From NCBI GenBank assembly GCA_021734255.1, contig JAIPJM010000012.1, positions 12,291-76,290 of the forward strand: 64,000 nt of DNA, in the 5' to 3' direction. The stretch is from Fidelibacterota bacterium (lineage in GTDB: Bacteria > Fidelibacterota > UBA8477 > JABMPR01). The position numbers and the translations under genes were made by a program. Below are positions 1 to 64,000 of this stretch, one piece after another. Below the pieces are notes generated by a model. That model had not been told where the DNA came from and ran no database searches. It worked only from the letters and a program-made list of their open reading frames with translations. The stretch's first letter is position 1. Each line of letters opens with the position of its first letter.

Positions 1-546
1 AACACGGGCGAACAGAGCGATAGAGCTTGCACCCAGTGAAAATCCAGAAAGCACAGCCATAACCATGCTCATGTCTGAAAAGATCTCTCTATAGATCAGA
101 AACAGACTACCCAGACCAATGACACCCAGTCCAACAACGCTCAAGCCCATGACGGATCCACCAGCAAAGGCAACGCCCAGAGCTTTGGCAAGACCTGTAC
201 GGGCTGCTTGTGAAGTGCGATAGTTTGCTTTGGTTGCAACGCGCATGCCCAGGAAACCGGCCAGGCCCGAAGCCAGAGCACCCACAACAAATGAAGCAGC
301 TACGAGCGGGCTTTTCCCTTCGCCACTATTAGCAACACCTAAAAGAATTGCTACTGCGACGATAAAAATAGCCAGCACCCGATATTCAGCTTTCAAAAAT
401 GCCATGGCACCATCAGCAATATGCTTGCCGATACGCTTCATGGTATCAGAACCTTCATCCTGCTTGTTGATCCAACCTGTTTTCCAAAATGCAAACACCA
501 GGGCAATAAACCCACTGACTGGAACCCAGATCATCATGTCACTCAT
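1..546 (-). CDS. hppA: membrane-bound H+/Na+-translocating pyrophosphatase, N-terminal part (gene continues beyond window start)
   Basis: Minus-strand translation from ATG at 546 reads MSDMMIWVPVSGFIALVFAFWKTGWINKQDEGSDTMKRIGKHIADGAMAFLKAEYRVLAIF... This is a typical V-PPase N-terminus with the GAMAFL..EY motif. RC GGAGG RBS at 554-558. The listed + ORF 230-715 is its antisense shadow. Confidence 0.75.
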   Translation of the reverse strand, partial: MSDMMIWVPVSGFIALVFAFWKTGWINKQDEGSDTMKRIGKHIADGAMAFLKAEYRVLAIFIVAVAILLGVANSGEGKSPLVAASFVVGALASGLAGFLGMRVATKANYRTSQAARTGLAKALGVAFAGGSVMGLSVVGLGVIGLGSLFLIYREIFSDMSMVMAVLSGFSLGASSIALFARV

Positions 547-547
547 A

Positions 548-1174
548 TCAATTTTCCTCCTTTATATCCTTGGCCTGGTCAAGGTCTTTTGCTTCAGCAT
601 GAGCCAGCTTCTTCAGATTGACATTGTAGCGGTTCATCGCCTGGTCCATGCCATCTTTCAGCCAATACTCGATCGCATCAGCAGCTTTATCAACCTGCTC
701 AGGAAGGATATTTAAATCACTTTTTGAATAATTTTCCAATACGAAATCTTCAGCGAGACGTTTCCCCTGCTCACCACCGATTCCCATTCTCAATCTGGGG
801 AAGTCGTGGGTGCCAAGATGCTGGATAACGGACCGTACCCCATTATGGGTGCCTGCTCCCCCCTGCTTTCGCAGTCGGATCTCAGGAAAGTCAATATCCA
901 GGTCATCAAAGACCAGCATGCTTTGCTCCTCCGCCACCTTGAAATAGTCCATAAGGTGCCGGACAGCCTGACCACTATTATTCATATAGGTCGTCGGCTT
1001 CATGAGGATTGCATCCTGCTGGTTGCATTTTGCGAAGATGTAGCTGCCTTTTCCCGGACGGAAATCAGCCTGCCACCGTCTGGCAAGTTCATCAATGACC
1101 AGAAAGCCGGCATTATGCCTTGTTTTGGCATATCGGTCGCCAGGGTTTCCCAGTCCAATGATTGCATGCAGCAT
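548..1174 (-). CDS. pth: peptidyl-tRNA hydrolase
   Basis: MLHAIIGLGNPGDRYAKTRHNAGF... with the canonical Pth N-terminal motif. Conserved position downstream of ctc. Confidence 0.9.
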   Translation of the reverse strand: MLHAIIGLGNPGDRYAKTRHNAGFLVIDELARRWQADFRPGKGSYIFAKCNQQDAILMKPTTYMNNSGQAVRHLMDYFKVAEEQSMLVFDDLDIDFPEIRLRKQGGAGTHNGVRSVIQHLGTHDFPRLRMGIGGEQGKRLAEDFVLENYSKSDLNILPEQVDKAADAIEYWLKDGMDQAMNRYNVNLKKLAHAEAKDLDQAKDIKEEN

Positions 1175-1199
1175 ACGTCGTCTCTTGTTTCAGACCAGA

Positions 1200-1886
1200 T
1201 TATTCTTCTTTGCCTTCAGATTTCTCTTCAGAGCCTTCACCGTTGCCTTCACCTTCGCCTTCAGCGCCTTCTTCATCTTCGAATTCCAACTCATCGTCTT
1301 CAGTCTCGACAACGGGCTCTTCGAATTTCTGTGGAAGGACCACTGAGGCCAGGGTTGCATCGTCGGCTAGGAGAACTTCATAAGTTTCAGTTGGCAGATC
1401 ACTGGCGTGGATCGCGTCACCAACCATGAGCTCTGACACATCAACTTCGACCGCATCCGGTACATCTGCACCTTTACAGCGAACCAAAACCTCGTGGATC
1501 GTCTGCTGGAGAAGACCCCCTTCTTTTACTCCTGGAGCATCACCAATCATGATCACAGGAACAGGGATCTCAATGATATCTCTAAGACGGATACCAAGAA
1601 AATCGACGTGTATGACCTGGTCGGTTACCGGATGATACTGGATCTCCTTGACCATGGCACGACGTTGCTCTCCATCGATCTCGATGTTAAAAACCTTGTC
1701 ACCTGAATGCATGGCTTCGCGGAAATGTGATTCGGTCATGACATAGGATAGAGCATCTTCCCCGCGTGAATAAAAATTCACAGGAATGAAACCTTCCTTG
1801 CGCAGTGTTTTCGCTGCGCGCCGTCCAAACTCACTTCTCTGCTCAATCTGCAATTCAAAACGTTTTGAAACTTTTGCTTGAGCCAT
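1200..1886 (-). CDS. rplY: 50S ribosomal protein L25 / general stress protein Ctc with acidic E/G-rich C-terminal tail
   Basis: MAQAKVSKRFELQIEQRSEFGRRAAKTLRKEGFIPVNFY is an L25/Ctc-family N-terminus. prs-ctc-pth synteny supports the call. Confidence 0.85.
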   Translation of the reverse strand: MAQAKVSKRFELQIEQRSEFGRRAAKTLRKEGFIPVNFYSRGEDALSYVMTESHFREAMHSGDKVFNIEIDGEQRRAMVKEIQYHPVTDQVIHVDFLGIRLRDIIEIPVPVIMIGDAPGVKEGGLLQQTIHEVLVRCKGADVPDAVEVDVSELMVGDAIHASDLPTETYEVLLADDATLASVVLPQKFEEPVVETEDDELEFEDEEGAEGEGEGNGEGSEEKSEGKEE

Positions 1887-1912
1887 TTTCTCTTTCCTTT
1901 ACTTCTCTATTT

Positions 1913-2845
1913 CTATACGTCAAATAGTATACTTATGGATTCTTCGTCATGGATCCGCTTGATCGCTTCCCCAAAGACTGATGCCACACTCACGTGCATC
2001 ATCTTGTCCATCCACTTATCCTCTGGAATGTGAATGGTATCTGTGATCAGCATGCGATCGATCTTGGAATCTTTGATCCGATCGATGGCAGGACCTGACA
2101 GAACGCCATGCGTTACCGCTGCGTTCACTGACAGCGCCCCCATTTCTTTTGCCTTGTGGGCAGCAGCAACCAGAGTGCCTGCTGTGTCAACCATGTCATC
2201 CATGATGAGCACATTCTTAGCGCCTACCTTACCAATAAGATGCATGACCTCTGCCACATTGTGCCCTGGTCGACGTTTATCGATGATGGCCAGGGTGGCA
2301 TCCAGAAGTTTTGCATAAGATCGGGACATGGGTACCGAGCCAATATCAGGAGCCAGCACCACCAGATTATCCAATCCCAGATCCTTGATCGCTTTCACCA
2401 GCACCTTCTTGGAGTAGAGGTGATCGAAGGGGATGTTAAAATATCCCTGGATCTGACTACTGTGGAGGTCCATGGAGACCACCCGATCGGCACCGGCGGT
2501 CTGGAACAGGTCAGCGAAAAGTTTTGCACTGATCGGTACACGCGGCTGATCCTTACGATCCTGACGGGCATAACCATAATAAGGGACAACAGCTGTCACC
2601 CGTCGCGCGGACGCACGTTTGGCCGCATCAAGAGCCAGGAGCAGTTCCATCATGTTGGTGCTTGGTGGGTTGGTGCTTTGTATGATAAAGACATCCTCGC
2701 CTCGGATGTTCTCGTCAAAGCGAACCCACAGTTCACCATCACTAAAGGGCTTGATCGTCATTTTTCCCAGTTCTATACCCAGATAATCGGCAACAGCCTG
2801 TCCAAATTCGGGGTTGGACCGACCAACAAACAGTTTTGGCTTCAT
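1913..2845 (-). CDS. prs: ribose-phosphate pyrophosphokinase (PRPP synthetase)
   Basis: KLFVGRSNPEFGQAVADYLG..., PRPP-binding loop and DMVDTAGT motif. The ORF extends to 2902 but the upstream Met codons abut the tRNA, so the start at MKPKLFVG (2845) is preferred and the start is uncertain. Confidence 0.85.
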   Translation of the reverse strand: MKPKLFVGRSNPEFGQAVADYLGIELGKMTIKPFSDGELWVRFDENIRGEDVFIIQSTNPPSTNMMELLLALDAAKRASARRVTAVVPYYGYARQDRKDQPRVPISAKLFADLFQTAGADRVVSMDLHSSQIQGYFNIPFDHLYSKKVLVKAIKDLGLDNLVVLAPDIGSVPMSRSYAKLLDATLAIIDKRRPGHNVAEVMHLIGKVGAKNVLIMDDMVDTAGTLVAAAHKAKEMGALSVNAAVTHGVLSGPAIDRIKDSKIDRMLITDTIHIPEDKWMDKMMHVSVASVFGEAIKRIHDEESISILFDV

Positions 2846-2904
2846 GAGCGCTTTTCCCGTTCTTTTCGTGTTCATTGGTTGCATTTTTCTTTTAATAAAC
2901 ATGT

Positions 2905-2975
2905 TCCGGGAGGAGGATTCGAACCCCCATAACCAGCTCCAAAAGCTGGGGTCCTACCATTGAACGATCCCGGAA
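2905..2975 (-). tRNA. tRNA-Gln (anticodon TTG)
   Basis: The reverse complement folds as a cloverleaf: TCCGGGA acceptor, anticodon stem CCAGC/GCTGG with loop TTTTGGA (anticodon UUG), and T-arm GGTTCGAATCC. Confidence 0.8.
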
Positions 2976-2985
2976 TGAAAAATTT

Positions 2986-3834
2986 TTATATGCGTGGGTG
3001 TGTTGTCAGAGTATGGTAACGGTTTATAAAGCGTAATTGGGCAGCTTGAGCGGACTCCAAGCTGTCAAAGATCCCATACACAGTCGAGCCACTACCCGAC
3101 AAACTGGCGAAATATGCTCCTTGCTTCAGGAGCTCTTGTTTTATTGTGCCAATTTCTGGATGCATATGAAAAACAACAGATTCAAATTCGTTTTCAAAAA
3201 ACCGTACCAAAGTCGCCTTGTCTAAAAGGCGGCCAAAAGTAATCGGGGGGGGGTGGGCTGTCAATGGTATTTTTAATGCTTCAAATGCTTGTTTTGTCGA
3301 GATATGAATGGGGGGAATGACCAGCAGAAAAACGCCCTCAAAATCAAGCGCTTTGGGTTCCAGCCTTTCGCCAATACCTGTCCCATGCTGGAGTCCGCCT
3401 TTCAGGAAGAAAGGCACATCTGCCCCCAGCTTCAAAGCGATAGATTCCAACTGTTTAGGATCCAGGGGGGCCTCTACGATCTGGTTGAGACCTCTGAGGA
3501 CCGCAGCCGCATCAGCCGATCCACCGCCCAGTCCAGATCCCGGTGGAACTATTTTGTCCAGGGCGATCGTAAGCGGCAGCTCAATACCTGCAGCTTCTGT
3601 GAAACTGTGGTAGGCTGCCTCACAGATATTCTGACCCCCGATCTCAAGATTTACCCCGGTGGTGGCGAAACGAAAGGTGTCAGATGGCGCGAAGTGGAGT
3701 GTATCGCCCCAGTCCAGCTGGAGAAAGACCGTATCCAATTCGTGGTAGCCATCCGGGCGTTTACCCAGAACCCGCAGCCCCAGGTTCACCTTGGTGTGGG
3801 CATCCAGAGAGAAGGGTGTAAAGTGTTGACTCAT
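2986..3834 (-). CDS. ispE: 4-diphosphocytidyl-2-C-methyl-D-erythritol kinase
   Basis: GHMP-kinase motif PPGSGLGGGSADAAAVLRGLN. Synteny with prs/ctc/pth as in Firmicutes and others. Confidence 0.85.
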   Translation of the reverse strand: MSQHFTPFSLDAHTKVNLGLRVLGKRPDGYHELDTVFLQLDWGDTLHFAPSDTFRFATTGVNLEIGGQNICEAAYHSFTEAAGIELPLTIALDKIVPPGSGLGGGSADAAAVLRGLNQIVEAPLDPKQLESIALKLGADVPFFLKGGLQHGTGIGERLEPKALDFEGVFLLVIPPIHISTKQAFEALKIPLTAHPPPITFGRLLDKATLVRFFENEFESVVFHMHPEIGTIKQELLKQGAYFASLSGSGSTVYGIFDSLESAQAAQLRFINRYHTLTTHPRI

Positions 3835-3891
3835 GCGATCAAGTTATGATTTCTGTTTGAAGAGTGAAGATTTAAGATATGATATCCATTT

Positions 3892-3984
3892 GCCATCCTG
3901 AGCCGAAGGCGAAGAATCTTGATCCAGCTTGATCAATTCGAAACCTCAAAAGGGAGATCCTTCGCCTTCGGCTCAGGATGACAC
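3892..3984. repeat. MITE-like element with perfect 21-bp terminal inverted repeats (CATCCTGAGCCGAAGGCGAAG)
   Basis: 3894-3914 is the exact reverse complement of 3960-3980. The internal GAAGAATCTTGATCCAG is shared with the element at 40847-40975. Confidence 0.6.
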
Positions 3985-3987
3985 CTT

Positions 3988-4659
3988 TTATTTCGGTTCC
4001 TCCGAGCCTCCTTGTTTGCTTGCCAGGTTCTTCCGGACAATGACGAATCGATGAAACAGAAATCCCCCGATAATGAGAACCAATAACAAGGAAACGATCA
4101 GGTTATATCGTTTCAGATAGATCGTGATCTGTTCCCAATTCTCACCAATGGAGCCACCCAGCCAGATCAAGGCACCATTCCAGAATAAGCTGGAAACGAG
4201 GGAAAGACCGGCCACCTTCCAGACATTCAGTCTCCCGATTCCGGAGAACAATCCAACGACACTTCTTAATCCAGCCAGGAAACGATTGATGAGAACAACG
4301 CCATATCCGTATGTCTCAAACAATTTTTCGACTCGCTCAAGGCTGCTGGGCGAGAACCAGGTTTGCTGGGTTGAGTACATCACGCCTCTGCCATACTTAT
4401 AGCCAGCCAGATATAGGGTCATAAAGCCCAGGACAGAGCCGAACAGGGTTGTTGTCAGCGCCATCCCAAAGGACATCTCTCCCCTGCCCACCATGTAGGC
4501 ACCAAAAAGCAGGATGGTATCACCCGGTATTGGTGGAAAAATATTCTCAATATAGGATGCCAGGAAAATGGTCACGAAAACCAGCCAGGCCGGTGACTGT
4601 CCGATAAATTCGAAGAGGGACTCTAGCACCAGCTTGCCTCGTTCAAGCACTCTGACCAT
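3988..4659 (-). CDS. DedA/SNARE-associated family membrane protein
   Basis: Multi-TM protein with the DedA-like motif FLASYIENIFPPIPGDTILLFGAY. Confidence 0.65.
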   Translation of the reverse strand: MVRVLERGKLVLESLFEFIGQSPAWLVFVTIFLASYIENIFPPIPGDTILLFGAYMVGRGEMSFGMALTTTLFGSVLGFMTLYLAGYKYGRGVMYSTQQTWFSPSSLERVEKLFETYGYGVVLINRFLAGLRSVVGLFSGIGRLNVWKVAGLSLVSSLFWNGALIWLGGSIGENWEQITIYLKRYNLIVSLLLVLIIGGFLFHRFVIVRKNLASKQGGSEEPK

Positions 4660-4735
4660 AGAGATCGTGGGGGCTTACATAAGATATTTCTGGATGTCTT
4701 CACCACTGATGGGTCCCAATTTATAATTCAACCCT

Positions 4736-5227
4736 TTAGTTTTTCACGAGTAAGCAGACGGCTTGTGCTTCAACAGCAGCTCCGCTGCCTGTCATCCCCA
4801 GTCCCTCAGTCGTGGTCGCCTTGACGGAGACCTGTTCCATTGAGATGCCCATGGTCTCTGAAAGTTTCTTACGCATACCCGTGATATAGCTTTTCAGCTT
4901 GGGTTGCTGCAGCACCACTGTTGCATCCACATTCCCCACGGCATAGCCCTCGCCGGCAACAAGATCGCTCACGTGTTTCAGCAGATTAATGGAATAGGCG
5001 CCTTCATAATCAGGGTCCGTATCAGGAAAGTGTTGTCCGATATCGCCCATGGCCAGTGCACCCAGCAGGGCATCACAGATCGCGTGGGTCAAAGCATCCC
5101 CATCTGAGTGACCCAGCGTTCCTTTCTCAAAAGGAACCTCAACGCCGCCCAGAACCAACTTCCGATCTTCCACGAGCTGGTGGACATCATACCCGGTCCC
5201 GATCTTCATTTTTGGTTTTTCTGACAT
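4736..5227 (-). CDS. ispF: 2-C-methyl-D-erythritol 2,4-cyclodiphosphate synthase
   Basis: IGTGYDVHQL...GHSDGDALTHAICDALLGA, the canonical IspF signature. Confidence 0.9.
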   Translation of the reverse strand: MSEKPKMKIGTGYDVHQLVEDRKLVLGGVEVPFEKGTLGHSDGDALTHAICDALLGALAMGDIGQHFPDTDPDYEGAYSINLLKHVSDLVAGEGYAVGNVDATVVLQQPKLKSYITGMRKKLSETMGISMEQVSVKATTTEGLGMTGSGAAVEAQAVCLLVKN

Positions 5228-5271
5228 TGGTTTTTCTCAGTGTCCTCTACGCTCTCCGTCGTTTTACCTGG

Positions 5272-6327
5272 CTATCGAATAAACATGGCATCGCCATAAC
5301 TGAAGAAGCGATACTTTTTCTCAATAGCTTCATGGTAAGCCTTCAGGATCTTTTCCCTGGATGAAAAGGCAGACACCAGCATGAGCAATGTGGACTTGGG
5401 CTGGTGAAAGTTTGTGATCATACCATCAACAACCCTAAACTCATAGGGTGGATAGATGAACTTGTTGGTCCAGCCATCGCCAGCTTCCAGTTCCCGCGGG
5501 TACATAACCGCTGATTCCAGTGCACGTACTACTGTGGTTCCCACACCGATGATGCGATTTCCGTTTGCTTTCGCTTCTTTGATGGCGCTGACCGTTTCCT
5601 CCGGGACATTGAAGTACTCGGCATCCATCTGATGCTTGGTGATATCTTCCACATTCACCGGACGGAAGGTGCCCAGTCCTACATGCAGGATGACGGTGTG
5701 GATCTTCACTCCCTTGGCTTTGGCTTTCTTCAGCAGGGCGTCGGTAAAGTGCAGTCCCGCTGTGGGAGCAGCCACGGCACCCCGATGTTCCGCATAAACG
5801 GTCTGATAGCGTTCTTTATCCTTGTCGTTGGCTTCTCGCTCGATGTAAGGCGGTAGGGGCCAGTGTCCAACTTCATCCAGGATGGAGTAGAAATCACCGC
5901 CATTCTTGTCAAAGCGAACCACTCGTCCACCGGAGACAGTATTGTCCACGACATCACAGGTGATCTTGTCACCAATGACCAGTTTGTTGCCAACCCTGAC
6001 TTTACGGGCAGGTTTGACCAGGGTTTCCCACAGATTATTTCCCAGCTCCCTGAGCAGGAAGAGTTCAATCTCTGTATCTGTTTTATCCTTGTGGGCAAAA
6101 AGCCGGGAAGGAAACACTTTGGTATTATTCAGGATCAGCACATCTCCTTTTTCAAGAGCATCCACAACATTTGAGAATTTACTGTGCTCTACATTTCCTG
6201 ATTGGGCATCTAATAATAACAATTTTGAGCCATCCCGCTTTGATGTGGGATGCTGAGCGATCAGGTCTTCTGGTAGCTCATAATCAAAATCTGATAAGGT
6301 TAAGGCTTTGGCGCGATCAAACAGCAT
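5272..6327 (-). CDS. queA: S-adenosylmethionine:tRNA ribosyltransferase-isomerase
   Basis: LSDFDYELPEDLIAQHP N-terminus and full-length QueA similarity. Confidence 0.9.
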   Translation of the reverse strand: MLFDRAKALTLSDFDYELPEDLIAQHPTSKRDGSKLLLLDAQSGNVEHSKFSNVVDALEKGDVLILNNTKVFPSRLFAHKDKTDTEIELFLLRELGNNLWETLVKPARKVRVGNKLVIGDKITCDVVDNTVSGGRVVRFDKNGGDFYSILDEVGHWPLPPYIEREANDKDKERYQTVYAEHRGAVAAPTAGLHFTDALLKKAKAKGVKIHTVILHVGLGTFRPVNVEDITKHQMDAEYFNVPEETVSAIKEAKANGNRIIGVGTTVVRALESAVMYPRELEAGDGWTNKFIYPPYEFRVVDGMITNFHQPKSTLLMLVSAFSSREKILKAYHEAIEKKYRFFSYGDAMFIR

Positions 6328-6330
6328 ATC

Positions 6331-7365
6331 TTAGTCTTTCTCTCCTTTAAATAAATCGGTCTGTGGTATCTCATTCTTGAGCACAAACCCTAAATGACGA
6401 TAAGCCTGAGGTGTAGCCATACGACCTCGGGCAGTTCTAATTAAAAATCCTTCCATAATTAGAAAGGGCTCATATACTTCTTCTAAGGTGTTGGCCTCTT
6501 CTCCAACTGCAACGGAAAGGGAATTGAGACCAACGGGTCCCCCGTCAAATTTTTCGATCAATGCGCTGAGGATCCGCTTATCCATATCATCCAGGCCATA
6601 CTCATCTACATTCAACATTCTGAGTGCTTCATCTGCCAGGGTCTTATTGATCGTTCCGTCGCTTTTGACCTGGGCAAAATCTCTCACTCTGCGTAAGAGT
6701 CTGTTGGCTATCCTGGGTGTTCCCCGGCTGCGCTGTGCCAACTCCAGAGACCCCTCATCATCAATCGGGACATTCAGAATATTTGCTGATCGTTTGATGA
6801 TCTTCTGCAATTGTTCTGGTTCATAAAAGTCCAGCCGCAGCACAACACCAAAGCGAGCCCGCATGGGCGGCGTCAGCAGTCCAGCCCTTGTCGTGGCACC
6901 GATCAGCGTGAAGGGTTCCAGACTCAATTGGACACTGCGGGCACTGGGCCCTTTGTCGATCATGATATCGATCCGATAGTCTTCCATGGCGGAATAAAGA
7001 TACTCTTCCACAACATGGTTCAGGCGATGGACCTCATCGATAAAGAAGACGTCCCGGGTGTCCAGATTGGTGAGCAGGCCAGCCAGATCAGCCGCCTTGT
7101 CCATGACCGGACCAGAGGTGATCTTGATATTAACTTCCAGCTCTTTTGCCACCAACATGGCCAGCGTGGTTTTACCTAATCCGGGTGGTCCAAAAAGCAG
7201 CACGTGATCCAGGGCTTCCATGCGTTGTTTGGTTGCCTCGATAAAGACCTTCAGCTGCGCCACTGTATCTTCCTGGCCGACGAAATCGTCCAGACTCTGC
7301 GGCCGGAGTGCCCGATCAAATTCCTGCTCTTCGGTCAGTTGTTGCGGTTGGGTTAAATCACTCAT
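6331..7365 (-). CDS. ruvB: Holliday junction branch migration helicase RuvB
   Basis: Walker [15 protein letters not shown] and RuvB-specific flanking sequence. Confidence 0.9.
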
Positions 7366-7487
7366 TTATCGATACATATCATATTTAATTGTTATTTCTC
7401 TCGGGTATCCTAATGATGCGAAAGATGCCGGCAAATATAGTCGGCGGGGGTACCCCTTTCCAAGCAGAGTCGTAACAATCCCTTAGC

Positions 7488-10310
7488 CTAGACATCAAGC
7501 ATTTCTTTTAGATATTTCCCTGTGTAGGATCGCTTCACTTTGGTCACCTCTTCAGGTGTACCTTCGGCCAGGATCTGTCCACCACCATCACCACCCTCAG
7601 GCCCCAGATCAATGACATGATCCGCTGATTTAATGACATCCAGGTTATGCTCAATGACCAGCACGGTATTACCCTTATCCACGAGACGGTTCAACACGGT
7701 CAATAGCATATTCACATCTGCAAAATGCAGACCTGTGGTGGGCTCGTCCAGGATATAGAAGGTACGTCCGGTACCTACCCGACTCAACTCACTGGCCAGC
7801 TTCACACGCTGGGCTTCTCCGCCCGAAAGTGTCGTGGCTTGTTGCCCGAGTTTGATGTATCCCAGACCGACATCGACCAGTGTTTTAAGTTTGCGCTTGA
7901 GCCCTGGTATGGCTTTGAAAAATTGGTAGCCCTCTTCGACGGACATATCCAAAACATCGGCAATGGTCTTCCGCTTGTACTGAATTTGCAGAGTCTCACG
8001 ATTATAACGTTTCCCCTTACAGTCTTCACACTGGACATAGACATCTGGCAGGAAGTGCATTTCGATCTTACGGATACCATCACCCTGGCAGGATTCGCAG
8101 CGACCGCCTTTTACGTTGAAGGAGAATCGTCCCGGCTTGTAGCCTCTCAGTTTCGATTCCGGGAGTTGTGAGAACAGATCGCGGATGAAGGTAAAAGAGC
8201 CTGTGTAGGTGGCTGGGTTTGAACGAGGGGTTCGTCCAATAGGGGATTGGTCGATATTGACCACCTTGTCAACGTAGGCCAGTCCTTCCACGCGTTCGTA
8301 TTTCAGGGAGGTGATCTTGGTGCTATAGATGGACCTGGCCATAGCCGGGTAAAGGGTCTGATTGATCAGGGAGGACTTTCCTGAGCCAGAAACGCCTGTG
8401 ATACAGATGAATTTCCCCAAGGGAAAATCGACGGTGAGTTTTTGCAGGTTATTCCCCCGGGCACCGAATATAGTGATCCTACTGTTGCGGCCTTCTCTTC
8501 TCTGTTTAGGAACAGGGATACTTAGCTTGCCGGAAAGATACTTTGCTGTCAACGAATCTTTATTTTTTAAGATCTGCTTCAGGGTTCCTACGGCGACGAT
8601 CTCTCCGCCGTGTTCGCCGGCACCAGGCCCCACATCAACAATAAGGTCGGCCTCTTCCATGGTCTCCTGATCATGTTCAATGACCAGGACAGTATTTCCC
8701 AGATCACGTAAATGTTTTAAAGTGTCGATCAATCGGCGGTTGTCGCGCTGGTGCAATCCAATCGATGGTTCATCCAGGATATATAAAACTCCCACCAGCT
8801 GTGAACCGATCTGCGTCGCTAGTCGAATACGCTGTGCCTCGCCTCCCGATAATGTTCCTGCGGTTCGGGATAAGTTTAAATAATCCAGGCCAACATTAAC
8901 CAGAAAACTAAGTCGCTCCCGCACCTCTTTTAGGATTTGTTTACCGATGGCATCTTCAGTTGCCGTAAGTTTTAATTTTTCGAAGAACACCTGGAGTTCC
9001 TTGATCGGCATTTGACTTAGCTCAGTTATACTTTTACCACCGATGAGGACATGGTTAGCCTCTATCCGTAAGCGTGAGCCACTGCACGACTCACAGGGCA
9101 GGCTGCTCATGAATCCTTCGACCCATTTTCTAACACCAGGAGAGGTCGTTTGTTTGTAGCGTCTTTCCAGATTTGGGATCACACCCTCGAAGCCGCCTTC
9201 ATACTCACCTTTCCAGCGATCCGATTCATATTCCATTTTTATTTTTTTGTCACCAGTCCCGTAAATGACCGCTTCCCGGGCCTCCTCGCTGATACTGCTC
9301 CAGGGTTGGGTAAACTTGAATTTATAGTGTTTTGCCAGGCTTTTCAGGATGGCTGCATACCAGTTTCCGCGTGGTTGCTCACCCAAGGGAACAATGGCAC
9401 CCTGAAGTAGAGACCTTCGTTTATCTGGAATGATCAGATTTACATCCATGCTCGTTTTTAATCCCAGGCCATCACAGTCCGGACAGGCGCCAAATGGTCC
9501 ATTAAACGAAAAGAGTCTTGGCTCCAGATCAGGATAGCTGATCTCGCAATAAGGACAGGCATAATGTTCCGAGAATATATGTTCGGATTCACCAACCACA
9601 TCCACGATCACCATGCCAGATCCATGTTTTAAAGCTAACTCAACAGAATCTGTTAAGCGCTCTTTGTATTCGTCGTTAATAACAAGTCTATCAATAACTA
9701 TCTCAATTTTATGTTTCTTCTTTTTTTCTAAGGATACAGTTTTAGAAACTTCTTGGATCTTACCATCTACCCGAACGCGAACGAACCCCTCTCGCTTTAT
9801 TTCTTTAAACGTTTCTTTAAACTCACCCTTTCTACTGCTTACAATAGGGGAGAGGATCTGAATATTTGCATTGTGTTTTAAATTCAGAATAGAATCAACG
9901 ATCTGTTGAACGGTCTGTCGGGTAATAGGACGGCCACAACTATAACAGACGGGGCGACCGATCCTGGCAAAGAGAAGTCTCAAATAATCATGGATCTCGG
10001 TAACTGTCCCCACTGTTGAGCGTGGGTTCCGACTGGCAGTTTTCTGCTCAATAGAAATTGCTGGCGAGAGGCCATCGATGTAATCCACATCGGGTTTTTC
10101 CATGAGACCCAGGAACTGACGGGCATACGCCGACAGTGATTCGACGTAGCGTCGTTGTCCCTCAGCATAGATGGTATCAAAAGCCAGGGAGGTTTTCCCT
10201 GATCCAGACAGGCCTGTGATGACGATGAATTTATCCCGGGGCAGTTCCAGGTTGACATTTTTCAGGTTGTGTTCACGAGCGCCATGAACCACTAATTTTT
10301 CACTTCGCAT
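7488..10310 (-). CDS. uvrA: excinuclease ABC subunit A
   Basis: 940 aa with two ABC ATPase modules ([26 protein letters not shown]) and zinc-finger cysteines. Confidence 0.95.
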
Positions 10311-10615
10311 GGATTCCTCAATTCAAACTTTGAAGATATCTTTTAAAGGCCCTGCATGGAAGAAATATTTACTCCTTACTTGTTGAGAAGCGCTAATGGT
10401 CCGGCAGGAAAAGTTATCAACATTCCCCCCTCAACCCTTCCTGGTAAAGGCTTATAATTCTGACCTGCCGGTCACCATAAGAATGGTGAGTGATTTTGTC
10501 AGTTAGGCCCGCGCCAGGCGGCGGGATCCCATCCAACAAAAGATGGCTTCTTTGGATAAAGGCGTTAAAATACATGCCTGTTTACATGTATTATCACTGA
10601 AAGGAGCACAGTTTC

Positions 10616-11935
10616 ATGTCACCCAAAACCCTGACCATGATCACCGGGATAAGCCTATTACTAATATCCTGTGTTCAAAATAAACCACAGCCAACGCCTG
10701 CTGAGGGCAACCAACTAAAAACAGGAAGCGTGATCTTCATTCATCCCGATGGCGTCGGCGCAAACACCTGGAACGCGCTCCGCGCATTCAAGGTCGGACC
10801 GGATGCCATGCTGAACTGGGACCGCATGGAAAAGATGGGTGTCTACCGCAGCCACCAGCTGGATGTTCTCGGTACCAGCTCCAATGCCGGTGCAACTGCC
10901 CATGCCTTTGGCGTTAAGGCAGAATACGACGACTATGGGATCGACCCGGATCGACCGATCAATGCCCTTTCTGGAAAGCCCCTGAGTCTTATGCAAGAAG
11001 CGATGGCTGCGGGTATGTCAGTTGCAGCAATCAATACGGGTCACATCAACGAACCGGGCAGTGGTGTTTATCTGGCCAGCGCCAAATATCGTAAATACAA
11101 TGATGAGATCGCAGAGAAGATCATTCGCTCTGGCGCCGACATTCTTCTCAGTGGTGGTGAAAAATTTCTGCTCCCTGAAGGTGTGGAAGGACAGTTCGGA
11201 CCAGGTGGCAGGCAAGACAGTTTGAACCTGATCGAGGTCGCCCAGGCGAATGGCTACACCGTCGTTTATAATCGCACTGACTTTCTGGCACTACCCACCA
11301 ATGTGGAAAAGGTCCTTGGTGTTTTCGCGCATATTCACACCTTTGACGACCGTAGTGAAGAAGCGCTTGCCGCTGACAATTCCCCCATGTATTCACCCAA
11401 TGCTCCCAGTCTGGTGGAGATGATGGAGGTAAGCCTGCGGATCTTATCTTCGCGTCCCGAACCCTTCCTGATCGTCATGGAAGAAGAGGGCACTGATAAC
11501 TTTGGCAATCACCTGAACGCTACCGGGGTTTTCGAAGCCCTGGGTCGAGCCGATGACGCCATCGGTGTGGTTCTTGAGCATATCGAGGCTAACCCCAACA
11601 CACTGCTCGTGGTCGCTTCCGATAGTGATGCCGGGGGATTGCAGATCGATTTCATTAAAGAAAAAAATTATGGGAAACCTCTAGCTGCAAACACCTCGAG
11701 TGGGTCAGCCCTGGATGGGAAAGACGGGACAGGCTCCCTGCCCTTTACTGCTAAACCTGATCAATACGGAACTGAGTTTGAATTCAGTGTCTGCTGGTCA
11801 ACCAGCCACGATGTGTATGGGGGCGTCATTGCGAAAGCCCACGGTCTCAATGCATCCCGCCTACCCAATAATGTTGACAACACAGATATCTATCGTGTTA
11901 TGTATGCCACGCTTTTTGGAAAATGGCTACCGTAG
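10616..11935 (+). CDS. alkaline phosphatase-family lipoprotein (PhoA-like, divergent)
   Basis: Lipoprotein signal (LLISC). IHPDGVGANTW and GTSSNAGATAHAFGVK resemble the PhoA metal-site and Ser-nucleophile motifs. The assignment is at family level only. Confidence 0.55.
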   Translation: MSPKTLTMITGISLLLISCVQNKPQPTPAEGNQLKTGSVIFIHPDGVGANTWNALRAFKVGPDAMLNWDRMEKMGVYRSHQLDVLGTSSNAGATAHAFGVKAEYDDYGIDPDRPINALSGKPLSLMQEAMAAGMSVAAINTGHINEPGSGVYLASAKYRKYNDEIAEKIIRSGADILLSGGEKFLLPEGVEGQFGPGGRQDSLNLIEVAQANGYTVVYNRTDFLALPTNVEKVLGVFAHIHTFDDRSEEALAADNSPMYSPNAPSLVEMMEVSLRILSSRPEPFLIVMEEEGTDNFGNHLNATGVFEALGRADDAIGVVLEHIEANPNTLLVVASDSDAGGLQIDFIKEKNYGKPLAANTSSGSALDGKDGTGSLPFTAKPDQYGTEFEFSVCWSTSHDVYGGVIAKAHGLNASRLPNNVDNTDIYRVMYATLFGKWLP

Positions 11936-12064
11936 TATACAAATCGAAGTATGACACCGTTCAGCGCAGACAGTTGCCCCTAAACGAAAGTCCAACTTTA
12001 ATCTTACTCGCCAACTAAATTGCCTTCTGTCCACATATAAAACCAGGCATAAGGGGTCTTCCAT

Positions 12065-12970
12065 ATGAATGCAATCAATCTTGACAGCATCACAAAATCC
12101 TTCGATGGATTTACGGCCGTGGATGCGCTCTCACTGCAGGTGCCAACGGGGAGTATCTATGGATTTATTGGCCCCAATGGATCTGGTAAAACGACGACGA
12201 TCCGTATGATCATGAATATCTTCTATCCCGACTCTGGAACTATTCAGATCTTTGGTGAACCCCGCAAAAAGAGCCACTCTGACCGCATCGGATACCTGCC
12301 TGAAGAACGCGGGCTGTATAAGAAAATGAAAGTGCGGGAGCTGCTCAAATTCTATGGGCAGCTCAAGATGGGACGTTCTGTCGCCAGCGAGGTAGACCTG
12401 TGGCTCGAAAAACTGGAGTTGAGTGAGTGGGGCGATAAGAAGGTTGAGGCCTTAAGCAAAGGCATGAGCCAGAAGGTTCAATTTATCGCTACCGTCATCG
12501 CCAACCCGGACCTGGTTATCCTGGATGAGCCCTTCAGTGGGTTGGATCCAGTGAATACCAATACGCTCCTGGAAGCCATGCTGGACCTACAAAAAAACGG
12601 CAAAACCGTCATTTTTAGCACCCATGACATGGCCACGGCAGAGAAGGTGTGTGACTATATATTCATGATCCATAAGGGTAAGAAGGTCCTGGACGGGACC
12701 CTCAATGAGATCCAGGACAAATATGGAAACGACACCCTACGGATACGCTGTGAGCAGGAAGCGCGCAGCCTGGAGTCCATTGATGGTATTGAAAAAGTTC
12801 ACAATTTCGGCCAGCAACAGGAGCTCAGGATGAGACAGGGGGTGGACCATCAGGACATTCTCAAGGAGTTGATGAAGTCAAACAAACTCATCAGCTTTGA
12901 GCTTATGAAGCCATCACTACACGATATTTTTGTGCGAATTGCCAAGGCTCCGGAGGTGGCAAATGTATAA
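12065..12970 (+). CDS. ABC transporter ATP-binding protein
   Basis: Walker A GPNGSGKTT, signature LSKGMSQK, Walker B ILDEP. Confidence 0.85.
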   Translation: MNAINLDSITKSFDGFTAVDALSLQVPTGSIYGFIGPNGSGKTTTIRMIMNIFYPDSGTIQIFGEPRKKSHSDRIGYLPEERGLYKKMKVRELLKFYGQLKMGRSVASEVDLWLEKLELSEWGDKKVEALSKGMSQKVQFIATVIANPDLVILDEPFSGLDPVNTNTLLEAMLDLQKNGKTVIFSTHDMATAEKVCDYIFMIHKGKKVLDGTLNEIQDKYGNDTLRIRCEQEARSLESIDGIEKVHNFGQQQELRMRQGVDHQDILKELMKSNKLISFELMKPSLHDIFVRIAKAPEVANV

Positions 12971-14273
12971 GGTACTGAGACTCACCTTACGCGAGTATGT
13001 GGCTGCGGTAAAGACAAAAGGCTTCATCATCGGATTACTTTTGGCCCCCGTTTTCATGAGCGGAAGTATTATTGCCATGGCTTTGTTAAAAGATCATGTG
13101 GATACCCGTGCCCGGAATATTGCTGTCATTGATCAGTCGGGACAACTCGTCCAGGTTATCGTTGAAGCAGCGGAGCACAGAAACCAGAACGAGATCTTTG
13201 ATGAGGAAACGGGTGAACAGATACAACCAGAATACCTCATCCAGCAATTGGAAACTGAAGCTGATCTTCAAGCCCAGCTCAGCGATCTCTCCAACCAGGT
13301 GCGGGAAGGAGCGTTGCATGCCTTCTTGCTTATTGAACCAAGTGTGGTGCATCCCAATGAGGATCCGGAAAATGCCCAGATCAATTATCACGCAGAAAGC
13401 GCCGCCCTGGACGATATCAGGGGCTGGTTGCGCTGGCCGATCAATAATGAGCTGCGACGGCTTAGGCTAAAAGAAGCCGGGGTTGAAGAAAGCGATATCC
13501 CTGACCTCTTTTTCTGGGTCAGTGTCAATGCCACTGGTCTGCTCGGCATGGATGAGGAAGGCAACATCATCGATGCTGAAGAGACCAATGAGGCACAGGC
13601 GATTGCGGCCCCACTTATCCTGGTCATGTTCATGTTTATGATGGCCATGATGGGAGCGATCCCCCAATTAAGTGCGGTTATGGAAGAGAAGACCCAGAGA
13701 ATTGCGGAAGTCCTGCTTGGCTCCATATCACCCTTTCAGTTCATGGCCGGCAAGGTACTTGGAGGGCTGGCTGTTGCCCTGACAAGCATTCTTGTTTATG
13801 TGGGCGGCGGTATCCTCTTCATGGAATGGCGTGGACTATCCAGCTATATTCCCTATGATGTCCTGCCCTGGTTTTTGGCTAATGCTGTTTTTCTGATCTT
13901 CATGCTGGGATCCATGATGACGGCTCTGGGATCAGTTGCCAATGACGCCAAAGACGCACAGTCACTCTCATTCCCGGCCTTACTGCCCATGATGATCCCC
14001 ATGTTCACCCTCGTGCCAGTCATGAAGGAACCCCTATCCAGTTTTTCCACCTGGCTGTCTCTCATTCCGCCATTTACACCCATGGTCATGACCCTTCGAT
14101 TATCCACACCAGTTACCATCCCAGCCTGGCAACCCTGGGTCGGTCTGATAGGTGTTATTCTTTTCACGCTTCTGGTCATGTGGGGTGGCGCCCGCATTTT
14201 CAGGACGGCTATTCTCATGCAAGGTGTACCACTTAAGTTTTCAAATATCATGAAATGGATGACAAAGGGCTAG
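12963..14273 (+). CDS. ABC-2 family transporter permease (NatB-like, large extracytoplasmic loop)
   Basis: ATG at 12963 follows GGAGG and overlaps the ATPase stop (ATGTATAA). One N-terminal TM, a ~170 aa loop, then 5 TM helices. Confidence 0.75.
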   Translation: MYKVLRLTLREYVAAVKTKGFIIGLLLAPVFMSGSIIAMALLKDHVDTRARNIAVIDQSGQLVQVIVEAAEHRNQNEIFDEETGEQIQPEYLIQQLETEADLQAQLSDLSNQVREGALHAFLLIEPSVVHPNEDPENAQINYHAESAALDDIRGWLRWPINNELRRLRLKEAGVEESDIPDLFFWVSVNATGLLGMDEEGNIIDAEETNEAQAIAAPLILVMFMFMMAMMGAIPQLSAVMEEKTQRIAEVLLGSISPFQFMAGKVLGGLAVALTSILVYVGGGILFMEWRGLSSYIPYDVLPWFLANAVFLIFMLGSMMTALGSVANDAKDAQSLSFPALLPMMIPMFTLVPVMKEPLSSFSTWLSLIPPFTPMVMTLRLSTPVTIPAWQPWVGLIGVILFTLLVMWGGARIFRTAILMQGVPLKFSNIMKWMTKG

Positions 14274-14281
14274 GAGGAAAT

Positions 14282-14818
14282 ATGCCTGTACAAGCCACAA
14301 TTATCTGGGAGAAAATTAAGGGGAAAACCAGAACCTTTGGTTTCAAGTACAGCTCAAAAATTGAAGGTATCATTAAACAAAAAGGTCTCTGGAGCACAGA
14401 GTGTACCGGTACGATTGGTAATCGGGAGATCGTGATCAAGCGTGATCATTTGAATAAGCGCTACCTGCGCATCTATGATGCGAAATCAGAAAAGACCCTG
14501 GCCAGGATCCGCGTGTACTGGAAAGATTTTCAGCGAAACCGGCTGGAATTTGAAGATGGCAAAGTGTACTACTTCAAGTCCTATGATCTTTTCCGGGGTG
14601 CCTGGAGTTGGGTGGGCGAGGACTCCCAACTTGAACAATTCATCTTCCGTGTTGATGGTCTCATGCATCGATCTGGACTGATTGAGGATAAATCAAAAGA
14701 CCTCTCAGCTCTGGAAAGAGATGTGCTACTGCTGTTGGGGTTGAATCTTCAGCGCTTCTACAATGTTTGGTTGATGACCATTGCTATCATTCTGATACTG
14801 ATCATCACCGACCACTAA
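14282..14818 (+). CDS. hypothetical protein with C-terminal TM anchor, translationally coupled to ABC-2 permease
   Basis: AGGAGG RBS 8 nt upstream of ATG at 14282. No recognisable domain. C-terminal helix WLMTIAIILILII. Confidence 0.5.
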   Translation: MPVQATIIWEKIKGKTRTFGFKYSSKIEGIIKQKGLWSTECTGTIGNREIVIKRDHLNKRYLRIYDAKSEKTLARIRVYWKDFQRNRLEFEDGKVYYFKSYDLFRGAWSWVGEDSQLEQFIFRVDGLMHRSGLIEDKSKDLSALERDVLLLLGLNLQRFYNVWLMTIAIILILIITDH

Positions 14819-14933
14819 GTCCAAAGCGGCCGGGGAACCTCAGAATAATCACAGCCTAGACGATACTTGGTGCAGCTGATTGTAGGATCAGCTGCAATAT
14901 CTCTGTTGATTGACCCGCTACTGAAAGCGGGAG

Positions 14934-16463
14934 CTATTCGCCAGTTACCTTGTGCCAGACATTTCCTACAATCAATGTCACGGTGGTTCCGATCAGCGTA
15001 TACCAGGTCCAATTAACCAAGGCTGGTTTCCCCAGAAACATGGGAATCAGAATGATCATTAGCATTACAACGATCCCAGCTGTAAATCCAACAATGGCAC
15101 TGGTCTGCTTGGGACCTTTAAAGAGCACACCCAGCAGGAAGGTCCCCAGTAATCCACCGTAGGTAATGCTGGCGATCCCCAGCGCGATCTCCACGACTGA
15201 AGCCAGCACATTGATGAACAGTAGGGCCACCGACGACAGGACAACGGCCCAGAAAATGGTTAGCATTCTGGAAACCCATAGATCCTTTGTTTCGCTGGTG
15301 TTCTTGCCAAAATAGGGTTTGTATAGATCCATCATGGCCGAGGATGACAGGGAACTCATGCTACCTGCCAGGGTTGACATGGCGGCCGCAAATAAGCCGG
15401 CAATGATAAACCCTTTGACACCGGTGGGCATGTAATTGATGATGAAGAAGGGGAATATTTCATCTGCTTTATGGAATGGTGCTGTTCCAGCCGCCATGTC
15501 CATACCTTTGATCTGAAAAAAGACATATAAGAGTACGCCTACGGTCAAGAAAAGTGCGAACTGGAACATGACGATCACACCACTACCGATGAGGGCTTTT
15601 TTGCTGTCTTTCAAATTTCTGGTTGTCAAGAGCCGCTGGACGATCAGCTGGTCGGTTCCATGCGAGGCCATGGATAGGAAAGTCCCTCCGATAAGCGAAT
15701 TGATCAGCGTGTAGGGCTGTCGGAAGAATTCACCGATACTGGCACCCAGATCTAAATTGAACACTTTGAATTTATTGACGGGTCCAGCCACCTCGATAAC
15801 GGTACTCCACCCATTCGGCAGGGCTCTGAGGATCAAAATACCAGCCAGGAGAGCGCCACCGATGTAAATGATCATCTGAATAAAATCCACCCAGATGATA
15901 CCCTTTACACCGCCTGTGTAGGTATAGATCAGCGTGACGATAGCAATGATAATGATCGAAAGTACGTATATCTCCATGTTCGACCAATTAGCAAAGTAGG
16001 CCGATGTTTTAAAAATAACGGCGATCGGAATAGCAGTAGCAAACAAGCGTACACCATCAGCTGCAACACGGGTGAAGAGAAACACGGTGGAGGCGTAGCT
16101 GCGGGTCTGGTGTCCGAATCTGTTTTCCAACAATTGATATGCAGTACTCAGATTGCCCGTTTTATATGCTGGCAGAAATATGAAACTCACAATGACGCGA
16201 GCGATCAGGTAGCCGATGGTCAACTGCAGAAAGGTCAAGTTAGTCATATAGGCCAGGCCGGGGATGCTGATAAATGTCAATGTGCTGGTTTCGGCGGCAA
16301 CAATGGCAAAGGTCACGGCCCACCAGGGGATATTCGACCCGCCCATGAAATAGTCTTTGATACTCCGTTGTTTACCACCGGAGAAACTTCCAATAATCGC
16401 GATGACCATCAGGTAGCCAACAACGATGAAAACATCCAGTGCCTGAAAACCACTATTCTCCAC
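14934..16463 (-). CDS. sodium:solute symporter family (SSF) transporter
   Basis: 509 aa, ~13 TM, with SSF-type motifs (GG...WW at the N-terminus). Confidence 0.8.
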   Translation of the reverse strand: MENSGFQALDVFIVVGYLMVIAIIGSFSGGKQRSIKDYFMGGSNIPWWAVTFAIVAAETSTLTFISIPGLAYMTNLTFLQLTIGYLIARVIVSFIFLPAYKTGNLSTAYQLLENRFGHQTRSYASTVFLFTRVAADGVRLFATAIPIAVIFKTSAYFANWSNMEIYVLSIIIIAIVTLIYTYTGGVKGIIWVDFIQMIIYIGGALLAGILILRALPNGWSTVIEVAGPVNKFKVFNLDLGASIGEFFRQPYTLINSLIGGTFLSMASHGTDQLIVQRLLTTRNLKDSKKALIGSGVIVMFQFALFLTVGVLLYVFFQIKGMDMAAGTAPFHKADEIFPFFIINYMPTGVKGFIIAGLFAAAMSTLAGSMSSLSSSAMMDLYKPYFGKNTSETKDLWVSRMLTIFWAVVLSSVALLFINVLASVVEIALGIASITYGGLLGTFLLGVLFKGPKQTSAIVGFTAGIVVMLMIILIPMFLGKPALVNWTWYTLIGTTVTLIVGNVWHKVTGE

Positions 16464-16591
16464 AACAACCTCCTCTTTTCATCCAACACACGTCAATAGT
16501 TTTTGTATTTAACCTGAGCAAACAGCTTTGTTTCTCTGCCGCCTCAATCGTTCTGCACTCAATTTTTTGGTTGCCACATCAGAGAGTGTGG

Positions 16592-17068
16592 CTAGCTGGA
16601 AGCCTTCAAATATTTTTCTAAATATTCAAGGGCTTCCCTATATGAATCCACCTTTTTTCCCAGGAACTGGGCGAGGCAGACCTCCTTGGTCACAGAGGTC
16701 TTGCGGAAATCCTCCCGTGCATATATGTCTGAGAGATGCACCTCAACGACAGGAACCTGAATCCCGTCGATAGCATCCCGGATAGCATAGGAATAGTGGG
16801 TTAACGCACCGGGGTTGATAATGAAAGCATCAGCCCATTTACGGCGTCGATGGAGTGTATCAATGATCCGACCTTCGTAATTGGTCTGTATGATCCGGAT
16901 TTCCAGACCCAACTCCCTGGCCTTTTTGCGAATGGCTGAATTGACCTTGTCCAGGGTGAGTGTACCGTATTGTTCAGGATCCCGATTGCCTAAAAGGTTC
17001 AGGTTGGGTCCATGGATGATGAAGATGCGCTTCAGATCCACCCGCTTGATCTTTGATTGGTCTGCCAT
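16592..17068 (-). CDS. aroQ: 3-dehydroquinate dehydratase type II
   Basis: IIHGPNLNLLGNRDPEQYG is the AroQ type II signature. Confidence 0.9.
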   Translation of the reverse strand: MADQSKIKRVDLKRIFIIHGPNLNLLGNRDPEQYGTLTLDKVNSAIRKKARELGLEIRIIQTNYEGRIIDTLHRRRKWADAFIINPGALTHYSYAIRDAIDGIQVPVVEVHLSDIYAREDFRKTSVTKEVCLAQFLGKKVDSYREALEYLEKYLKASS

Positions 17069-17103
17069 GTTACAATCTAAGCGTAGCAGAAAAGAACTGC
17101 ATA

Positions 17104-17136
17104 AATAAAAAAGGCTCTGTTAAAAACAGAGCCTGT
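17104..17136 (-). terminator. rho-independent terminator downstream of lipoprotein gene
   Basis: Hairpin AGGCTCTGTT/AACAGAGCCT (17112-17135). It is followed on the minus transcript by a U-run (A-run 17105-17112 on +). Confidence 0.55.
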
Positions 17137-17154
17137 GAATTCAAATGAATCTGA

Positions 17155-17892
17155 TCAACTCTTGGTGGCCAGTGTTCCTTCTTCCAGGATAACATCGTAT
17201 TGATAGCCGGCTCCAAAATCTTTATTCAAAACCACGGTACCCATGAAAACGACCTCATCACCCACTTTTACCGTTTCCTTGGTTGTCAGGGTAACATCGA
17301 AATTGTCGCCGTGTTTGGTACCATCCTGTAGGTGCACCCAGTTTCTACCCATGATATTGGCGTTAAACTTGGTCACCTTGGCTCTAATGCTCACGGTTTT
17401 GCCGGCATACTTGCCAGGAGAAGCAAAGAGTTCAGCAACGGTTACACCGTCAGATAGTTTGTCCACAGCGATATTGGATTGCTGCTGGATATCTTCACCA
17501 CCATAGGGTGAAACTGAATGTCCTGTCCTGGTCATAGTACTATTTTCAGACTTCAAGAGACCAACAAACCACAAGGATTCGAATGTGCGGTCCAGCTCTT
17601 TTACTTCAAAGTCCTTCATCTCCATTCCCTCGTCAAAGTAGAGAGTCATCCCCACTTCAACAGGTTGATTGGTCGTAGCGATCCAGTACTCTTTTCCATC
17701 TTCTGTCACCCTGAGGTACATGTAAGAGGGAGCCATGACCACTTCTTCCACATGGATCTTGTGACCAGCTGCCATGGCGGCTTCTTTTGCAGCAGGTTGG
17801 CCTGCATCCGTTGCTTCCACTCGTTCTTTGGAGTCGCAAGCGACCAAAACCATGAGAGCAAGCACGAGAATCATTAATATTTTTAAGCGCAT
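17155..17892 (-). CDS. lipoprotein with internal tandem duplication (two BOF/YgiW-like OB-fold halves)
   Basis: Signal plus lipobox (LVAC). Residues ~55-110 and ~180-235 are alignable (…WI/HL…G…V/F…G…). Confidence 0.55.
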   Translation of the reverse strand: MRLKILMILVLALMVLVACDSKERVEATDAGQPAAKEAAMAAGHKIHVEEVVMAPSYMYLRVTEDGKEYWIATTNQPVEVGMTLYFDEGMEMKDFEVKELDRTFESLWFVGLLKSENSTMTRTGHSVSPYGGEDIQQQSNIAVDKLSDGVTVAELFASPGKYAGKTVSIRAKVTKFNANIMGRNWVHLQDGTKHGDNFDVTLTTKETVKVGDEVVFMGTVVLNKDFGAGYQYDVILEEGTLATKS

Positions 17893-17943
17893 AAAGTCAC
17901 TCCATTTTTTGACCCGAGATTATAGGCTAGAAATGACCGAATA

Positions 17944-18546
17944 TCAGGCAGAATTTTCAGTAGCGTCGGATATTATGTTTTCGGCATGTTTTTGTAGTTG
18001 TGGAAAGAACGCTAAAAATCCTTTTTCAATATCAGCATACATCCGATCAATCTCTTCTACGATGCCATGAAACTTATGCTGCATGCGTAGCCGACCTGCC
18101 AGGCCATCCAAAGCCCTGCCGACACCTTCAAGCTCTGTATAGCTTTTGATCCAGTTTCGGCTGATCATCCAGCTCACCACCATTTCCATGCGCTCCGGCA
18201 TGAGATCACGATGTCGCCAGAGGGCATCGTAACACTCACTCACATAAGCGTCTATATTAGGATCATGATGAATGTGGGACCAATTCCGTATCAGAAAGTG
18301 GTCAAATACAACATCCAGAGCGATTCCAGAAAAACGTCTGCGTTCCTTCGTGAATTTAGCTCTAAGTTCCCGAATGATCGGATGCGAGTCTGTATAGACA
18401 TCGATTGCCTGATGCAGGCGAATACCTTCCTGGACAGGGAAAGGCAGGTGTTCGGGTTCCACGTCCCTGACGAAATCACCCATGATGTTTCCCAGTCGGG
18501 ACAGGTCATCGTCAGGAGAGAGGTAAAGATGGGCGAGATAATTCAT
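17944..18546 (-). CDS. acpH: acyl carrier protein phosphodiesterase
   Basis: MNYLAHLYLSPDDDLSRLGNIMGDFVRD is close to the E. coli AcpH N-terminus (MNFLAHLHLA...GNLLADFVRG). Confidence 0.7.
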   Translation of the reverse strand: MNYLAHLYLSPDDDLSRLGNIMGDFVRDVEPEHLPFPVQEGIRLHQAIDVYTDSHPIIRELRAKFTKERRRFSGIALDVVFDHFLIRNWSHIHHDPNIDAYVSECYDALWRHRDLMPERMEMVVSWMISRNWIKSYTELEGVGRALDGLAGRLRMQHKFHGIVEEIDRMYADIEKGFLAFFPQLQKHAENIISDATENSA

Positions 18547-18633
18547 TCACCCTATTCTAATCAGAAACTGTTACTAATAAAGTCTCAATTTCCAGCTATA
18601 CACTCACGTAAATGGTCTGATACTGTGGGTCAA

Positions 18634-21015
18634 TTAAAACTGAATCTTATAACTTAAAGAAGGAACAACAATTGCTTCTTCCACCAATTTGACATCGCCT
18701 GATTTATAGTCATAATCGTAATATGAGAAGCTTGTGCTTCCTAAAACATTCATAACCTGCAGCGCCCAGACACTTGAATATGCCTTCGTATTCTTCCTGT
18801 AGGTCACACTCATGTCCAGTGTGATCTTATCTGCTTCCCGCTCCTCAAAAGCTCTTGATTCATCAAGGACAGCCGCTTGCGAGGCAATCGTTGCTGCCAC
18901 ATTGACAGGACTTCTTCGTTCACCCCCACTGGCTTTCAACTTGACATTAAGACCCAAAATGTTTTGTCGCCTTTTCCCCGTCCGAAACTCTGTCCCCAAC
19001 AGACCATTGACCACATAAGCGGATGCATAGCGACTATCTCTTTCAATCCCATCACCTCCAACTGCTTTTGATTCAAAGATCGAAGCCGTGACCAAATAGT
19101 ACATCCCTCTGTTCAGAAATCTTTCCAGGGTGATGTCCAGGCCATAATTTTTCCCGGTACCCTTATTCACCAGGGGATTATTAAAGGTAAGGTCCTGCTT
19201 GAAACTCAGCATTGAAAAGGAACTATCCTGGATAACCGGGACATTGTATGCCATTTGCAGATAGGGCTCGACCTTCAGCCTCAAGATGGTGGATAGCTGT
19301 TGCTGGTAACCAAAAACAAGATGATGTGCCCGTGATAATTCCAGATCCCTATTCGGCTGGCTTCGTTCTCCAGTCACCTGGTGTTCAATAAAATAGATCC
19401 TCAGTTCTTCAAGCTGACTATGGTTTCCATATCCTAAACTGAAGCTGCGAATTGGATCCACTTTCCAGTCAAATCCCAGCCTGGGTTCAATTGACACATC
19501 TGAATTCGTACTAAAATATTGAGCATGTACGCCGGCATTCAACTTCAGCGAGGGACTCAGATCGAATCTGGACTGTGAATAGACCTGCACCAGGTTTGCG
19601 CTCTCCTCCTGATCGACCAGGGTTGTAAGAGGCAGGCTATTGGCAATGGCGGCTTGCTGATCAAATTGAAAATTCAAGCGGTTGAAAACCAGACCCGTTC
19701 GATTGGTATGTCTGCGCTGGAGGCGTGTATTCAGAAATGTAGAAAATGTCAATTCACCTGAATTGTTTTCAGCGATATAGTTATCCTGCAGTATGAGATC
19801 ATCATCCAGGCGATACATGTTCATCGATGATAGCTGCCGGGTACTGGCGAGGCTTGATTTGATGTATGCGTTTGTATTAAGCAAATATTTGTGGTTGAAC
19901 CCGATGGCATTCATACCCATTTCAAGATCATAAGCAATGCGGTCCCAGGCTGTCTCCCACTTGCTTGAGTCTGCTTGTTCATACTCTTCATTCCGGTCTC
20001 TGGCTCCAATGCCCCACAGTGAGAACTTGCCATAGCTGCGGGTAGGGACCGTTATCTTGAAGGCCAGGTCTGAGTACTCGGGAACTTGTTCAGAGGGGAT
20101 GAGCGGTTTGATCAGGGCAAAGGTGGAATAGCGATAGTTGAAGATATAAGAAGCATTTTCCAGCCCGCGAATTGGACCCTCCGCTGCCATATCCAGGCCC
20201 AGGATCCCCGCCTGAAAGGTGTATTCCTGTTTCTCCCGATTGCCTTCTCGTATGCGCATATCGAATACACCTGCCAGTGCATTTCCATATTCAGCAGGAA
20301 AGGCACCTGTGTAGAAGTCAGAATTGTCCAGAACATGACTGCTCAGAACAGAGACAAAACCTCCACCGGCAACATTCACATCAGGAAAATGGTTGGGACT
20401 CGGAATCCGTACACCTTCGATCTGCCACAACAAACCTTTGCCAGAATTTCCCCTTACTATAATAGCATTGTCTTGTGGGGCGCCAGTTGTAACACCAGCA
20501 AATGATGCTGCCAGACGGGCAGGATCATCCATCCCACCGGCATAGCGACGAGCCTCCTCCACAGTAAAGGTTCTGGCACTTACCGTTGCCATGGAATTTC
20601 TTGGGATCTCTTTTCCTTTCGTTCCTTCAACCACGACCTCATCGACAGAAATACTGGATGCCTGGAGCTGAATGTTTAAAACAACCTCTTTCGCGGAACT
20701 CAGCAAAATTTCCCGCGCCACGAAGGATTCATAACCAATGTAGGTGATCATTATATCATAGCGGCCTACTGGCAATCGATCTATCCAGAAGGCTCCTTCA
20801 GAATTGCTCATGGCACCTGTGGCCGGTTCGAAATTCAGAACGACAACATTTGCTCCAAACAGTGGCGTCTGCGTTTCCTGGTCTAAAATCGTTCCTTTGA
20901 TCGTCTGAGTAAGTGGCTGTGCGAAAAGCAAATTGCCGCCAAGGACCACCAGCATCGTGGCGCTGTGAATGAGTCTTGCTTTTCCGGTCAACAAAAACTT
21001 CAAAAACGTGTTCAT
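18634..21015 (-). CDS. TonB-dependent outer-membrane receptor with N-terminal carboxypeptidase-regulatory-like domain
   Basis: Signal peptide, CarbopepD_reg-like beta-sandwich (TIKGTILDQETQTPLFGANVVV), plug and barrel. Ends in an aromatic residue (KIQF). Confidence 0.85.
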   Translation of the reverse strand: MNTFLKFLLTGKARLIHSATMLVVLGGNLLFAQPLTQTIKGTILDQETQTPLFGANVVVLNFEPATGAMSNSEGAFWIDRLPVGRYDIMITYIGYESFVAREILLSSAKEVVLNIQLQASSISVDEVVVEGTKGKEIPRNSMATVSARTFTVEEARRYAGGMDDPARLAASFAGVTTGAPQDNAIIVRGNSGKGLLWQIEGVRIPSPNHFPDVNVAGGGFVSVLSSHVLDNSDFYTGAFPAEYGNALAGVFDMRIREGNREKQEYTFQAGILGLDMAAEGPIRGLENASYIFNYRYSTFALIKPLIPSEQVPEYSDLAFKITVPTRSYGKFSLWGIGARDRNEEYEQADSSKWETAWDRIAYDLEMGMNAIGFNHKYLLNTNAYIKSSLASTRQLSSMNMYRLDDDLILQDNYIAENNSGELTFSTFLNTRLQRRHTNRTGLVFNRLNFQFDQQAAIANSLPLTTLVDQEESANLVQVYSQSRFDLSPSLKLNAGVHAQYFSTNSDVSIEPRLGFDWKVDPIRSFSLGYGNHSQLEELRIYFIEHQVTGERSQPNRDLELSRAHHLVFGYQQQLSTILRLKVEPYLQMAYNVPVIQDSSFSMLSFKQDLTFNNPLVNKGTGKNYGLDITLERFLNRGMYYLVTASIFESKAVGGDGIERDSRYASAYVVNGLLGTEFRTGKRRQNILGLNVKLKASGGERRSPVNVAATIASQAAVLDESRAFEEREADKITLDMSVTYRKNTKAYSSVWALQVMNVLGSTSFSYYDYDYKSGDVKLVEEAIVVPSLSYKIQF

Positions 21016-21270
21016 TATTATTCCCCTTATGAGTGTCAGCAGGATATACGTTCAAAGTCCAGGCCAACTCCCATAATGGTATACAGCCTCATTTCCCGAG
21101 ATTTGAAGCGTCGGGATTATATCATTATGATATATATGATTGCCGTTTTGGTATACCTTATGGTCGGAATTGCTGCGCTGCGTTCCAGCACATTTTTAAG
21201 GGATACAATGAACCAATCTCCTGATCGGAGATTCCCGGGAAAAAGGTCTTATGTCAGGACTTGTTGTGAC

Positions 21271-21912
21271 TTAGGCTGGGTGACAAACCCAGAGCTGGAT
21301 AGTCCCTTTGTTCGTGATCTGTGTTTCTATCACTTCCAGACCGACTTCCTGGAGAAGTGCAGGCATGCCACCCCCTTGCATGAAGGAACGAAATCCGGCA
21401 TAGTGCTGCCAGCCCGCCATGAACTCAACAATATGGGTGCTTATCAATTTGGGTGTTGAGGTCTGGGGGTAGATCCAGTCTACCAGGATGATCTGGTTTC
21501 CCAGGCGTTTCATCTCCTTGAGAACGGGCAGTCGCTTTGCTTCTGGCATCTCATGGATGACCATACTGCTTATCGAATAATCAAAGCTTTTATCTGCCAG
21601 ATGGGAAAGATCCGTTGCGTCAGCCAACTGGAAATCACAATTATCGATCCCGCGCCTGTCAGCCTGTCGCCTGGCTGTGTTGACCATGGTCTCGGACAAT
21701 TCAATACAGATAGCCGACTTGATCTTTTCAGCCATAAAGAGGACCTGGTTTCCCGTGCCACCGCCCACATCCAAGACCGTGCTGCCCTCAGGGATAATAG
21801 CAGCAACGCGTTTTCTGATGCTAGCCAGGGCTGGATCAATGAAGCGTTGATAGGCCCATCCATCATAGAAATGGTTATTCGCCCGGGTCTCAGTCTTTAA
21901 TGCTGTTTTCAA
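21271..21912 (-). CDS. class I SAM-dependent methyltransferase
   Basis: Motif I VLDVGGGTGNQVLFMAE. Confidence 0.75.
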   Translation of the reverse strand: MKTALKTETRANNHFYDGWAYQRFIDPALASIRKRVAAIIPEGSTVLDVGGGTGNQVLFMAEKIKSAICIELSETMVNTARRQADRRGIDNCDFQLADATDLSHLADKSFDYSISSMVIHEMPEAKRLPVLKEMKRLGNQIILVDWIYPQTSTPKLISTHIVEFMAGWQHYAGFRSFMQGGGMPALLQEVGLEVIETQITNKGTIQLWVCHPA

Positions 21913-22114
21913 AATCAGGCTGTTAAAATGGGTGCTTTCATGTCACCATTAAAGGTTTTTTTACTCCAAGTTATGGTGCTTGGTGAGTAGAAATTCCACG
22001 CTTAAGTCAATGTTTTTAATTTGAAAAGAGCGGGTGTATTCGCTTGACAGATGCTACTTGGAAAATTATTTTCGTTGGCTTTGTATCCATTTGAGCAAAG
22101 CAGCAAAGGAGCTT

Positions 22115-22972
22115 ATGGCAAAAAAAGTAAAACGGATCGGTGGAGACACAAATCGCAGCCTCAGTAAATATCTAGAGGAAATTGGTCAATACGAACCTCT
22201 GGACCCCAAGGATGAGATCTCACTGGCACAGCGTGTCAAGCAGGGTGATCGCCTGGCACTTAAAAAACTAACAGAAGCAAATCTTCGTTTCGTCGTTTCT
22301 GTGGCCAAAGATTATCAGGGACAGGGCTTACCGCTGACTGACCTGATAAACGAGGGTAACCTGGGTTTGATCAAGGCCGCTGAGAGATTTGATGAGACCC
22401 GTGGTTTCAAATTCATCTCCTATGCTGTATGGTGGATCCGTCAGTCCATTCTCCAGGCACTTGCCGAGCACTCAAGAATTGTTCGACTCCCGCTGAACCG
22501 GGTTGGAACGATCTCCAAGATCTCCAAGACATCAGACAGGCTTGAGCAGAAACTTGAGAGAACGCCTACCGAGCGTGAGATCGCCAAGGAGCTTGAAATG
22601 GCACCGGAAGAAGTGGCTGATGCAATCCGTATCTCAAAACGTCACCATTCCCTGGATGCTCCATTTCAGGAAGAAGAGAAAAACTCGCTCATGGATGTGA
22701 TCGAGGATGAGCATGAGGAAGGCCCTGACTTTGAACTCATGTCTGATTCGCTTAAAAAAGAAATTCGCTCTGCTCTCGACACCTTGAAGGACAGAGAGCG
22801 TGAGGTTATACGTATGTATTTTGGTATCGATCGAGAATATGCGCTGACGCTGAACGAGATCGGTGAAGAATTTAATCTGACACGGGAACGTGTTCGTCAG
22901 ATCAAGGAGAAGGCCATCAAGCGTCTCCAGCATAAATCCCGTAGTCGCAAACTGCAGACCTATCTGGGTTAA
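22115..22972 (+). CDS. rpoD: RNA polymerase primary sigma factor (sigma-70 family, short FCB-type SigA lacking region 1.1)
   Basis: AAGGAG RBS then ATG at 22115. Regions 2-4 are present ([27 protein letters not shown], region 4 [20 protein letters not shown]). The ORF-track start at 22034 lacks an RBS. Confidence 0.9.
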
Positions 22973-22996
22973 TTTGAAGGGAGGTGAGATCGCACT

Positions 22997-23194
22997 ATGT
23001 CAGTAATGGTAACCGTTAAACGGGATGAACCTTTTGAGAAAGCCTTACGGCGTTTCAAGAAGAAATACGAAAAAGCCGGCATTCTTAAGGACGTAAAAAA
23101 GAACTCCTTCTATTTAAAGCCCTCAGAAGATCGCCGTTTGCGTCGTGCTAAAGCCGCCAAACGCAGTCGTCAGACTCGTCGTTACGGCAGCTAA
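22997..23194 (+). CDS. rpsU: 30S ribosomal protein S21
   Basis: VKRDEPFEKALRRFKKKYEKAGILKDVKK...RRLRRAKAAKR is the S21 family sequence. Confidence 0.9.
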   Translation: MSVMVTVKRDEPFEKALRRFKKKYEKAGILKDVKKNSFYLKPSEDRRLRRAKAAKRSRQTRRYGS

Positions 23195-23215
23195 GCCACA
23201 ACGCTAGATCAAATT

Positions 23216-23246
23216 AAAAAACCCGGGTTTATCCCGGGTTTTTTTG
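23216..23246. terminator. bidirectional rho-independent terminator between rpsU and the convergent lipoprotein gene
   Basis: AAAAAACCCGGGTTTATCCCGGGTTTTTTT is a perfect 7-bp GC stem flanked by an A-run and a T-run. Confidence 0.75.
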
Positions 23247-23269
23247 TTTCCACTAGAAAATATAGTCTG

Positions 23270-24310
23270 TTATTTTTGTTTTTTCTTTTGACTCTTTGGA
23301 ACCACGACTGTGGCGACTGATTCGGTTTCATTTCCACTACCATCAACAGCCAATGCGGTGATCGTATAGACACGACCATCCCCTTTACCTGCGCGCTCAG
23401 CACGGAGGTAAATATTGCGGTTACTGTCTTCATTTTCAATGATCTGCCAGTCCGCATCTGTATTCCCGTCACCGGGAGCATTCAATGCTTCATTGCTTGA
23501 AACTGTAATTGTGAGATTGGGTTCATCATAATCATCCGTTGCGTAAACACCCTGAGCGACACGAATCATCTTATGATTAGCCGGCCACAGTTTATCTGTG
23601 TCCAGAGTCATGAAAATTTCAGGGGGCCTGTCCTCACCCAGCAACTGAAAACACATATCACCAAAGGAACTGGTCTGTCCCAGATAGGTTTTGCCTCTAA
23701 ACCCGGCCAAAATACCATCAGTGGGAGAGAAGATGGAATACTGACCCAGTTCGATATAATCACCAGAGACACTCGTCCAGTATTTTGTATGAGCTGATGC
23801 TTGAAATGGAGTTGTTAGGGACGTCGTGACCTCATAAATATCAAACTCAGGATCATATTCCCAGCTCTCAGGTTCCTTGAATTCTTCATACAGGAATTCG
23901 TCCGGGATGTCATCCTCGTCACTCAGGATCTTTACATGGACTTGCCTGCCTGGTCGAGGTGGTTTACAGGTAAAGATGCGAATAGCGGAAATGGTTCTGG
24001 CTTCATCCAGTGAAAACTGGTCGGCGATATTCCAGGTATGTGACCAGCTGGCCAGACAGGTATTTAATTCTCCGGTAGATGGTCCCTGGTCAAACAGCAC
24101 TGAATAGGTGCCAGCTTTTCCCAGGTGAACTGCTTGCCCAATCGCTTCAGCTTCCAACTCCTGGTGCTCAGAAAATGCCTGCATGACAATTCTACCGAGA
24201 GCCTCCTTTTTTTGTAGTGAGCCTGCTGGCTCAGATACGACAGCATCAGAGCAACCAGTCAAAACGAGCGTTCCGAACAGAAAAAGAACTGATAAGTATT
24301 TGATATTCAT
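23270..24310 (-). CDS. hypothetical lipoprotein
   Basis: Start at MNIKYLSVLFLFGTLVLTGCS (signal plus lipobox). No recognisable catalytic motif. Lys-rich C-terminus. Confidence 0.5.
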   Translation of the reverse strand: MNIKYLSVLFLFGTLVLTGCSDAVVSEPAGSLQKKEALGRIVMQAFSEHQELEAEAIGQAVHLGKAGTYSVLFDQGPSTGELNTCLASWSHTWNIADQFSLDEARTISAIRIFTCKPPRPGRQVHVKILSDEDDIPDEFLYEEFKEPESWEYDPEFDIYEVTTSLTTPFQASAHTKYWTSVSGDYIELGQYSIFSPTDGILAGFRGKTYLGQTSSFGDMCFQLLGEDRPPEIFMTLDTDKLWPANHKMIRVAQGVYATDDYDEPNLTITVSSNEALNAPGDGNTDADWQIIENEDSNRNIYLRAERAGKGDGRVYTITALAVDGSGNETESVATVVVPKSQKKKQK

Positions 24311-24361
24311 AATGTTCACCCTTCCCAACCCATCAGTATATGGACGAAAAGTATCAGATTT

Positions 24362-26155
24362 CTAATCTTTTTCATCATCCCAGGAGTTGTCCAGCCAAGA
24401 TTCAAAGACCAGTTTTTGTTTGTCGTCAGGATCCTCGATCTGGGAAAGCGATTTGATTTCCACGGGTCTGAAACCGACCGTGACATGGATGTCTCTTAGC
24501 ATACCCTTGCGTGAGACCGTGCAAACGATCCGATCCCCTGGTGTTTTTTCGCGCATATAGTCAGGTTTTGATGATTTCACTCTGAATCCATCGATGGCCA
24601 CCAATTCATCATGGACACTGAGTCCAGCATCCCAGGCAGGAGAATCCTCTAAAACATTTGTGATCATGACACGACCATTGTTCATGCTCATCTTGATCCC
24701 CAGGTGGCTTTTCTTCTCTTCGGTGGAATCGAGTACGACACCGGCCAACTCAAACACCTCTGCATAGGGAAGTGGCGCAAAACCATAAACATAGTCTTTG
24801 AAAAACGCCCCCAGCTCAAGCCCGCTGATCCTTTCACTCTCTTCCTGAACGTCTTGTGTGGTGTAGGGTTTGTCCCTTTCGGCAAACTCACGATACAGGG
24901 TTGAGATAACCTCGTCGAGACCTGCTTTCCCACCGGTGGCGTCCGTGATCATGATATCCAGCAACAGTCCGATCAAATGACCTTTGTTATAATAGGAGAT
25001 AGTTGAATTTCTTGAGTGCTCGCTGGTTCGATAATATTTGATCCATGCATCCCAGCTGGCGTCTGCCACAGACTGATGTAGCTTTCCCGGTCGTGCTTCC
25101 AGGGTGTTGATCTCCCTTTTTAACACATCCAGATACTCATCTTTATCCTTGATACCTATCCGCTGCAGGATCAACTCATCATAATAGGAGGTCACACCCT
25201 CTGCCATCCATAATTCATCAAAATAATTTTCAGCATCATAGTCGAAAGTGGCAACGCCTTGCGGATAGAGTCTCTTGATATTCCAGGTGTGAAAGAATTC
25301 ATGGGCGATGAGGGCCAGGAAGCTTTTATACCGTTTTTCATCATTAAAGGACCAGCGGCGAATAAAATTTACTGAGGAGTGGGCATGTTCCAGTCCTCCA
25401 CGTCCCTCTTCCAGGTGCAGGATATAGGCATAGCGATCGTAAGGAAGACCACCAAAGATCTCAGCTTCTGCCTCCATGATCCGGGTGAAATCATTGACGA
25501 TCACTGAATCGATATAATTACTGGAGCCATAGATCCCAATGACATGTGGTATCCCATGCACCTCGAATTCCAAAACCTTCTGATTTCCCAGCTCCAGGGG
25601 TGAATCGGCGAGCTCATCATAATTCGCGGCTACAAAATCCACATTACCAGGCTTGTTAAATGGTTTTAATGCTGTGGTTATGCTCGACCAGGATTCAGGC
25701 AGATCAACATGGAGCTTATGCTCTCGGTTCTGATTCTTCTCCCAATACATAAAGACACTGGCCGGGATGACCAGGGCATGATCTGAATCCAGATAGCTGG
25801 TGCGAACACTGTGTTCAAAGGCATAGACCCGATACTTTACAATGATATCCTGACCCCATTTTCCCATGACCTGCCAGTGATTCTTATCCAGTTTTTCGAT
25901 GTCAATTATGCTGCCGTCTGCAGCTATGGCTGTCACATCCTGCACATGTTGGGCGTATTCCCGAATCAAATAGGACCCGGGTGTCCACACGGGCAGTGCA
26001 ACCACTTCTTTGCCCCTAGCTCCGTCAAGTCTCATCTCCACTTCGAACAGATGGGTGTGAGGTTCAGGCATTGATAATTTGTAATGGATGCTTTTCCCTG
26101 GTGTGGCGGAAGCCATGACCAACATGAGGATGGTGAGTTTATGAATTCGAAGCAT
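24362..26155 (-). CDS. M61 family glycyl aminopeptidase with C-terminal PDZ domain
   Basis: Signal peptide. HEFFHTWN zinc-binding motif characteristic of M61. PDZ-like segment (VHDELVAIDGFRV). Confidence 0.75.
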   Translation of the reverse strand: MLRIHKLTILMLVMASATPGKSIHYKLSMPEPHTHLFEVEMRLDGARGKEVVALPVWTPGSYLIREYAQHVQDVTAIAADGSIIDIEKLDKNHWQVMGKWGQDIIVKYRVYAFEHSVRTSYLDSDHALVIPASVFMYWEKNQNREHKLHVDLPESWSSITTALKPFNKPGNVDFVAANYDELADSPLELGNQKVLEFEVHGIPHVIGIYGSSNYIDSVIVNDFTRIMEAEAEIFGGLPYDRYAYILHLEEGRGGLEHAHSSVNFIRRWSFNDEKRYKSFLALIAHEFFHTWNIKRLYPQGVATFDYDAENYFDELWMAEGVTSYYDELILQRIGIKDKDEYLDVLKREINTLEARPGKLHQSVADASWDAWIKYYRTSEHSRNSTISYYNKGHLIGLLLDIMITDATGGKAGLDEVISTLYREFAERDKPYTTQDVQEESERISGLELGAFFKDYVYGFAPLPYAEVFELAGVVLDSTEEKKSHLGIKMSMNNGRVMITNVLEDSPAWDAGLSVHDELVAIDGFRVKSSKPDYMREKTPGDRIVCTVSRKGMLRDIHVTVGFRPVEIKSLSQIEDPDDKQKLVFESWLDNSWDDEKD

Positions 26156-26223
26156 GAATCCCCCTTAAAGAGATTGGTAGAGTTGTTGATAGCAGATCCA
26201 AGAAAATCATGATAATTGAATAT

Positions 26224-26260
26224 AAAAAAAAAGGCGAAGCTCGAAAGCTCCGCCTTTTCA
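26224..26260 (-). terminator. rho-independent terminator of sod
   Basis: On the minus transcript, GAAAAGGCGGAGCTTTCGAGCTTCGCC is followed by U9. Confidence 0.65.
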
Positions 26261-26277
26261 GCATTTACTTCAGAAAT

Positions 26278-26859
26278 TTACTTGCTGAACTGTTCAGCAA
26301 CAAACTCCCAATTGAACAATTTCCAGATCTCTTCCAGATATTTTGGACGTGCATTCCGATAGTCTACATAATAGGCATGCTCCCAAACATCTACTGTCAG
26401 CAGTGCGGTCTGACCATCGGTCATGGGTGTTCCAGCATTGTCCGTTGAAACAATGGACAGGGCACCATCTGTATTCTTAACCAGCCAGGTCCAGCCAGAG
26501 CCAAAGTTTGTGGCAGCAGCTTTTGTAAACTCAGCTTTGAAATTATCAAATGAGCCAAAGGCAACATCAATGGCTGCAGCCAGATCACCAGAAGGAGCAC
26601 CACCACCATTTGGTGATAGACAATTCCAGTAGAAGGTATGGTTCCAAACCTGGGCGGCATTGTTGAAAAGACCACCTGATGCTTTGAGAATAATTTCTTC
26701 CAGTGTTAAATTCTCAAACTCAGTTCCTTGAACCAGGTTGTTAAGGTTCGTCACATAGGCATTGTGATGTTTGCCATAGTGGTAATCCAGTGTTTCCGCT
26801 GAAATCACAGGCTCCAGAGCGTTCTGGGCATAGGGTAAGGCAGGTAATTCATGTTTCAT
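26278..26859 (-). CDS. sodA: Fe/Mn superoxide dismutase
   Basis: [13 protein letters not shown]...HHNAYV...DVWEHAYY, all canonical motifs. Confidence 0.95.
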
Positions 26860-27073
26860 CTTTAAGTCCCCTTTTTTTTAATTATTATATGTTACTCTTA
26901 TTGTCATGTATACAGTATAAACTGAAACAGGGCAGATTGAAATGACATCTTTGGGACTAACATTCGCTGTAAAATAGCAACACAGGGGCACCTAAGTACA
27001 GAATTATCTACATTTTTTTAGATTTGCTTTTATTTTATTGTCAACAATCAACCCTCAAAACTAAGTTCATCAC

Positions 27074-27931
27074 ATGACGACCTGGCGTGTTGTAGATATC
27101 ATTCAATCGAGTGCAGATTACCTTTCCAAAAAGGGAGTACCCAACCCCCGACTGGATGCAGAAATCCTGTTGGGGAAGGTTATTCAAAAGGAACGCCTTG
27201 AACTTTACCTGTTTTTTGATCGGCCCATGGCTAAACAGGAACTTGACCATTACCGGGAATTCATCCGGCGTAGAGGTGAACGTGAGCCCCTGCAGCATAT
27301 TTTGGGAGAAACGGGGTTCATGAACCTGATCCTGAAAACGGGTCCCCAGGCCTTAATTCCAAGGCCGGAAACTGAAGTCCTGGTCGAGCAGGCCATACAC
27401 ATGATGCAGGGTCGCCCTGCCAGGATCCTTGATATTGGCACTGGAAGCGGTTGTATTGCGATTGCGCTGGCGGCAGATCTGCCAGATGCCGATGTTCAAG
27501 CCATTGATCTGTCTGAGCCAGCGCTGAGCCTGGCCAGGGAAAATGCCCACCTGAATCATACCGAGGTCTCTTTCTCTGTCCTCGATATCATGAAGCAGAT
27601 TCCTGACCTGGATGAACGTTTTGGGCTGGTAGTGTCAAACCCGCCATATATCTCACCTGATGAGAAGCAAGATCTGCAGGAGGAGGTTCGAGATTTTGAT
27701 CCTCCAGAGGCGCTATTTGATGATGTTGATGGGCTTTCATTTTACCGAAGATTTGCCGAAATTATTCCGGAGCTATTAGAGCCAAGGGGGCGCTTTCTCT
27801 TTGAGTTTGGCGGAAACCATCAGGAAAAATCCGTTCTGAATATTTTTACTGAAAAAGGCTACGCTGATCTTGAGATCATTCAGGATTATAATGGCGACCC
27901 GCGGGTGATCTCAGGTAGCTTTTTACCCTAG
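27074..27931 (+). CDS. prmC: release factor glutamine N5-methyltransferase
   Basis: ILDIGTGSGCIAI SAM motif and NPPY catalytic motif (VVSNPPYIS). Confidence 0.85.
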   Translation: MTTWRVVDIIQSSADYLSKKGVPNPRLDAEILLGKVIQKERLELYLFFDRPMAKQELDHYREFIRRRGEREPLQHILGETGFMNLILKTGPQALIPRPETEVLVEQAIHMMQGRPARILDIGTGSGCIAIALAADLPDADVQAIDLSEPALSLARENAHLNHTEVSFSVLDIMKQIPDLDERFGLVVSNPPYISPDEKQDLQEEVRDFDPPEALFDDVDGLSFYRRFAEIIPELLEPRGRFLFEFGGNHQEKSVLNIFTEKGYADLEIIQDYNGDPRVISGSFLP

Positions 27932-27940
27932 AGGAATGTT

Positions 27941-28303
27941 ATGAGATCTCGAATTATTGCGTACAGTGTGATGATCCTTTTACTCTCCGCTCATTTTTCT
28001 CGGGCCGGGAGTCCTGTTCTTATGGTACTCGTGTTAGGTATCCCTTTCCTTTTCTTCATCAAAAAGTCCTGGGTCATTCAGATGCTCCAGGTCGTGGCTT
28101 ATGCTGGCACCATCATCTGGCTCTTTTCCACCTATGAACATGTTATTCAACGTGTGACAAGTGGGGATGACTGGCTGCGCTTAATGATCATTATGTTTAC
28201 AGTGGCAGTCTACACTGCCTGGACGGGATACTTTCTGACCGTGGGAACGTTCAAGGAAAATTATGGTATTGGGGGAGCAGTGGATGAGTCCAAGTCCGAG
28301 TGA
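27941..28303 (+). CDS. small integral membrane protein, function unknown
   Basis: Four predicted TM helices, no motif. A coding-like ORF immediately after the prmC stop. Confidence 0.45.
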   Translation: MRSRIIAYSVMILLLSAHFSRAGSPVLMVLVLGIPFLFFIKKSWVIQMLQVVAYAGTIIWLFSTYEHVIQRVTSGDDWLRLMIIMFTVAVYTAWTGYFLTVGTFKENYGIGGAVDESKSE

Positions 28304-29267
28304 TCAGTTCTGTCATGACCTGGGAATAGATCTGCCCATTATCGGGGGTGCTATGTACCCCTGTTCCAATCCGGAACTTGTGGCTGCCGTATCAGAAACC
28401 GGCGGTATTGGCATCATTCAACCCCTCAGTCTGACCTATGTCCACGGGCATGATTTTCGAAAAGGTATTCAATATATCCGCAGCCTGACCTCCAAACCCA
28501 TCGGTCTAAACCTCCTGGTAGAAAAAAGTTCAGCGCGCTACTATGAGCGCCTGGTGGAATGGACCGCTATTGCCCTGGAAGAAGATATCCGCTTTTTTAT
28601 TACCGCCCTGGGGAACCCGAGATCCGCCGTTGACCAGATCCATGCGGAAGGCGGAATAGTCTATCACAACACCACAGCCCGGCGTTGGGCTGAAAAAGCC
28701 ATTCAGGCCGGTGTCGATGGTCTGATCTGTGTGAACGACCGAGCTGGTGGACATGCTGGCACGGAGAGCGCTCAAACACTATTTGATGAGCTTGCCCCTC
28801 TGGGAAAACCCCTGATTAGCGCTGGAGGTATCAGCGCCCCAGAAGCAGTCCTGGACATGCTCAACACCGGGTATGCCGGTGTGCAGATGGGAACCCGATT
28901 CGTAGCCAGCCAGGAGTGTTCAGCTCACCCAGACTATAAACAGGCGATTGTAGAGGCCAGCGAAGAAGATATTGTGCTCACAGACAAGCTTTCGGGCGTA
29001 CCGGTATCTGTAATCGAGACCCCCTACATCAAGAAGATCGGCGCCAAGGCCGGTCCGCTAGCCAAACGCCTATTGAAAGGCGCCAGGACCAAACGCTATG
29101 TCCGCATGTTCTACACTATCAGGTCCTTTCGGACACTGAAAGCGGACAAGGAAAAAGCAGGTGCTTACCAGCACTATTTGCAGGCGGGGAAAAGTGTGGG
29201 CAAGATCAACCAGGTCCAATCGGTGGCGGAGATCATGCAAGCCTATCGCGATGCATTAGGCCGCTAA
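28284..29267 (+). CDS. nitronate monooxygenase / FabK-like FMN-dependent oxidoreductase (NMO family)
   Basis: DLPIIGGAMYPCSNPELVAAVSETGGIGIIQ and GGISAPE...GVQMGTRF are NMO/2-nitropropane dioxygenase signatures. The start is ambiguous (28263 or 28284). Confidence 0.75.
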   Translation: MSPSPSDQFCHDLGIDLPIIGGAMYPCSNPELVAAVSETGGIGIIQPLSLTYVHGHDFRKGIQYIRSLTSKPIGLNLLVEKSSARYYERLVEWTAIALEEDIRFFITALGNPRSAVDQIHAEGGIVYHNTTARRWAEKAIQAGVDGLICVNDRAGGHAGTESAQTLFDELAPLGKPLISAGGISAPEAVLDMLNTGYAGVQMGTRFVASQECSAHPDYKQAIVEASEEDIVLTDKLSGVPVSVIETPYIKKIGAKAGPLAKRLLKGARTKRYVRMFYTIRSFRTLKADKEKAGAYQHYLQAGKSVGKINQVQSVAEIMQAYRDALGR

Positions 29268-29300
29268 GAAGCTCTTTTCCTGTTTCCTGTCGAGATTAAG

Positions 29301-29765
29301 TTGGCAGTCATGATTGTTTCGCACAAAACATTAAAGGTCCTCGCTGCCATTGTATGGTATTCCGGTCCTGCATTTCTTTTTATGAAGGGCAGCGACCTTG
29401 TGGGCGAAGCTCTGGCAATTCAACCTGAATCCTGTGCGCTTAGTCTATCCTGGTTACTGGGAATCTCTATTGGCATGGTTAAAACAAAGTTTGTCTTTAA
29501 TAAAGCGAACCGCAAGAATTTGGCTCGCATTGATGCCCTTGAGTCGCCTCGTCTCTGGCAGTTTTACCGGCCCCGGTTCTTCTTGTTTCTAGGCTTGATG
29601 ATGATGCTGGGTGCCGCTCTTTCGGGGATGGCACAGGGTAGTTATGGCTTTTTAGTCTCGGTAGCTGTTCTGGATATCAGCATTGGTACGGCACTGCTGC
29701 TCAGCAGTTGGCAGTTTTGGGTCTCGCGCCGGGCCTACGGTGCTACGATTGCTCAATCAAACTGA
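29301..29765 (+). CDS. membrane protein, function unknown
   Basis: Four hydrophobic segments. Follows the NMO gene. Confidence 0.45.
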   Translation: MAVMIVSHKTLKVLAAIVWYSGPAFLFMKGSDLVGEALAIQPESCALSLSWLLGISIGMVKTKFVFNKANRKNLARIDALESPRLWQFYRPRFFLFLGLMMMLGAALSGMAQGSYGFLVSVAVLDISIGTALLLSSWQFWVSRRAYGATIAQSN

Positions 29766-29775
29766 GCAAATTAGC

Positions 29776-30258
29776 TTACATAGTTAAATTATAGCTTGTG
29801 AAGATTGGAGCTACTCCAGTCACGCCTAATGAATGTTGTCTGCCGTGAGAAGCGAAGTAGTAGTCGTATTGCAGCAAGCCAAAAAAACCACCCCAAGCTT
29901 TTACATGGGTATAGAATGTAACGTCCCCGGTGCTTTTGTCCTTAAGCTCTGCGAATCCAGCGCCACCACCAAACAAGCCCATACTGAGCTGTAGATCAGC
30001 AAAAAACATATCATGTTTGGATGAACTCCTGAATCCTAATGTCACCCCGGGGAAACCCGGGAATGGAGAGTTCTCAAGGATCAAACCTACGGTTGCCTGA
30101 GGCCCAAAGAAAAACCCTTCTCCAAAAGTATATCCCAAGTGAAGGCCAGGGCTAAAGTAAGGATCTACCTTCATTTCCTCCTCAGCGCTCAGGTGCCCCG
30201 GTGGAATAGCCAGTGCAATGAGTAGAACCAGCTGTTTTATTCTGTGTGAGTTTGCCAA
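29776..30258 (-). CDS. secreted hypothetical protein (possible small OM beta-barrel)
   Basis: Signal peptide, alternating hydrophobic Gly/aromatic-rich strands. Confidence 0.4.
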   Translation of the reverse strand: MANSHRIKQLVLLIALAIPPGHLSAEEEMKVDPYFSPGLHLGYTFGEGFFFGPQATVGLILENSPFPGFPGVTLGFRSSSKHDMFFADLQLSMGLFGGGAGFAELKDKSTGDVTFYTHVKAWGGFFGLLQYDYYFASHGRQHSLGVTGVAPIFTSYNLTM

Positions 30259-30310
30259 ACGGTTCTTCCCCCCAAAAAATGATTACTGCCTTGAACTTAC
30301 TCTTAACATT

Positions 30311-30910
30311 CTAATCGAGTACGTTCAATCCACCATCATCCAGCTTTTGGGGACGACTCCAATAATTGTATTGGGGGGTCCACTCTTCCTCGCCCATACC
30401 AGCCAGGCCCAGCAAGCCCCACATGGAACAATAAAGATCACCGGGTCCAAATTCACAGCTGTTCTTTCTGTAGATTGTGTCACCCTCACGTTCGTATAGT
30501 ACCGCTCCCGGTGCATTCTTCTGTCCCGGGGTCACCGTCTGCTTCTGGATGTAGGTGTTACCACCATGGGAGGCGAGCTTGAATTTCCAGCCGCGGTCAT
30601 TTGCAAATTTGCGCTGCAGGTCGGGTGGGTCTTTAGAGACCAGGACCAGAGACATGGCTGACTCAAGGTGCGGTACAAAGCCATTGAAGCCGTCTGCCCA
30701 GAGGGTACAATAGCGGCACCCTTGTCCCATATTATGAATAAGCAACAACTTGTCATTCCCTCCAAAAAGCTCCAGGAGTGTTGATTCACCTTGCTGAGTT
30801 TCAAAGCTGTAGTTTGGCACCTCAATGGGCTGGCTTTCCTTGCGCAGGGCATTCAGTTTTTCAGTAAGCTCATAGATCTGACGTTCAAGTGCCATGATCT
30901 CTTTATTCAT
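30311..30910 (-). CDS. DUF899 thioredoxin-like domain protein
   Basis: N-terminal coiled coil plus thioredoxin-like core with CRYC motif (GQGCRYCTLWADG), as in the DUF899 family. Confidence 0.6.
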   Translation of the reverse strand: MNKEIMALERQIYELTEKLNALRKESQPIEVPNYSFETQQGESTLLELFGGNDKLLLIHNMGQGCRYCTLWADGFNGFVPHLESAMSLVLVSKDPPDLQRKFANDRGWKFKLASHGGNTYIQKQTVTPGQKNAPGAVLYEREGDTIYRKNSCEFGPGDLYCSMWGLLGLAGMGEEEWTPQYNYWSRPQKLDDGGLNVLD

Positions 30911-31011
30911 AATGATCCCTTCTACTTATGCTCTCATTCGAAATGACAACAAGCTGTCACACTTAAAGACTCCCCACATTGGTATGAAATTGTTTCCCTC
31001 AGACGGATGAG

Positions 31012-31374
31012 TTAATCCAGGTCGAAACCCCAATCCAACATCTGTTCCAGTTGCTCCGCATCGACAAGGACATGAATTCGGTCACCCCTGGGGCAGGAAC
31101 AGGCCTGGCAGACCTCCTCATAGGGATAGGTAACATCGATATCTTCAATGACCACACCTTCATTCTTAAAGAAGGCTTTAAAGATATCCAGTTGTTCGGC
31201 CTCTGAAAGTTGGGCCCACAGCTCATAGTTATTCCCGTTTTCTTCCAGCCACGCTTGTTCCCAATCATTGCCCAAACACTGGACCGGGTCGATTGACATC
31301 CAGATCAGCCCGCTTTCATCACATGCTGCGACAAACAGGAGGGTAAGAATGATGGCAGATATTTTCAGCTTCAT
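31012..31374 (-). CDS. small lipoprotein, unknown function
   Basis: Signal plus lipobox (FVAAC). Contains a Cys cluster, CQACSC. Confidence 0.45.
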   Translation of the reverse strand: MKLKISAIILTLLFVAACDESGLIWMSIDPVQCLGNDWEQAWLEENGNNYELWAQLSEAEQLDIFKAFFKNEGVVIEDIDVTYPYEEVCQACSCPRGDRIHVLVDAEQLEQMLDWGFDLD

Positions 31375-31480
31375 GTTGTGGTCGCAATCCTGAGTTAGGG
31401 TTCACTTACGCATGTAAAGGTAATACGGGAGACGAGGGTTTCACCACCACTCTTTTTTCCTGTGCGCGAGGAGGGGTCGA

Positions 31481-32110
31481 TTATTTAGGTCCAAGTTTTA
31501 GCTCAAACCCCAGCCCGGGGATCATAATGGGGGGGTCGTCAGAGGCGGGAAACAGAATGTTTACCTCAGGGATAAAACGGAAGCGATTACCAATGACGGC
31601 TCCGAACACCACATCAGTGGCCAATAATGCCGTTACGTCTTGGGAAGACGTGGATCCCAAGAGATCGATCTCACCTTCCGATCGGACAAACATTGGTTTC
31701 ACCCCTACATACCAGTGCTTCTGTCCGGCAATGAGCATGGGATACAATCCAACAGTTCGGTGTTTGGTTTCTCCAGCACCAGAGGTCAGGGTGAAAGTGG
31801 AATAGCCCACATCAAGGGACACGATGACCGGTTTCTGGATCAATTCTACCTTGGCATCTACGAAGAGCGCCAGGGGCATAAATAGTTTGGCGCCTACATC
31901 TACCCTGTCATTAACACCCAGGCGCAGACCCACCTCTGGCAGCAGACCTGCATTGTCTTCATCGGCTCCCAGAACGGAGGCACCTGCTGACAAGCTCATT
32001 TGGCCAGCATCCAGTGTATCAGCGCTCTGGAGCGTGGAGAAGGAGATACAGGATGTCAGCATGCTGGTGGTCGTGACAAGTAACAGGAACTGCCATAATT
32101 TTTGTTTCAT
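31481..32110 (-). CDS. secreted hypothetical protein (putative OM beta-barrel)
   Basis: Signal peptide/lipobox (LTSC), amphipathic strands. Possible 5' extension. Confidence 0.45.
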   Translation of the reverse strand: MKQKLWQFLLLVTTTSMLTSCISFSTLQSADTLDAGQMSLSAGASVLGADEDNAGLLPEVGLRLGVNDRVDVGAKLFMPLALFVDAKVELIQKPVIVSLDVGYSTFTLTSGAGETKHRTVGLYPMLIAGQKHWYVGVKPMFVRSEGEIDLLGSTSSQDVTALLATDVVFGAVIGNRFRFIPEVNILFPASDDPPIMIPGLGFELKLGPK

Positions 32111-32229
32111 TCTTTTCGCCTCATTTTGAAGTTAGCTCTCCTTTGGTTCAGAAGTCCTAATTTAAGGATTTATCTCCACAGCAGGAAATTTTCTATCCTC
32201 AAAGCTATAGATTCTCCTTAGTTTGAGGC

Positions 32230-33063
32230 ATGCCTGCATTTATTCGCATCCTACGCCCCTTGAACCTGTTTCAGGCAGCCCTGGCTGTTTTACTTACCAC
32301 AGCCATTCTGGGACAGTTACAGGACATAAACTCGCTCATTCTGCTCATGCTGTCAGTGATACTTATCAATGGGGCTGGAAATGTGATCAATGATATATAC
32401 GACATCGATATTGATCGGATCAACAGACCAGACCGACCGCTACCATCTGGACAAATGAAATTAAGCACGGCCCGCGTCTATATGTTCAATCTGTTTACGG
32501 TGGGTGTGTTCTGTGCGGCGCTGATATCCTTGACCACCTTCTACATCGCAGCCTTAGTAGCGACCCCCTTGCTTGTTGCCTACAGCTTCAAACTGAAGCG
32601 TCTGCCCCTCATCGGGAACCTGGTGGTTTCCTTTATGCTAGGTCTGGCATTCATTTATGTCGGATCCGCCTTTGGAAAGATCTCATCCACGTTGGTCATG
32701 GCCGCCCTGGCCTTTGGGTTTACGCTTATCCGGGAGCTGGTGAAGGACCTGGAAGACATGGAGGGTGATCAGGAATCAGATGCCAAGACGCTTCCACTGG
32801 TCTGGGGTGAGAAACGAACCTTGATCCTTACCGTCCTTATTATGGGGGTCTCAGCTATCCTCTTCCTGTTACCAAGCATCATTGGTTCCTACACTATGAT
32901 ATACCTGTGGATCGTCCTCTTTGGTGTTGATCTTCCTATGATTATTGCCATGTATTTACTTTGTAAAAGCCCGGGACGTAAGACCTACGGTCGGGTACAG
33001 CTTTTTCTGAAACTTGATATTTTTATCGGATTGGTAGCTATCTATCTGGGCTGGCCAGCCTGA
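32230..33063 (+). CDS. UbiA-superfamily prenyltransferase, DGGGP-synthase/ChlG-like subgroup
   Basis: NVINDIYDIDIDRINRPDRPLPSG (first Asp-rich motif) and KDLEDMEGD (second). 277 aa with ~8 TM helices. Confidence 0.8.
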   Translation: MPAFIRILRPLNLFQAALAVLLTTAILGQLQDINSLILLMLSVILINGAGNVINDIYDIDIDRINRPDRPLPSGQMKLSTARVYMFNLFTVGVFCAALISLTTFYIAALVATPLLVAYSFKLKRLPLIGNLVVSFMLGLAFIYVGSAFGKISSTLVMAALAFGFTLIRELVKDLEDMEGDQESDAKTLPLVWGEKRTLILTVLIMGVSAILFLLPSIIGSYTMIYLWIVLFGVDLPMIIAMYLLCKSPGRKTYGRVQLFLKLDIFIGLVAIYLGWPA

Positions 33064-33075
33064 CCCCCGCTTTGA

Positions 33076-33639
33076 TCAGCCCTTATCGCCAAGGAAATAT
33101 TTACGGTGATACCAGATGTATCCCATAAAGCCCCAGTAGCTGAGCAGGCTGATGACCAGGGCCGCCTTCGTGGCAATGTTGATCGTATCGACACCGCCAG
33201 AACCCAGGAGGTTACCATATTTTGACATGAGGGTCGCGGTTTCCGATTCCACGAAAAGATTGATGATCTTATCCACAGAATAGACCCCCGTTCCGATCCA
33301 TAATACCCAGTAAGACCAGGGCTTGGCCACAAACAGACCTATACCCATACCGAAGTAAACGATGAGGAAGATCAAGTGGTAGAGAATGGCTACGGTGCCG
33401 TGTTGTGGAGAACCAAAGATCTGGGCGCCTGAGTTGAGAGCCAGCGCCTCACTGATACCAGATATCAGGAAGAAGACAGCTGCAAATCGGGCCGTAAATT
33501 TAACACCCCGATATTGATCATTCCTGGGTGCAGTGTTCTCGGAAGGGTGAATCCAGGTGCCATTCTGATTCATGGCTGAGCAATAGCGACAGACGCGGGC
33601 ATCGTCCTGAATTTCTTCGGCACAGTAGGGACATTTCAT
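33076..33639 (-). CDS. zinc-ribbon membrane protein, unknown function
   Basis: N-terminal CPYC...CRYC zinc ribbon followed by 4 TM helices. Confidence 0.5.
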   Translation of the reverse strand: MKCPYCAEEIQDDARVCRYCSAMNQNGTWIHPSENTAPRNDQYRGVKFTARFAAVFFLISGISEALALNSGAQIFGSPQHGTVAILYHLIFLIVYFGMGIGLFVAKPWSYWVLWIGTGVYSVDKIINLFVESETATLMSKYGNLLGSGGVDTINIATKAALVISLLSYWGFMGYIWYHRKYFLGDKG

Positions 33640-33866
33640 AGCGATTTCCTCACAATGGTTCCCAAGTTAATGCAAGTGCTCTGAATGTCATTCGTTGATT
33701 TTCAGGGGAGCTTGTCTATTATTATTGACGGTGATTTGCCTATGTGCGAATAAGAACTATACTATTGGTGTCTGACCTTTTAAAGGGGCAGATACGGAAC
33801 CTTGGCCTTCGCCAGGCTTTCAAGACCGTATGAATGATGAACTGAATAAGACCATAAGGAGTTAAT

Positions 33867-34298
33867 ATGGCTATTACTAGAAAAGCTTCCGCCGTATGGC
33901 GTGGGGGTTTAAAAGATGGAAATGGTGAAGTCTCTACAAGCACCGGTGTTCTGAACAACACCCCGTACAATTTTAATATGCGATTTGCTGATGAGCCGGG
34001 CACTAACCCGGAGGAGCTTATTGCTGCCGCTCATGCTGCTTGTTTTGCCATGGCCCTATCCGGACAGCTGGATAACGCAGACCTGAAGGCTGAGAGCCTG
34101 AGTGTCACGGCCAAGGTGAAGATGGAAAAGACCGATGACGGTATGACCGTAACGGAATCAAACCTTGAGCTAGTCGCCCGAATTCCTGGCGCCAGCGAAG
34201 ACGCTTTCAACACTGCCGCCGCTAATGCCAAAGCTGGTTGTCCCATATCACGCTTGTTGAATTGCGAGATCAACCTTGAGTCTCGTTTAGAGAGTTGA
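33867..34298 (+). CDS. OsmC/Ohr family peroxiredoxin
   Basis: 143 aa. OsmC fold motifs with conserved cysteines (AAHAACF, KAGCPIS). Confidence 0.85.
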   Translation: MAITRKASAVWRGGLKDGNGEVSTSTGVLNNTPYNFNMRFADEPGTNPEELIAAAHAACFAMALSGQLDNADLKAESLSVTAKVKMEKTDDGMTVTESNLELVARIPGASEDAFNTAAANAKAGCPISRLLNCEINLESRLES

Positions 34299-34572
34299 TG
34301 TCCTGTGGAGTTTGAGTATAAGCCGAGGCAAATGCTTCGGCTTATCTCTCGCCGATTCAAAGCGCTGCTCCTCCCTGTTTTCGCTTGCGACATGTTGTCT
34401 GGTCGCTCGTTGTTTGACCCTCTGAAATTGTGACTGGATGTCTACCCAATATCTCACCCTTGATCAAACTTATTTAAACTCAACATTTTTTTTGACCAAG
34501 TGAACCTTATCTTGGGTGACCTTTTGTTCGGGGGCAGAGGCTAAATTTTAACTTCTGGAGATCAACTGACCC

Positions 34573-37500
34573 GTGGCTGAATTCGTCCACCTTCATAATC
34601 ATTCCCACTATTCACTTCTGGATGGCGCCGCCCGCGTTGACCAGATTATTGCCAAGCTATCTGAGCTTGATCAGAAGAGCTTTGCCCTTACGGATCACGG
34701 TAACATGTTTGGGGCTGTTGAGTTCTTCAAAAAGGCCAAAGCTGCCAATATCAAGCCCATCATTGGCATGGAGGCCTACGTCTCTCCCGGTGCTCATACA
34801 GAAAAACGTACCTACAATGAGGGTAAAAGGGCCTACCACCTGGTTATGCTGGCAAAGAATGAGACGGGTTACCGCAATCTGCTCAAATTGACCTCCTTGG
34901 CCTATTTGGATGGCTTTTATTTTAACCCTCGGGTCGATAAGGATCTGCTAAGGAAACATTCTGAGGGGATTGTTGCTACTTCCGCCTGTCTCAGTGGACA
35001 GGTCAACTATCATGCAGCCCGTGGCGACTATGATCGCGCCAGAGAACAGGCGATTGAATACGATGAAATTTTTGGTCGGGGTAACTTCTACCTTGAGCTT
35101 CAGCGTCACTTTACCCTGAATGGGAGTGAACTGGAGATGGAGGCCGTCTCCCGCGAGGTCATGAAGAAGGTGTCCAAAGACACCGGTATACCACTGGTAG
35201 CTACCAACGATGCCCACTATGTGAGTGCCGCACATCATGAAGCCCACGATGCTCTTATCTGTATCGGTCGAGGTAAATTCATCAGTGACACTCAGCGGAT
35301 GAAGTATGACACCAAGGACATCTACATTAAAAGTGCTGAAGACATGGTGGAACTATTCAAGGACGTTCCCGAGGCCATCGAAAACACGCTGAAAATAGAT
35401 GAAATGTGTCAGTTCAACCTGGAAACAGGTGTGAACCATATGCCTGAGTTTCCGATCCCTGAGGGCTTGTCACTGAATGACCACCTGGACAATGTGACAC
35501 GAGAAGGACTCGATCGACGTGTCAAGAATGTCGACTCCCAGTACACCGAACGCCTTGAATATGAGCTTGATGTGATCAAAAAGATGGGATTCCCTGGCTA
35601 CTTTCTCATTACCCATGATTTTGTCCAGTATGCCAAACAGAATCGCATACCGGTTGGTCCTGGCCGTGGATCTGCTGCAGGTAGCCTGGTGGCATATTCC
35701 CTGGGAATCACCGATCTGGACCCCCTTCAATACAACCTGCTTTTTGAACGCTTCCTGAATCCGGATCGTATCAGCATGCCTGATATTGACATTGACTTCT
35801 GCTACGACCGTAGAGAAGAAGTCATCGATTATATGCGTCATCGTTTCGGTGAAGACTCGGTCACCCAGATCATTACTTTCAACAAATTGAAGGCCCGGGC
35901 TGTCATCCGTGATGTGGGGCGCGTGCTGGAAATTCCCATTAAGGAAACTGACCGGATCGCCAAGCTGGTCCCTGAAGAACTGGGTATCAAGCTGCCCCAG
36001 GCCTTGAAAAAGAGCCCGGAATTAAAGCAGGCCTCTGAACAGGATGTGGTTCACGAGAAACTGTTTAACTTTTCCCAGGTCCTGGAAGGCATGAATCGCA
36101 ATGCCGGTAAACACGCCGCCGGTCTGGTTATCGCTCCAGGAAAACTCACAGACTATATCCCGCTTTATAAGTCACCCAAGGACGGCACGGTTACCTCGCA
36201 ATACGATATGAAAGCCATTGAAGATGTCGGCCTGATCAAGTTTGACTTCCTCGGTCTGCGCACCTTGACTGTCATCCAGGAAGCCATCGACCTGATCCAT
36301 GAGTTCAGGGGTGAAACCATAGACATCAATACCATTCCCATGGATGACAAAGCGGTTTACAAGCTATTTGCTGATGGTTTGACCATCGGGCTATTCCAGT
36401 TTGAATCCACGGGCATGCGTGAGTATCTGAAAAAATTAAAGCCAACGGCTCTTGGCGACCTCATTGCCATGAATGCCCTGTATCGACCGGGTCCCATGGG
36501 CAACATCAACGATTTCATTGATCGTAAACATGGAAAGCAGAAGGTGACCTACCTCCATCCCCTCATGGAGGATATCCTCAAAGAGACCTATGGTATCATT
36601 GTCTACCAGGAACAGGTCATGCAGCTCGGATCCGTCATTTCAGGGTTTTCACTCTCCAAAGCTGATCTCATGCGCCGTGCCATGGGTAAAAAGATCAAAG
36701 CCCTCATGGATGAAATGAAGGGCGAATTCATTTCAGGTGCCAAAAAGAATAATATCAATGAAAAGCTGTCCTCCCAGATCTGGGACCTGATCGAGAAATT
36801 TGCCCAGTATGGCTTCAACAAAAGCCACTCAGCTGCCTATTCGGTGATCGCCTATCAGACGGCTTACCTGAAAACGCATTATCCAGTGGAATTCATGGCT
36901 GCTAACTTGAGCTCGGAAAAAGACAACACGGATAAGATCCAGATGCTCCTGGCCGAATGCCGCAAACTGGGTATCACGGTTAAGCCACCCGATGTGAATA
37001 GCAGCAATGTCCGCTTCTCTCCTGGTGAGAATAAAAGCATTCTCTACGGATTGAATACGATCAAGAAGGTGGGCTCCAAAGCCGCCGAGGCTATTATGGA
37101 AGAGCGTCGGGCGAATGGTCCTTTTGAGTCGATCTTCGATTTTTGCAGCCGCGTGGACTCCCATAATCTCAACAAGGGTGTCATCGAAGCCCTGGTAGGT
37201 TCCGGTGCCATGGATACACTTCCTGGTGCCCGTTGGGAAAAGTTTATGAGTGTTGAGGATGCGGTCCATCATGGTCAACGGGTACAGACCCTGAAGAACA
37301 CCAACCAAACCGACCTTTTTGGTGGCGGTGACGGTATTATGATCAAGGAGCCTGAACTCAGTGAAGCACCATCCTGGAACAACATGGATATGCTGAACCG
37401 GGAGCGGGACTATGTGGGATTTTATCTCACGGGTCATCCTCTGGAAGGCTACGAAAGTGAGATCCAGTCTTTTTCAAATATAAATCTCCTCGATCTGGCG

Positions 37501-38013
37501 GCAGTCCGGGATGAGCAGGATGTTCGTGTGGGTGGAATTATTTCAGCGATGAAGATCCACTACGATAAACGTAATAATCAGATGGCCTTTTTTACCTTGA
37601 ATGGCCTGGATGGATCCATCGACGCCCTGACCTTCTCAGATCCCTATTCCAAATTCAAAGAGTACGTCACGAACGATTCGCTGGTGTTTGTTGAGGGTAA
37701 GATCTCAAAGCGAAGCGATGATGATGTGAAGGTTCTGGTAAATAAGGTCTTACCTATTCAGGAAGCCCAAAGCGATTACGCTCGCGAAGTTCACATCGCC
37801 TTTGATCCTGCCGTAATCAATAGTTCAGACCTGGAGACGGCCAAGGATCTGGCTCGCCGATATTCCGGGGCGTGCGACCTTGTCTTTCACTTGAAGGAAA
37901 AGGGGAACGGTGATCGGCTGATGGTCGCTCGAAATATCCGCGTTTCAGCCAACCGCACCTTTATCCTGACGCTCCGTGAAACCTTTGGGGAAGACAACGT
38001 CTGGGTGAAATAA
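34573..38013 (+). CDS. dnaE: DNA polymerase III alpha subunit
   Basis: GTG start. PHP domain FVHLHNHSHYSLLDGA. 1146 aa full-length DnaE similarity. Confidence 0.95.
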   Translation: MAEFVHLHNHSHYSLLDGAARVDQIIAKLSELDQKSFALTDHGNMFGAVEFFKKAKAANIKPIIGMEAYVSPGAHTEKRTYNEGKRAYHLVMLAKNETGYRNLLKLTSLAYLDGFYFNPRVDKDLLRKHSEGIVATSACLSGQVNYHAARGDYDRAREQAIEYDEIFGRGNFYLELQRHFTLNGSELEMEAVSREVMKKVSKDTGIPLVATNDAHYVSAAHHEAHDALICIGRGKFISDTQRMKYDTKDIYIKSAEDMVELFKDVPEAIENTLKIDEMCQFNLETGVNHMPEFPIPEGLSLNDHLDNVTREGLDRRVKNVDSQYTERLEYELDVIKKMGFPGYFLITHDFVQYAKQNRIPVGPGRGSAAGSLVAYSLGITDLDPLQYNLLFERFLNPDRISMPDIDIDFCYDRREEVIDYMRHRFGEDSVTQIITFNKLKARAVIRDVGRVLEIPIKETDRIAKLVPEELGIKLPQALKKSPELKQASEQDVVHEKLFNFSQVLEGMNRNAGKHAAGLVIAPGKLTDYIPLYKSPKDGTVTSQYDMKAIEDVGLIKFDFLGLRTLTVIQEAIDLIHEFRGETIDINTIPMDDKAVYKLFADGLTIGLFQFESTGMREYLKKLKPTALGDLIAMNALYRPGPMGNINDFIDRKHGKQKVTYLHPLMEDILKETYGIIVYQEQVMQLGSVISGFSLSKADLMRRAMGKKIKALMDEMKGEFISGAKKNNINEKLSSQIWDLIEKFAQYGFNKSHSAAYSVIAYQTAYLKTHYPVEFMAANLSSEKDNTDKIQMLLAECRKLGITVKPPDVNSSNVRFSPGENKSILYGLNTIKKVGSKAAEAIMEERRANGPFESIFDFCSRVDSHNLNKGVIEALVGSGAMDTLPGARWEKFMSVEDAVHHGQRVQTLKNTNQTDLFGGGDGIMIKEPELSEAPSWNNMDMLNRERDYVGFYLTGHPLEGYESEIQSFSNINLLDLAAVRDEQDVRVGGIISAMKIHYDKRNNQMAFFTLNGLDGSIDALTFSDPYSKFKEYVTNDSLVFVEGKISKRSDDDVKVLVNKVLPIQEAQSDYAREVHIAFDPAVINSSDLETAKDLARRYSGACDLVFHLKEKGNGDRLMVARNIRVSANRTFILTLRETFGEDNVWVK

Positions 38014-38090
38014 GCCCCTCTCATGCAGTTTTAAATTCAAAGTTAGAAGTTAAAAATTCTTATCTGGAGCCTCAAACCACAAGGCCCCTT

Positions 38091-38306
38091 TTAAGTTTTA
38101 CTTACTGAGTCTTCATCATTAAATAGAAACAACTCCTCAATCGCCACATGAAAGACCTGGGCGATGTCATAAGCCAATTTCAGAGAAGGATTGTATTTCC
38201 CTTGCTCAAGAAAAACGATGGTTTCCCTGCGGACGCCAACTCGCTTTGCAAGGTCCTCCTGGGTCAAGGAGTCTCTTGCTCTTAGCTCCTTAATCCTTGT
38301 TCTCAA
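38091..38306 (-). CDS. XRE-family helix-turn-helix transcriptional regulator
   Basis: [39 protein letters not shown] is a classic Cro/C1 HTH. Confidence 0.8.
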
Positions 38307-38703
38307 AGCCTACTCCATTTCTCGAGTAGTAGAACCAGAAGCCCATGAACAAGGCGCCCATCGCGAACATGCCTATCCCGATGGGAACGATAGGATTGAA
38401 ATTCATGTTCATGCTGATGATCGCAATGAAGGCCCACATGTAGTAGCTTATCCCGAAAGCTTTTGCTTCTGCCTTCTGTTTGATCATGTCGCTGAGCTCG
38501 TCATCGGCAGGGAGCCCCAATTTTTCATTTCTGAGCCGCGCCCTGATAATAGGGATGCTGGCCACAACAATGAAAATTACAAAAATCGCTACCCCAATGT
38601 CAAAAGCAGTGAGCTCTGCCTTGCTGGTGTAGAGCATGAAGCCAGCGAAAAAGGTAACGGCCCCTGCCAGCATAGCGATAGTCAGTGTTTTAGTTTTGTT
38701 CAT
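38290..38703 (-). CDS. small membrane protein co-transcribed with XRE regulator (DUF2178-like)
   Basis: AAGGAGG RBS upstream of ATG 38703. Four TM helices. Overlaps the XRE start by 17 nt. Confidence 0.55.
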
Positions 38704-38718
38704 AGCATACCTCCTTAA

Positions 38719-38778
38719 TGCTTGTTAGAAATATACAACACAATGTTAGATATATGCAACATATTTTTGTTAGAAAAT
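38719..38778. promoter_or_regulatory. three direct repeats tTGTTAGAaATAT upstream of XRE-membrane operon (putative operator)
   Basis: TGTTAGA at 38723, 38744 and 38768 with 21 and 24 nt spacing, in the AT-rich divergent region between the XRE operon and dtd. Confidence 0.3.
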
Positions 38779-38847
38779 TATTAACAATATTTTTGACATA
38801 AGCTTTTTATAGCTATTAGAGGCAATTTTGTGTATGATGCCAGTGCT

Positions 38848-39321
38848 ATGATCGCCGTGATACAGAGAGTGAGCGAAGGTGAAGTCCGGATCAAAGGAAA
38901 ATCCCGCGGAAAGATCGGGCAGGGCTTTGTCATCCTCCTCGGTGTGGCTGACGATGATCAGAAACAAGATGCGGAATGGCTGGCCGACAAGATCGTCAAC
39001 ATGCGTATCTTTGAGGATGCCAATAACAAAATGAATCTCTCACTCAGGGACGTGGAGGGCCGTGTTCTGGTTATTTCCCAATTCACCCTCCTCGCTGACT
39101 ACAAGCGGGGACGTCGACCGGGGTTTACCCGGGCCGCTAAACCGGAGTTGGCCAATGAGCTGTACGAATATTTCATGGATCAACTCTGGATGAAAGATAT
39201 CCAGGTGGAAAAAGGTGAATTCCGAACTGAAATGCAGGTTCACATCATGAATGAAGGACCGGTTACCATGGTGCTTGACAGCACCGTCAAATTTCCCCGA
39301 GAACCAGGAGACCCGGCCTGA
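38848..39321 (+). CDS. dtd: D-aminoacyl-tRNA deacylase
   Basis: MIAVIQRVSEG...QFTLLADYKRGRRP matches Dtd (E. coli MIALIQRV...). An upstream in-frame GTG at 38830 is the alternative start. Confidence 0.9.
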   Translation: MIAVIQRVSEGEVRIKGKSRGKIGQGFVILLGVADDDQKQDAEWLADKIVNMRIFEDANNKMNLSLRDVEGRVLVISQFTLLADYKRGRRPGFTRAAKPELANELYEYFMDQLWMKDIQVEKGEFRTEMQVHIMNEGPVTMVLDSTVKFPREPGDPA

Positions 39322-39325
39322 GCTT

Positions 39326-39366
39326 GTCATCCTGAGGCTCTCGAAGGACAAAGCGAAGGCAATCTA
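39326..39366. repeat. solo/degenerate half-copy of the GTCATCCTGAG repeat family
   Basis: GTCATCCTGAGGCTCTCGAAGGACAAAGCGAAGGCAATCT shares the core, CGAAGG and the GCGAAGG.AATCT blocks with the 3892 and 40847 elements. Confidence 0.4.
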
Positions 39367-39376
39367 AGGTAAAACA

Positions 39377-40213
39377 ATGACACAAATCGGCCGAATGAAC
39401 AATCTGGAGATCTTACGTATCGTAGACCACGGTGCCTACCTGGAGGGCGATGCGGCAGGAGAAATTCTACTGCCCAAACGTGACCTGAACCCTGACAGTC
39501 GTGTCGGAGACCATGTGAGCGTATTCATCTATCTTGATTCAGAGGACAAGATCATTGCCACCACCAGGACACCCAAGGCACAGGTCGGTCAGTTTGCCAG
39601 CCTCAGGGTTGCAGATGTTAGCAAGGTCGGTGCATTCCTCGACTGGGGTCTTTCCAAAGATCTGCTGCTGCCCTTTCAAGAACAAAAAACCAATGTGCAT
39701 GAGGGTCAGTATTATACCGTCTATGTTTACTTTGATAAAGTAAGCGAAAGGATCGTCGCCAGCACCAAGCTGGACAAATTCATCTCAACAGACCCGCCCC
39801 CATTTCAAGCTGGAGAACAGGTTGACCTGCTGGTTGTGGCAAAAACTGATCTGGGTTATAAGACCATCATCAATCACACGCACTGGGGCCTCATATTTAA
39901 AGATGCTGTTTTTAAACCCCTGAAGATCGGATTTTCAGCAAAGGGCTTTATCCAGAAGGTCCGTCCAGATGGTAAGATCGACCTGAGTCTACGCCCACCG
40001 GGCAAGCGTCACCTGGATGCAGTGAGTCAAAAGATATTGGATAAACTGGAATCAGCAGGAGGCTTCCTGGCAATGACCGATAAAACCTCGCCTGAAGAGA
40101 TCTACGAGGTCTTTGGTATTAGCAAGAAGGTGTTTAAGCGGACCCTGGGTGGACTTTACAAGAGACGTCTCGTTCAGCTGGAACCAAAGGGCATCCGCTC
40201 AACAGAAACCTAA
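39377..40213 (+). CDS. CvfB/YitL-family S1-like RNA-binding protein
   Basis: 278 aa. Repeated S1-like segments (G..V.G.V..V...GAFLD) and a C-terminal winged-helix-like region, as in CvfB. Confidence 0.65.
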   Translation: MTQIGRMNNLEILRIVDHGAYLEGDAAGEILLPKRDLNPDSRVGDHVSVFIYLDSEDKIIATTRTPKAQVGQFASLRVADVSKVGAFLDWGLSKDLLLPFQEQKTNVHEGQYYTVYVYFDKVSERIVASTKLDKFISTDPPPFQAGEQVDLLVVAKTDLGYKTIINHTHWGLIFKDAVFKPLKIGFSAKGFIQKVRPDGKIDLSLRPPGKRHLDAVSQKILDKLESAGGFLAMTDKTSPEEIYEVFGISKKVFKRTLGGLYKRRLVQLEPKGIRSTET

Positions 40214-40827
40214 TTCAGCTTCCGGTTGATCTTTTTGATCTCTTCCAGGATCGAATTCAGAACCTCTGTATCAGCTACAGGCTCAAGGTCACCGGACTGC
40301 TCTGATTGTTGATCACTGCGGCTAGCTTTCACCCTCGCCCTCAATTCCTGATGGAGCGAATCAAACTCAACCAATCCATCCAGCCGTCCTTCGTGGATAG
40401 CGGATTGGGGTCCCTGTCCTGCAGTTTGGACGAACAGTGAACCAATGCCGATCCAGCGATCGTAAAGGGAACGATTGAGGGTGAAGTCTGTAACGGCTGA
40501 ATAGGGAATGCTTACCTTTTTTTTGGTCAGGATGCCCTTCTGAATCATCAGTCGTTCTGATTCCACCGAGTAGTTCAGATTGATGAACCAGAGATAGCGC
40601 AGCCCAGGAGTAAGGATCCAGATTACAAGCAGAGAGTACAGTGGCCAGGGCCACATATTTCGAATGAATTGATCATTCGATACGTCTGGATCAAGTCCCA
40701 CCACCAGCAAGTGAATAATGAGAAACCCCAGTATCACAACGAGCGATATTGTCAGGAGTGTGTAGATCTCTTTTTTTAATAGCAGACTTACGTTTGGTTT
40801 GATTTCCATAATTACCCCCTTTGGCAA
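40210..40827 (-). CDS. membrane protein with bacterial PH (bPH_2/YdbS-like) domain
   Basis: Two N-terminal TM helices then a PH-like segment (IPYSAVTDFTLNRSLYDRWIGIGSLFVQTAG). Confidence 0.6.
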   Translation of the reverse strand: MPKGVIMEIKPNVSLLLKKEIYTLLTISLVVILGFLIIHLLVVGLDPDVSNDQFIRNMWPWPLYSLLVIWILTPGLRYLWFINLNYSVESERLMIQKGILTKKKVSIPYSAVTDFTLNRSLYDRWIGIGSLFVQTAGQGPQSAIHEGRLDGLVEFDSLHQELRARVKASRSDQQSEQSGDLEPVADTEVLNSILEEIKKINRKLN

Positions 40828-40846
40828 TTCGTCGAGAATTAATGTC

Positions 40847-40975
40847 TGTCATCCTGAACAGAGTAGAGCGCCGTGAAGGATCTTGGTCCATTGTATCGTG
40901 ACTGGATCAAGATTCTTCCACTTCGCACTTCGCACTTCGACAGGCTCAGTGTGACAGCTCAGTGTCAGAATGACA
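40847..40975. repeat. MITE-like element of the same family as 3892-3984 (TIR TGTCATCCTGA / TCAGAATGACA)
   Basis: Terminal inverted repeats at 40847-40857 and 40965-40975. The internal CTGGATCAAGATTCTTC (40902-40918) is the RC of the GAAGAATCTTGATCCAG found in copy A. Contains short tandem CACTTCG x3 and CTCAGTGT x2 repeats. Confidence 0.55.
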
Positions 40976-40983
40976 ATTAGTTT

Positions 40984-42678
40984 CTAATCAAGTTCCTTCG
41001 GCTGCATCTCGATATATTTCTGCTCATCTACTTCATCAATATACTTGGGATCAAGATACTCATCTGCATATTCCCGATAGACCTTTTCCTTGAGGAAAAC
41101 GTCAAACAGGTCCGGATCGATGTGGTGGTCGATCTTGAAAAAGCCCATGATCCGCATGGCTTCAGACAAGGTTTTCCCTTTCTTGTAGGGACGATCACTA
41201 GCCGTTAGTGCTTCAAAAATATCTGCAATTCCCATTATCCTGGCCTGAATTGACATATCATCTTTTGTCAGTCCCTTGGGATAGCCAGTACCGATCATGG
41301 TCTCGTGGTGCCCACCAGCGAACTCCGGCACACGCTTCAGATGTTTCGGGAAGGGTAGTTTTTCCAGCATATCTATGGTGACCACAATGTGATCATTGAT
41401 CTTGTCACGCTCAGAATTGGTCAGTGTGCCCCGTGAAATATTCAGGTTCATCACCCAATCTTCACTGAGCAGATCCTGTTCTTCACCATTCAGAACGATC
41501 TTCTGTTTAGCGATCTCTTTGACCCGATCTTTAAGCTCATCCGCCATAAACTCGCCACCGGTATTGCACTGGTTCAGGAACAGCCGGTCGCTTTCCAGCT
41601 GGATCAGACGGGCATCGTAATCGTCTCTATACTGCTCTTTCTGGTCCGGATCTGCCTGAATAGCCTTCAAGTACTCAATTTCCGCATCTCGTTTCAGAAT
41701 TTCAAACCGCGCATTCAGCTCATGTACCCGATCATAGATGGTTTCAAGTTTGGTCGCCTTATCGACAACGTACTCCGGAGTGGTGATCTTGCCAACATCA
41801 TGGAGCCAGGCTGCTATCCTGAGTTCATCCATATCTTCCTTGGTGAATTGGACATCTGCATACTGTCCTTCTTTTGTCTCGTTCACCTTTTCCGCCAACA
41901 TCATGGCAATGGCCGGGACACGTGAGCAGTGACCGCCCGTGTAGGGTGATTTCTCATCAATGGCATCCGCGATCAATTGAATGAATGATTCTAATAAATT
42001 CTCAAGACCCTCAATCAATCTCACATTCGTAATTGCCACCGCTGCCTGACTGGCAAGGGATTCGATGAGCTTTTGTGTGTCCTTGGAAAATGGAATCACC
42101 TGACCTGTGCCAGGGTTTGTTGCATTCAACAACTGAAGTACACCAATGATGTCATTCTCATGATTTTTCATGGCAATGGTGAGGAAAGATTGAGAACGAT
42201 AACCGAATCTTTGATCAAAGCCCTTGGCCCCAGAAAAGTCAAACTCATCATTCTCATAGGCATCCGGAATATTCAGCGTGTTCCCCGTTAGCCCGACATA
42301 GGCTGAAACATTATGATGATTGGGCTCGCCATCTTCAGTGTACAGCTTCACCGGATAGATCTGGTCTGGTATGGGTGTTTCACTGATCCCGCCAAAATCG
42401 GTACCCATGGTTTTGTTTTTCATGATCTCGAAAGCCAGTCGATCATCGTCTGTGCGCAGGTAGAGTGTACCACCGTCTGCATTGGTAATGCGCATTCCCT
42501 CAACAATGATGAGGTTCAGCAGGGTTGGCAGGTCCCGCTCATAGGACAGCTGATATCCGATCTCTGCCAGATTGTCTATCTGGACCTCACACTGGTTGAT
42601 ATAGTCCAAAACCTCTGGGTCTACCTTTTCCAGATATGCTTTTACGTCAGATCGATTTATGTATGATTTGTTGGTCAT
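40984..42678 (-). CDS. GAF domain / HD-GYP domain cyclic-di-GMP phosphodiesterase-type protein
   Basis: HD motif (AAWLHDVGKI) and GYP motif (HHETMIGTGYPKGL). The N-terminal GAF-like region is ~200 aa. Confidence 0.8.
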   Translation of the reverse strand: MTNKSYINRSDVKAYLEKVDPEVLDYINQCEVQIDNLAEIGYQLSYERDLPTLLNLIIVEGMRITNADGGTLYLRTDDDRLAFEIMKNKTMGTDFGGISETPIPDQIYPVKLYTEDGEPNHHNVSAYVGLTGNTLNIPDAYENDEFDFSGAKGFDQRFGYRSQSFLTIAMKNHENDIIGVLQLLNATNPGTGQVIPFSKDTQKLIESLASQAAVAITNVRLIEGLENLLESFIQLIADAIDEKSPYTGGHCSRVPAIAMMLAEKVNETKEGQYADVQFTKEDMDELRIAAWLHDVGKITTPEYVVDKATKLETIYDRVHELNARFEILKRDAEIEYLKAIQADPDQKEQYRDDYDARLIQLESDRLFLNQCNTGGEFMADELKDRVKEIAKQKIVLNGEEQDLLSEDWVMNLNISRGTLTNSERDKINDHIVVTIDMLEKLPFPKHLKRVPEFAGGHHETMIGTGYPKGLTKDDMSIQARIMGIADIFEALTASDRPYKKGKTLSEAMRIMGFFKIDHHIDPDLFDVFLKEKVYREYADEYLDPKYIDEVDEQKYIEMQPKELD

Positions 42679-42835
42679 CCAAGTTCTCCAGGTGTTTCAA
42701 AACAACGTGAAATATTAAAATAATCCAAAGAACTTTGAAAGGGGTGTTTATTTATCTGAAACCGTTAAGATTTCGTTGATGTGTTAATCCCTGAATCATA
42801 TTAACTTTTGTTCATCGCCTAAAGAAGGAGCCTTC

Positions 42836-44149
42836 ATGAAGAAAACCCTCGTTCTGGATACCAATGTCATTTTGCACGACAGCGACTGCATCTATCACTT
42901 CGAGGACAATGATATTGTTCTACCCATCGCTGTTCTAGAGGAACTGGATCACTTTAAAAAAGGTAACGATGTCCTGAATTACCATGCGCGAGCCTTTGTC
43001 CGCATCATCGATGATCTCTCTTCTGAAAAAATGTTTGAAGACGGTGTAAAGCTTGGGTCCAAACGTGGTATCTTCAGGGTGGAATTGAACTCCACCAGTG
43101 AAGATCTCTTTGGTGTTTTCACCGAAGATATCACCGACCATCGCATTCTTTACACAGCTTATGAATTGGCGAAGACGGAGAAACAGCGTGTGGTTCTCGT
43201 CAGCAAAGACATGAATCTCCGCTTAAAAGCCAAGGCTGTTGGTCTGGAAGCCCAGGATTATTTCACTGACAAAGTCGCCAGTGTGGAAGAGCTGTATACC
43301 GGTAAATCAATCGAGGAGGGCACGTCATCAGAATTGATAGACAGACTTTATAAGGCTCCCTTTGAAGTCCCCTTTGATGATGCCGGGATCAAGGAAACAC
43401 CCTACCCCTGGCATCACTTCATCATGAAGAATGATCAGAAATCAGCCCTGACGGTGTATAATCCCAACCAGGACCTGCTCCAGCGCCTGGATAAGCGTGC
43501 TGCCCACGGTATTATTCCGAGAAATGCTGAACAACTCTTTGCCCTGGACCTGTTGACCAATGATGAGATCCCGCTGGTTTCCGTCACCGGTAAGGCAGGA
43601 ACAGGGAAAACATTGTTAGCTCTGGCTGCTGCCATGGAAAAACGTCGCTCCTATCGACAGATCTTTATCGCGCGTCCTATCGTACCTTTGAGCAATAAGG
43701 ATATTGGATATCTCCCCGGTGATATCAAATCCAAGATCGACCCTTATCTGCAGCCCTTATGGGATAATCTCAAGGTCATCCAGAACCAGTATTTAAACAA
43801 TAATTCGGAATTCGAGAAGATCAACCGGCTGGTGGAGGAAGAAAAGATCGTCATCGCACCACTTACGTATATACGTGGTCGCAGTCTGCAAAAGATCTTC
43901 TTTATCGTGGATGAAGCTCAAAACCTGACACCGCACGAGATCAAAACCATCATCACCCGGGCAGGTGAAGGGACCAAGGTTGTATTTACTGGAGATATCT
44001 TCCAGATCGATCATCCTTTTCTTGACAGTCAATCAAATGGCCTTTCCTACCTCATCGATCGATTCAAAGGACAGCGCTTATACGCCCACATGAACCTGGA
44101 GAAGGGCGAACGCTCACCGCTGGCTGAACTTGCATCCAACTTGTTGTAA
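42836..44149 (+). CDS. PhoH2 (PIN domain fused to PhoH-like ATPase)
   Basis: N-terminal PIN (LVLDTNVILHD). PhoH P-loop VSVTGKAGTGKTLLALA. DEAQN Walker B. Confidence 0.85.
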   Translation: MKKTLVLDTNVILHDSDCIYHFEDNDIVLPIAVLEELDHFKKGNDVLNYHARAFVRIIDDLSSEKMFEDGVKLGSKRGIFRVELNSTSEDLFGVFTEDITDHRILYTAYELAKTEKQRVVLVSKDMNLRLKAKAVGLEAQDYFTDKVASVEELYTGKSIEEGTSSELIDRLYKAPFEVPFDDAGIKETPYPWHHFIMKNDQKSALTVYNPNQDLLQRLDKRAAHGIIPRNAEQLFALDLLTNDEIPLVSVTGKAGTGKTLLALAAAMEKRRSYRQIFIARPIVPLSNKDIGYLPGDIKSKIDPYLQPLWDNLKVIQNQYLNNNSEFEKINRLVEEEKIVIAPLTYIRGRSLQKIFFIVDEAQNLTPHEIKTIITRAGEGTKVVFTGDIFQIDHPFLDSQSNGLSYLIDRFKGQRLYAHMNLEKGERSPLAELASNLL

Positions 44150-44181
44150 TGCAGTATTGGGAAACTTAAGGGTCAGATGAA

Positions 44182-44652
44182 ATGGATATGGCAGTAAAAG
44201 AAAAAACATACAGCGATGTCACCCGGAACATTCAAGCGCTTATCGAAGGCGAAACGGACCGGATCACTGTCATGTCAACCATTGCCTGTGAACTGTTCCA
44301 GGCCTTTGATCAATGGAACTGGGTCGGCTTTTACCGACGGGTAGATGAAAGAACTTTGAAGGTGGGTCCCTACCAGGGAACCCATGGCTGTCTGACCATT
44401 GATCTTGACCGGGGGGTCTGTGGAAAATGTGTCCGCGAGAAAAGTATTCAGGTTGAGAATGATGTTCAATCCATTCCACACCACATCGCCTGCTCCGAGG
44501 ATACCCAGGCTGAGATCGTACTGCCGGTGACAGACTCAAATGGCATTGTTCAAGCCGTACTGGATATTGACTCTCTGGAGCTCAATAATTTTGATGAGGT
44601 AGATGAGAAATACCTGACGGATATCTGTAGCTTCGTTTCTCAGCTGTTTTGA
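44182..44652 (+). CDS. GAF-domain protein, free methionine-(R)-sulfoxide reductase (fRMsr/YebR)-like
   Basis: WVGFYRR...GPYQGTHGCLTIDLDRGVCGKC matches the fRMsr GAF family, including the conserved Cys trio. Confidence 0.75.
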   Translation: MDMAVKEKTYSDVTRNIQALIEGETDRITVMSTIACELFQAFDQWNWVGFYRRVDERTLKVGPYQGTHGCLTIDLDRGVCGKCVREKSIQVENDVQSIPHHIACSEDTQAEIVLPVTDSNGIVQAVLDIDSLELNNFDEVDEKYLTDICSFVSQLF

Positions 44653-44821
44653 ATTCCTAATTGAGCAATCGATTTGATGGCAAGTTCAGAAGGGTCGTAT
44701 CGCGATACGCCCCACCATACTTTACTGCCGTTTTTTGCTGTTTAAGACCGGCTTCGTTTTTCGGTTTTTGTTTGGGAATAATGACCCCGGGCTGAAGCCC
44801 AGGGCTAAAAGAAGCACCTTG

Positions 44822-45340
44822 TCAGAAGAGGGTAGGTCTTGTTTCCTTTGCTTCATGATCCAGGAGATAGCGTTTCACTGCTAAACCTCCTGCATAGCCA
44901 CCCAAACCACCCCCCGTCTGGATCACCCGGTGACAGGGTACAACAATAGAAATTGGGTTCCTGCCGTTGGCAGTTCCAACCGCACGGATACCGCCAGGAT
45001 TATCCAGCCGATTAGCCAGCTCAGCATAGGTAATCGTTTCTCCGAATGGAATGGTGAGCAGTTCGTTCCAGACCGTCTCCTGAAACGGTGTGCCCTTCAG
45101 ATAAAGGGGTATTTCAAACACCTCTCTGGATCCAGAGAAATAGTCGTTCAGTTGGTCCATGATTGGCTGGAGGGGCTGTTGTGAATCAGCCCGATCTGCA
45201 TCTGGATCGATCCGCTGCAGATGCTCATACAACTGTCGCTCAGCAGCAGGTCCGGTGGTAAGCGCACATAATTTGGTCCCATGGCTAGCCAGACAAAGGG
45301 GACCTGCGTCTGTTTTCATTGAGCCTGTATGGAAGGTCAT
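44822..45340 (-). CDS. ogt: methylated-DNA--protein-cysteine methyltransferase
   Basis: Active-site PCHRV motif (VVPCHRVIQTGGGLGGY). Confidence 0.85.
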   Translation of the reverse strand: MTFHTGSMKTDAGPLCLASHGTKLCALTTGPAAERQLYEHLQRIDPDADRADSQQPLQPIMDQLNDYFSGSREVFEIPLYLKGTPFQETVWNELLTIPFGETITYAELANRLDNPGGIRAVGTANGRNPISIVVPCHRVIQTGGGLGGYAGGLAVKRYLLDHEAKETRPTLF

Positions 45341-45348
45341 TAAATCTG

Positions 45349-45756
45349 CTATTTCAGGAACCAGGCAATTCTGTTCTGTAGCTCATCCCTGGTTTTTCTA
45401 TAATCCGGAAGTTTGGATTCATCAACATCCCAACCATGGAAGGGATCCTTGGTACTCCAGTGGATACGCTCCACATCGCCTGGAAAGGTGGGGCAGGTTT
45501 TGGCTGCATGGTCACAGACGCTGATCACAATATCAATCCCGGCATCCAGGTACATTTCAACATCATCCGAGCTTTGGTCCCTAATGTCTATGTCGAGCTC
45601 ATCCATGACCAGGATGGACATAGGGTGGACCTTGCTGGGTTCTACACCGGCTGAGTAAACTTCAAATTTATCCCCAGCCATCCGCCGTAATAGACCTTCG
45701 GCCATCTGGGACCGACATGAATTCCCGGTACAGAGAAATAAAACTTTTTTCTTCAT
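45349..45756 (-). CDS. arsC: arsenate reductase, thioredoxin-coupled LMW-PTP family
   Basis: LCTGNSCRSQMAEG P-loop identical to B. subtilis ArsC. Downstream Cys pair (VCDHAAKTCP). Confidence 0.75.
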   Translation of the reverse strand: MKKKVLFLCTGNSCRSQMAEGLLRRMAGDKFEVYSAGVEPSKVHPMSILVMDELDIDIRDQSSDDVEMYLDAGIDIVISVCDHAAKTCPTFPGDVERIHWSTKDPFHGWDVDESKLPDYRKTRDELQNRIAWFLK

Positions 45757-45759
45757 ATT

Positions 45760-46251
45760 CTATCCATTATAAAAGTACACGATTTGCCATTCGTCCGAGA
45801 GCTGTCCCGCAAGATAGCCGCCACCATAGGAGACTCCGCCGACCAGCGCCAAGGTCATTACTTTTTCTCCAACAGTAGGGGTGTACTCAATTTCTACACC
45901 ATCTTCCATTTGGGTTGCTTTGGGATTATTGATCATTGTTAAGAGCATAAATCCGGCACAGCTACCCCCACAATATTTACCAAACTTTTTTGCCTTCCCC
46001 TGTTTTGCCATGATCTGACTGATCTCAGAGAGTTGGTAGCTTTGCTCCACACCCCTGACTTCCATACTCGCCCTGTCCATAAATATTTGTAGGCTTTTTC
46101 CCTCAAGAATAAACCCTTTTTTCAACATGATCTTACCTTTGGCATATGCTTGCAGCGCACCCTGTGCTGGCGTAAAAGCGGTAAGCAACCCCAGCATAAT
46201 TGCGACAATCACTAATTTTCGTCCCGTGGATCGCATCGGCATTCTCCTCAA
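45760..46251 (-). CDS. secreted hypothetical protein (first gene of a putative three-gene operon with arsC and ogt)
   Basis: Signal peptide, Gly-rich C-terminus. 4-bp spacing to arsC. Confidence 0.45.
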   Translation of the reverse strand: MRRMPMRSTGRKLVIVAIMLGLLTAFTPAQGALQAYAKGKIMLKKGFILEGKSLQIFMDRASMEVRGVEQSYQLSEISQIMAKQGKAKKFGKYCGGSCAGFMLLTMINNPKATQMEDGVEIEYTPTVGEKVMTLALVGGVSYGGGYLAGQLSDEWQIVYFYNG

Positions 46252-46408
46252 ATCTCCGTCCTGGCCGAAAGCCTAATTTAGTCTCAAATAATGACAGGAA
46301 AAGAGAAACACTCTCACACATCGGCTTACTTAATAATTTGAGAAACATCGTGTTTTCATTATATTGTTAGCCACAATGATTAATTAACATTTTATTTGTT
46401 AGGTTATT

Positions 46409-46894
46409 ATGAGTATTGACAAAACAGACAAAAAGATACTGGATATCTTACAGTCTGAAGGGCGCATCACGAATGCTGAACTCGCCAGGCGCATTAATAT
46501 GTCTCCGCCACCCACCCTGGAGCGAGTAAAAAAACTGGAGCGCAACGGATATATCCAGAATTACGTCGCCCTGGTCAATCCTACTGTTATGGGTTTTACC
46601 TGCTTTACCTATGTTGAGGTGACGCTGGTACGCCATGGGACAGAGCGTGTTGAAAAATTCATCAAATCAATCACTGAGCTGGATCGGGTCATGGAGTGTC
46701 ATCACATTACGGGCAGTGCGGACTTTTTGATCAAAGTCGCCAGCAAGGACATTCCGGACTATGAAGATTTTGTTCTCCGGACCTTAACATCACTGCCAGA
46801 AGTACAGAACTTGAAAACACTTGTGGTCCTGTCCACCCTGAAACACAAAACCAGGCTACCCAGTTATGCGACAGATGTTGAGGAGGGTAACTAG
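46409..46894 (+). CDS. lrp: Lrp/AsnC family transcriptional regulator
   Basis: DKTDKKILDILQSEGRITNAELARRINMSPPPTLERVKKLE HTH plus RAM domain. Confidence 0.85.
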   Translation: MSIDKTDKKILDILQSEGRITNAELARRINMSPPPTLERVKKLERNGYIQNYVALVNPTVMGFTCFTYVEVTLVRHGTERVEKFIKSITELDRVMECHHITGSADFLIKVASKDIPDYEDFVLRTLTSLPEVQNLKTLVVLSTLKHKTRLPSYATDVEEGN

Positions 46895-46896
46895 GT

Positions 46897-47922
46897 ATGG
46901 CGAAAGTACATCGGATCATACTCCTTGGCTTTGGAACGGTGGCAAAAGGGCTGTGTCAGATCATCAGCGACAAACATGCGGAGCTGATGAGAAGCCACCA
47001 TGTCGACCTCAGGATCGTTACTGTGGTAACACGCTCACGCGGTGCCATGAATAATCCTGATGGCATCCCCATCGCTGAGCTACTTCAGCTGACGGAGCAT
47101 TCAAGACCCTTTTCTGCTCATGTCGTGGACTGGGACACTGAAACGGCAATTCTGAATTCAACAGCTGATACTGTGGTTGAGCTCACGCATACCAACATTG
47201 ATACTGGACAACCGGCCCTCAGCTACTGCCGAGCGGCACTCAATGCCGGGAAACACCTGGTGTGCGGAAATAAAGGTCCCGCCACGGTAGCCTATACAGA
47301 ACTGAGCCGACTGGCCCAGGAAAACAACACCCGTTTTCTAAATGAAGCAACCGTGCTCAGCGGGACACCCGTACTTAGCCTGGTCCGTACAGTGCTGGCC
47401 GGAAACCAGATCACTCGTATCCGTGGCATTCTGAATGGGGCTACCAATTTCATTCTCACCGAAATGGAAGCTGGCAGCTCGTCCGAAGCGGCACTCTCAG
47501 AAGCCGAAGCGCGTGGCTACCTGGAGGCTGACCACAGCGCAGACATCGATGGTCTGGATGCTCAGGCCAAACTCGTGATCCTGGCAAACGAACTCATGGG
47601 GCTTTCATTAAAACCTGGCGATGTCAAACGAAGCGGAATAGCTGACATTCGCGCAGTTGACATCAGGACTGCCGCTGATGAGGATATGCGCTGGAAATTG
47701 ATCGGCTCCATCGAATTAACAGAACAGGGGGCTCATGCTGAGGTAAAGCCGGAGAAGGTCAGCATGAATGATCCGCTCGCACATGTTATGGGAACAACGA
47801 ATTCGATCACGCTCAGTACTGACCTGCTTGGTGATGTGACCATCTCAGGTCCAGGCGCCGGAAGTGTTGAAACCGGCTATGGCGTCCTATCAGATTTGCT
47901 AACGATAATTTCAGAGGTTTAA
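46897..47922 (+). CDS. hom: homoserine dehydrogenase (no ACT domain)
   Basis: N-terminal Rossmann LLGFGTVAKG and homoserine-DH catalytic-domain similarity. 341 aa. Confidence 0.75.
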   Translation: MAKVHRIILLGFGTVAKGLCQIISDKHAELMRSHHVDLRIVTVVTRSRGAMNNPDGIPIAELLQLTEHSRPFSAHVVDWDTETAILNSTADTVVELTHTNIDTGQPALSYCRAALNAGKHLVCGNKGPATVAYTELSRLAQENNTRFLNEATVLSGTPVLSLVRTVLAGNQITRIRGILNGATNFILTEMEAGSSSEAALSEAEARGYLEADHSADIDGLDAQAKLVILANELMGLSLKPGDVKRSGIADIRAVDIRTAADEDMRWKLIGSIELTEQGAHAEVKPEKVSMNDPLAHVMGTTNSITLSTDLLGDVTISGPGAGSVETGYGVLSDLLTIISEV

Positions 47923-47923
47923 C

Positions 47924-49114
47924 ATGAGTCTAGATCTCAAGAATAAAGGGATCAACACCCGGGTTACCCACGCAGGCAAAAATCCGGATTCCGTTCACGG
48001 AAGCGTGTCGGTCCCTATTTACCAGACATCTACATTCAAATTTCGGGATGCTGATCATGGTGCTCGTTTGTTTGAAGGAGAAGAAGAAGGGTACATCTAT
48101 ACCCGGGTTGGCAACCCAACGGTCAACACCCTTGAGGAAGCTGTTGCTGAGCTTGAGAATGGATATGCCGGGATCGCTACTGCCACAGGGATGGCTGCTG
48201 TCACTGCCATATACATGACCTACCTGGAATCAGGTGCGCATATGATCGGGACTGACTCGATCTACGGCTCCTCCCGGATGGTTATTGAAAATGAGTTCAG
48301 CCGCTTCGGTGTGGAGTCTTCTTTTATCGACACTGCTGATCTAAACAATGTTCGAGCAGCCGTGCGGGATAACACCCGCCTGATCTACATTGAGACACCT
48401 TCGAATCCAACGATCAAACTGACGGATATCCAGGCTATCGCCCAAATAGCCCACGACAATGATGCACTTCTGGTGGTGGATAACACATTTATGAGCCCCA
48501 TTTTACAGAACCCCCTGGCATTGGGGGCAGACATCGTTCTCCACAGTATCACCAAGTATATCAATGGTCACACAGACGTGGTCGGCGGGGTCATCATCAC
48601 AAAAACAGAAACAGATTTTACACGCATTCGACTCGTAGTGAATGCCACCGGTGGCACCATGGATCCCCACCAGAGCTGGCTGGTCCTGCGAGGTTTGCGT
48701 ACGCTAACATTAAGAGTGAAACGTGCTGAAGAGAACGCCCAAAAACTGGCTGAGTTTCTGGAGGAACACCCAAAAGTTGAGTGGGTGCGCTATCCCGGCT
48801 TACCATCTCACCCCCAGCATGAACTGGCTCAGCGACAGATGCGGGGCTTTGGCTCCATGATCAGTTTTGAAATCAAAGGTGGCCTCAAGGCTGGCAAGGT
48901 CGTCATGAATAATGTAAGGATTCCTCAGCTTGCTGTCTCTTTAGGTGGATATGAATCATTGATCCAGCATCCGGTCTCCATGACCCACCACAATATTCCC
49001 CCGAGCGAGCGATTGAAGTCCAATATCACTGATGGACTGGTTCGACTCGCCGTTGGAACAGAAGATGTCGAAGATCTGCAGGCAGACCTTGAACAGGCGC
49101 TTGCCCTGGTATAG
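47924..49114 (+). CDS. metB: PLP-dependent Cys/Met-metabolism enzyme (cystathionine gamma-synthase / methionine gamma-lyase / MetZ family)
   Basis: PLP lysine motif HSITKYINGHTDVVGG. Co-operonic with hom. Confidence 0.8.
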   Translation: MSLDLKNKGINTRVTHAGKNPDSVHGSVSVPIYQTSTFKFRDADHGARLFEGEEEGYIYTRVGNPTVNTLEEAVAELENGYAGIATATGMAAVTAIYMTYLESGAHMIGTDSIYGSSRMVIENEFSRFGVESSFIDTADLNNVRAAVRDNTRLIYIETPSNPTIKLTDIQAIAQIAHDNDALLVVDNTFMSPILQNPLALGADIVLHSITKYINGHTDVVGGVIITKTETDFTRIRLVVNATGGTMDPHQSWLVLRGLRTLTLRVKRAEENAQKLAEFLEEHPKVEWVRYPGLPSHPQHELAQRQMRGFGSMISFEIKGGLKAGKVVMNNVRIPQLAVSLGGYESLIQHPVSMTHHNIPPSERLKSNITDGLVRLAVGTEDVEDLQADLEQALALV

Positions 49115-49142
49115 CTGGCGATCTAAATTCAAAACAACAGTC

Positions 49143-50414
49143 ATGAATATGTATAAACCAGTGATATCCATTTTTCTGTGCCTCCTGCTCGTGGTAGGAT
49201 GTAGCGGTCCCTTCTCGTCAACAACAGAAAACTTGCCACTTCAAGGTATACGCATCACCATCGATCCGGGCCATGGAGATACAGAAGCTTATGACCGCTT
49301 CAGGATCGGCCCCGCCGGTGAGCGGGAAGAATGGATCAACCTGAGAGTGGCCAAATATCTGGAGAAAAAATTGACCCATGCCGGTGCGCAGGTCATGCTG
49401 ACCCGCGGCGCTGACAAAGATCTCAGCCTGGGTGGTCGAGCAAGCCTGGCAAAGATCCACGGGAGTCAGCTCTTCGTATCCATTCACCACAATGGATCCG
49501 GAAACGATCCCGAAATGGACCTCCCCATCGTCTATTTCTTTGGCGATGCCCGCATGAACCCAGCCTCTGTTGATTTTGCCAGGATCCTGGTGGAGGGCAT
49601 GCGGGAAAAGATGGTCTTTGAACAGCCAGACGCGGGTGCTGTCTATAGTGACCACCTGATCTATAGCTCAGGGACCTCTGTGCTTCGGAACACGGTGGCG
49701 GTCATGCCTGGTGTCATTGGTGAGGGGGGCTTCTTCACTTCAGCCGAGGGAGAAGAGCGCTTAAGATCCAAAGCCTACAACAAGCTTGAAGCTCAAGTCT
49801 ACTACGAAGCCATCCTGGAATACTTCAGGCGCGGTTACCCGACAGCAGTGCCAATTTTGCTGGACACGGTAAAATATATCATTCCGGGCCAGGTTTTGGA
49901 ATTCCAGCTGGACGATGGATTCGGGGGAAGCGATTTTTTAGGGGACTTCACTGTTCTTCAGGACCAGGACAGCCTGGACTATTCGTGGAACCCTGAAAGC
50001 GGTCTCCTGGCTGTACAAACAGTCCCCATGGACGCGCATGAAGTTTCACTCCAGGTCTTTGGACGAAACAAAAATGGAAACGCGCTACACCCGCGTATCT
50101 TTGAATTTGATACCCAGGCAGGTGTGGAATGGCATGCCTTCGATTTTTGGGGAGATGCATTTAGTGCAGCTGAAGAACTGTATGAGCAATTGTCTTTTGA
50201 TGAAAACACTGCTGATTTCCTACAACTCCCTATTATGGAGGAAGCGTTGCACTTGTATCAGCTTAGCCTTGAACTGCAGATCGTACATGCCAAAGCCCGT
50301 GTGGCCGAGGAAAGAATTCTCACACTGCTAAAATTAAAACAACACCTAAGTAAAGAGGATCTTTCAGAGGAGATCGATTTGCAACAACAGCGCCTGGATA
50401 CTTATTACCCCTAG
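49143..50414 (+). CDS. N-acetylmuramoyl-L-alanine amidase (Amidase_3/AmiC-type) lipoprotein with C-terminal extension
   Basis: Start at MNMYKPVISIFLCLLLVVGCS (lipobox). ITIDPGHGD...FVSIHHN are Amidase_3 zinc ligands. Confidence 0.75.
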   Translation: MNMYKPVISIFLCLLLVVGCSGPFSSTTENLPLQGIRITIDPGHGDTEAYDRFRIGPAGEREEWINLRVAKYLEKKLTHAGAQVMLTRGADKDLSLGGRASLAKIHGSQLFVSIHHNGSGNDPEMDLPIVYFFGDARMNPASVDFARILVEGMREKMVFEQPDAGAVYSDHLIYSSGTSVLRNTVAVMPGVIGEGGFFTSAEGEERLRSKAYNKLEAQVYYEAILEYFRRGYPTAVPILLDTVKYIIPGQVLEFQLDDGFGGSDFLGDFTVLQDQDSLDYSWNPESGLLAVQTVPMDAHEVSLQVFGRNKNGNALHPRIFEFDTQAGVEWHAFDFWGDAFSAAEELYEQLSFDENTADFLQLPIMEEALHLYQLSLELQIVHAKARVAEERILTLLKLKQHLSKEDLSEEIDLQQQRLDTYYP

Positions 50415-50423
50415 AGGCAAACA

Positions 50424-51611
50424 CTAATTGTTAACGCGTATGAAATCCAGCAGATCTGAATGTAGGATCTCCTGGAGGCTTTCCATCCTGTTTTCAGTCA
50501 CTTCACACATGAGAAAACCAAACAAGGGGAAACGCTTAAAGTCTGTTTTTCTTAGCTCCAGGGGGTGATCGAACCGGCTGAGTAGCAAGTTATAATCGAA
50601 TGAGTCGATATCTACCCCCTTCACACCTGTACTGTTATTCAATACGATAAGGGAATATGTCTCTTTCCCGCGCTGTTTGAGCAGTTGTGTCCAATCAGGC
50701 TTGATCCCCTTGATAAGATACTCGTAGACATTGAAGCCCCAGGCATATTGTGCCAGATCCGGCGTTGAACACCATCCGCCAAATCTGAGGGGGTTTATCT
50801 CAATGATGTTCATATCACCATTATCCTTGATACGTAATTCTATGTGCGCAGGGAATCCTTTAAAACCAAATAGTTCACCCACTTGTTTCAAGTACTTTTC
50901 TATGGAGGGTAGTTGTTCCTCCATGATTCTCTGAGATGTTATGTATACCCGGTCATTCATATCTTGATCTGATGCAAACATGTGCTTCATGATATTGAAT
51001 ATAATGGGCTTACCATCTTGACCGAATAGGCAGTCAATGGCATATTCATGACCGTCGATCAGCTCCTCAATGATGAACATTGAGTTATCCAACACCGATT
51101 CAGGATACAGGTCCTGCATATCATCAATAGTATTCTCAATGGATGCCAACGCCTTTTTCCAGCCGTCCTGATCCTGCACACCGTGCACGCCCAGACTGAA
51201 AAAGCCAACTGCTGGTTTCAAGATCACAGGGAATGGGATCGTTACCGGATCAATCGCAGGAAGGGCGTCGAGACTTACTGCTTTGAAATAGAACTCAGGC
51301 GTAAGATCCTGCATGACCTGCCGGAACCTGACCTTATCCTTTGATAATTGTAGCGCGCGGATCAACTGCCTATCCGGATGGTTTTGATAGACCCAATCCA
51401 ACGCATTTTCCGAGTTCGTGTATACTTTCGTCTGAGGGTTGTTCAATAGTTTTAATTTTGCAGCTTCCGTATCTATATAATTGATCACCCCGTTTTCAAG
51501 GTGCTTCACCGCCTCAGGAGTTTTAACGACCGGAATCTTAAACTTAGTGATCGCTTGTTTTAAGTATTCGGATACAAATGGACCATCTATGAGGAATAGA
51601 GTTTCAGGCAT
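50424..51611 (-). CDS. ATP-grasp superfamily ligase, substrate unknown
   Basis: ILKPAVGFFSLGV (ATP-binding Lys loop) and NIIEINPLRFGG (Mg-binding E-x-N). 19 bp downstream of the transglutaminase-like gene. Confidence 0.6.
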   Translation of the reverse strand: MPETLFLIDGPFVSEYLKQAITKFKIPVVKTPEAVKHLENGVINYIDTEAAKLKLLNNPQTKVYTNSENALDWVYQNHPDRQLIRALQLSKDKVRFRQVMQDLTPEFYFKAVSLDALPAIDPVTIPFPVILKPAVGFFSLGVHGVQDQDGWKKALASIENTIDDMQDLYPESVLDNSMFIIEELIDGHEYAIDCLFGQDGKPIIFNIMKHMFASDQDMNDRVYITSQRIMEEQLPSIEKYLKQVGELFGFKGFPAHIELRIKDNGDMNIIEINPLRFGGWCSTPDLAQYAWGFNVYEYLIKGIKPDWTQLLKQRGKETYSLIVLNNSTGVKGVDIDSFDYNLLLSRFDHPLELRKTDFKRFPLFGFLMCEVTENRMESLQEILHSDLLDFIRVNN

Positions 51612-51630
51612 TGAGTGTGTGGTTCATGTG

Positions 51631-53127
51631 TTAATACTGTTGCGAGATAACATTAATTGCGATATTCCCAAGTGCTGGAATCAGGTTGGATAGATTCTCA
51701 AAGTCACCCTCCAGGAGTGCGATATGAGTTACGTCGGCGGGGAATTGATTCAGACTCGGATCAACATCTACCCACTGGCCGTTGATCGCAACCACTGGCC
51801 AGGCATGAAACAAGAAGCGCCCCTGAAGATGTACCAGACCAATATGTATTTTCGTGGGAATTCCTCTTGCCCGACTGAGGGATGTAAACAAGGTGGTGTG
51901 TTCCGTACAGTCACCAACCCCCTGACGTAAGATGTCGACTGCGCCTGATATGCTGGCAACCGGACGTTTCTCCAGATAGTTATATACCCACTCCGTAAGG
52001 ATTCTACTGTCCTCAATTTCCGGGTATTTGAATATTCTGGGTAACTGTCTCACGATCTCTGGATGTTTACTCTGGATCATCTCTGTGGCCCGTAAATATC
52101 GTTCATTATCAGGATCGATGATCTCAGTGCTTGCCTGGGATAGCTCTAGCTGTAAGGGCTCTGCACGGATCACTTTTTGGCGATTCGATTGAAGTGCGAG
52201 AAAACCGCTTGCGTCAATACCTGATATCTCCAGTTTCAGAACCTCAAGTTTACCGCTTTCTCGGATCGGTGGTACAGGCTTGATTGAAAAGCCGCTTAGA
52301 AGATCGACCTCTGGCGCCTGAACCTCAGCCAGGGCCTCTTCTGGTGTTGTTCTTTCCATGGTCATACCCATGATGGTTTCTTCCCGGTAGGTCAAGCCAT
52401 TGTCATCCAGATACAGGATGGAGGGGATTCCTTTAAACTCGACCTTTAGTTTATTCAGGATCAGGTTTTCACCTGCAACCTCCTGGAGCTCTTTTCCCTC
52501 ATGGGTCACAAACACATCAGCCATTTCATTGGACATTGGGTCATATGCAGGCACTTTGATCGTTTGGCCGGGCTCAATCCCCTTGCTGGCAACCATGGGT
52601 TGGATCGCGGAATAAGTGTATAGATCTTCAGGTACCTCCAGGCTGGTTATGGAAGTATCGCTATCCTGAATGAATTTCAGGATCATTGTGCTACCTGTTT
52701 TCTCTCCCTCTACATGCGTGGAATACTCTTGGGACTGCATCCAGAAAGTAAAGCTTTGCAGCATGAAAAGCGTATCGATGATGGCTGAACTTTCAAGGTG
52801 AACTTCAGAGTCAAGCCCTCCAAAAACGAGGGTCAAATGAGAAGAACTTTTTACTTTATACCCCTCCGCACCTCTATTCTCGATAGTGGAAACAGCGTAC
52901 CCCATCTTCTTCCCGTCATGGAATATGTTCATCCATTCCGATTCATCCGGAAGCTCTTTTAATCCTGTTTCCAGGGACACATAAGACCCCGCTCCCTGGA
53001 AGTAAGTCGTATACACCAAGCGGCCCACCAGCAATAGCCAGAGCAGGACAATAACGGCAGTATATGAACGTCGAAGCATGGCGATGAATTTAGATATAAC
53101 ATCCGCCCTGGCAAAGCATGTGCACAC
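51631..53127 (-). CDS. transglutaminase-like cysteine-peptidase superfamily protein with N-terminal TM anchor
   Basis: C-terminal TGase core with a Cys-His-Asp arrangement (GVGDCTEHTTLF ... FHAW ... VDVDPS). ~380 aa middle region of unknown fold. GTG start at 53127 or ATG at 53079. Confidence 0.7.
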   Translation of the reverse strand: MCTCFARADVISKFIAMLRRSYTAVIVLLWLLLVGRLVYTTYFQGAGSYVSLETGLKELPDESEWMNIFHDGKKMGYAVSTIENRGAEGYKVKSSSHLTLVFGGLDSEVHLESSAIIDTLFMLQSFTFWMQSQEYSTHVEGEKTGSTMILKFIQDSDTSITSLEVPEDLYTYSAIQPMVASKGIEPGQTIKVPAYDPMSNEMADVFVTHEGKELQEVAGENLILNKLKVEFKGIPSILYLDDNGLTYREETIMGMTMERTTPEEALAEVQAPEVDLLSGFSIKPVPPIRESGKLEVLKLEISGIDASGFLALQSNRQKVIRAEPLQLELSQASTEIIDPDNERYLRATEMIQSKHPEIVRQLPRIFKYPEIEDSRILTEWVYNYLEKRPVASISGAVDILRQGVGDCTEHTTLFTSLSRARGIPTKIHIGLVHLQGRFLFHAWPVVAINGQWVDVDPSLNQFPADVTHIALLEGDFENLSNLIPALGNIAINVISQQY

Positions 53128-53269
53128 GTTAATGTTTAAATATATCGCTCTGTAAAAGGAGATAATTAAGCGCCTGTGTTTAAGCTACCAGGGCCTCTGA
53201 TAAATTCAATTGGAACTGACACCGCTTTTAAATAGCTTCTTAAAACATCATCCCAGAAGGAATATTGCA

Positions 53270-53731
53270 ATGAAGTCTAGCGCCAGGTCGGTAACAGAAT
53301 ATATAAACGACCTTCCCGATGATAGAAAATCTCAGATTGAAGCCGCGCGGAACGTGATTCTGAAAAACCTACCAGATGGATACGAAGAGGTGATGAACTG
53401 GGGTATGATCACCTATCAGGTTCCCCTGAATGTTTATCCCGACACGTATAATAAAAAGCCCCTCATGTACGCTGCGCTGGCATCACAGAAGAATCACATG
53501 GCTATCTATTTTTCGGGTATCTACATGTATGACGACAAACAGACATCCTTTGAGGAGGAATATCGGGCTACTGGAAAACGTTTTGATATGGGAAAGTCCT
53601 GTGTCCGCTTCAGAAATATTGACGATCTCCCGCTGGAGCTCATAGGAAAAACAATTGCATCACTTCCCATGGTAACCTTCGTTTCAGATGTAAAGGCGAT
53701 GTTCTCCGCTCGCAAAAAAGCAAATAGCTGA
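53270..53731 (+). CDS. DUF1801 (YdhG-like) domain protein
   Basis: VTEYINDLPDDRKSQIEAARNVILKNLP matches the DUF1801 family. Confidence 0.55.
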   Translation: MKSSARSVTEYINDLPDDRKSQIEAARNVILKNLPDGYEEVMNWGMITYQVPLNVYPDTYNKKPLMYAALASQKNHMAIYFSGIYMYDDKQTSFEEEYRATGKRFDMGKSCVRFRNIDDLPLELIGKTIASLPMVTFVSDVKAMFSARKKANS

Positions 53732-53732
53732 A

Positions 53733-55901
53733 TTATAACTTGACCCCGATACTTACCGTCCATCTCCTCTGTTTGAAATAGCTCAACTCATCATCAGCAG
53801 ATAATAGATTTAAAACTGAACCACCCAATGAAAACTCTTTCTTAAACGGTTTGAGTTTTATTGATAAATATAGATTCACATTCTCCCGACCTGCTAATTC
53901 TGTCACAACCCAGTTGATATTGTCGCCTGTTCCGCCAACCAGTTGCTTGCCCTCATGAAAATACTGAATTCTAAGATTACCAAATGATGGCCTTAGCTCG
54001 ACCTCGGCAACATCGCGGAATTCTGGCTTATTCGGGAAGATTGTAAATGATGAAATGTCCACACTTGTTCTTCCAAGATACAACCTGAAACGATCATCAA
54101 AAGTTGACAGCATCCCGGACAGTTCATACCCGCTGATCTCAGCGGAATGGGCATTCACCGGAGTTGGTAGTGCTCTTGGAACAGAGGTATAATAGATCTT
54201 ATTAATATATCTATTCTTAAAATATGACGCCTGCAAATCAAAACTCTCAAAGATCGAAGCTGAGTTGGCCGGCTGAATGCTTGCCTGAACCCCTAATTCT
54301 GAGGAGGCATTCAGCTCTGACTCCAAGGGTGAGTCCATGTATAGTACAATGGTAGTATGGTCTCGTAAATAATACTCATAAAGAGTTGGGTGCCGAAAGT
54401 TTGTACCCGCTGTGTAAAAGAATTGGTAGCGAAGGTTCTGACGTTTCTTGTCCAGCGTAACACCAGTTCGCTTGGTTACCTGACTGAATGAGTCCTCCAG
54501 ATGCTCATCGATATATATAAGTTTATCTCGATAAGCCTTCCTGAGTTTGTCCAGATCAACATCTTCCCGGCGGTAACTGAAGCTAATCCCCAAAAAATCT
54601 ACAAAGGGTACCTCAAGTTCTGTTCGAAACTTGAGGATGTTCGTAAAGGACAGCTTCTGCTGTTCCAGGTCAATATTCTGCTCGTCCAGGTGATCCCAGT
54701 AAATATTTCTCGTTTCTGACAGCCCATGGAAAGCATCCTGTTGAAGTTCCAGGATCATGAAATTTACCACAGATCTGAATACTGATCTGTTTTCAATGGC
54801 CATCAATTGTTTTTGCTCGTCACTGTCCTGCACGTAGTGAAACCTGGAATCCAGAGAATCCAGAAAATCATTTGTTTTCACTCTTTGCATGGCTCGAATA
54901 TTCAACTGGACCTTGTCGAGCAGTGACGTTGAGTACTTGAACTGAATATACTGATCAACGTGAGTGTCCATAAACCCCTCCTGGGGGGCAACGGTCTCCT
55001 TTATGTCGATCAGGTTAGCCGATAGCGAGCTGGCAGTATCGCTCATCACCCAGGTGGTGTAAAGGTTGATGAAGTTCCGTGTGGAAATAATGTCTGGGTC
55101 AAGTGGACCAAAGGGCTGGCGATCCATGCTGGAATAACTCAAGCGTGTGTTCAATGGACCCAGGCCGACACTTCCTGAGACATTGTAGGATTGGAGGTCC
55201 TGGTCGGAATTCTGAAAGTTTAGGGAAAAACCTGTTGGCCTTCGCTTGATCGGCTTAAGAACGATGACACCGCCAAAAGCCCCAGAGCCGTATTGTAGGG
55301 TGCCAGCTCCCTTGATAATAGAAACGGTTTCAATATCGTTCAGATTGATCCATGAAAGATCGTAAGCACCCTGGTAGCTTGAATTGAGGGGAATATCATC
55401 AAAAACGATCAGCACTTCATTTGCATTGCTGCCACGTATAGAGATATCCTGTTCCCCATCATACCGCTCACCGACCACCACTGAGGGGTCTCGTCTGAGC
55501 ACCTCTTTGATACCGATGCTACCCTGTTGGATCACATCCTGAACAGGTAAAACGGTGACGATGGAGGGGAGGTCTGTTTGCTCCCACTCCAGCTTAGAGG
55601 ATTGGATCTCCACTTGCTCCATGAGAAGCACATCCGGTCTCAGCCCTATTTTTCCAGCCACCACTAGCTCCTGATAACTCAAGACCGTATCCAGATATCC
55701 GATATATGAAAATTTTAAAAACTTGTCCTGGTGGGACTCGTTGAGGGTGAAAAACCCGTCCATATCTGTGTTCATGCCAAGCGTTGTTCCCACAAGTGTG
55801 ATATTCACTCCGGGAAGCGGCTCAGCTGTCTTTTGGTCCACAACCTGTATCTGCTCGGCAAACAGAAATGCCGATAGCATGGCTAATAATAGAATCCGCA
55901 T
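53733..55901 (-). CDS. TonB-dependent receptor with CarbopepD_reg-like N-terminal domain
   Basis: Signal peptide, QIQVVDQKTAEPLPGVNITLVGT beta-sandwich, plug, 22-strand barrel. No SusD-like partner. Confidence 0.8.
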   Translation of the reverse strand: MRILLLAMLSAFLFAEQIQVVDQKTAEPLPGVNITLVGTTLGMNTDMDGFFTLNESHQDKFLKFSYIGYLDTVLSYQELVVAGKIGLRPDVLLMEQVEIQSSKLEWEQTDLPSIVTVLPVQDVIQQGSIGIKEVLRRDPSVVVGERYDGEQDISIRGSNANEVLIVFDDIPLNSSYQGAYDLSWINLNDIETVSIIKGAGTLQYGSGAFGGVIVLKPIKRRPTGFSLNFQNSDQDLQSYNVSGSVGLGPLNTRLSYSSMDRQPFGPLDPDIISTRNFINLYTTWVMSDTASSLSANLIDIKETVAPQEGFMDTHVDQYIQFKYSTSLLDKVQLNIRAMQRVKTNDFLDSLDSRFHYVQDSDEQKQLMAIENRSVFRSVVNFMILELQQDAFHGLSETRNIYWDHLDEQNIDLEQQKLSFTNILKFRTELEVPFVDFLGISFSYRREDVDLDKLRKAYRDKLIYIDEHLEDSFSQVTKRTGVTLDKKRQNLRYQFFYTAGTNFRHPTLYEYYLRDHTTIVLYMDSPLESELNASSELGVQASIQPANSASIFESFDLQASYFKNRYINKIYYTSVPRALPTPVNAHSAEISGYELSGMLSTFDDRFRLYLGRTSVDISSFTIFPNKPEFRDVAEVELRPSFGNLRIQYFHEGKQLVGGTGDNINWVVTELAGRENVNLYLSIKLKPFKKEFSLGGSVLNLLSADDELSYFKQRRWTVSIGVKL

Positions 55902-55921
55902 GTAATCCCCCCCTGCTTAGA

Positions 55922-56461
55922 TCATGAGGTTTTCTTCAGGGTAGCTGTTATTATTAATGCGCTAAGGATCAGCGCGGCGGCGACTATTAATTTAAGCGAA
56001 ATATCCCCGGGGTGCACGGGAACAATGATCCAGGAATGCATATCCTTGCTGGCCAGAGTACCCGGGGCTTGACGCTCCAGCTCATTGAGGGACTGAATAA
56101 AATCCTCAATACTTCTGTAACGATAAACTGAGACCGCATCAGCGAACGCGGTCCTGGTCTTTCTAAACTCAATGGCTGCTGCTACCGGGTCCCTATAACT
56201 TGCCCGCTTCAGATCCAGGGGCCAGGTCATGCTGTCATCAATTCCTATCAAATAAAAAGCGTCCGGATCCTGTAGGTCAAACTGAGCAAATAGCGTGTTG
56301 ATTGTTGGCGCCATTTCACTCAGCAGGATCATGGGAGGGAGAAGTTCTTCTGCACGTAAATCTCCTGGGGCTTTATCATGCCAGACAACCAACATGGAAA
56401 ACAGGGCCAGTATGGCAGTGACCACGATCATCATGACCCCACTGCTTCTCAGCTTCATCAT
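55922..56461 (-). CDS. hypothetical bitopic/N- and C-anchored membrane protein
   Basis: TM helices at both ends. Overlaps the permease stop by 4 nt. Confidence 0.45.
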   Translation of the reverse strand: MMKLRSSGVMMIVVTAILALFSMLVVWHDKAPGDLRAEELLPPMILLSEMAPTINTLFAQFDLQDPDAFYLIGIDDSMTWPLDLKRASYRDPVAAAIEFRKTRTAFADAVSVYRYRSIEDFIQSLNELERQAPGTLASKDMHSWIIVPVHPGDISLKLIVAAALILSALIITATLKKTS

Positions 56462-57882
56462 GATGAAACCCGTCTGTTATAATATGTTAAGCCGTACCCG
56501 AGAACGATCAAAACGAAGGGGCCTCCATAGGTCATGAGAATCGCCTGCGTTGCCTCTCGCCCGGTTTCAGCAATAACGATATAGTCCAGGCCTGCGCCAA
56601 AGAATCCTGCGACACCGATCAAGAGGGTCATACCTGCCACACTAATGGCAAGCGTCTTCGATCTGAGCATAGAAAATGGACCTCGTGAACCTCTGATCCG
56701 GAAAACTAAAAATGCTGCAGCCAGAATGATATATGGAATCGCCAGACTGAGGGCGGACAGGTCTGTAAGGAGCCGGAAAAATGAATCAATGGATGACAGA
56801 CCCACCAAGGGGATAGCGATAAGGATTGTAACGACCCCGGCCTGTGTCCACAGTGCATTGGAAAATGAGTCTGACTCATCTCGAGTCGTCAGAAATTTTG
56901 GGAAGGTGTGTTCAGGGACGGCAGCGAACATGGCTCGAATGGGTGATTCTATCCACACGACATACGCAGCGATGGAAGTCACAACCAAAATGGCAGCAAA
57001 GATCCTCACAACGACCTGACCATTTATCCCCAGGCTTTCTGCCAGCAAAACATGGACGACATAGACGCCATCTTTGATACCAGCATTTGCAAGTACCTCA
57101 TGCGATGCAACAAGACCAACGGCAATGGAGCCGATGACATAAGACAGCCCGATAACCAGGGTTGCGATCAAAACCCCTCGCGGGAAGGTCCGAACAGGGT
57201 TTTTAACCTTTTTGATATATGTCCCAGCGACCTCAGCCCCGGCCACGGCAAAAAGCAGCCATGAAAGTGTGGCAAAGTAACTAGTGGAAAAATCTGGCAT
57301 TACGGCCTCAGCGGTCCACTCTGTTGCAGAAGGGGTCCCTTTAAAATATGCGACAAAGGCGAACAGAATGAATAGGCCGGTTGACATAAATGTGAGTTTT
57401 CCGCCAACATTACTTAGCTTTGAAAATGTTTTGACGCCACGTGTGGCTATCCAGGTCAGGGCAAGACAGAGGAGGATCGAATAGTAAGGGAGCAGTGCCA
57501 CATTTTCATCATTAAACCGATTCTCACCAAAGAGAGCCCACGAGACCATCACAGGTATACGGGCAAATACAACTTGAAGATAAAACAGGTTGGAAATGAA
57601 ATATGACCAGGTGCCAAAAAAGGCCCAGCGGTCACCCAGACTGCAGGCAACCCAGCTATAGATACCCCCGCTCTTTTCTTTATTTGCAGAAGCAAGCTCT
57701 GCAATGATCGCCGTCAGGGGTAAAAAATAGAGTAGACAAACCAGGATCCAGGAGGGGACGGCAGCCGGTCCAAGCGCCACCCCGTTGGTTGTAATATTCA
57801 TGAACCCAAAGGTGGGGACGAATATCAACATGACCAGGGTCCATAGACCCAGCTTGTCCTGTTGCTGTTTCACAGAACTCAA
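56458..57882 (-). CDS. APC-family amino acid permease
   Basis: 474 aa, 12 TM. APC/amino acid-polyamine-organocation fold signatures. Confidence 0.8.
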   Translation of the reverse strand: MSSVKQQQDKLGLWTLVMLIFVPTFGFMNITTNGVALGPAAVPSWILVCLLYFLPLTAIIAELASANKEKSGGIYSWVACSLGDRWAFFGTWSYFISNLFYLQVVFARIPVMVSWALFGENRFNDENVALLPYYSILLCLALTWIATRGVKTFSKLSNVGGKLTFMSTGLFILFAFVAYFKGTPSATEWTAEAVMPDFSTSYFATLSWLLFAVAGAEVAGTYIKKVKNPVRTFPRGVLIATLVIGLSYVIGSIAVGLVASHEVLANAGIKDGVYVVHVLLAESLGINGQVVVRIFAAILVVTSIAAYVVWIESPIRAMFAAVPEHTFPKFLTTRDESDSFSNALWTQAGVVTILIAIPLVGLSSIDSFFRLLTDLSALSLAIPYIILAAAFLVFRIRGSRGPFSMLRSKTLAISVAGMTLLIGVAGFFGAGLDYIVIAETGREATQAILMTYGGPFVLIVLGYGLTYYNRRVSS

Positions 57883-59006
57883 GATACGGTTATTTCAGAC
57901 TTATAGTGAACGCCTCGTTGCTCCAGTAAAGCCAGGAGCTTATTAAAACAGGTTTCCGATTTACCCACAAACTCAGGAGGGCTGACACCCGTCTGTCTAT
58001 AATCCCCATCCAGGACCAGACGACTGATAGCTGTGCAGGTATACCCCGTCGTGCGGGACATGGAGGATGCGCCTGTGGCAGCGTCATACCGGTCCAGCAG
58101 GTCATATTGGTAAGACACACTCCGGCCGTTTTCAGTTCCCCGGACCAGGATCTGCATGACAGTGAACTCTTCTTCCGCTTCACCCAGTTTCCATTTTGGA
58201 AAAAGTAGTTGGGTTGTTAGATCGATGGGTCTGATCCTGCTTTCACCAACCTGCATTTCTGTGTAATTAAAAAATCCTGTTTCTCTCAGCACACGCATCA
58301 GTTCTATGTGTCCCGGGTAGCGTAGGGTTTTCTCTTTCATGTTGGGGATGTTCATCGTTTTAATGAGTGTTCTCAAACCATCCGTATTGAAGGCTTCCAG
58401 TTCACCGACACCAGGAAATTCCAGGATCTCCGGTTCCGAAAGTGCTTCCTTCTCGTGCAGTTCACCATTGAGAACCAGACGAGACGGACGTAGATATTCT
58501 TCGATGACATCGATGGGGGAGAACGGTGCCTTGTATTCATAGGGCCATTTGCGCTCCGTCGGTAAGCCGCCCACATAGCAGACAAACTCCTGGACATCCA
58601 TGCGTTCATTATGGTATCCAGCGATGATGTTGCTCATGCCTGGGGCAACACCAGCATCCATGACAGCGACAACCCCTTTCTCCTTTGCCAGCTCATCCAG
58701 GCCAAAGGGGTCTTCTGGAAAGAAGGAGATATCAACGATATCCTTACCGGCCTCAATCACCCATTTCAGGGTCTGATATCCCATGAATCCTGGGACAGCC
58801 CCAACGACAAGATCAGCATCAGCAATGATTGTCTGGACGGCAGCCTTGTCGCTCAGATCAGCTGTTTGGGTCTGGATATTCTGACTGGAAAGTTGCTCAA
58901 GTGCCTGTTTGTCTCTGTCAACTGAAGTGACCGCATGATCTTTGGAAAGGTCAACAGCCATGGTACGGCCGACCATTCCCGCTCCGAGAATAATAATGTT
59001 TTTCAT
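57879..59006 (-). CDS. saccharopine dehydrogenase-family NAD(P)-dependent oxidoreductase
   Basis: MKNIIILGAGMVGRTMAVDL Rossmann N-terminus plus Sacchrp_dh C-terminal domain. 375 aa. Confidence 0.75.
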   Translation of the reverse strand: MKNIIILGAGMVGRTMAVDLSKDHAVTSVDRDKQALEQLSSQNIQTQTADLSDKAAVQTIIADADLVVGAVPGFMGYQTLKWVIEAGKDIVDISFFPEDPFGLDELAKEKGVVAVMDAGVAPGMSNIIAGYHNERMDVQEFVCYVGGLPTERKWPYEYKAPFSPIDVIEEYLRPSRLVLNGELHEKEALSEPEILEFPGVGELEAFNTDGLRTLIKTMNIPNMKEKTLRYPGHIELMRVLRETGFFNYTEMQVGESRIRPIDLTTQLLFPKWKLGEAEEEFTVMQILVRGTENGRSVSYQYDLLDRYDAATGASSMSRTTGYTCTAISRLVLDGDYRQTGVSPPEFVGKSETCFNKLLALLEQRGVHYKSEITVS

Positions 59007-59127
59007 GGGAGTAAATTAGGATGAATCTAGAGCGGATAAACGGTTCTTTTTTAGCCACAGATGCTCACAGATTGATGATGATGCTTGCTCAAAAAAGACC
59101 CCAAGCTCCGGTGCGAATCCAGGGGTT

Positions 59128-59490
59128 TTAAAATACAAATCTTTTAAATTGAACTTTCTGTCTGCCAAAATTTATCAACAGCCCAACACTAACTTTGCTA
59201 GCTTTCAATTCATTTAAGAGTTGTGCTTCATCCTGTTTGTTGTATTCCTTGCTCACTTTTAACTCTACTATCACCTGCCCATCTACTAAAAGATCTGCTA
59301 AATATTTTCCAACCGTTACGCCCTTATATCTGACATCTAACGCAGGCTCCAATTTGACATCATGTCCCCTCTTGCGGAGTTCCACCTGTAAAGACTTTTG
59401 ATAAACTCTCTCTAGGAATCCATAGCCCAGTTCATTGTGAACTTCAAAAGCTGCTCCAATAATGTCTTTTGTTATGTCGAAGTGATTCAC
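59128..59490 (-). CDS. GxxExxY family protein (PD-(D/E)xK-fold)
   Basis: GAAFEVHNELGYGFLERVYQ ... ADLLVDGQVIVELK is the GxxExxY signature. The gene is markedly AT-richer than its flanks. Confidence 0.7.
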   Translation of the reverse strand: MNHFDITKDIIGAAFEVHNELGYGFLERVYQKSLQVELRKRGHDVKLEPALDVRYKGVTVGKYLADLLVDGQVIVELKVSKEYNKQDEAQLLNELKASKVSVGLLINFGRQKVQFKRFVF

Positions 59491-59638
59491 TTACACCTTC
59501 ATGTAGTCATATTCTGTTTTGACACGAAATATTTGATGGCCACAACCACAAATATTCATCTGTGTTTAATCTGTGGATAAAACAGTAGTGTGGCCGAGGA
59601 GACCCGGCTCAATAAATACCGAAATCTGTTAGGTTAGC

Positions 59639-60697
59639 TTATTCGGCGAAGAATTTAGCCTGATCGACCAATTCACGATACTGGGTGACAGGGTTGATCT
59701 CAAAGGCAAGCTGGGCTTCTAAAACCGCCAGGCGCGGTTTTTCTTGAAGCAGGTAGATCTGGGCTCTCAGGGCATGACCATAGTGGTCATCGCTGTTCGT
59801 CAACAAGGCCTGATCGCATTGCTGGAGAGCGGCATCCAGCCATGACAGGCTTTCTTTCTGGGCAAGATCGATGTAAAGTTCAGCCAGGCTGTGGCGGGCC
59901 TCAGTGGCATCAGGGAAGTATTTCAAATAGGTTTTGAGGACATCAATGGCCTCCTTGCTTTCTCTTTCCCGAATCATGAAGTCTACATAAGCGTTCCAGA
60001 CCAGTTGATTCCTGGGCTCCAGTTTTACGGCCAGGGCATAGTTATCTATGATAACTTTATCCTCGACAGCTGTTTTTTCCTGGGCCATTGCCAGTACGCC
60101 GTGTGCTTCACCCTTCATGGGCTCTTCTTTGGTCAAGTCCTGGAGTAGGTCAATCGCTTTGGCATTCTCCTGAGACTTATAGTAGGTCAGGGCTTTCCCA
60201 ACGATGGCCTCATAGTTACCGGGATCGATCTCCAGGGCCTTGTCGAAATGAGCCTGGGCCTGCTCATACAGATCCTTCTCGTTCAGAATGAGCCCTAAAC
60301 TGATGCGCGCTTCTGCATCTTCGCCATTGGCTTCAACTGCCATAAGGTAATAGCGGTAGGCATTCTCATTACTGCCACTCAATTGATAGATCTCACCGAT
60401 ATATCTCAGAATCTTGGCAGAGTCCGCTTTGGCATCCAGGCCTCGTCGGCACATGTTCACTGCCTCAGTCAGGTTTTGGTCGTCGAGAAATAATTCAGCT
60501 GCAAAAAGATAGGCGTCGGTGTATTCTGGAGACGATCTCTGGATTTCCATGAGATAGTTCAATGCCTTTTGCTTGGAGCCAAGAGATGCTTCTGTCTCCG
60601 CTTTCGAAAACAGAACATCCGGGTCCTCGCTGCAAGAAAAGACAAAAACCGTAGCAATAATAGCAAGTATGAGCCAGCGTTGAAGCCCCATAATCAT
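59639..60697 (-). CDS. tetratricopeptide-repeat lipoprotein
   Basis: Signal plus lipobox (VFSCS), followed by ~8 TPR-like repeats. Confidence 0.7.
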   Translation of the reverse strand: MIMGLQRWLILAIIATVFVFSCSEDPDVLFSKAETEASLGSKQKALNYLMEIQRSSPEYTDAYLFAAELFLDDQNLTEAVNMCRRGLDAKADSAKILRYIGEIYQLSGSNENAYRYYLMAVEANGEDAEARISLGLILNEKDLYEQAQAHFDKALEIDPGNYEAIVGKALTYYKSQENAKAIDLLQDLTKEEPMKGEAHGVLAMAQEKTAVEDKVIIDNYALAVKLEPRNQLVWNAYVDFMIRERESKEAIDVLKTYLKYFPDATEARHSLAELYIDLAQKESLSWLDAALQQCDQALLTNSDDHYGHALRAQIYLLQEKPRLAVLEAQLAFEINPVTQYRELVDQAKFFAE

Positions 60698-61088
60698 TCT
60701 CCTTAAACCTCCGTTGGAAAAAATTAACAGAACTGCCAGTTACAGCAAGGTTTATTTGGCAGCTGCTCTTTCCGGATATAGGCCTCAGGCTCTGTTCAGC
60801 AGACCCTTGACTGTGTTAAGATGTGGGGTTGCTCGGCTGGATCAACCCTGCCGGCAGACGGGGAGGAGCGTGGGTGGGCGGCTCCCGGCTTTGGTCCTGG
60901 CCCCGGGAAGAGGCTCTTCATCTGCGTCAGGGTAGGCCGGGGCGGGTTTCGTGTTGGATTGTTTTGATTGCAGTCCTAAGTTCCGGCCAATCATTTACAA
61001 CGGAAACAGGGCGTCGTGATTTCATGTGGTTTCGAGTCAATTCAGAGCAGCAAAATATTTTTATGCCTAACGGCCGGCCGGGGCGAAT

Positions 61089-61952
61089 GTGAATGCCCGG
61101 GAGGCATCAAAGCACCCTTTTGCAGCCTATCAGGATTTGTTGATCCGGAAGCGATACAGCCAGAATACGCTGAAGGTATACTGCTCTTATTTTCGTGATT
61201 TTGTGCAGCACTTTGGTGTCGAGCAGATAGACCGTCTGGGCAGGGACGAAATAAATGCTTATATCCTTTGTCTGGTGCGGGAGCGTGATATTTCCCGGAG
61301 TCAGCAGAACCAGCGCATCAATGCCATCAAGTTCTATTATGAAAAGGTCTTGGGCCGGCCGAGGCAGATTTATGAGATTGACAGGCCGAGAAAGAAGGTG
61401 CGTTTGCCACAGGTTTTGTCCAAGCGTGAAATCAGATCAATACTTGGTCAAATTCAGAATCTGAAACACAGGATGATTGTCTCATTATTATATTCTGCAG
61501 GTTTACGACGTTCAGAAGTGCTCAACTTGAAAATTGCCGACATTCAATCTGAAAGATCTGTTTTACGTGTCCGCGGCGCTAAGGGCGGCAAGGACCGATA
61601 TAGCTTATTATCGGAGCAGTTGCTTACAGGGTTAAGGGAATATTATCGCAGTTATCATCCACAGGAGTATTTGTTTGAGGGTCAGGGTGGTGGCAAGTAC
61701 AGTGCGGCAAGTGTGGCAGCTGTTTTGAGGCGGGCTGGGGCAGCGGCCTTAAAAAAGCGGGTGACACCGCACATGTTAAGACACTCCTTTGCCACGCATT
61801 TACTGGAGCAGGGGACGGATTTGCGCTACATTCAGGAGTTATTGGGGCATAGCAGTTCCAAAACAACGGAGATCTACACCCATGTCAGCAATCGTAATTT
61901 AAAAAAGATCAAGAATCCCATCGATGAGATTCTTGATCCTTCGGAAAAGTAA
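61089..61952 (+). CDS. tyrosine site-specific recombinase/integrase (XerC/D-size)
   Basis: R...K...HxxR...Y catalytic pattern (LRRSEV, HMLRHSFATH, LGHSSSKTTEIYTHV). Confidence 0.85.
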   Translation: MNAREASKHPFAAYQDLLIRKRYSQNTLKVYCSYFRDFVQHFGVEQIDRLGRDEINAYILCLVRERDISRSQQNQRINAIKFYYEKVLGRPRQIYEIDRPRKKVRLPQVLSKREIRSILGQIQNLKHRMIVSLLYSAGLRRSEVLNLKIADIQSERSVLRVRGAKGGKDRYSLLSEQLLTGLREYYRSYHPQEYLFEGQGGGKYSAASVAAVLRRAGAAALKKRVTPHMLRHSFATHLLEQGTDLRYIQELLGHSSSKTTEIYTHVSNRNLKKIKNPIDEILDPSEK

Positions 61953-62094
61953 AGATACTCCTCGGATTTGGCAGAATAAATGCAATGTAGAGTGGGCCTA
62001 CAATGAAAATAAATACAATAAACATACACAGACGTTAGCCGTCACTCTAAGAAGTACACTGCAATTTGACAAATAGTTAAACCGAAAGAAGAAA

Positions 62095-63084
62095 ATGAAA
62101 ACAAAAAATAAAATAACCCGAGGGATAACTAAAGACTTTGCAGAGGCATTCAAAAAAAGTGAACTTTATAAGCTTTGGGGAGAACATAAAGATGAATTAT
62201 TTATTGGCGTGAGGAATGATTATCTGAATTTATATTACAATTGTGATAGCATTGCCAAGATTGAATACAAAAAACTAGACAAGAAAATTGATTGCGAAAT
62301 TGATAAGTATTATATAGACGGAAAACATTATAACAGCAAAGACAAAGAAAAACGATATAAAATTGAGCAGAAAGAAATCTGCAAACAATACGAAGTTATT
62401 AAAATGCACAGCAATGATAAAGCAACTCCAGAAAAAAAGGCTCAATCAAAATTAGTTCTCTTAAACAATGAAAATTCAGATTCTAATTGGTTTTGTATTG
62501 ATGTTGAATATGTAAAAGCATTTAATAATAAAGCAGAAAAAAAGGAAGCAGATTTTAATGGACGATTTGATATTATCGCACTTTCCAAAATGAAACCGCA
62601 TAAGGTTGCTTTGATAGAATTAAAATATGGCAGCGGTGCCATAGGAGGCACAAGTGGAATTTACAAACATGTTGAGGATTTTAGCAAATTTTGCGAGAAA
62701 GGTTATTTTGAGGGACAATTAAAACAAGAAATTATTGAAATAGTAAAAAGTCAGAAAGAACTTGGAATAGCAGTGCCATTTAAATCGCCCGAAGAGTTTG
62801 ATATATTAACGCCTGATTTTTACTTTATTACATTAGACAACAATGCTGAAAAAGAAAATGCAAGCACACCTAAACAAACAATGGCAGGCTACCTTTTCAA
62901 TGACAAGCGTTGGGGCTGTAAAAAATTAACAACTAAAGATTCTGTAGAGAAAATGTTTGGTGATATCACAAAGAAAGACAATAAATTTTTTGCCACATTT
63001 TTATTTTCAAAAGCAACGCTTGAAAATATTGGAATTACAGACATAATTGATGGCACTTACAATGAAAGAATTTTACCTGTATGA
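62095..63084 (+). CDS. hypothetical Lys-rich protein with PD-(D/E)xK-like nuclease motif
   Basis: 329 aa, AT-rich. GRFDIIALSK(9)VALIELKYG fits the D...(D/E)xK core. No other recognisable domain. Confidence 0.5.
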   Translation: MKTKNKITRGITKDFAEAFKKSELYKLWGEHKDELFIGVRNDYLNLYYNCDSIAKIEYKKLDKKIDCEIDKYYIDGKHYNSKDKEKRYKIEQKEICKQYEVIKMHSNDKATPEKKAQSKLVLLNNENSDSNWFCIDVEYVKAFNNKAEKKEADFNGRFDIIALSKMKPHKVALIELKYGSGAIGGTSGIYKHVEDFSKFCEKGYFEGQLKQEIIEIVKSQKELGIAVPFKSPEEFDILTPDFYFITLDNNAEKENASTPKQTMAGYLFNDKRWGCKKLTTKDSVEKMFGDITKKDNKFFATFLFSKATLENIGITDIIDGTYNERILPV

Positions 63085-64000
63085 AACTAACAATACATAG
63101 AGGAACAAATCAAATTGGAGGTTGCATAACCGAAATTGAAAGTAGCGGCTATAAGATTTTTATTGACTTTGGCGAACAGTTGCCAGGGACGGAGATTAAA
63201 GAATTGAACCCGATAGATGGATTAACTTGTGGTGACATTTCAAAAAGTGCATTATTCATAACTCACTATCACGGCGACCATATTGGAAAAATTTGCGATA
63301 CTGTTGTTGATTTACCAATATACGTTGGAAAAACTGCACTCAAAATATTTAGTTGTCTCGAAAGCAGATTATCATATATCCCAGACCCAAACGAGTCAGA
63401 AAAACATAAAAAAATTGTTGAGCGTATTAAGACAATCAACACTTTTGAGCAATTACAAAAAATAAGAATCGGAGAAATTACCGTTACACCATTATTAATT
63501 GACCATTCCGCTTTCGATGCTTATATGTTTATTATCGACGCTGATAACAAACGAATACTTCACACGGGCGATTTTCGCGGACACGGATTTAGAAGTAAAG
63601 GACTTATTCCAACGCTAAAAAGCTATGCCAAAAATATTGATTACATAATTTCGGAAGGTTCAAATATTCAACGTCCAAATGCGACAATCCAAACGGAGCA
63701 AGAATTGCAAAAAGATTTTGAATTGCAATTTAAAAACAACAAATACAACTTTGTTTTAGTTTCTTCTACTAATATTGACAGAATATTTGCACTGTACCAT
63801 GCTTCAAAAAATGCAAAACGCTGTTTTGTATGTGACAGTTATCAGACTAGTATTTTAAAAATAGTTTCCGAAAATCATAAGCAATTCACTAAATTTTACG
63901 ATATAGATTTCAACCAAACAAGAAGCCCTGTAGGTCGTTTCTTTGATTTAAAACGTCAAGGACAAAATCCATTTTCTTTCGATGGTAAATTAAAAACGTA
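63083..64000 (+). CDS. metallo-beta-lactamase-fold (beta-CASP/RNase J-like) protein, 3' end outside window
   Basis: ATG at 63083 overlaps the upstream stop (ATGA). Translation MKLTIHRGTNQIGGCITEIESSGYKIFIDFG...ALFITHYHGDHIG...LLIDHSAFDA...ILHTGDFRGHG carries MBL motifs 1-4 in an RNase J-like arrangement. Open to the window end. Confidence 0.6.

Follow-up and report, generated by a model that had tools for sequence, protein, structure and literature searches.

Extent of the low-GC block

The locus described here raises the question of what two predicted nuclease genes are doing in a block of low-GC DNA directly 3' of a tyrosine recombinase gene, and how the block came to be there. In the window, i.e. 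the whole stretch of 64,000 nucleotides analysed, 1-kb windows over positions 1-61999 had a mean GC content of 0.479 (sd 0.023, range 0.424-0.526). Relative to these, the values at positions 62035-63034 (0.309) and 63001-64000 (0.329) corresponded to z = -7.4 and z = -6.5, respectively. The original prediction had placed a sharp fall in GC at about 61960, directly 3' of the recombinase gene, which agreed well with the measured change from 47.9 ± 2.3% to 31-33%. Since no other 1-kb window came near such low values, the drop is considered island-like and atypical of the genome; a drop common across the genome, which had been named as the contrary outcome, was not what we found.

The full locus (L001) was read from contig JAIPGY010000001.1 of a Candidatus Marinimicrobia MAG (GCA_021735485.1). 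The contig extension that had been proposed completed ORF2 at 427 aa, and the low-GC block ended about 150 nt past the ORF2 stop codon. Therefore, the module consists of exactly two genes, and the further genes that had been thought possible are not present. The GC content of the block, hereafter cassette 1 (Table 1), is like that of the low-GC Bacteroidota that host the ORF1-ORF2 module.

Table 1 Features of the recombinase and cassette locus. Positions are those of the window unless marked otherwise.
Feature	Position	Strand	Basis
XerA-like tyrosine recombinase, 287 aa, at the head of the cassette array	61089-61952	+	Pfam, NCBIfam, structure-sequence alignments
attI-like site, ACATACACAGAC-G|TTAGCC, crossover between G62034 and T62035	62022-62040	+	Homology start shared with L004; recurring motif
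Cassette 1, 2486 nt in full, GC 32.5%	62035-64000, onward to window-equivalent 64520; L001 9941-12426	+	G|TT at both ends
ORF1, 329 aa, N-terminal alpha/beta domain and PD-(D/E)xK nuclease domain	62095-63084	+	
ORF2, MBL and beta-CASP nuclease (predicted), first 306 of 427 codons in the window	63081-64000, end at window-equivalent 64364	+	Profile, PDB, Foldseek, motifs
Terminal hairpin site of cassette 1, about 130 nt	L001 12301-12434 (window-equivalent 64395-64528)		Covariance model match

Boundaries of the cassette and its hairpin site

Homology between L001 and a Bacteroidetes locus (L004) starts exactly at ACG|TTAGCCGTCA. The two loci were 93.8% identical in DNA over L001 9927-12417 with no identity outside this span; the G|TT junctions of cassette 1 were common to both, and the DNA beyond them was unrelated. 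The cassette is thus mobile between phyla. In most related loci, the motif ACATAC..ACGTTR lies 30-100 nt past the stop codon of the recombinase; on the given strand of the window it occurred once. Cassette 1 opens with TTAGCCGT, and its own terminal hairpin site has the reverse complement, ACGGCTAA, at the left end. With a covariance model built solely from other genomes, this site scored 104.7 bits (E = 1e-20). The complementarity between a start and its own terminal site held for both cassettes 1 and 2 of L001, and was chained through the arrays in L012, L013, L033, L041, L044, L084, and L089.

The hairpin site family has 17 consensus pairs, 14 of which show compensatory changes; because the sites used for covariation were chosen by a scan demanding 11 complementary bases, the apparent pairing is inflated in the scanned stretch. 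The AAC...GTT ends of the sites are conserved, as are two G.T wobbles on the bottom strand. In 28 of 31 sites, the bottom strand was the stabler of the two when folded (p = 2.6e-5). The two fixed wobbles and spacers of unequal length account for this asymmetry; extrahelical bases, by which a folded single-stranded attC imposes the choice of the bottom strand, do not. Judging from these calculated folds, the site probably folds on the bottom strand. Rfam contained no family for the hairpin sites; its weak miRNA and psbA matches at L001 9803-9854 were taken as chance.

We compared 19 balanced recombinase loci (10 kb on each side) from Bacteroidota and allied phyla (FCB group). Arrays of hairpin sites were observed in 16 of them, and all 76 covariance model matches had a single orientation, 71 lying downstream and 5 upstream of the recombinase. 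The features by which integron cassettes are recognised, namely imperfect palindromes with AAC/GTT ends, a G|TT crossover, and starts complementary to their own sites, were all found, together with an attI-like site. The array has the orientation of the integrase gene, as in the 'inverted' integrons of Treponema and relatives (2016, PMC4889954); unlike the platform here, those integrons have a true IntI with the additional domain and canonical attC sites. No recombinase gene was located within ±8 kb of the L004 array, and three loci (L006, L008, and L010) had the ORF1-ORF2 pair without a terminal site, suggesting that the pair also moves, or persists, by other routes.

The recombinase next to the cassette

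The recombinase matched Phage_integrase (4e-38) and also Phage_int_SAM_4 in Pfam, and exceeded the cutoff of the NCBIfam model NF040815, recomb_XerA_Arch (230.5 bits, cutoff 220). Against the integron-integrase model TIGR02249 it scored 216.9 bits, under the cutoff of 265, with the match split in two. XerA (4a8e, 5hxy; NF040815) was the best sequence match, at full length and without insertions, the archaeal enzyme 4a8e aligning end to end with no gap. When aligned with IntI4 (2a3v), recombinase residues 16-186 and 210-279 corresponded to IntI4 11-181 and 249-318, and IntI4 residues 182-248 were skipped, only 23 recombinase residues corresponding to them; therefore, about 44 residues of IntI-specific insertion are absent. 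The integron definition for IntegronFinder relies on an integrase with an IntI-specific domain of about 35 residues near patch III (Cury et al. 2016), a domain that this recombinase lacks. Hence, the gene originally called an integrase does encode a tyrosine recombinase, but a XerA-like one without the IntI signature rather than a generic integrase. Likewise, the linkage of the low-GC DNA to this gene stands, whereas what had been supposed to be a generic integrase island is one cassette of defined extent, which ends in an attC-like hairpin and was inserted at an attI-like site.

The job of XerA is chromosome dimer resolution at dif, whereas the recombinase here has an attI-like site and an array of cassettes as its neighbours. 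Several copies of the recombinase family can occur per genome (L037, L043, and L056 are in one MAG). Because canonical integrases recognise attC through the IntI domain, which this protein lacks, it is solely from the conserved linkage that we infer this recombinase to be the enzyme that moved cassette 1.

A Xer-like recombinase without an IntI signature would also suit an ordinary island, brought in through a phage-type integrase or Xer/dif-type recombination, with the palindromes being transcription terminators, a role that hairpins could serve, or repeated extragenic elements. We regard this explanation as highly improbable, since the L001/L004 homology ends exactly at G|TT on both sides and neither direct-repeat att sites nor a tRNA or dif-like target were seen. 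The start-to-site complementarity chained through the arrays, the conserved ends with a covarying stem and two fixed wobbles, and the strict orientation and downstream placement of the sites also argue against it. The platform carrying cassette 1 instead appears to be an undescribed integron-like gene-capture system run by a Xer-type recombinase.

Two coupled genes for predicted nucleases

The ATG of ORF2 (63081-63083) runs into the TGA of ORF1 (63082-63084), and so the predicted ATGA overlap is real; the ORF2 start had been put at 63083, two bases off the true start at 63081. Wherever both genes were intact, they were adjacent with an overlap of 4-10 nt (8 of 9 contexts). Furthermore, the protein P0291 is a natural ORF1-ORF2 fusion whose MBL part shares 40% identity with ORF2 (E = 4e-76). 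ORF1 and ORF2 form a two-gene operon that is probably translationally coupled.

ORF1 contains the core D159-x15-E175-L-K177, which was invariant in 45 homologues. The nuclease-like core that had been proposed was therefore correct in kind, its spacing being x15 and not x13. The alpha-beta-beta-beta-alpha-beta core with the conserved D...(D/E)xK places the protein in the PD-(D/E)xK superfamily, and ORF1 is a PD-(D/E)xK fold nuclease in its predicted activity. Shedu SduA, Hachiman HamA, Upx, and NucS have the same restriction-endonuclease-like core with D...ExK, and NucS and SfsA likewise have an N-terminal domain ahead of the nuclease domain. Only chance-level matches to ORF1 were obtained in Pfam, NCBIfam, PADLOC, PHROGs, and PDB sequences, and those to EVE (E = 0.056) and neocarzinostatin (E = 0.14) were disregarded. 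In other ORF1-family proteins, the fusion partner is another nuclease, REase-ARP/PDDEXK_13, and ORF1-family domains also occur fused to the DNA-binding modules HTH and alpha-CTD-like HhH. A literature search for REase-ARP found nothing.

In ORF2, the predicted order of MBL motifs was confirmed (H62-x-H64-x-D66-H67, H142, and D164), and H371/H375 and H398 lie in the part beyond the window. D29, HxHxDH 62-67, H142, D164, E192, H371/H375, and H398 were invariant among 38 homologues. ORF2 thus has MBL motifs 1-4 and an inserted beta-CASP domain with motifs A, B, and C. Its score was 28 bits against Lactamase_B_2, and its best PDB sequence match was EF2904 (2az4, E = 5e-14). A structure model was made for P0121, a 93%-identical proxy of ORF2 (pLDDT 85.5), and Foldseek matched it to 2az4 (E = 1e-21, TM 0.68), followed by RNase J, CPSF73, IntS11, and TTHA0252; the full-length matches to EF2904, RNase J, and CPSF73 had TM values of 0.62-0.69. 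These proteins share with ORF2 the two-domain MBL and beta-CASP fold and the metal-binding and A/B/C motifs at about 20% identity. We know of no function for EF2904, whose structure was solved in 2005. The anticipated RNase J-like MBL/beta-CASP identity is borne out: ORF2 is a compact protein of this kind, near EF2904 and RNase J, with nuclease activity predicted from motifs and model.

A housekeeping RNase J, the outcome that had been named as speaking against a defence cargo, was ruled out. The RNase J models scored far below their cutoffs (TIGR00649, 47.3 bits against 400; NF047419, 40.6 bits against 820), and ORF2, at 427 aa, is shorter than the RNase J chains of the PDB (about 555 aa) and lacks the RNase J C-terminal domain. 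Unlike RNase J, it occurs in a variable, mobile context with no conserved chromosomal surroundings and always with an ORF1 partner. The Pfam label 'Anti-Pycsar_Apyc1' on ORF2 homologues was faint and reflected merely the shared MBL fold. A phage anti-defence reading was dropped because no ORF1 relatives were present in IMG/VR (2.9 million viral contigs) or PLSDB plasmids, nor were any in PHROGs.

Defence neighbourhoods and a proposed role

The comparison of gene neighbourhoods suggested in the original prediction placed named defence genes within 8 kb of the pair in 7 of 9 independent contexts, a qualitative count (L004, L006, L008, L010, L091, and L092, with L093 less clear). L001, the locus of the window itself, had a diversity-generating retroelement (DGR) only, and L005 is a variant of L004. 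The neighbours included type I R-M with an AbiL-like pair, BREX (twice), GmrSD, Mrr, McrBC, AbiE, HEPN/NTase, WYL, HipA, and Fic/Phd. No PADLOC-DB 2.0 HMM matched ORF1, the ORF2 part, or the full-length ORF2 proxy, consistent with the claim that the pairing corresponds to no named system. In the literature, for which coverage was incomplete so that the result is suggestive only, we found neither a named system matching the pair nor Xer-type integrons in FCB phyla. As for the predicted horizontally acquired defence cargo, the horizontal part is borne out by the DNA identity to a Bacteroidetes genome, and the defence part stays a prediction from genomic association. No self/non-self element, such as a methyltransferase or a sensor, was visible.

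Most probably, the pair constitutes an anti-phage module of two nucleases that has yet to be named. The fuller account, a mobile two-gene cassette captured at an attI-like site by a XerA-like recombinase and encoding a two-nuclease module against phages or mobile elements, seems to us reasonably probable. In this account, cassette 1 was captured by site-specific recombination directly 3' of the recombinase gene in a Candidatus Marinimicrobia chromosome. We infer the defence function, substrate, and order of action as follows. ORF1 and ORF2 would act jointly, most likely as a complex, with ORF1 recognising and then nicking or cutting the nucleic acid of an invader, or else a nucleic-acid structure that phage induces. 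ORF2 would then degrade this nucleic acid in the way of those beta-CASP enzymes that start at phosphorylated ends and proceed 5'-to-3'.

As the characterised enzymes nearest to ORF2 in structure (RNase J, CPSF73, IntS11, and TTHA0252) are ribonucleases, the target could be RNA and the outcome abortive infection. An RNA-targeting abortive-infection or TA-like module, in which ORF2 degrades cellular or phage RNA once ORF1 releases or activates it, would persist by addiction or by killing infected cells and not by cutting foreign DNA. TA and Abi modules typically consist of two genes in tight translational coupling, integron arrays often contain TA-like cassettes, and HEPN/NTase, HipA, Fic/Phd, and AbiE are among the neighbours. 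However, the catalytic PD-(D/E)xK set of ORF1 is complete and invariant and hence unlike that of a simple antitoxin, the ORF1-family fusions (HTH, alpha-CTD-like HhH, and a restriction-endonuclease-type nuclease) point to DNA, beta-CASP enzymes include the DNases Artemis and SNM1, and 329 and 427 aa are large for a TA pair. We therefore consider this module type rather unlikely, with an appreciable chance nonetheless. A role in DNA repair or processing without immunity, for example a NucS/EndoMS-like endonuclease that joins an exonuclease of the SNM1/Artemis type in processing cross-links, hairpins, or mismatches, is improbable; under it, the presence in defence islands would be incidental, since islands are sinks for horizontally transferred DNA.

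Comparison with known systems

Anti-phage systems are carried as gene cassettes in mobile and sedentary chromosomal integrons (bioRxiv 10.1101/2024.07.02.601719, 10.1101/2024.07.02.601686). With these, cassette 1 shares compact promoter-proximal genes of putative defence function, a palindrome with AAC...GTT, and the G|TT crossover, and the arrays likewise lie beside a tyrosine recombinase and an attI site. In contrast to integrons, the recombinase here lacks the patch-III insertion and its gene is oriented as the cassettes are. The sites are long near-perfect stems in which two fixed G.T wobbles replace the extrahelical bases, many with a common conserved core of about 65 nt. The cassettes are multi-gene and large (2.5 kb for cassette 1 and 3.6 kb for cassette 2 of L001), and the hosts belong to the FCB group, in which IntegronFinder-based surveys report few or no integrons. 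Current integron-finding tools would probably miss such XerA-like platforms.

MBL nucleases paired with trypsin-like proteases occur in HamM, Avs1, Lamassu, and DRT (PMC12799240), and Cas14 of type VII CRISPR-Cas is a beta-CASP enzyme (PMC13069675). These are precedents for MBL-fold nucleases as immune effectors, whereas ORF2 has neither a protease partner nor a CRISPR association, and the HamM-type nucleases are ComEC-like MBLs, not beta-CASP proteins.

We put forward tentatively that the locus combines a new widespread two-nuclease anti-phage system with an unrecognised integron class of the FCB group. ORF1 might then be the sensor and ORF2 the effector, and ORF2 would be the first beta-CASP protein to serve as a defence effector on its own, outside type VII CRISPR-Cas. 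Hairpins of about 135 nt might be recombined by a XerA-like enzyme that has no IntI domain, the strand being chosen through the two fixed G.T wobbles. Such platforms might occur in Bacteroidota, Ignavibacteria, Marinimicrobia, Calditrichia, and Chlorobi, and might stockpile multi-gene cassettes, including whole defence systems and a complete DGR.

Should the pair confer protection from phage, the defence repertoire would gain a compact system of two nucleases whose effector belongs to an unusual class (beta-CASP), and EF2904-like proteins would acquire a function. Integrons have been defined by the IntI insertion and canonical attC sites, and in surveys on that definition Bacteroidota are essentially without integrons; here, a Xer-type recombinase without the insertion heads arrays that show an integron-like logic in many FCB-group genomes. 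These arrays would carry multi-gene defence systems across phyla, cassette 1 itself being 93.8% identical between Marinimicrobia and Bacteroidetes. If true, integron-type gene capture would extend to major environmental and gut phyla, a natural experiment on a Xer enzyme recognising folded DNA without the IntI domain would be at hand, and a diversity-generating retroelement would be mobilisable as a cassette.

Other cassettes at L001 and L004

Cassette 2 of L001 is a complete DGR. The site after it has 53 nt and was undetected by the full-length covariance model; it is taken as a site on the basis of the shared arm sequence, the AAC/GTT ends, and a cassette start complementary to it. For a third cassette in L001, no terminal site with the expected left end TTTTTCCAAC was found, and the low-GC tail at L001 16056-17650 is thus without a defined end. 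This tail encodes a TPR protein and a membrane protein.

At L004, the flanking cassettes carry PADLOC PDC-M62 A and B and an MBL-protease pair, and neighbouring cassette genes gave strong PADLOC matches to PDC-M62 and LmuA/Avs1a/RTasMBL. The HamM-type MBL in the next cassette of the L004 array was clearly distinct from ORF2.

Nuclease pair in a mobile cassette

The GC content of 1-kb windows over positions 1-61999 was 0.479 ± 0.023 (range, 0.424-0.526), whereas it was 0.309 at 62035-63034 and 0.329 at 63001-64000, which are 7.4 and 6.5 sd below that mean, respectively. The sharp drop after the recombinase gene, originally judged by eye, was thus confirmed, and it was unmatched by any other stretch of the window. 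The locus was extended (as L001) through an exact match to ORF1 on JAIPGY010000001.1 (GCA_021735485.1; 111 kb), from a Candidatus Marinimicrobia (Neomarinimicrobiota) MAG. Here the low-GC block ended approximately 150 nt after the ORF2 stop codon, indicating that the module consists of exactly two genes and not of further genes beyond the window edge, as the original prediction had allowed. The ATG of ORF2 overlapped the TGA of ORF1 as described, but at 63081; the start formerly placed at 63083 is out of frame. The core motif of ORF1 was D159-x15-E175-L-K177 and not D-x13-ELK. Separately, a gene for a PDDEXK_3-family protein preceded the recombinase gene by about 1.6 kb, in a region of lower GC (0.432 for 59001-60000).

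Coordinates of the features at the locus (window position = L001 position + 52094)
Feature	Window	L001	Remarks
PDDEXK_3-family protein gene	59128-59490 (-)		120 aa
XerA-like tyrosine recombinase gene	61089-61952 (+)		stop codon ends at 61952
ORF1 (PD-(D/E)xK nuclease fold)	62095-63084		329 aa
ORF2 (MBL/beta-CASP nuclease fold)	from 63081	10987-12270	427 aa
Hairpin site after ORF2		12301-12434	
Cassette 2 (DGR: target gene with VR, bAvd, TR, RT)	64521-68149 (equivalent)	12427-16055	beyond window
Rfam RT-7 motif match		14246-14379	sub-threshold
Low-GC tail (TPR and membrane protein genes)		16056-17650	beyond window; GC 34.7%

The flanks of the module carried an integron-cassette signature. The sequence ACATACACAGAC-G|TTAGCC was found about 80 nt past the recombinase stop codon, and ORF2 was followed by an imperfect palindrome of approximately 130 nt, GGCTAAC-AA-AGGCTATATGCAATAAGGG ... 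CCCTTACTGCACATAGCCT-CAACC-G|TTATCG. The segment so bounded (cassette 1) opened with TTAGCCGT, whose reverse complement formed the left end of the cassette's own palindrome; likewise, the start of the next cassette, TTATCGGTA, paired with TACCGATAAC.

Comparison with L004, a Bacteroidetes locus (HGW-Bacteroidetes-5, PHDC01000001.1), was decisive for a discrete mobile cassette. L001 9927-12417 had 93.8% DNA identity to L004, with homology beginning at ACG|TTAGCCGTCA, ending at ...CG|TTA, and absent outside this span. Cassette 1 comprised 2,486 nt with a GC content of 32.5%, and that of the L004 locus was similar (~31%). The nuclease operon, with its two genes, thus forms the cargo of a mobile cassette that was recently exchanged between phyla, in line with the horizontal acquisition proposed originally. 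A conventional genomic island would be a poor fit.

In L004 (3050-16984), four hairpin sites bounded three multi-gene cassettes, in the order PDC-M62 A+B (Septu-like, with an IS element inserted there in sister contigs), ORF1 and ORF2, and an MBL nuclease with a trypsin-like protease and an AAA_35 STAND protein. No recombinase gene was found within the 8 kb fetched near this array.

In L001, the module was followed by a complete diversity-generating retroelement (DGR), whose variable and template repeats were identical at 160 of 198 positions and differed almost exclusively at template adenines. Its edges were G|TT junctions together with a short 53-nt hairpin site, to which the cassette start was complementary. 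Our search found no paper linking a DGR to integron cassettes. Between bAvd and the template repeat, the Rfam RT-7 motif gave a hit of 61.8 bits (E = 1e-12), below its gathering score of 116.8. The low-GC tail, encoding a TPR protein and a small 181-aa membrane protein, also began at a G|TT junction, with no recognisable terminal site ahead of the core cbb3 oxidase genes that followed.

Hairpin sites and the Xer-type recombinase

The sites of this family were about 135 nt long (e.g., L089 12412-12546, at a locus of a recombinase relative). Compensatory changes were observed at 14 of 17 consensus stem pairs, in sites picked by a scan that itself required 11 complementary bases. Two stem positions 5 nt apart were fixed (23/28 and 26/28 sites) as A.C mismatches on the top strand, equivalent to G.T wobbles on the bottom strand, and folding was more stable for the bottom strand than for the top at 28 of 31 sites (p = 2.6e-5). 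The spacers were unequal, with 0-4 nt after AAC and about 2-3 nt more before GTT. The fixed wobbles and unequal spacers may constitute a strand-choice device unlike the extrahelical bases of canonical attC sites. Among ten sources searched with a covariance model trained only on sites from other genomes, the site after ORF2 scored highest (104.7 bits, E = 1e-20); the model further detected the four L004 sites and found nothing else within the window. No Rfam family covered these sites.

The recombinase was alignable end to end with archaeal XerA; relative to the Vibrio integron integrase, approximately 44 residues were missing exactly at the IntI-defining insertion. Relatives with 52-65% identity were collected at 79 loci (L012-L090) from Bacteroidota, Ignavibacteria, Neomarinimicrobiota, Calditrichia, Chlorobi, and others. 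When the recombinase strand was scanned for AAC-stem...stem-GTT, 62 sites were obtained in 320 kb downstream versus 15 in 602 kb upstream. In a balanced subset of 19 loci, with 10 kb available to either side of the recombinase gene, the covariance model gave 76 matches, all in one orientation; 71 were downstream and 5 upstream, and 16 loci carried arrays. This recombinase family, in which the IntI insertion is missing, was thus found at the head of same-orientation site arrays throughout FCB-group genomes. Complementarity of start and end was chained between consecutive sites in seven arrays, and in a Mesonia array the sites were placed exactly between ORFs. An attI-like motif, ACATAC..ACGTTR, was present downstream of the recombinase gene in most loci, and the module sits at such a site. 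Many MAG contigs stopped 0.1-3 kb past the recombinase gene (L012, L015, L018, L024, L025, L038, and others), as expected if assemblies broke at repeated hairpin sites; such arrays may therefore be under-represented. Taken together, the platform is probably integron-like without being a canonical integron, and the adjacent recombinase would be the mover of the cassettes. This Xer-type platform, with its distinctive hairpin sites and its cassettes of several genes, was absent from the databases and literature searched, and there is a substantial chance that it represents a new integron class.

Predicted properties of the two proteins

Matches of ORF2 to MBL models were weak, and its best solved relative by sequence was EF2904 (2az4), whose function is not known. 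The model of P0121, a full-length homologue 93% identical to ORF2 (pLDDT 85.5), superposed over its full length on EF2904, RNase J, CPSF73, IntS11, and TTHA0252 (TM 0.62-0.69), and all MBL and beta-CASP motif residues of ORF2 were invariant. These structural matches bear out the beta-CASP/RNase J-like reading of the original prediction, while RNase J itself was ruled out by a score of 47 bits against a cutoff of 400. ORF2 is accordingly predicted, from fold and motifs, to be a compact beta-CASP nuclease distinct from RNase J.

Homologues detected numbered 568 for ORF1 and thousands for ORF2, and relatives with 70-95% identity were scattered over Bacteroidota, Spirochaetota, and Ignavibacteria. 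The two genes were adjacent with a 4-10 nt overlap in eight of nine contexts examined, the MBL gene having decayed in the ninth, and P0291 was a natural ORF1-ORF2 fusion. Other ORF1-family proteins encoded by stand-alone genes (P0255, P0256, P0266, P0272, and P0294; loci L094-L096) were fused to a REase-ARP/PDDEXK_13 nuclease. The ORF1 domain was therefore always accompanied by a second nuclease, which appears interchangeable, and ORF1 and ORF2 probably form one functional unit. One of these fusion genes was preceded by genes for a WYL regulator and an RNase_T-type exonuclease.

Those structural relatives of ORF2 that have been characterised are RNases, which makes an RNA-directed module, of abortive-infection or toxin-like type, the main alternative to DNA-directed defence. 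Still other ORF1-family proteins carried an N-terminal HTH or alpha-CTD-like HhH domain, which points to DNA. We suggest that the pair serves in defence against mobile DNA, phage included, in which ORF1 would recognise and cut the target nucleic acid and ORF2 would degrade it from the ends left by cutting. A repair function would fit poorly.

Defence-associated neighbourhoods

Relatives of the module occupy defence islands and defence-cassette arrays. Their neighbours included type I R-M with an AbiL-like AAA_21/RloB pair, BREX (in two independent contexts), GmrSD, Mrr, McrBC, AbiE, HEPN/NTase, PLD, and WYL regulators. The flanking genes differed in every context examined, by which a housekeeping role was excluded. 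No relatives of ORF1 were found in IMG/VR viral contigs, PHROGs, or PLSDB plasmids. As anticipated, the pair resembled no named system: neither protein matched a PADLOC 2.0 model, though neighbouring genes did, and the pair was absent from the databases and literature searched. Defence by nucleases and defence cassettes carried on integrons have both been described before; in the searchable literature, the MBL nucleases named in defence are all protease-activated enzymes of the HamM/Avs1 type, and the one beta-CASP effector named is Cas14 of type VII CRISPR-Cas. At L091, which holds another copy of the module, a single hairpin site of the family (579-713; 64 bits, E = 9e-12) was observed at a distance of about 7 kb from that copy; the site lay on the opposite strand and adjoined an AbiE pair.
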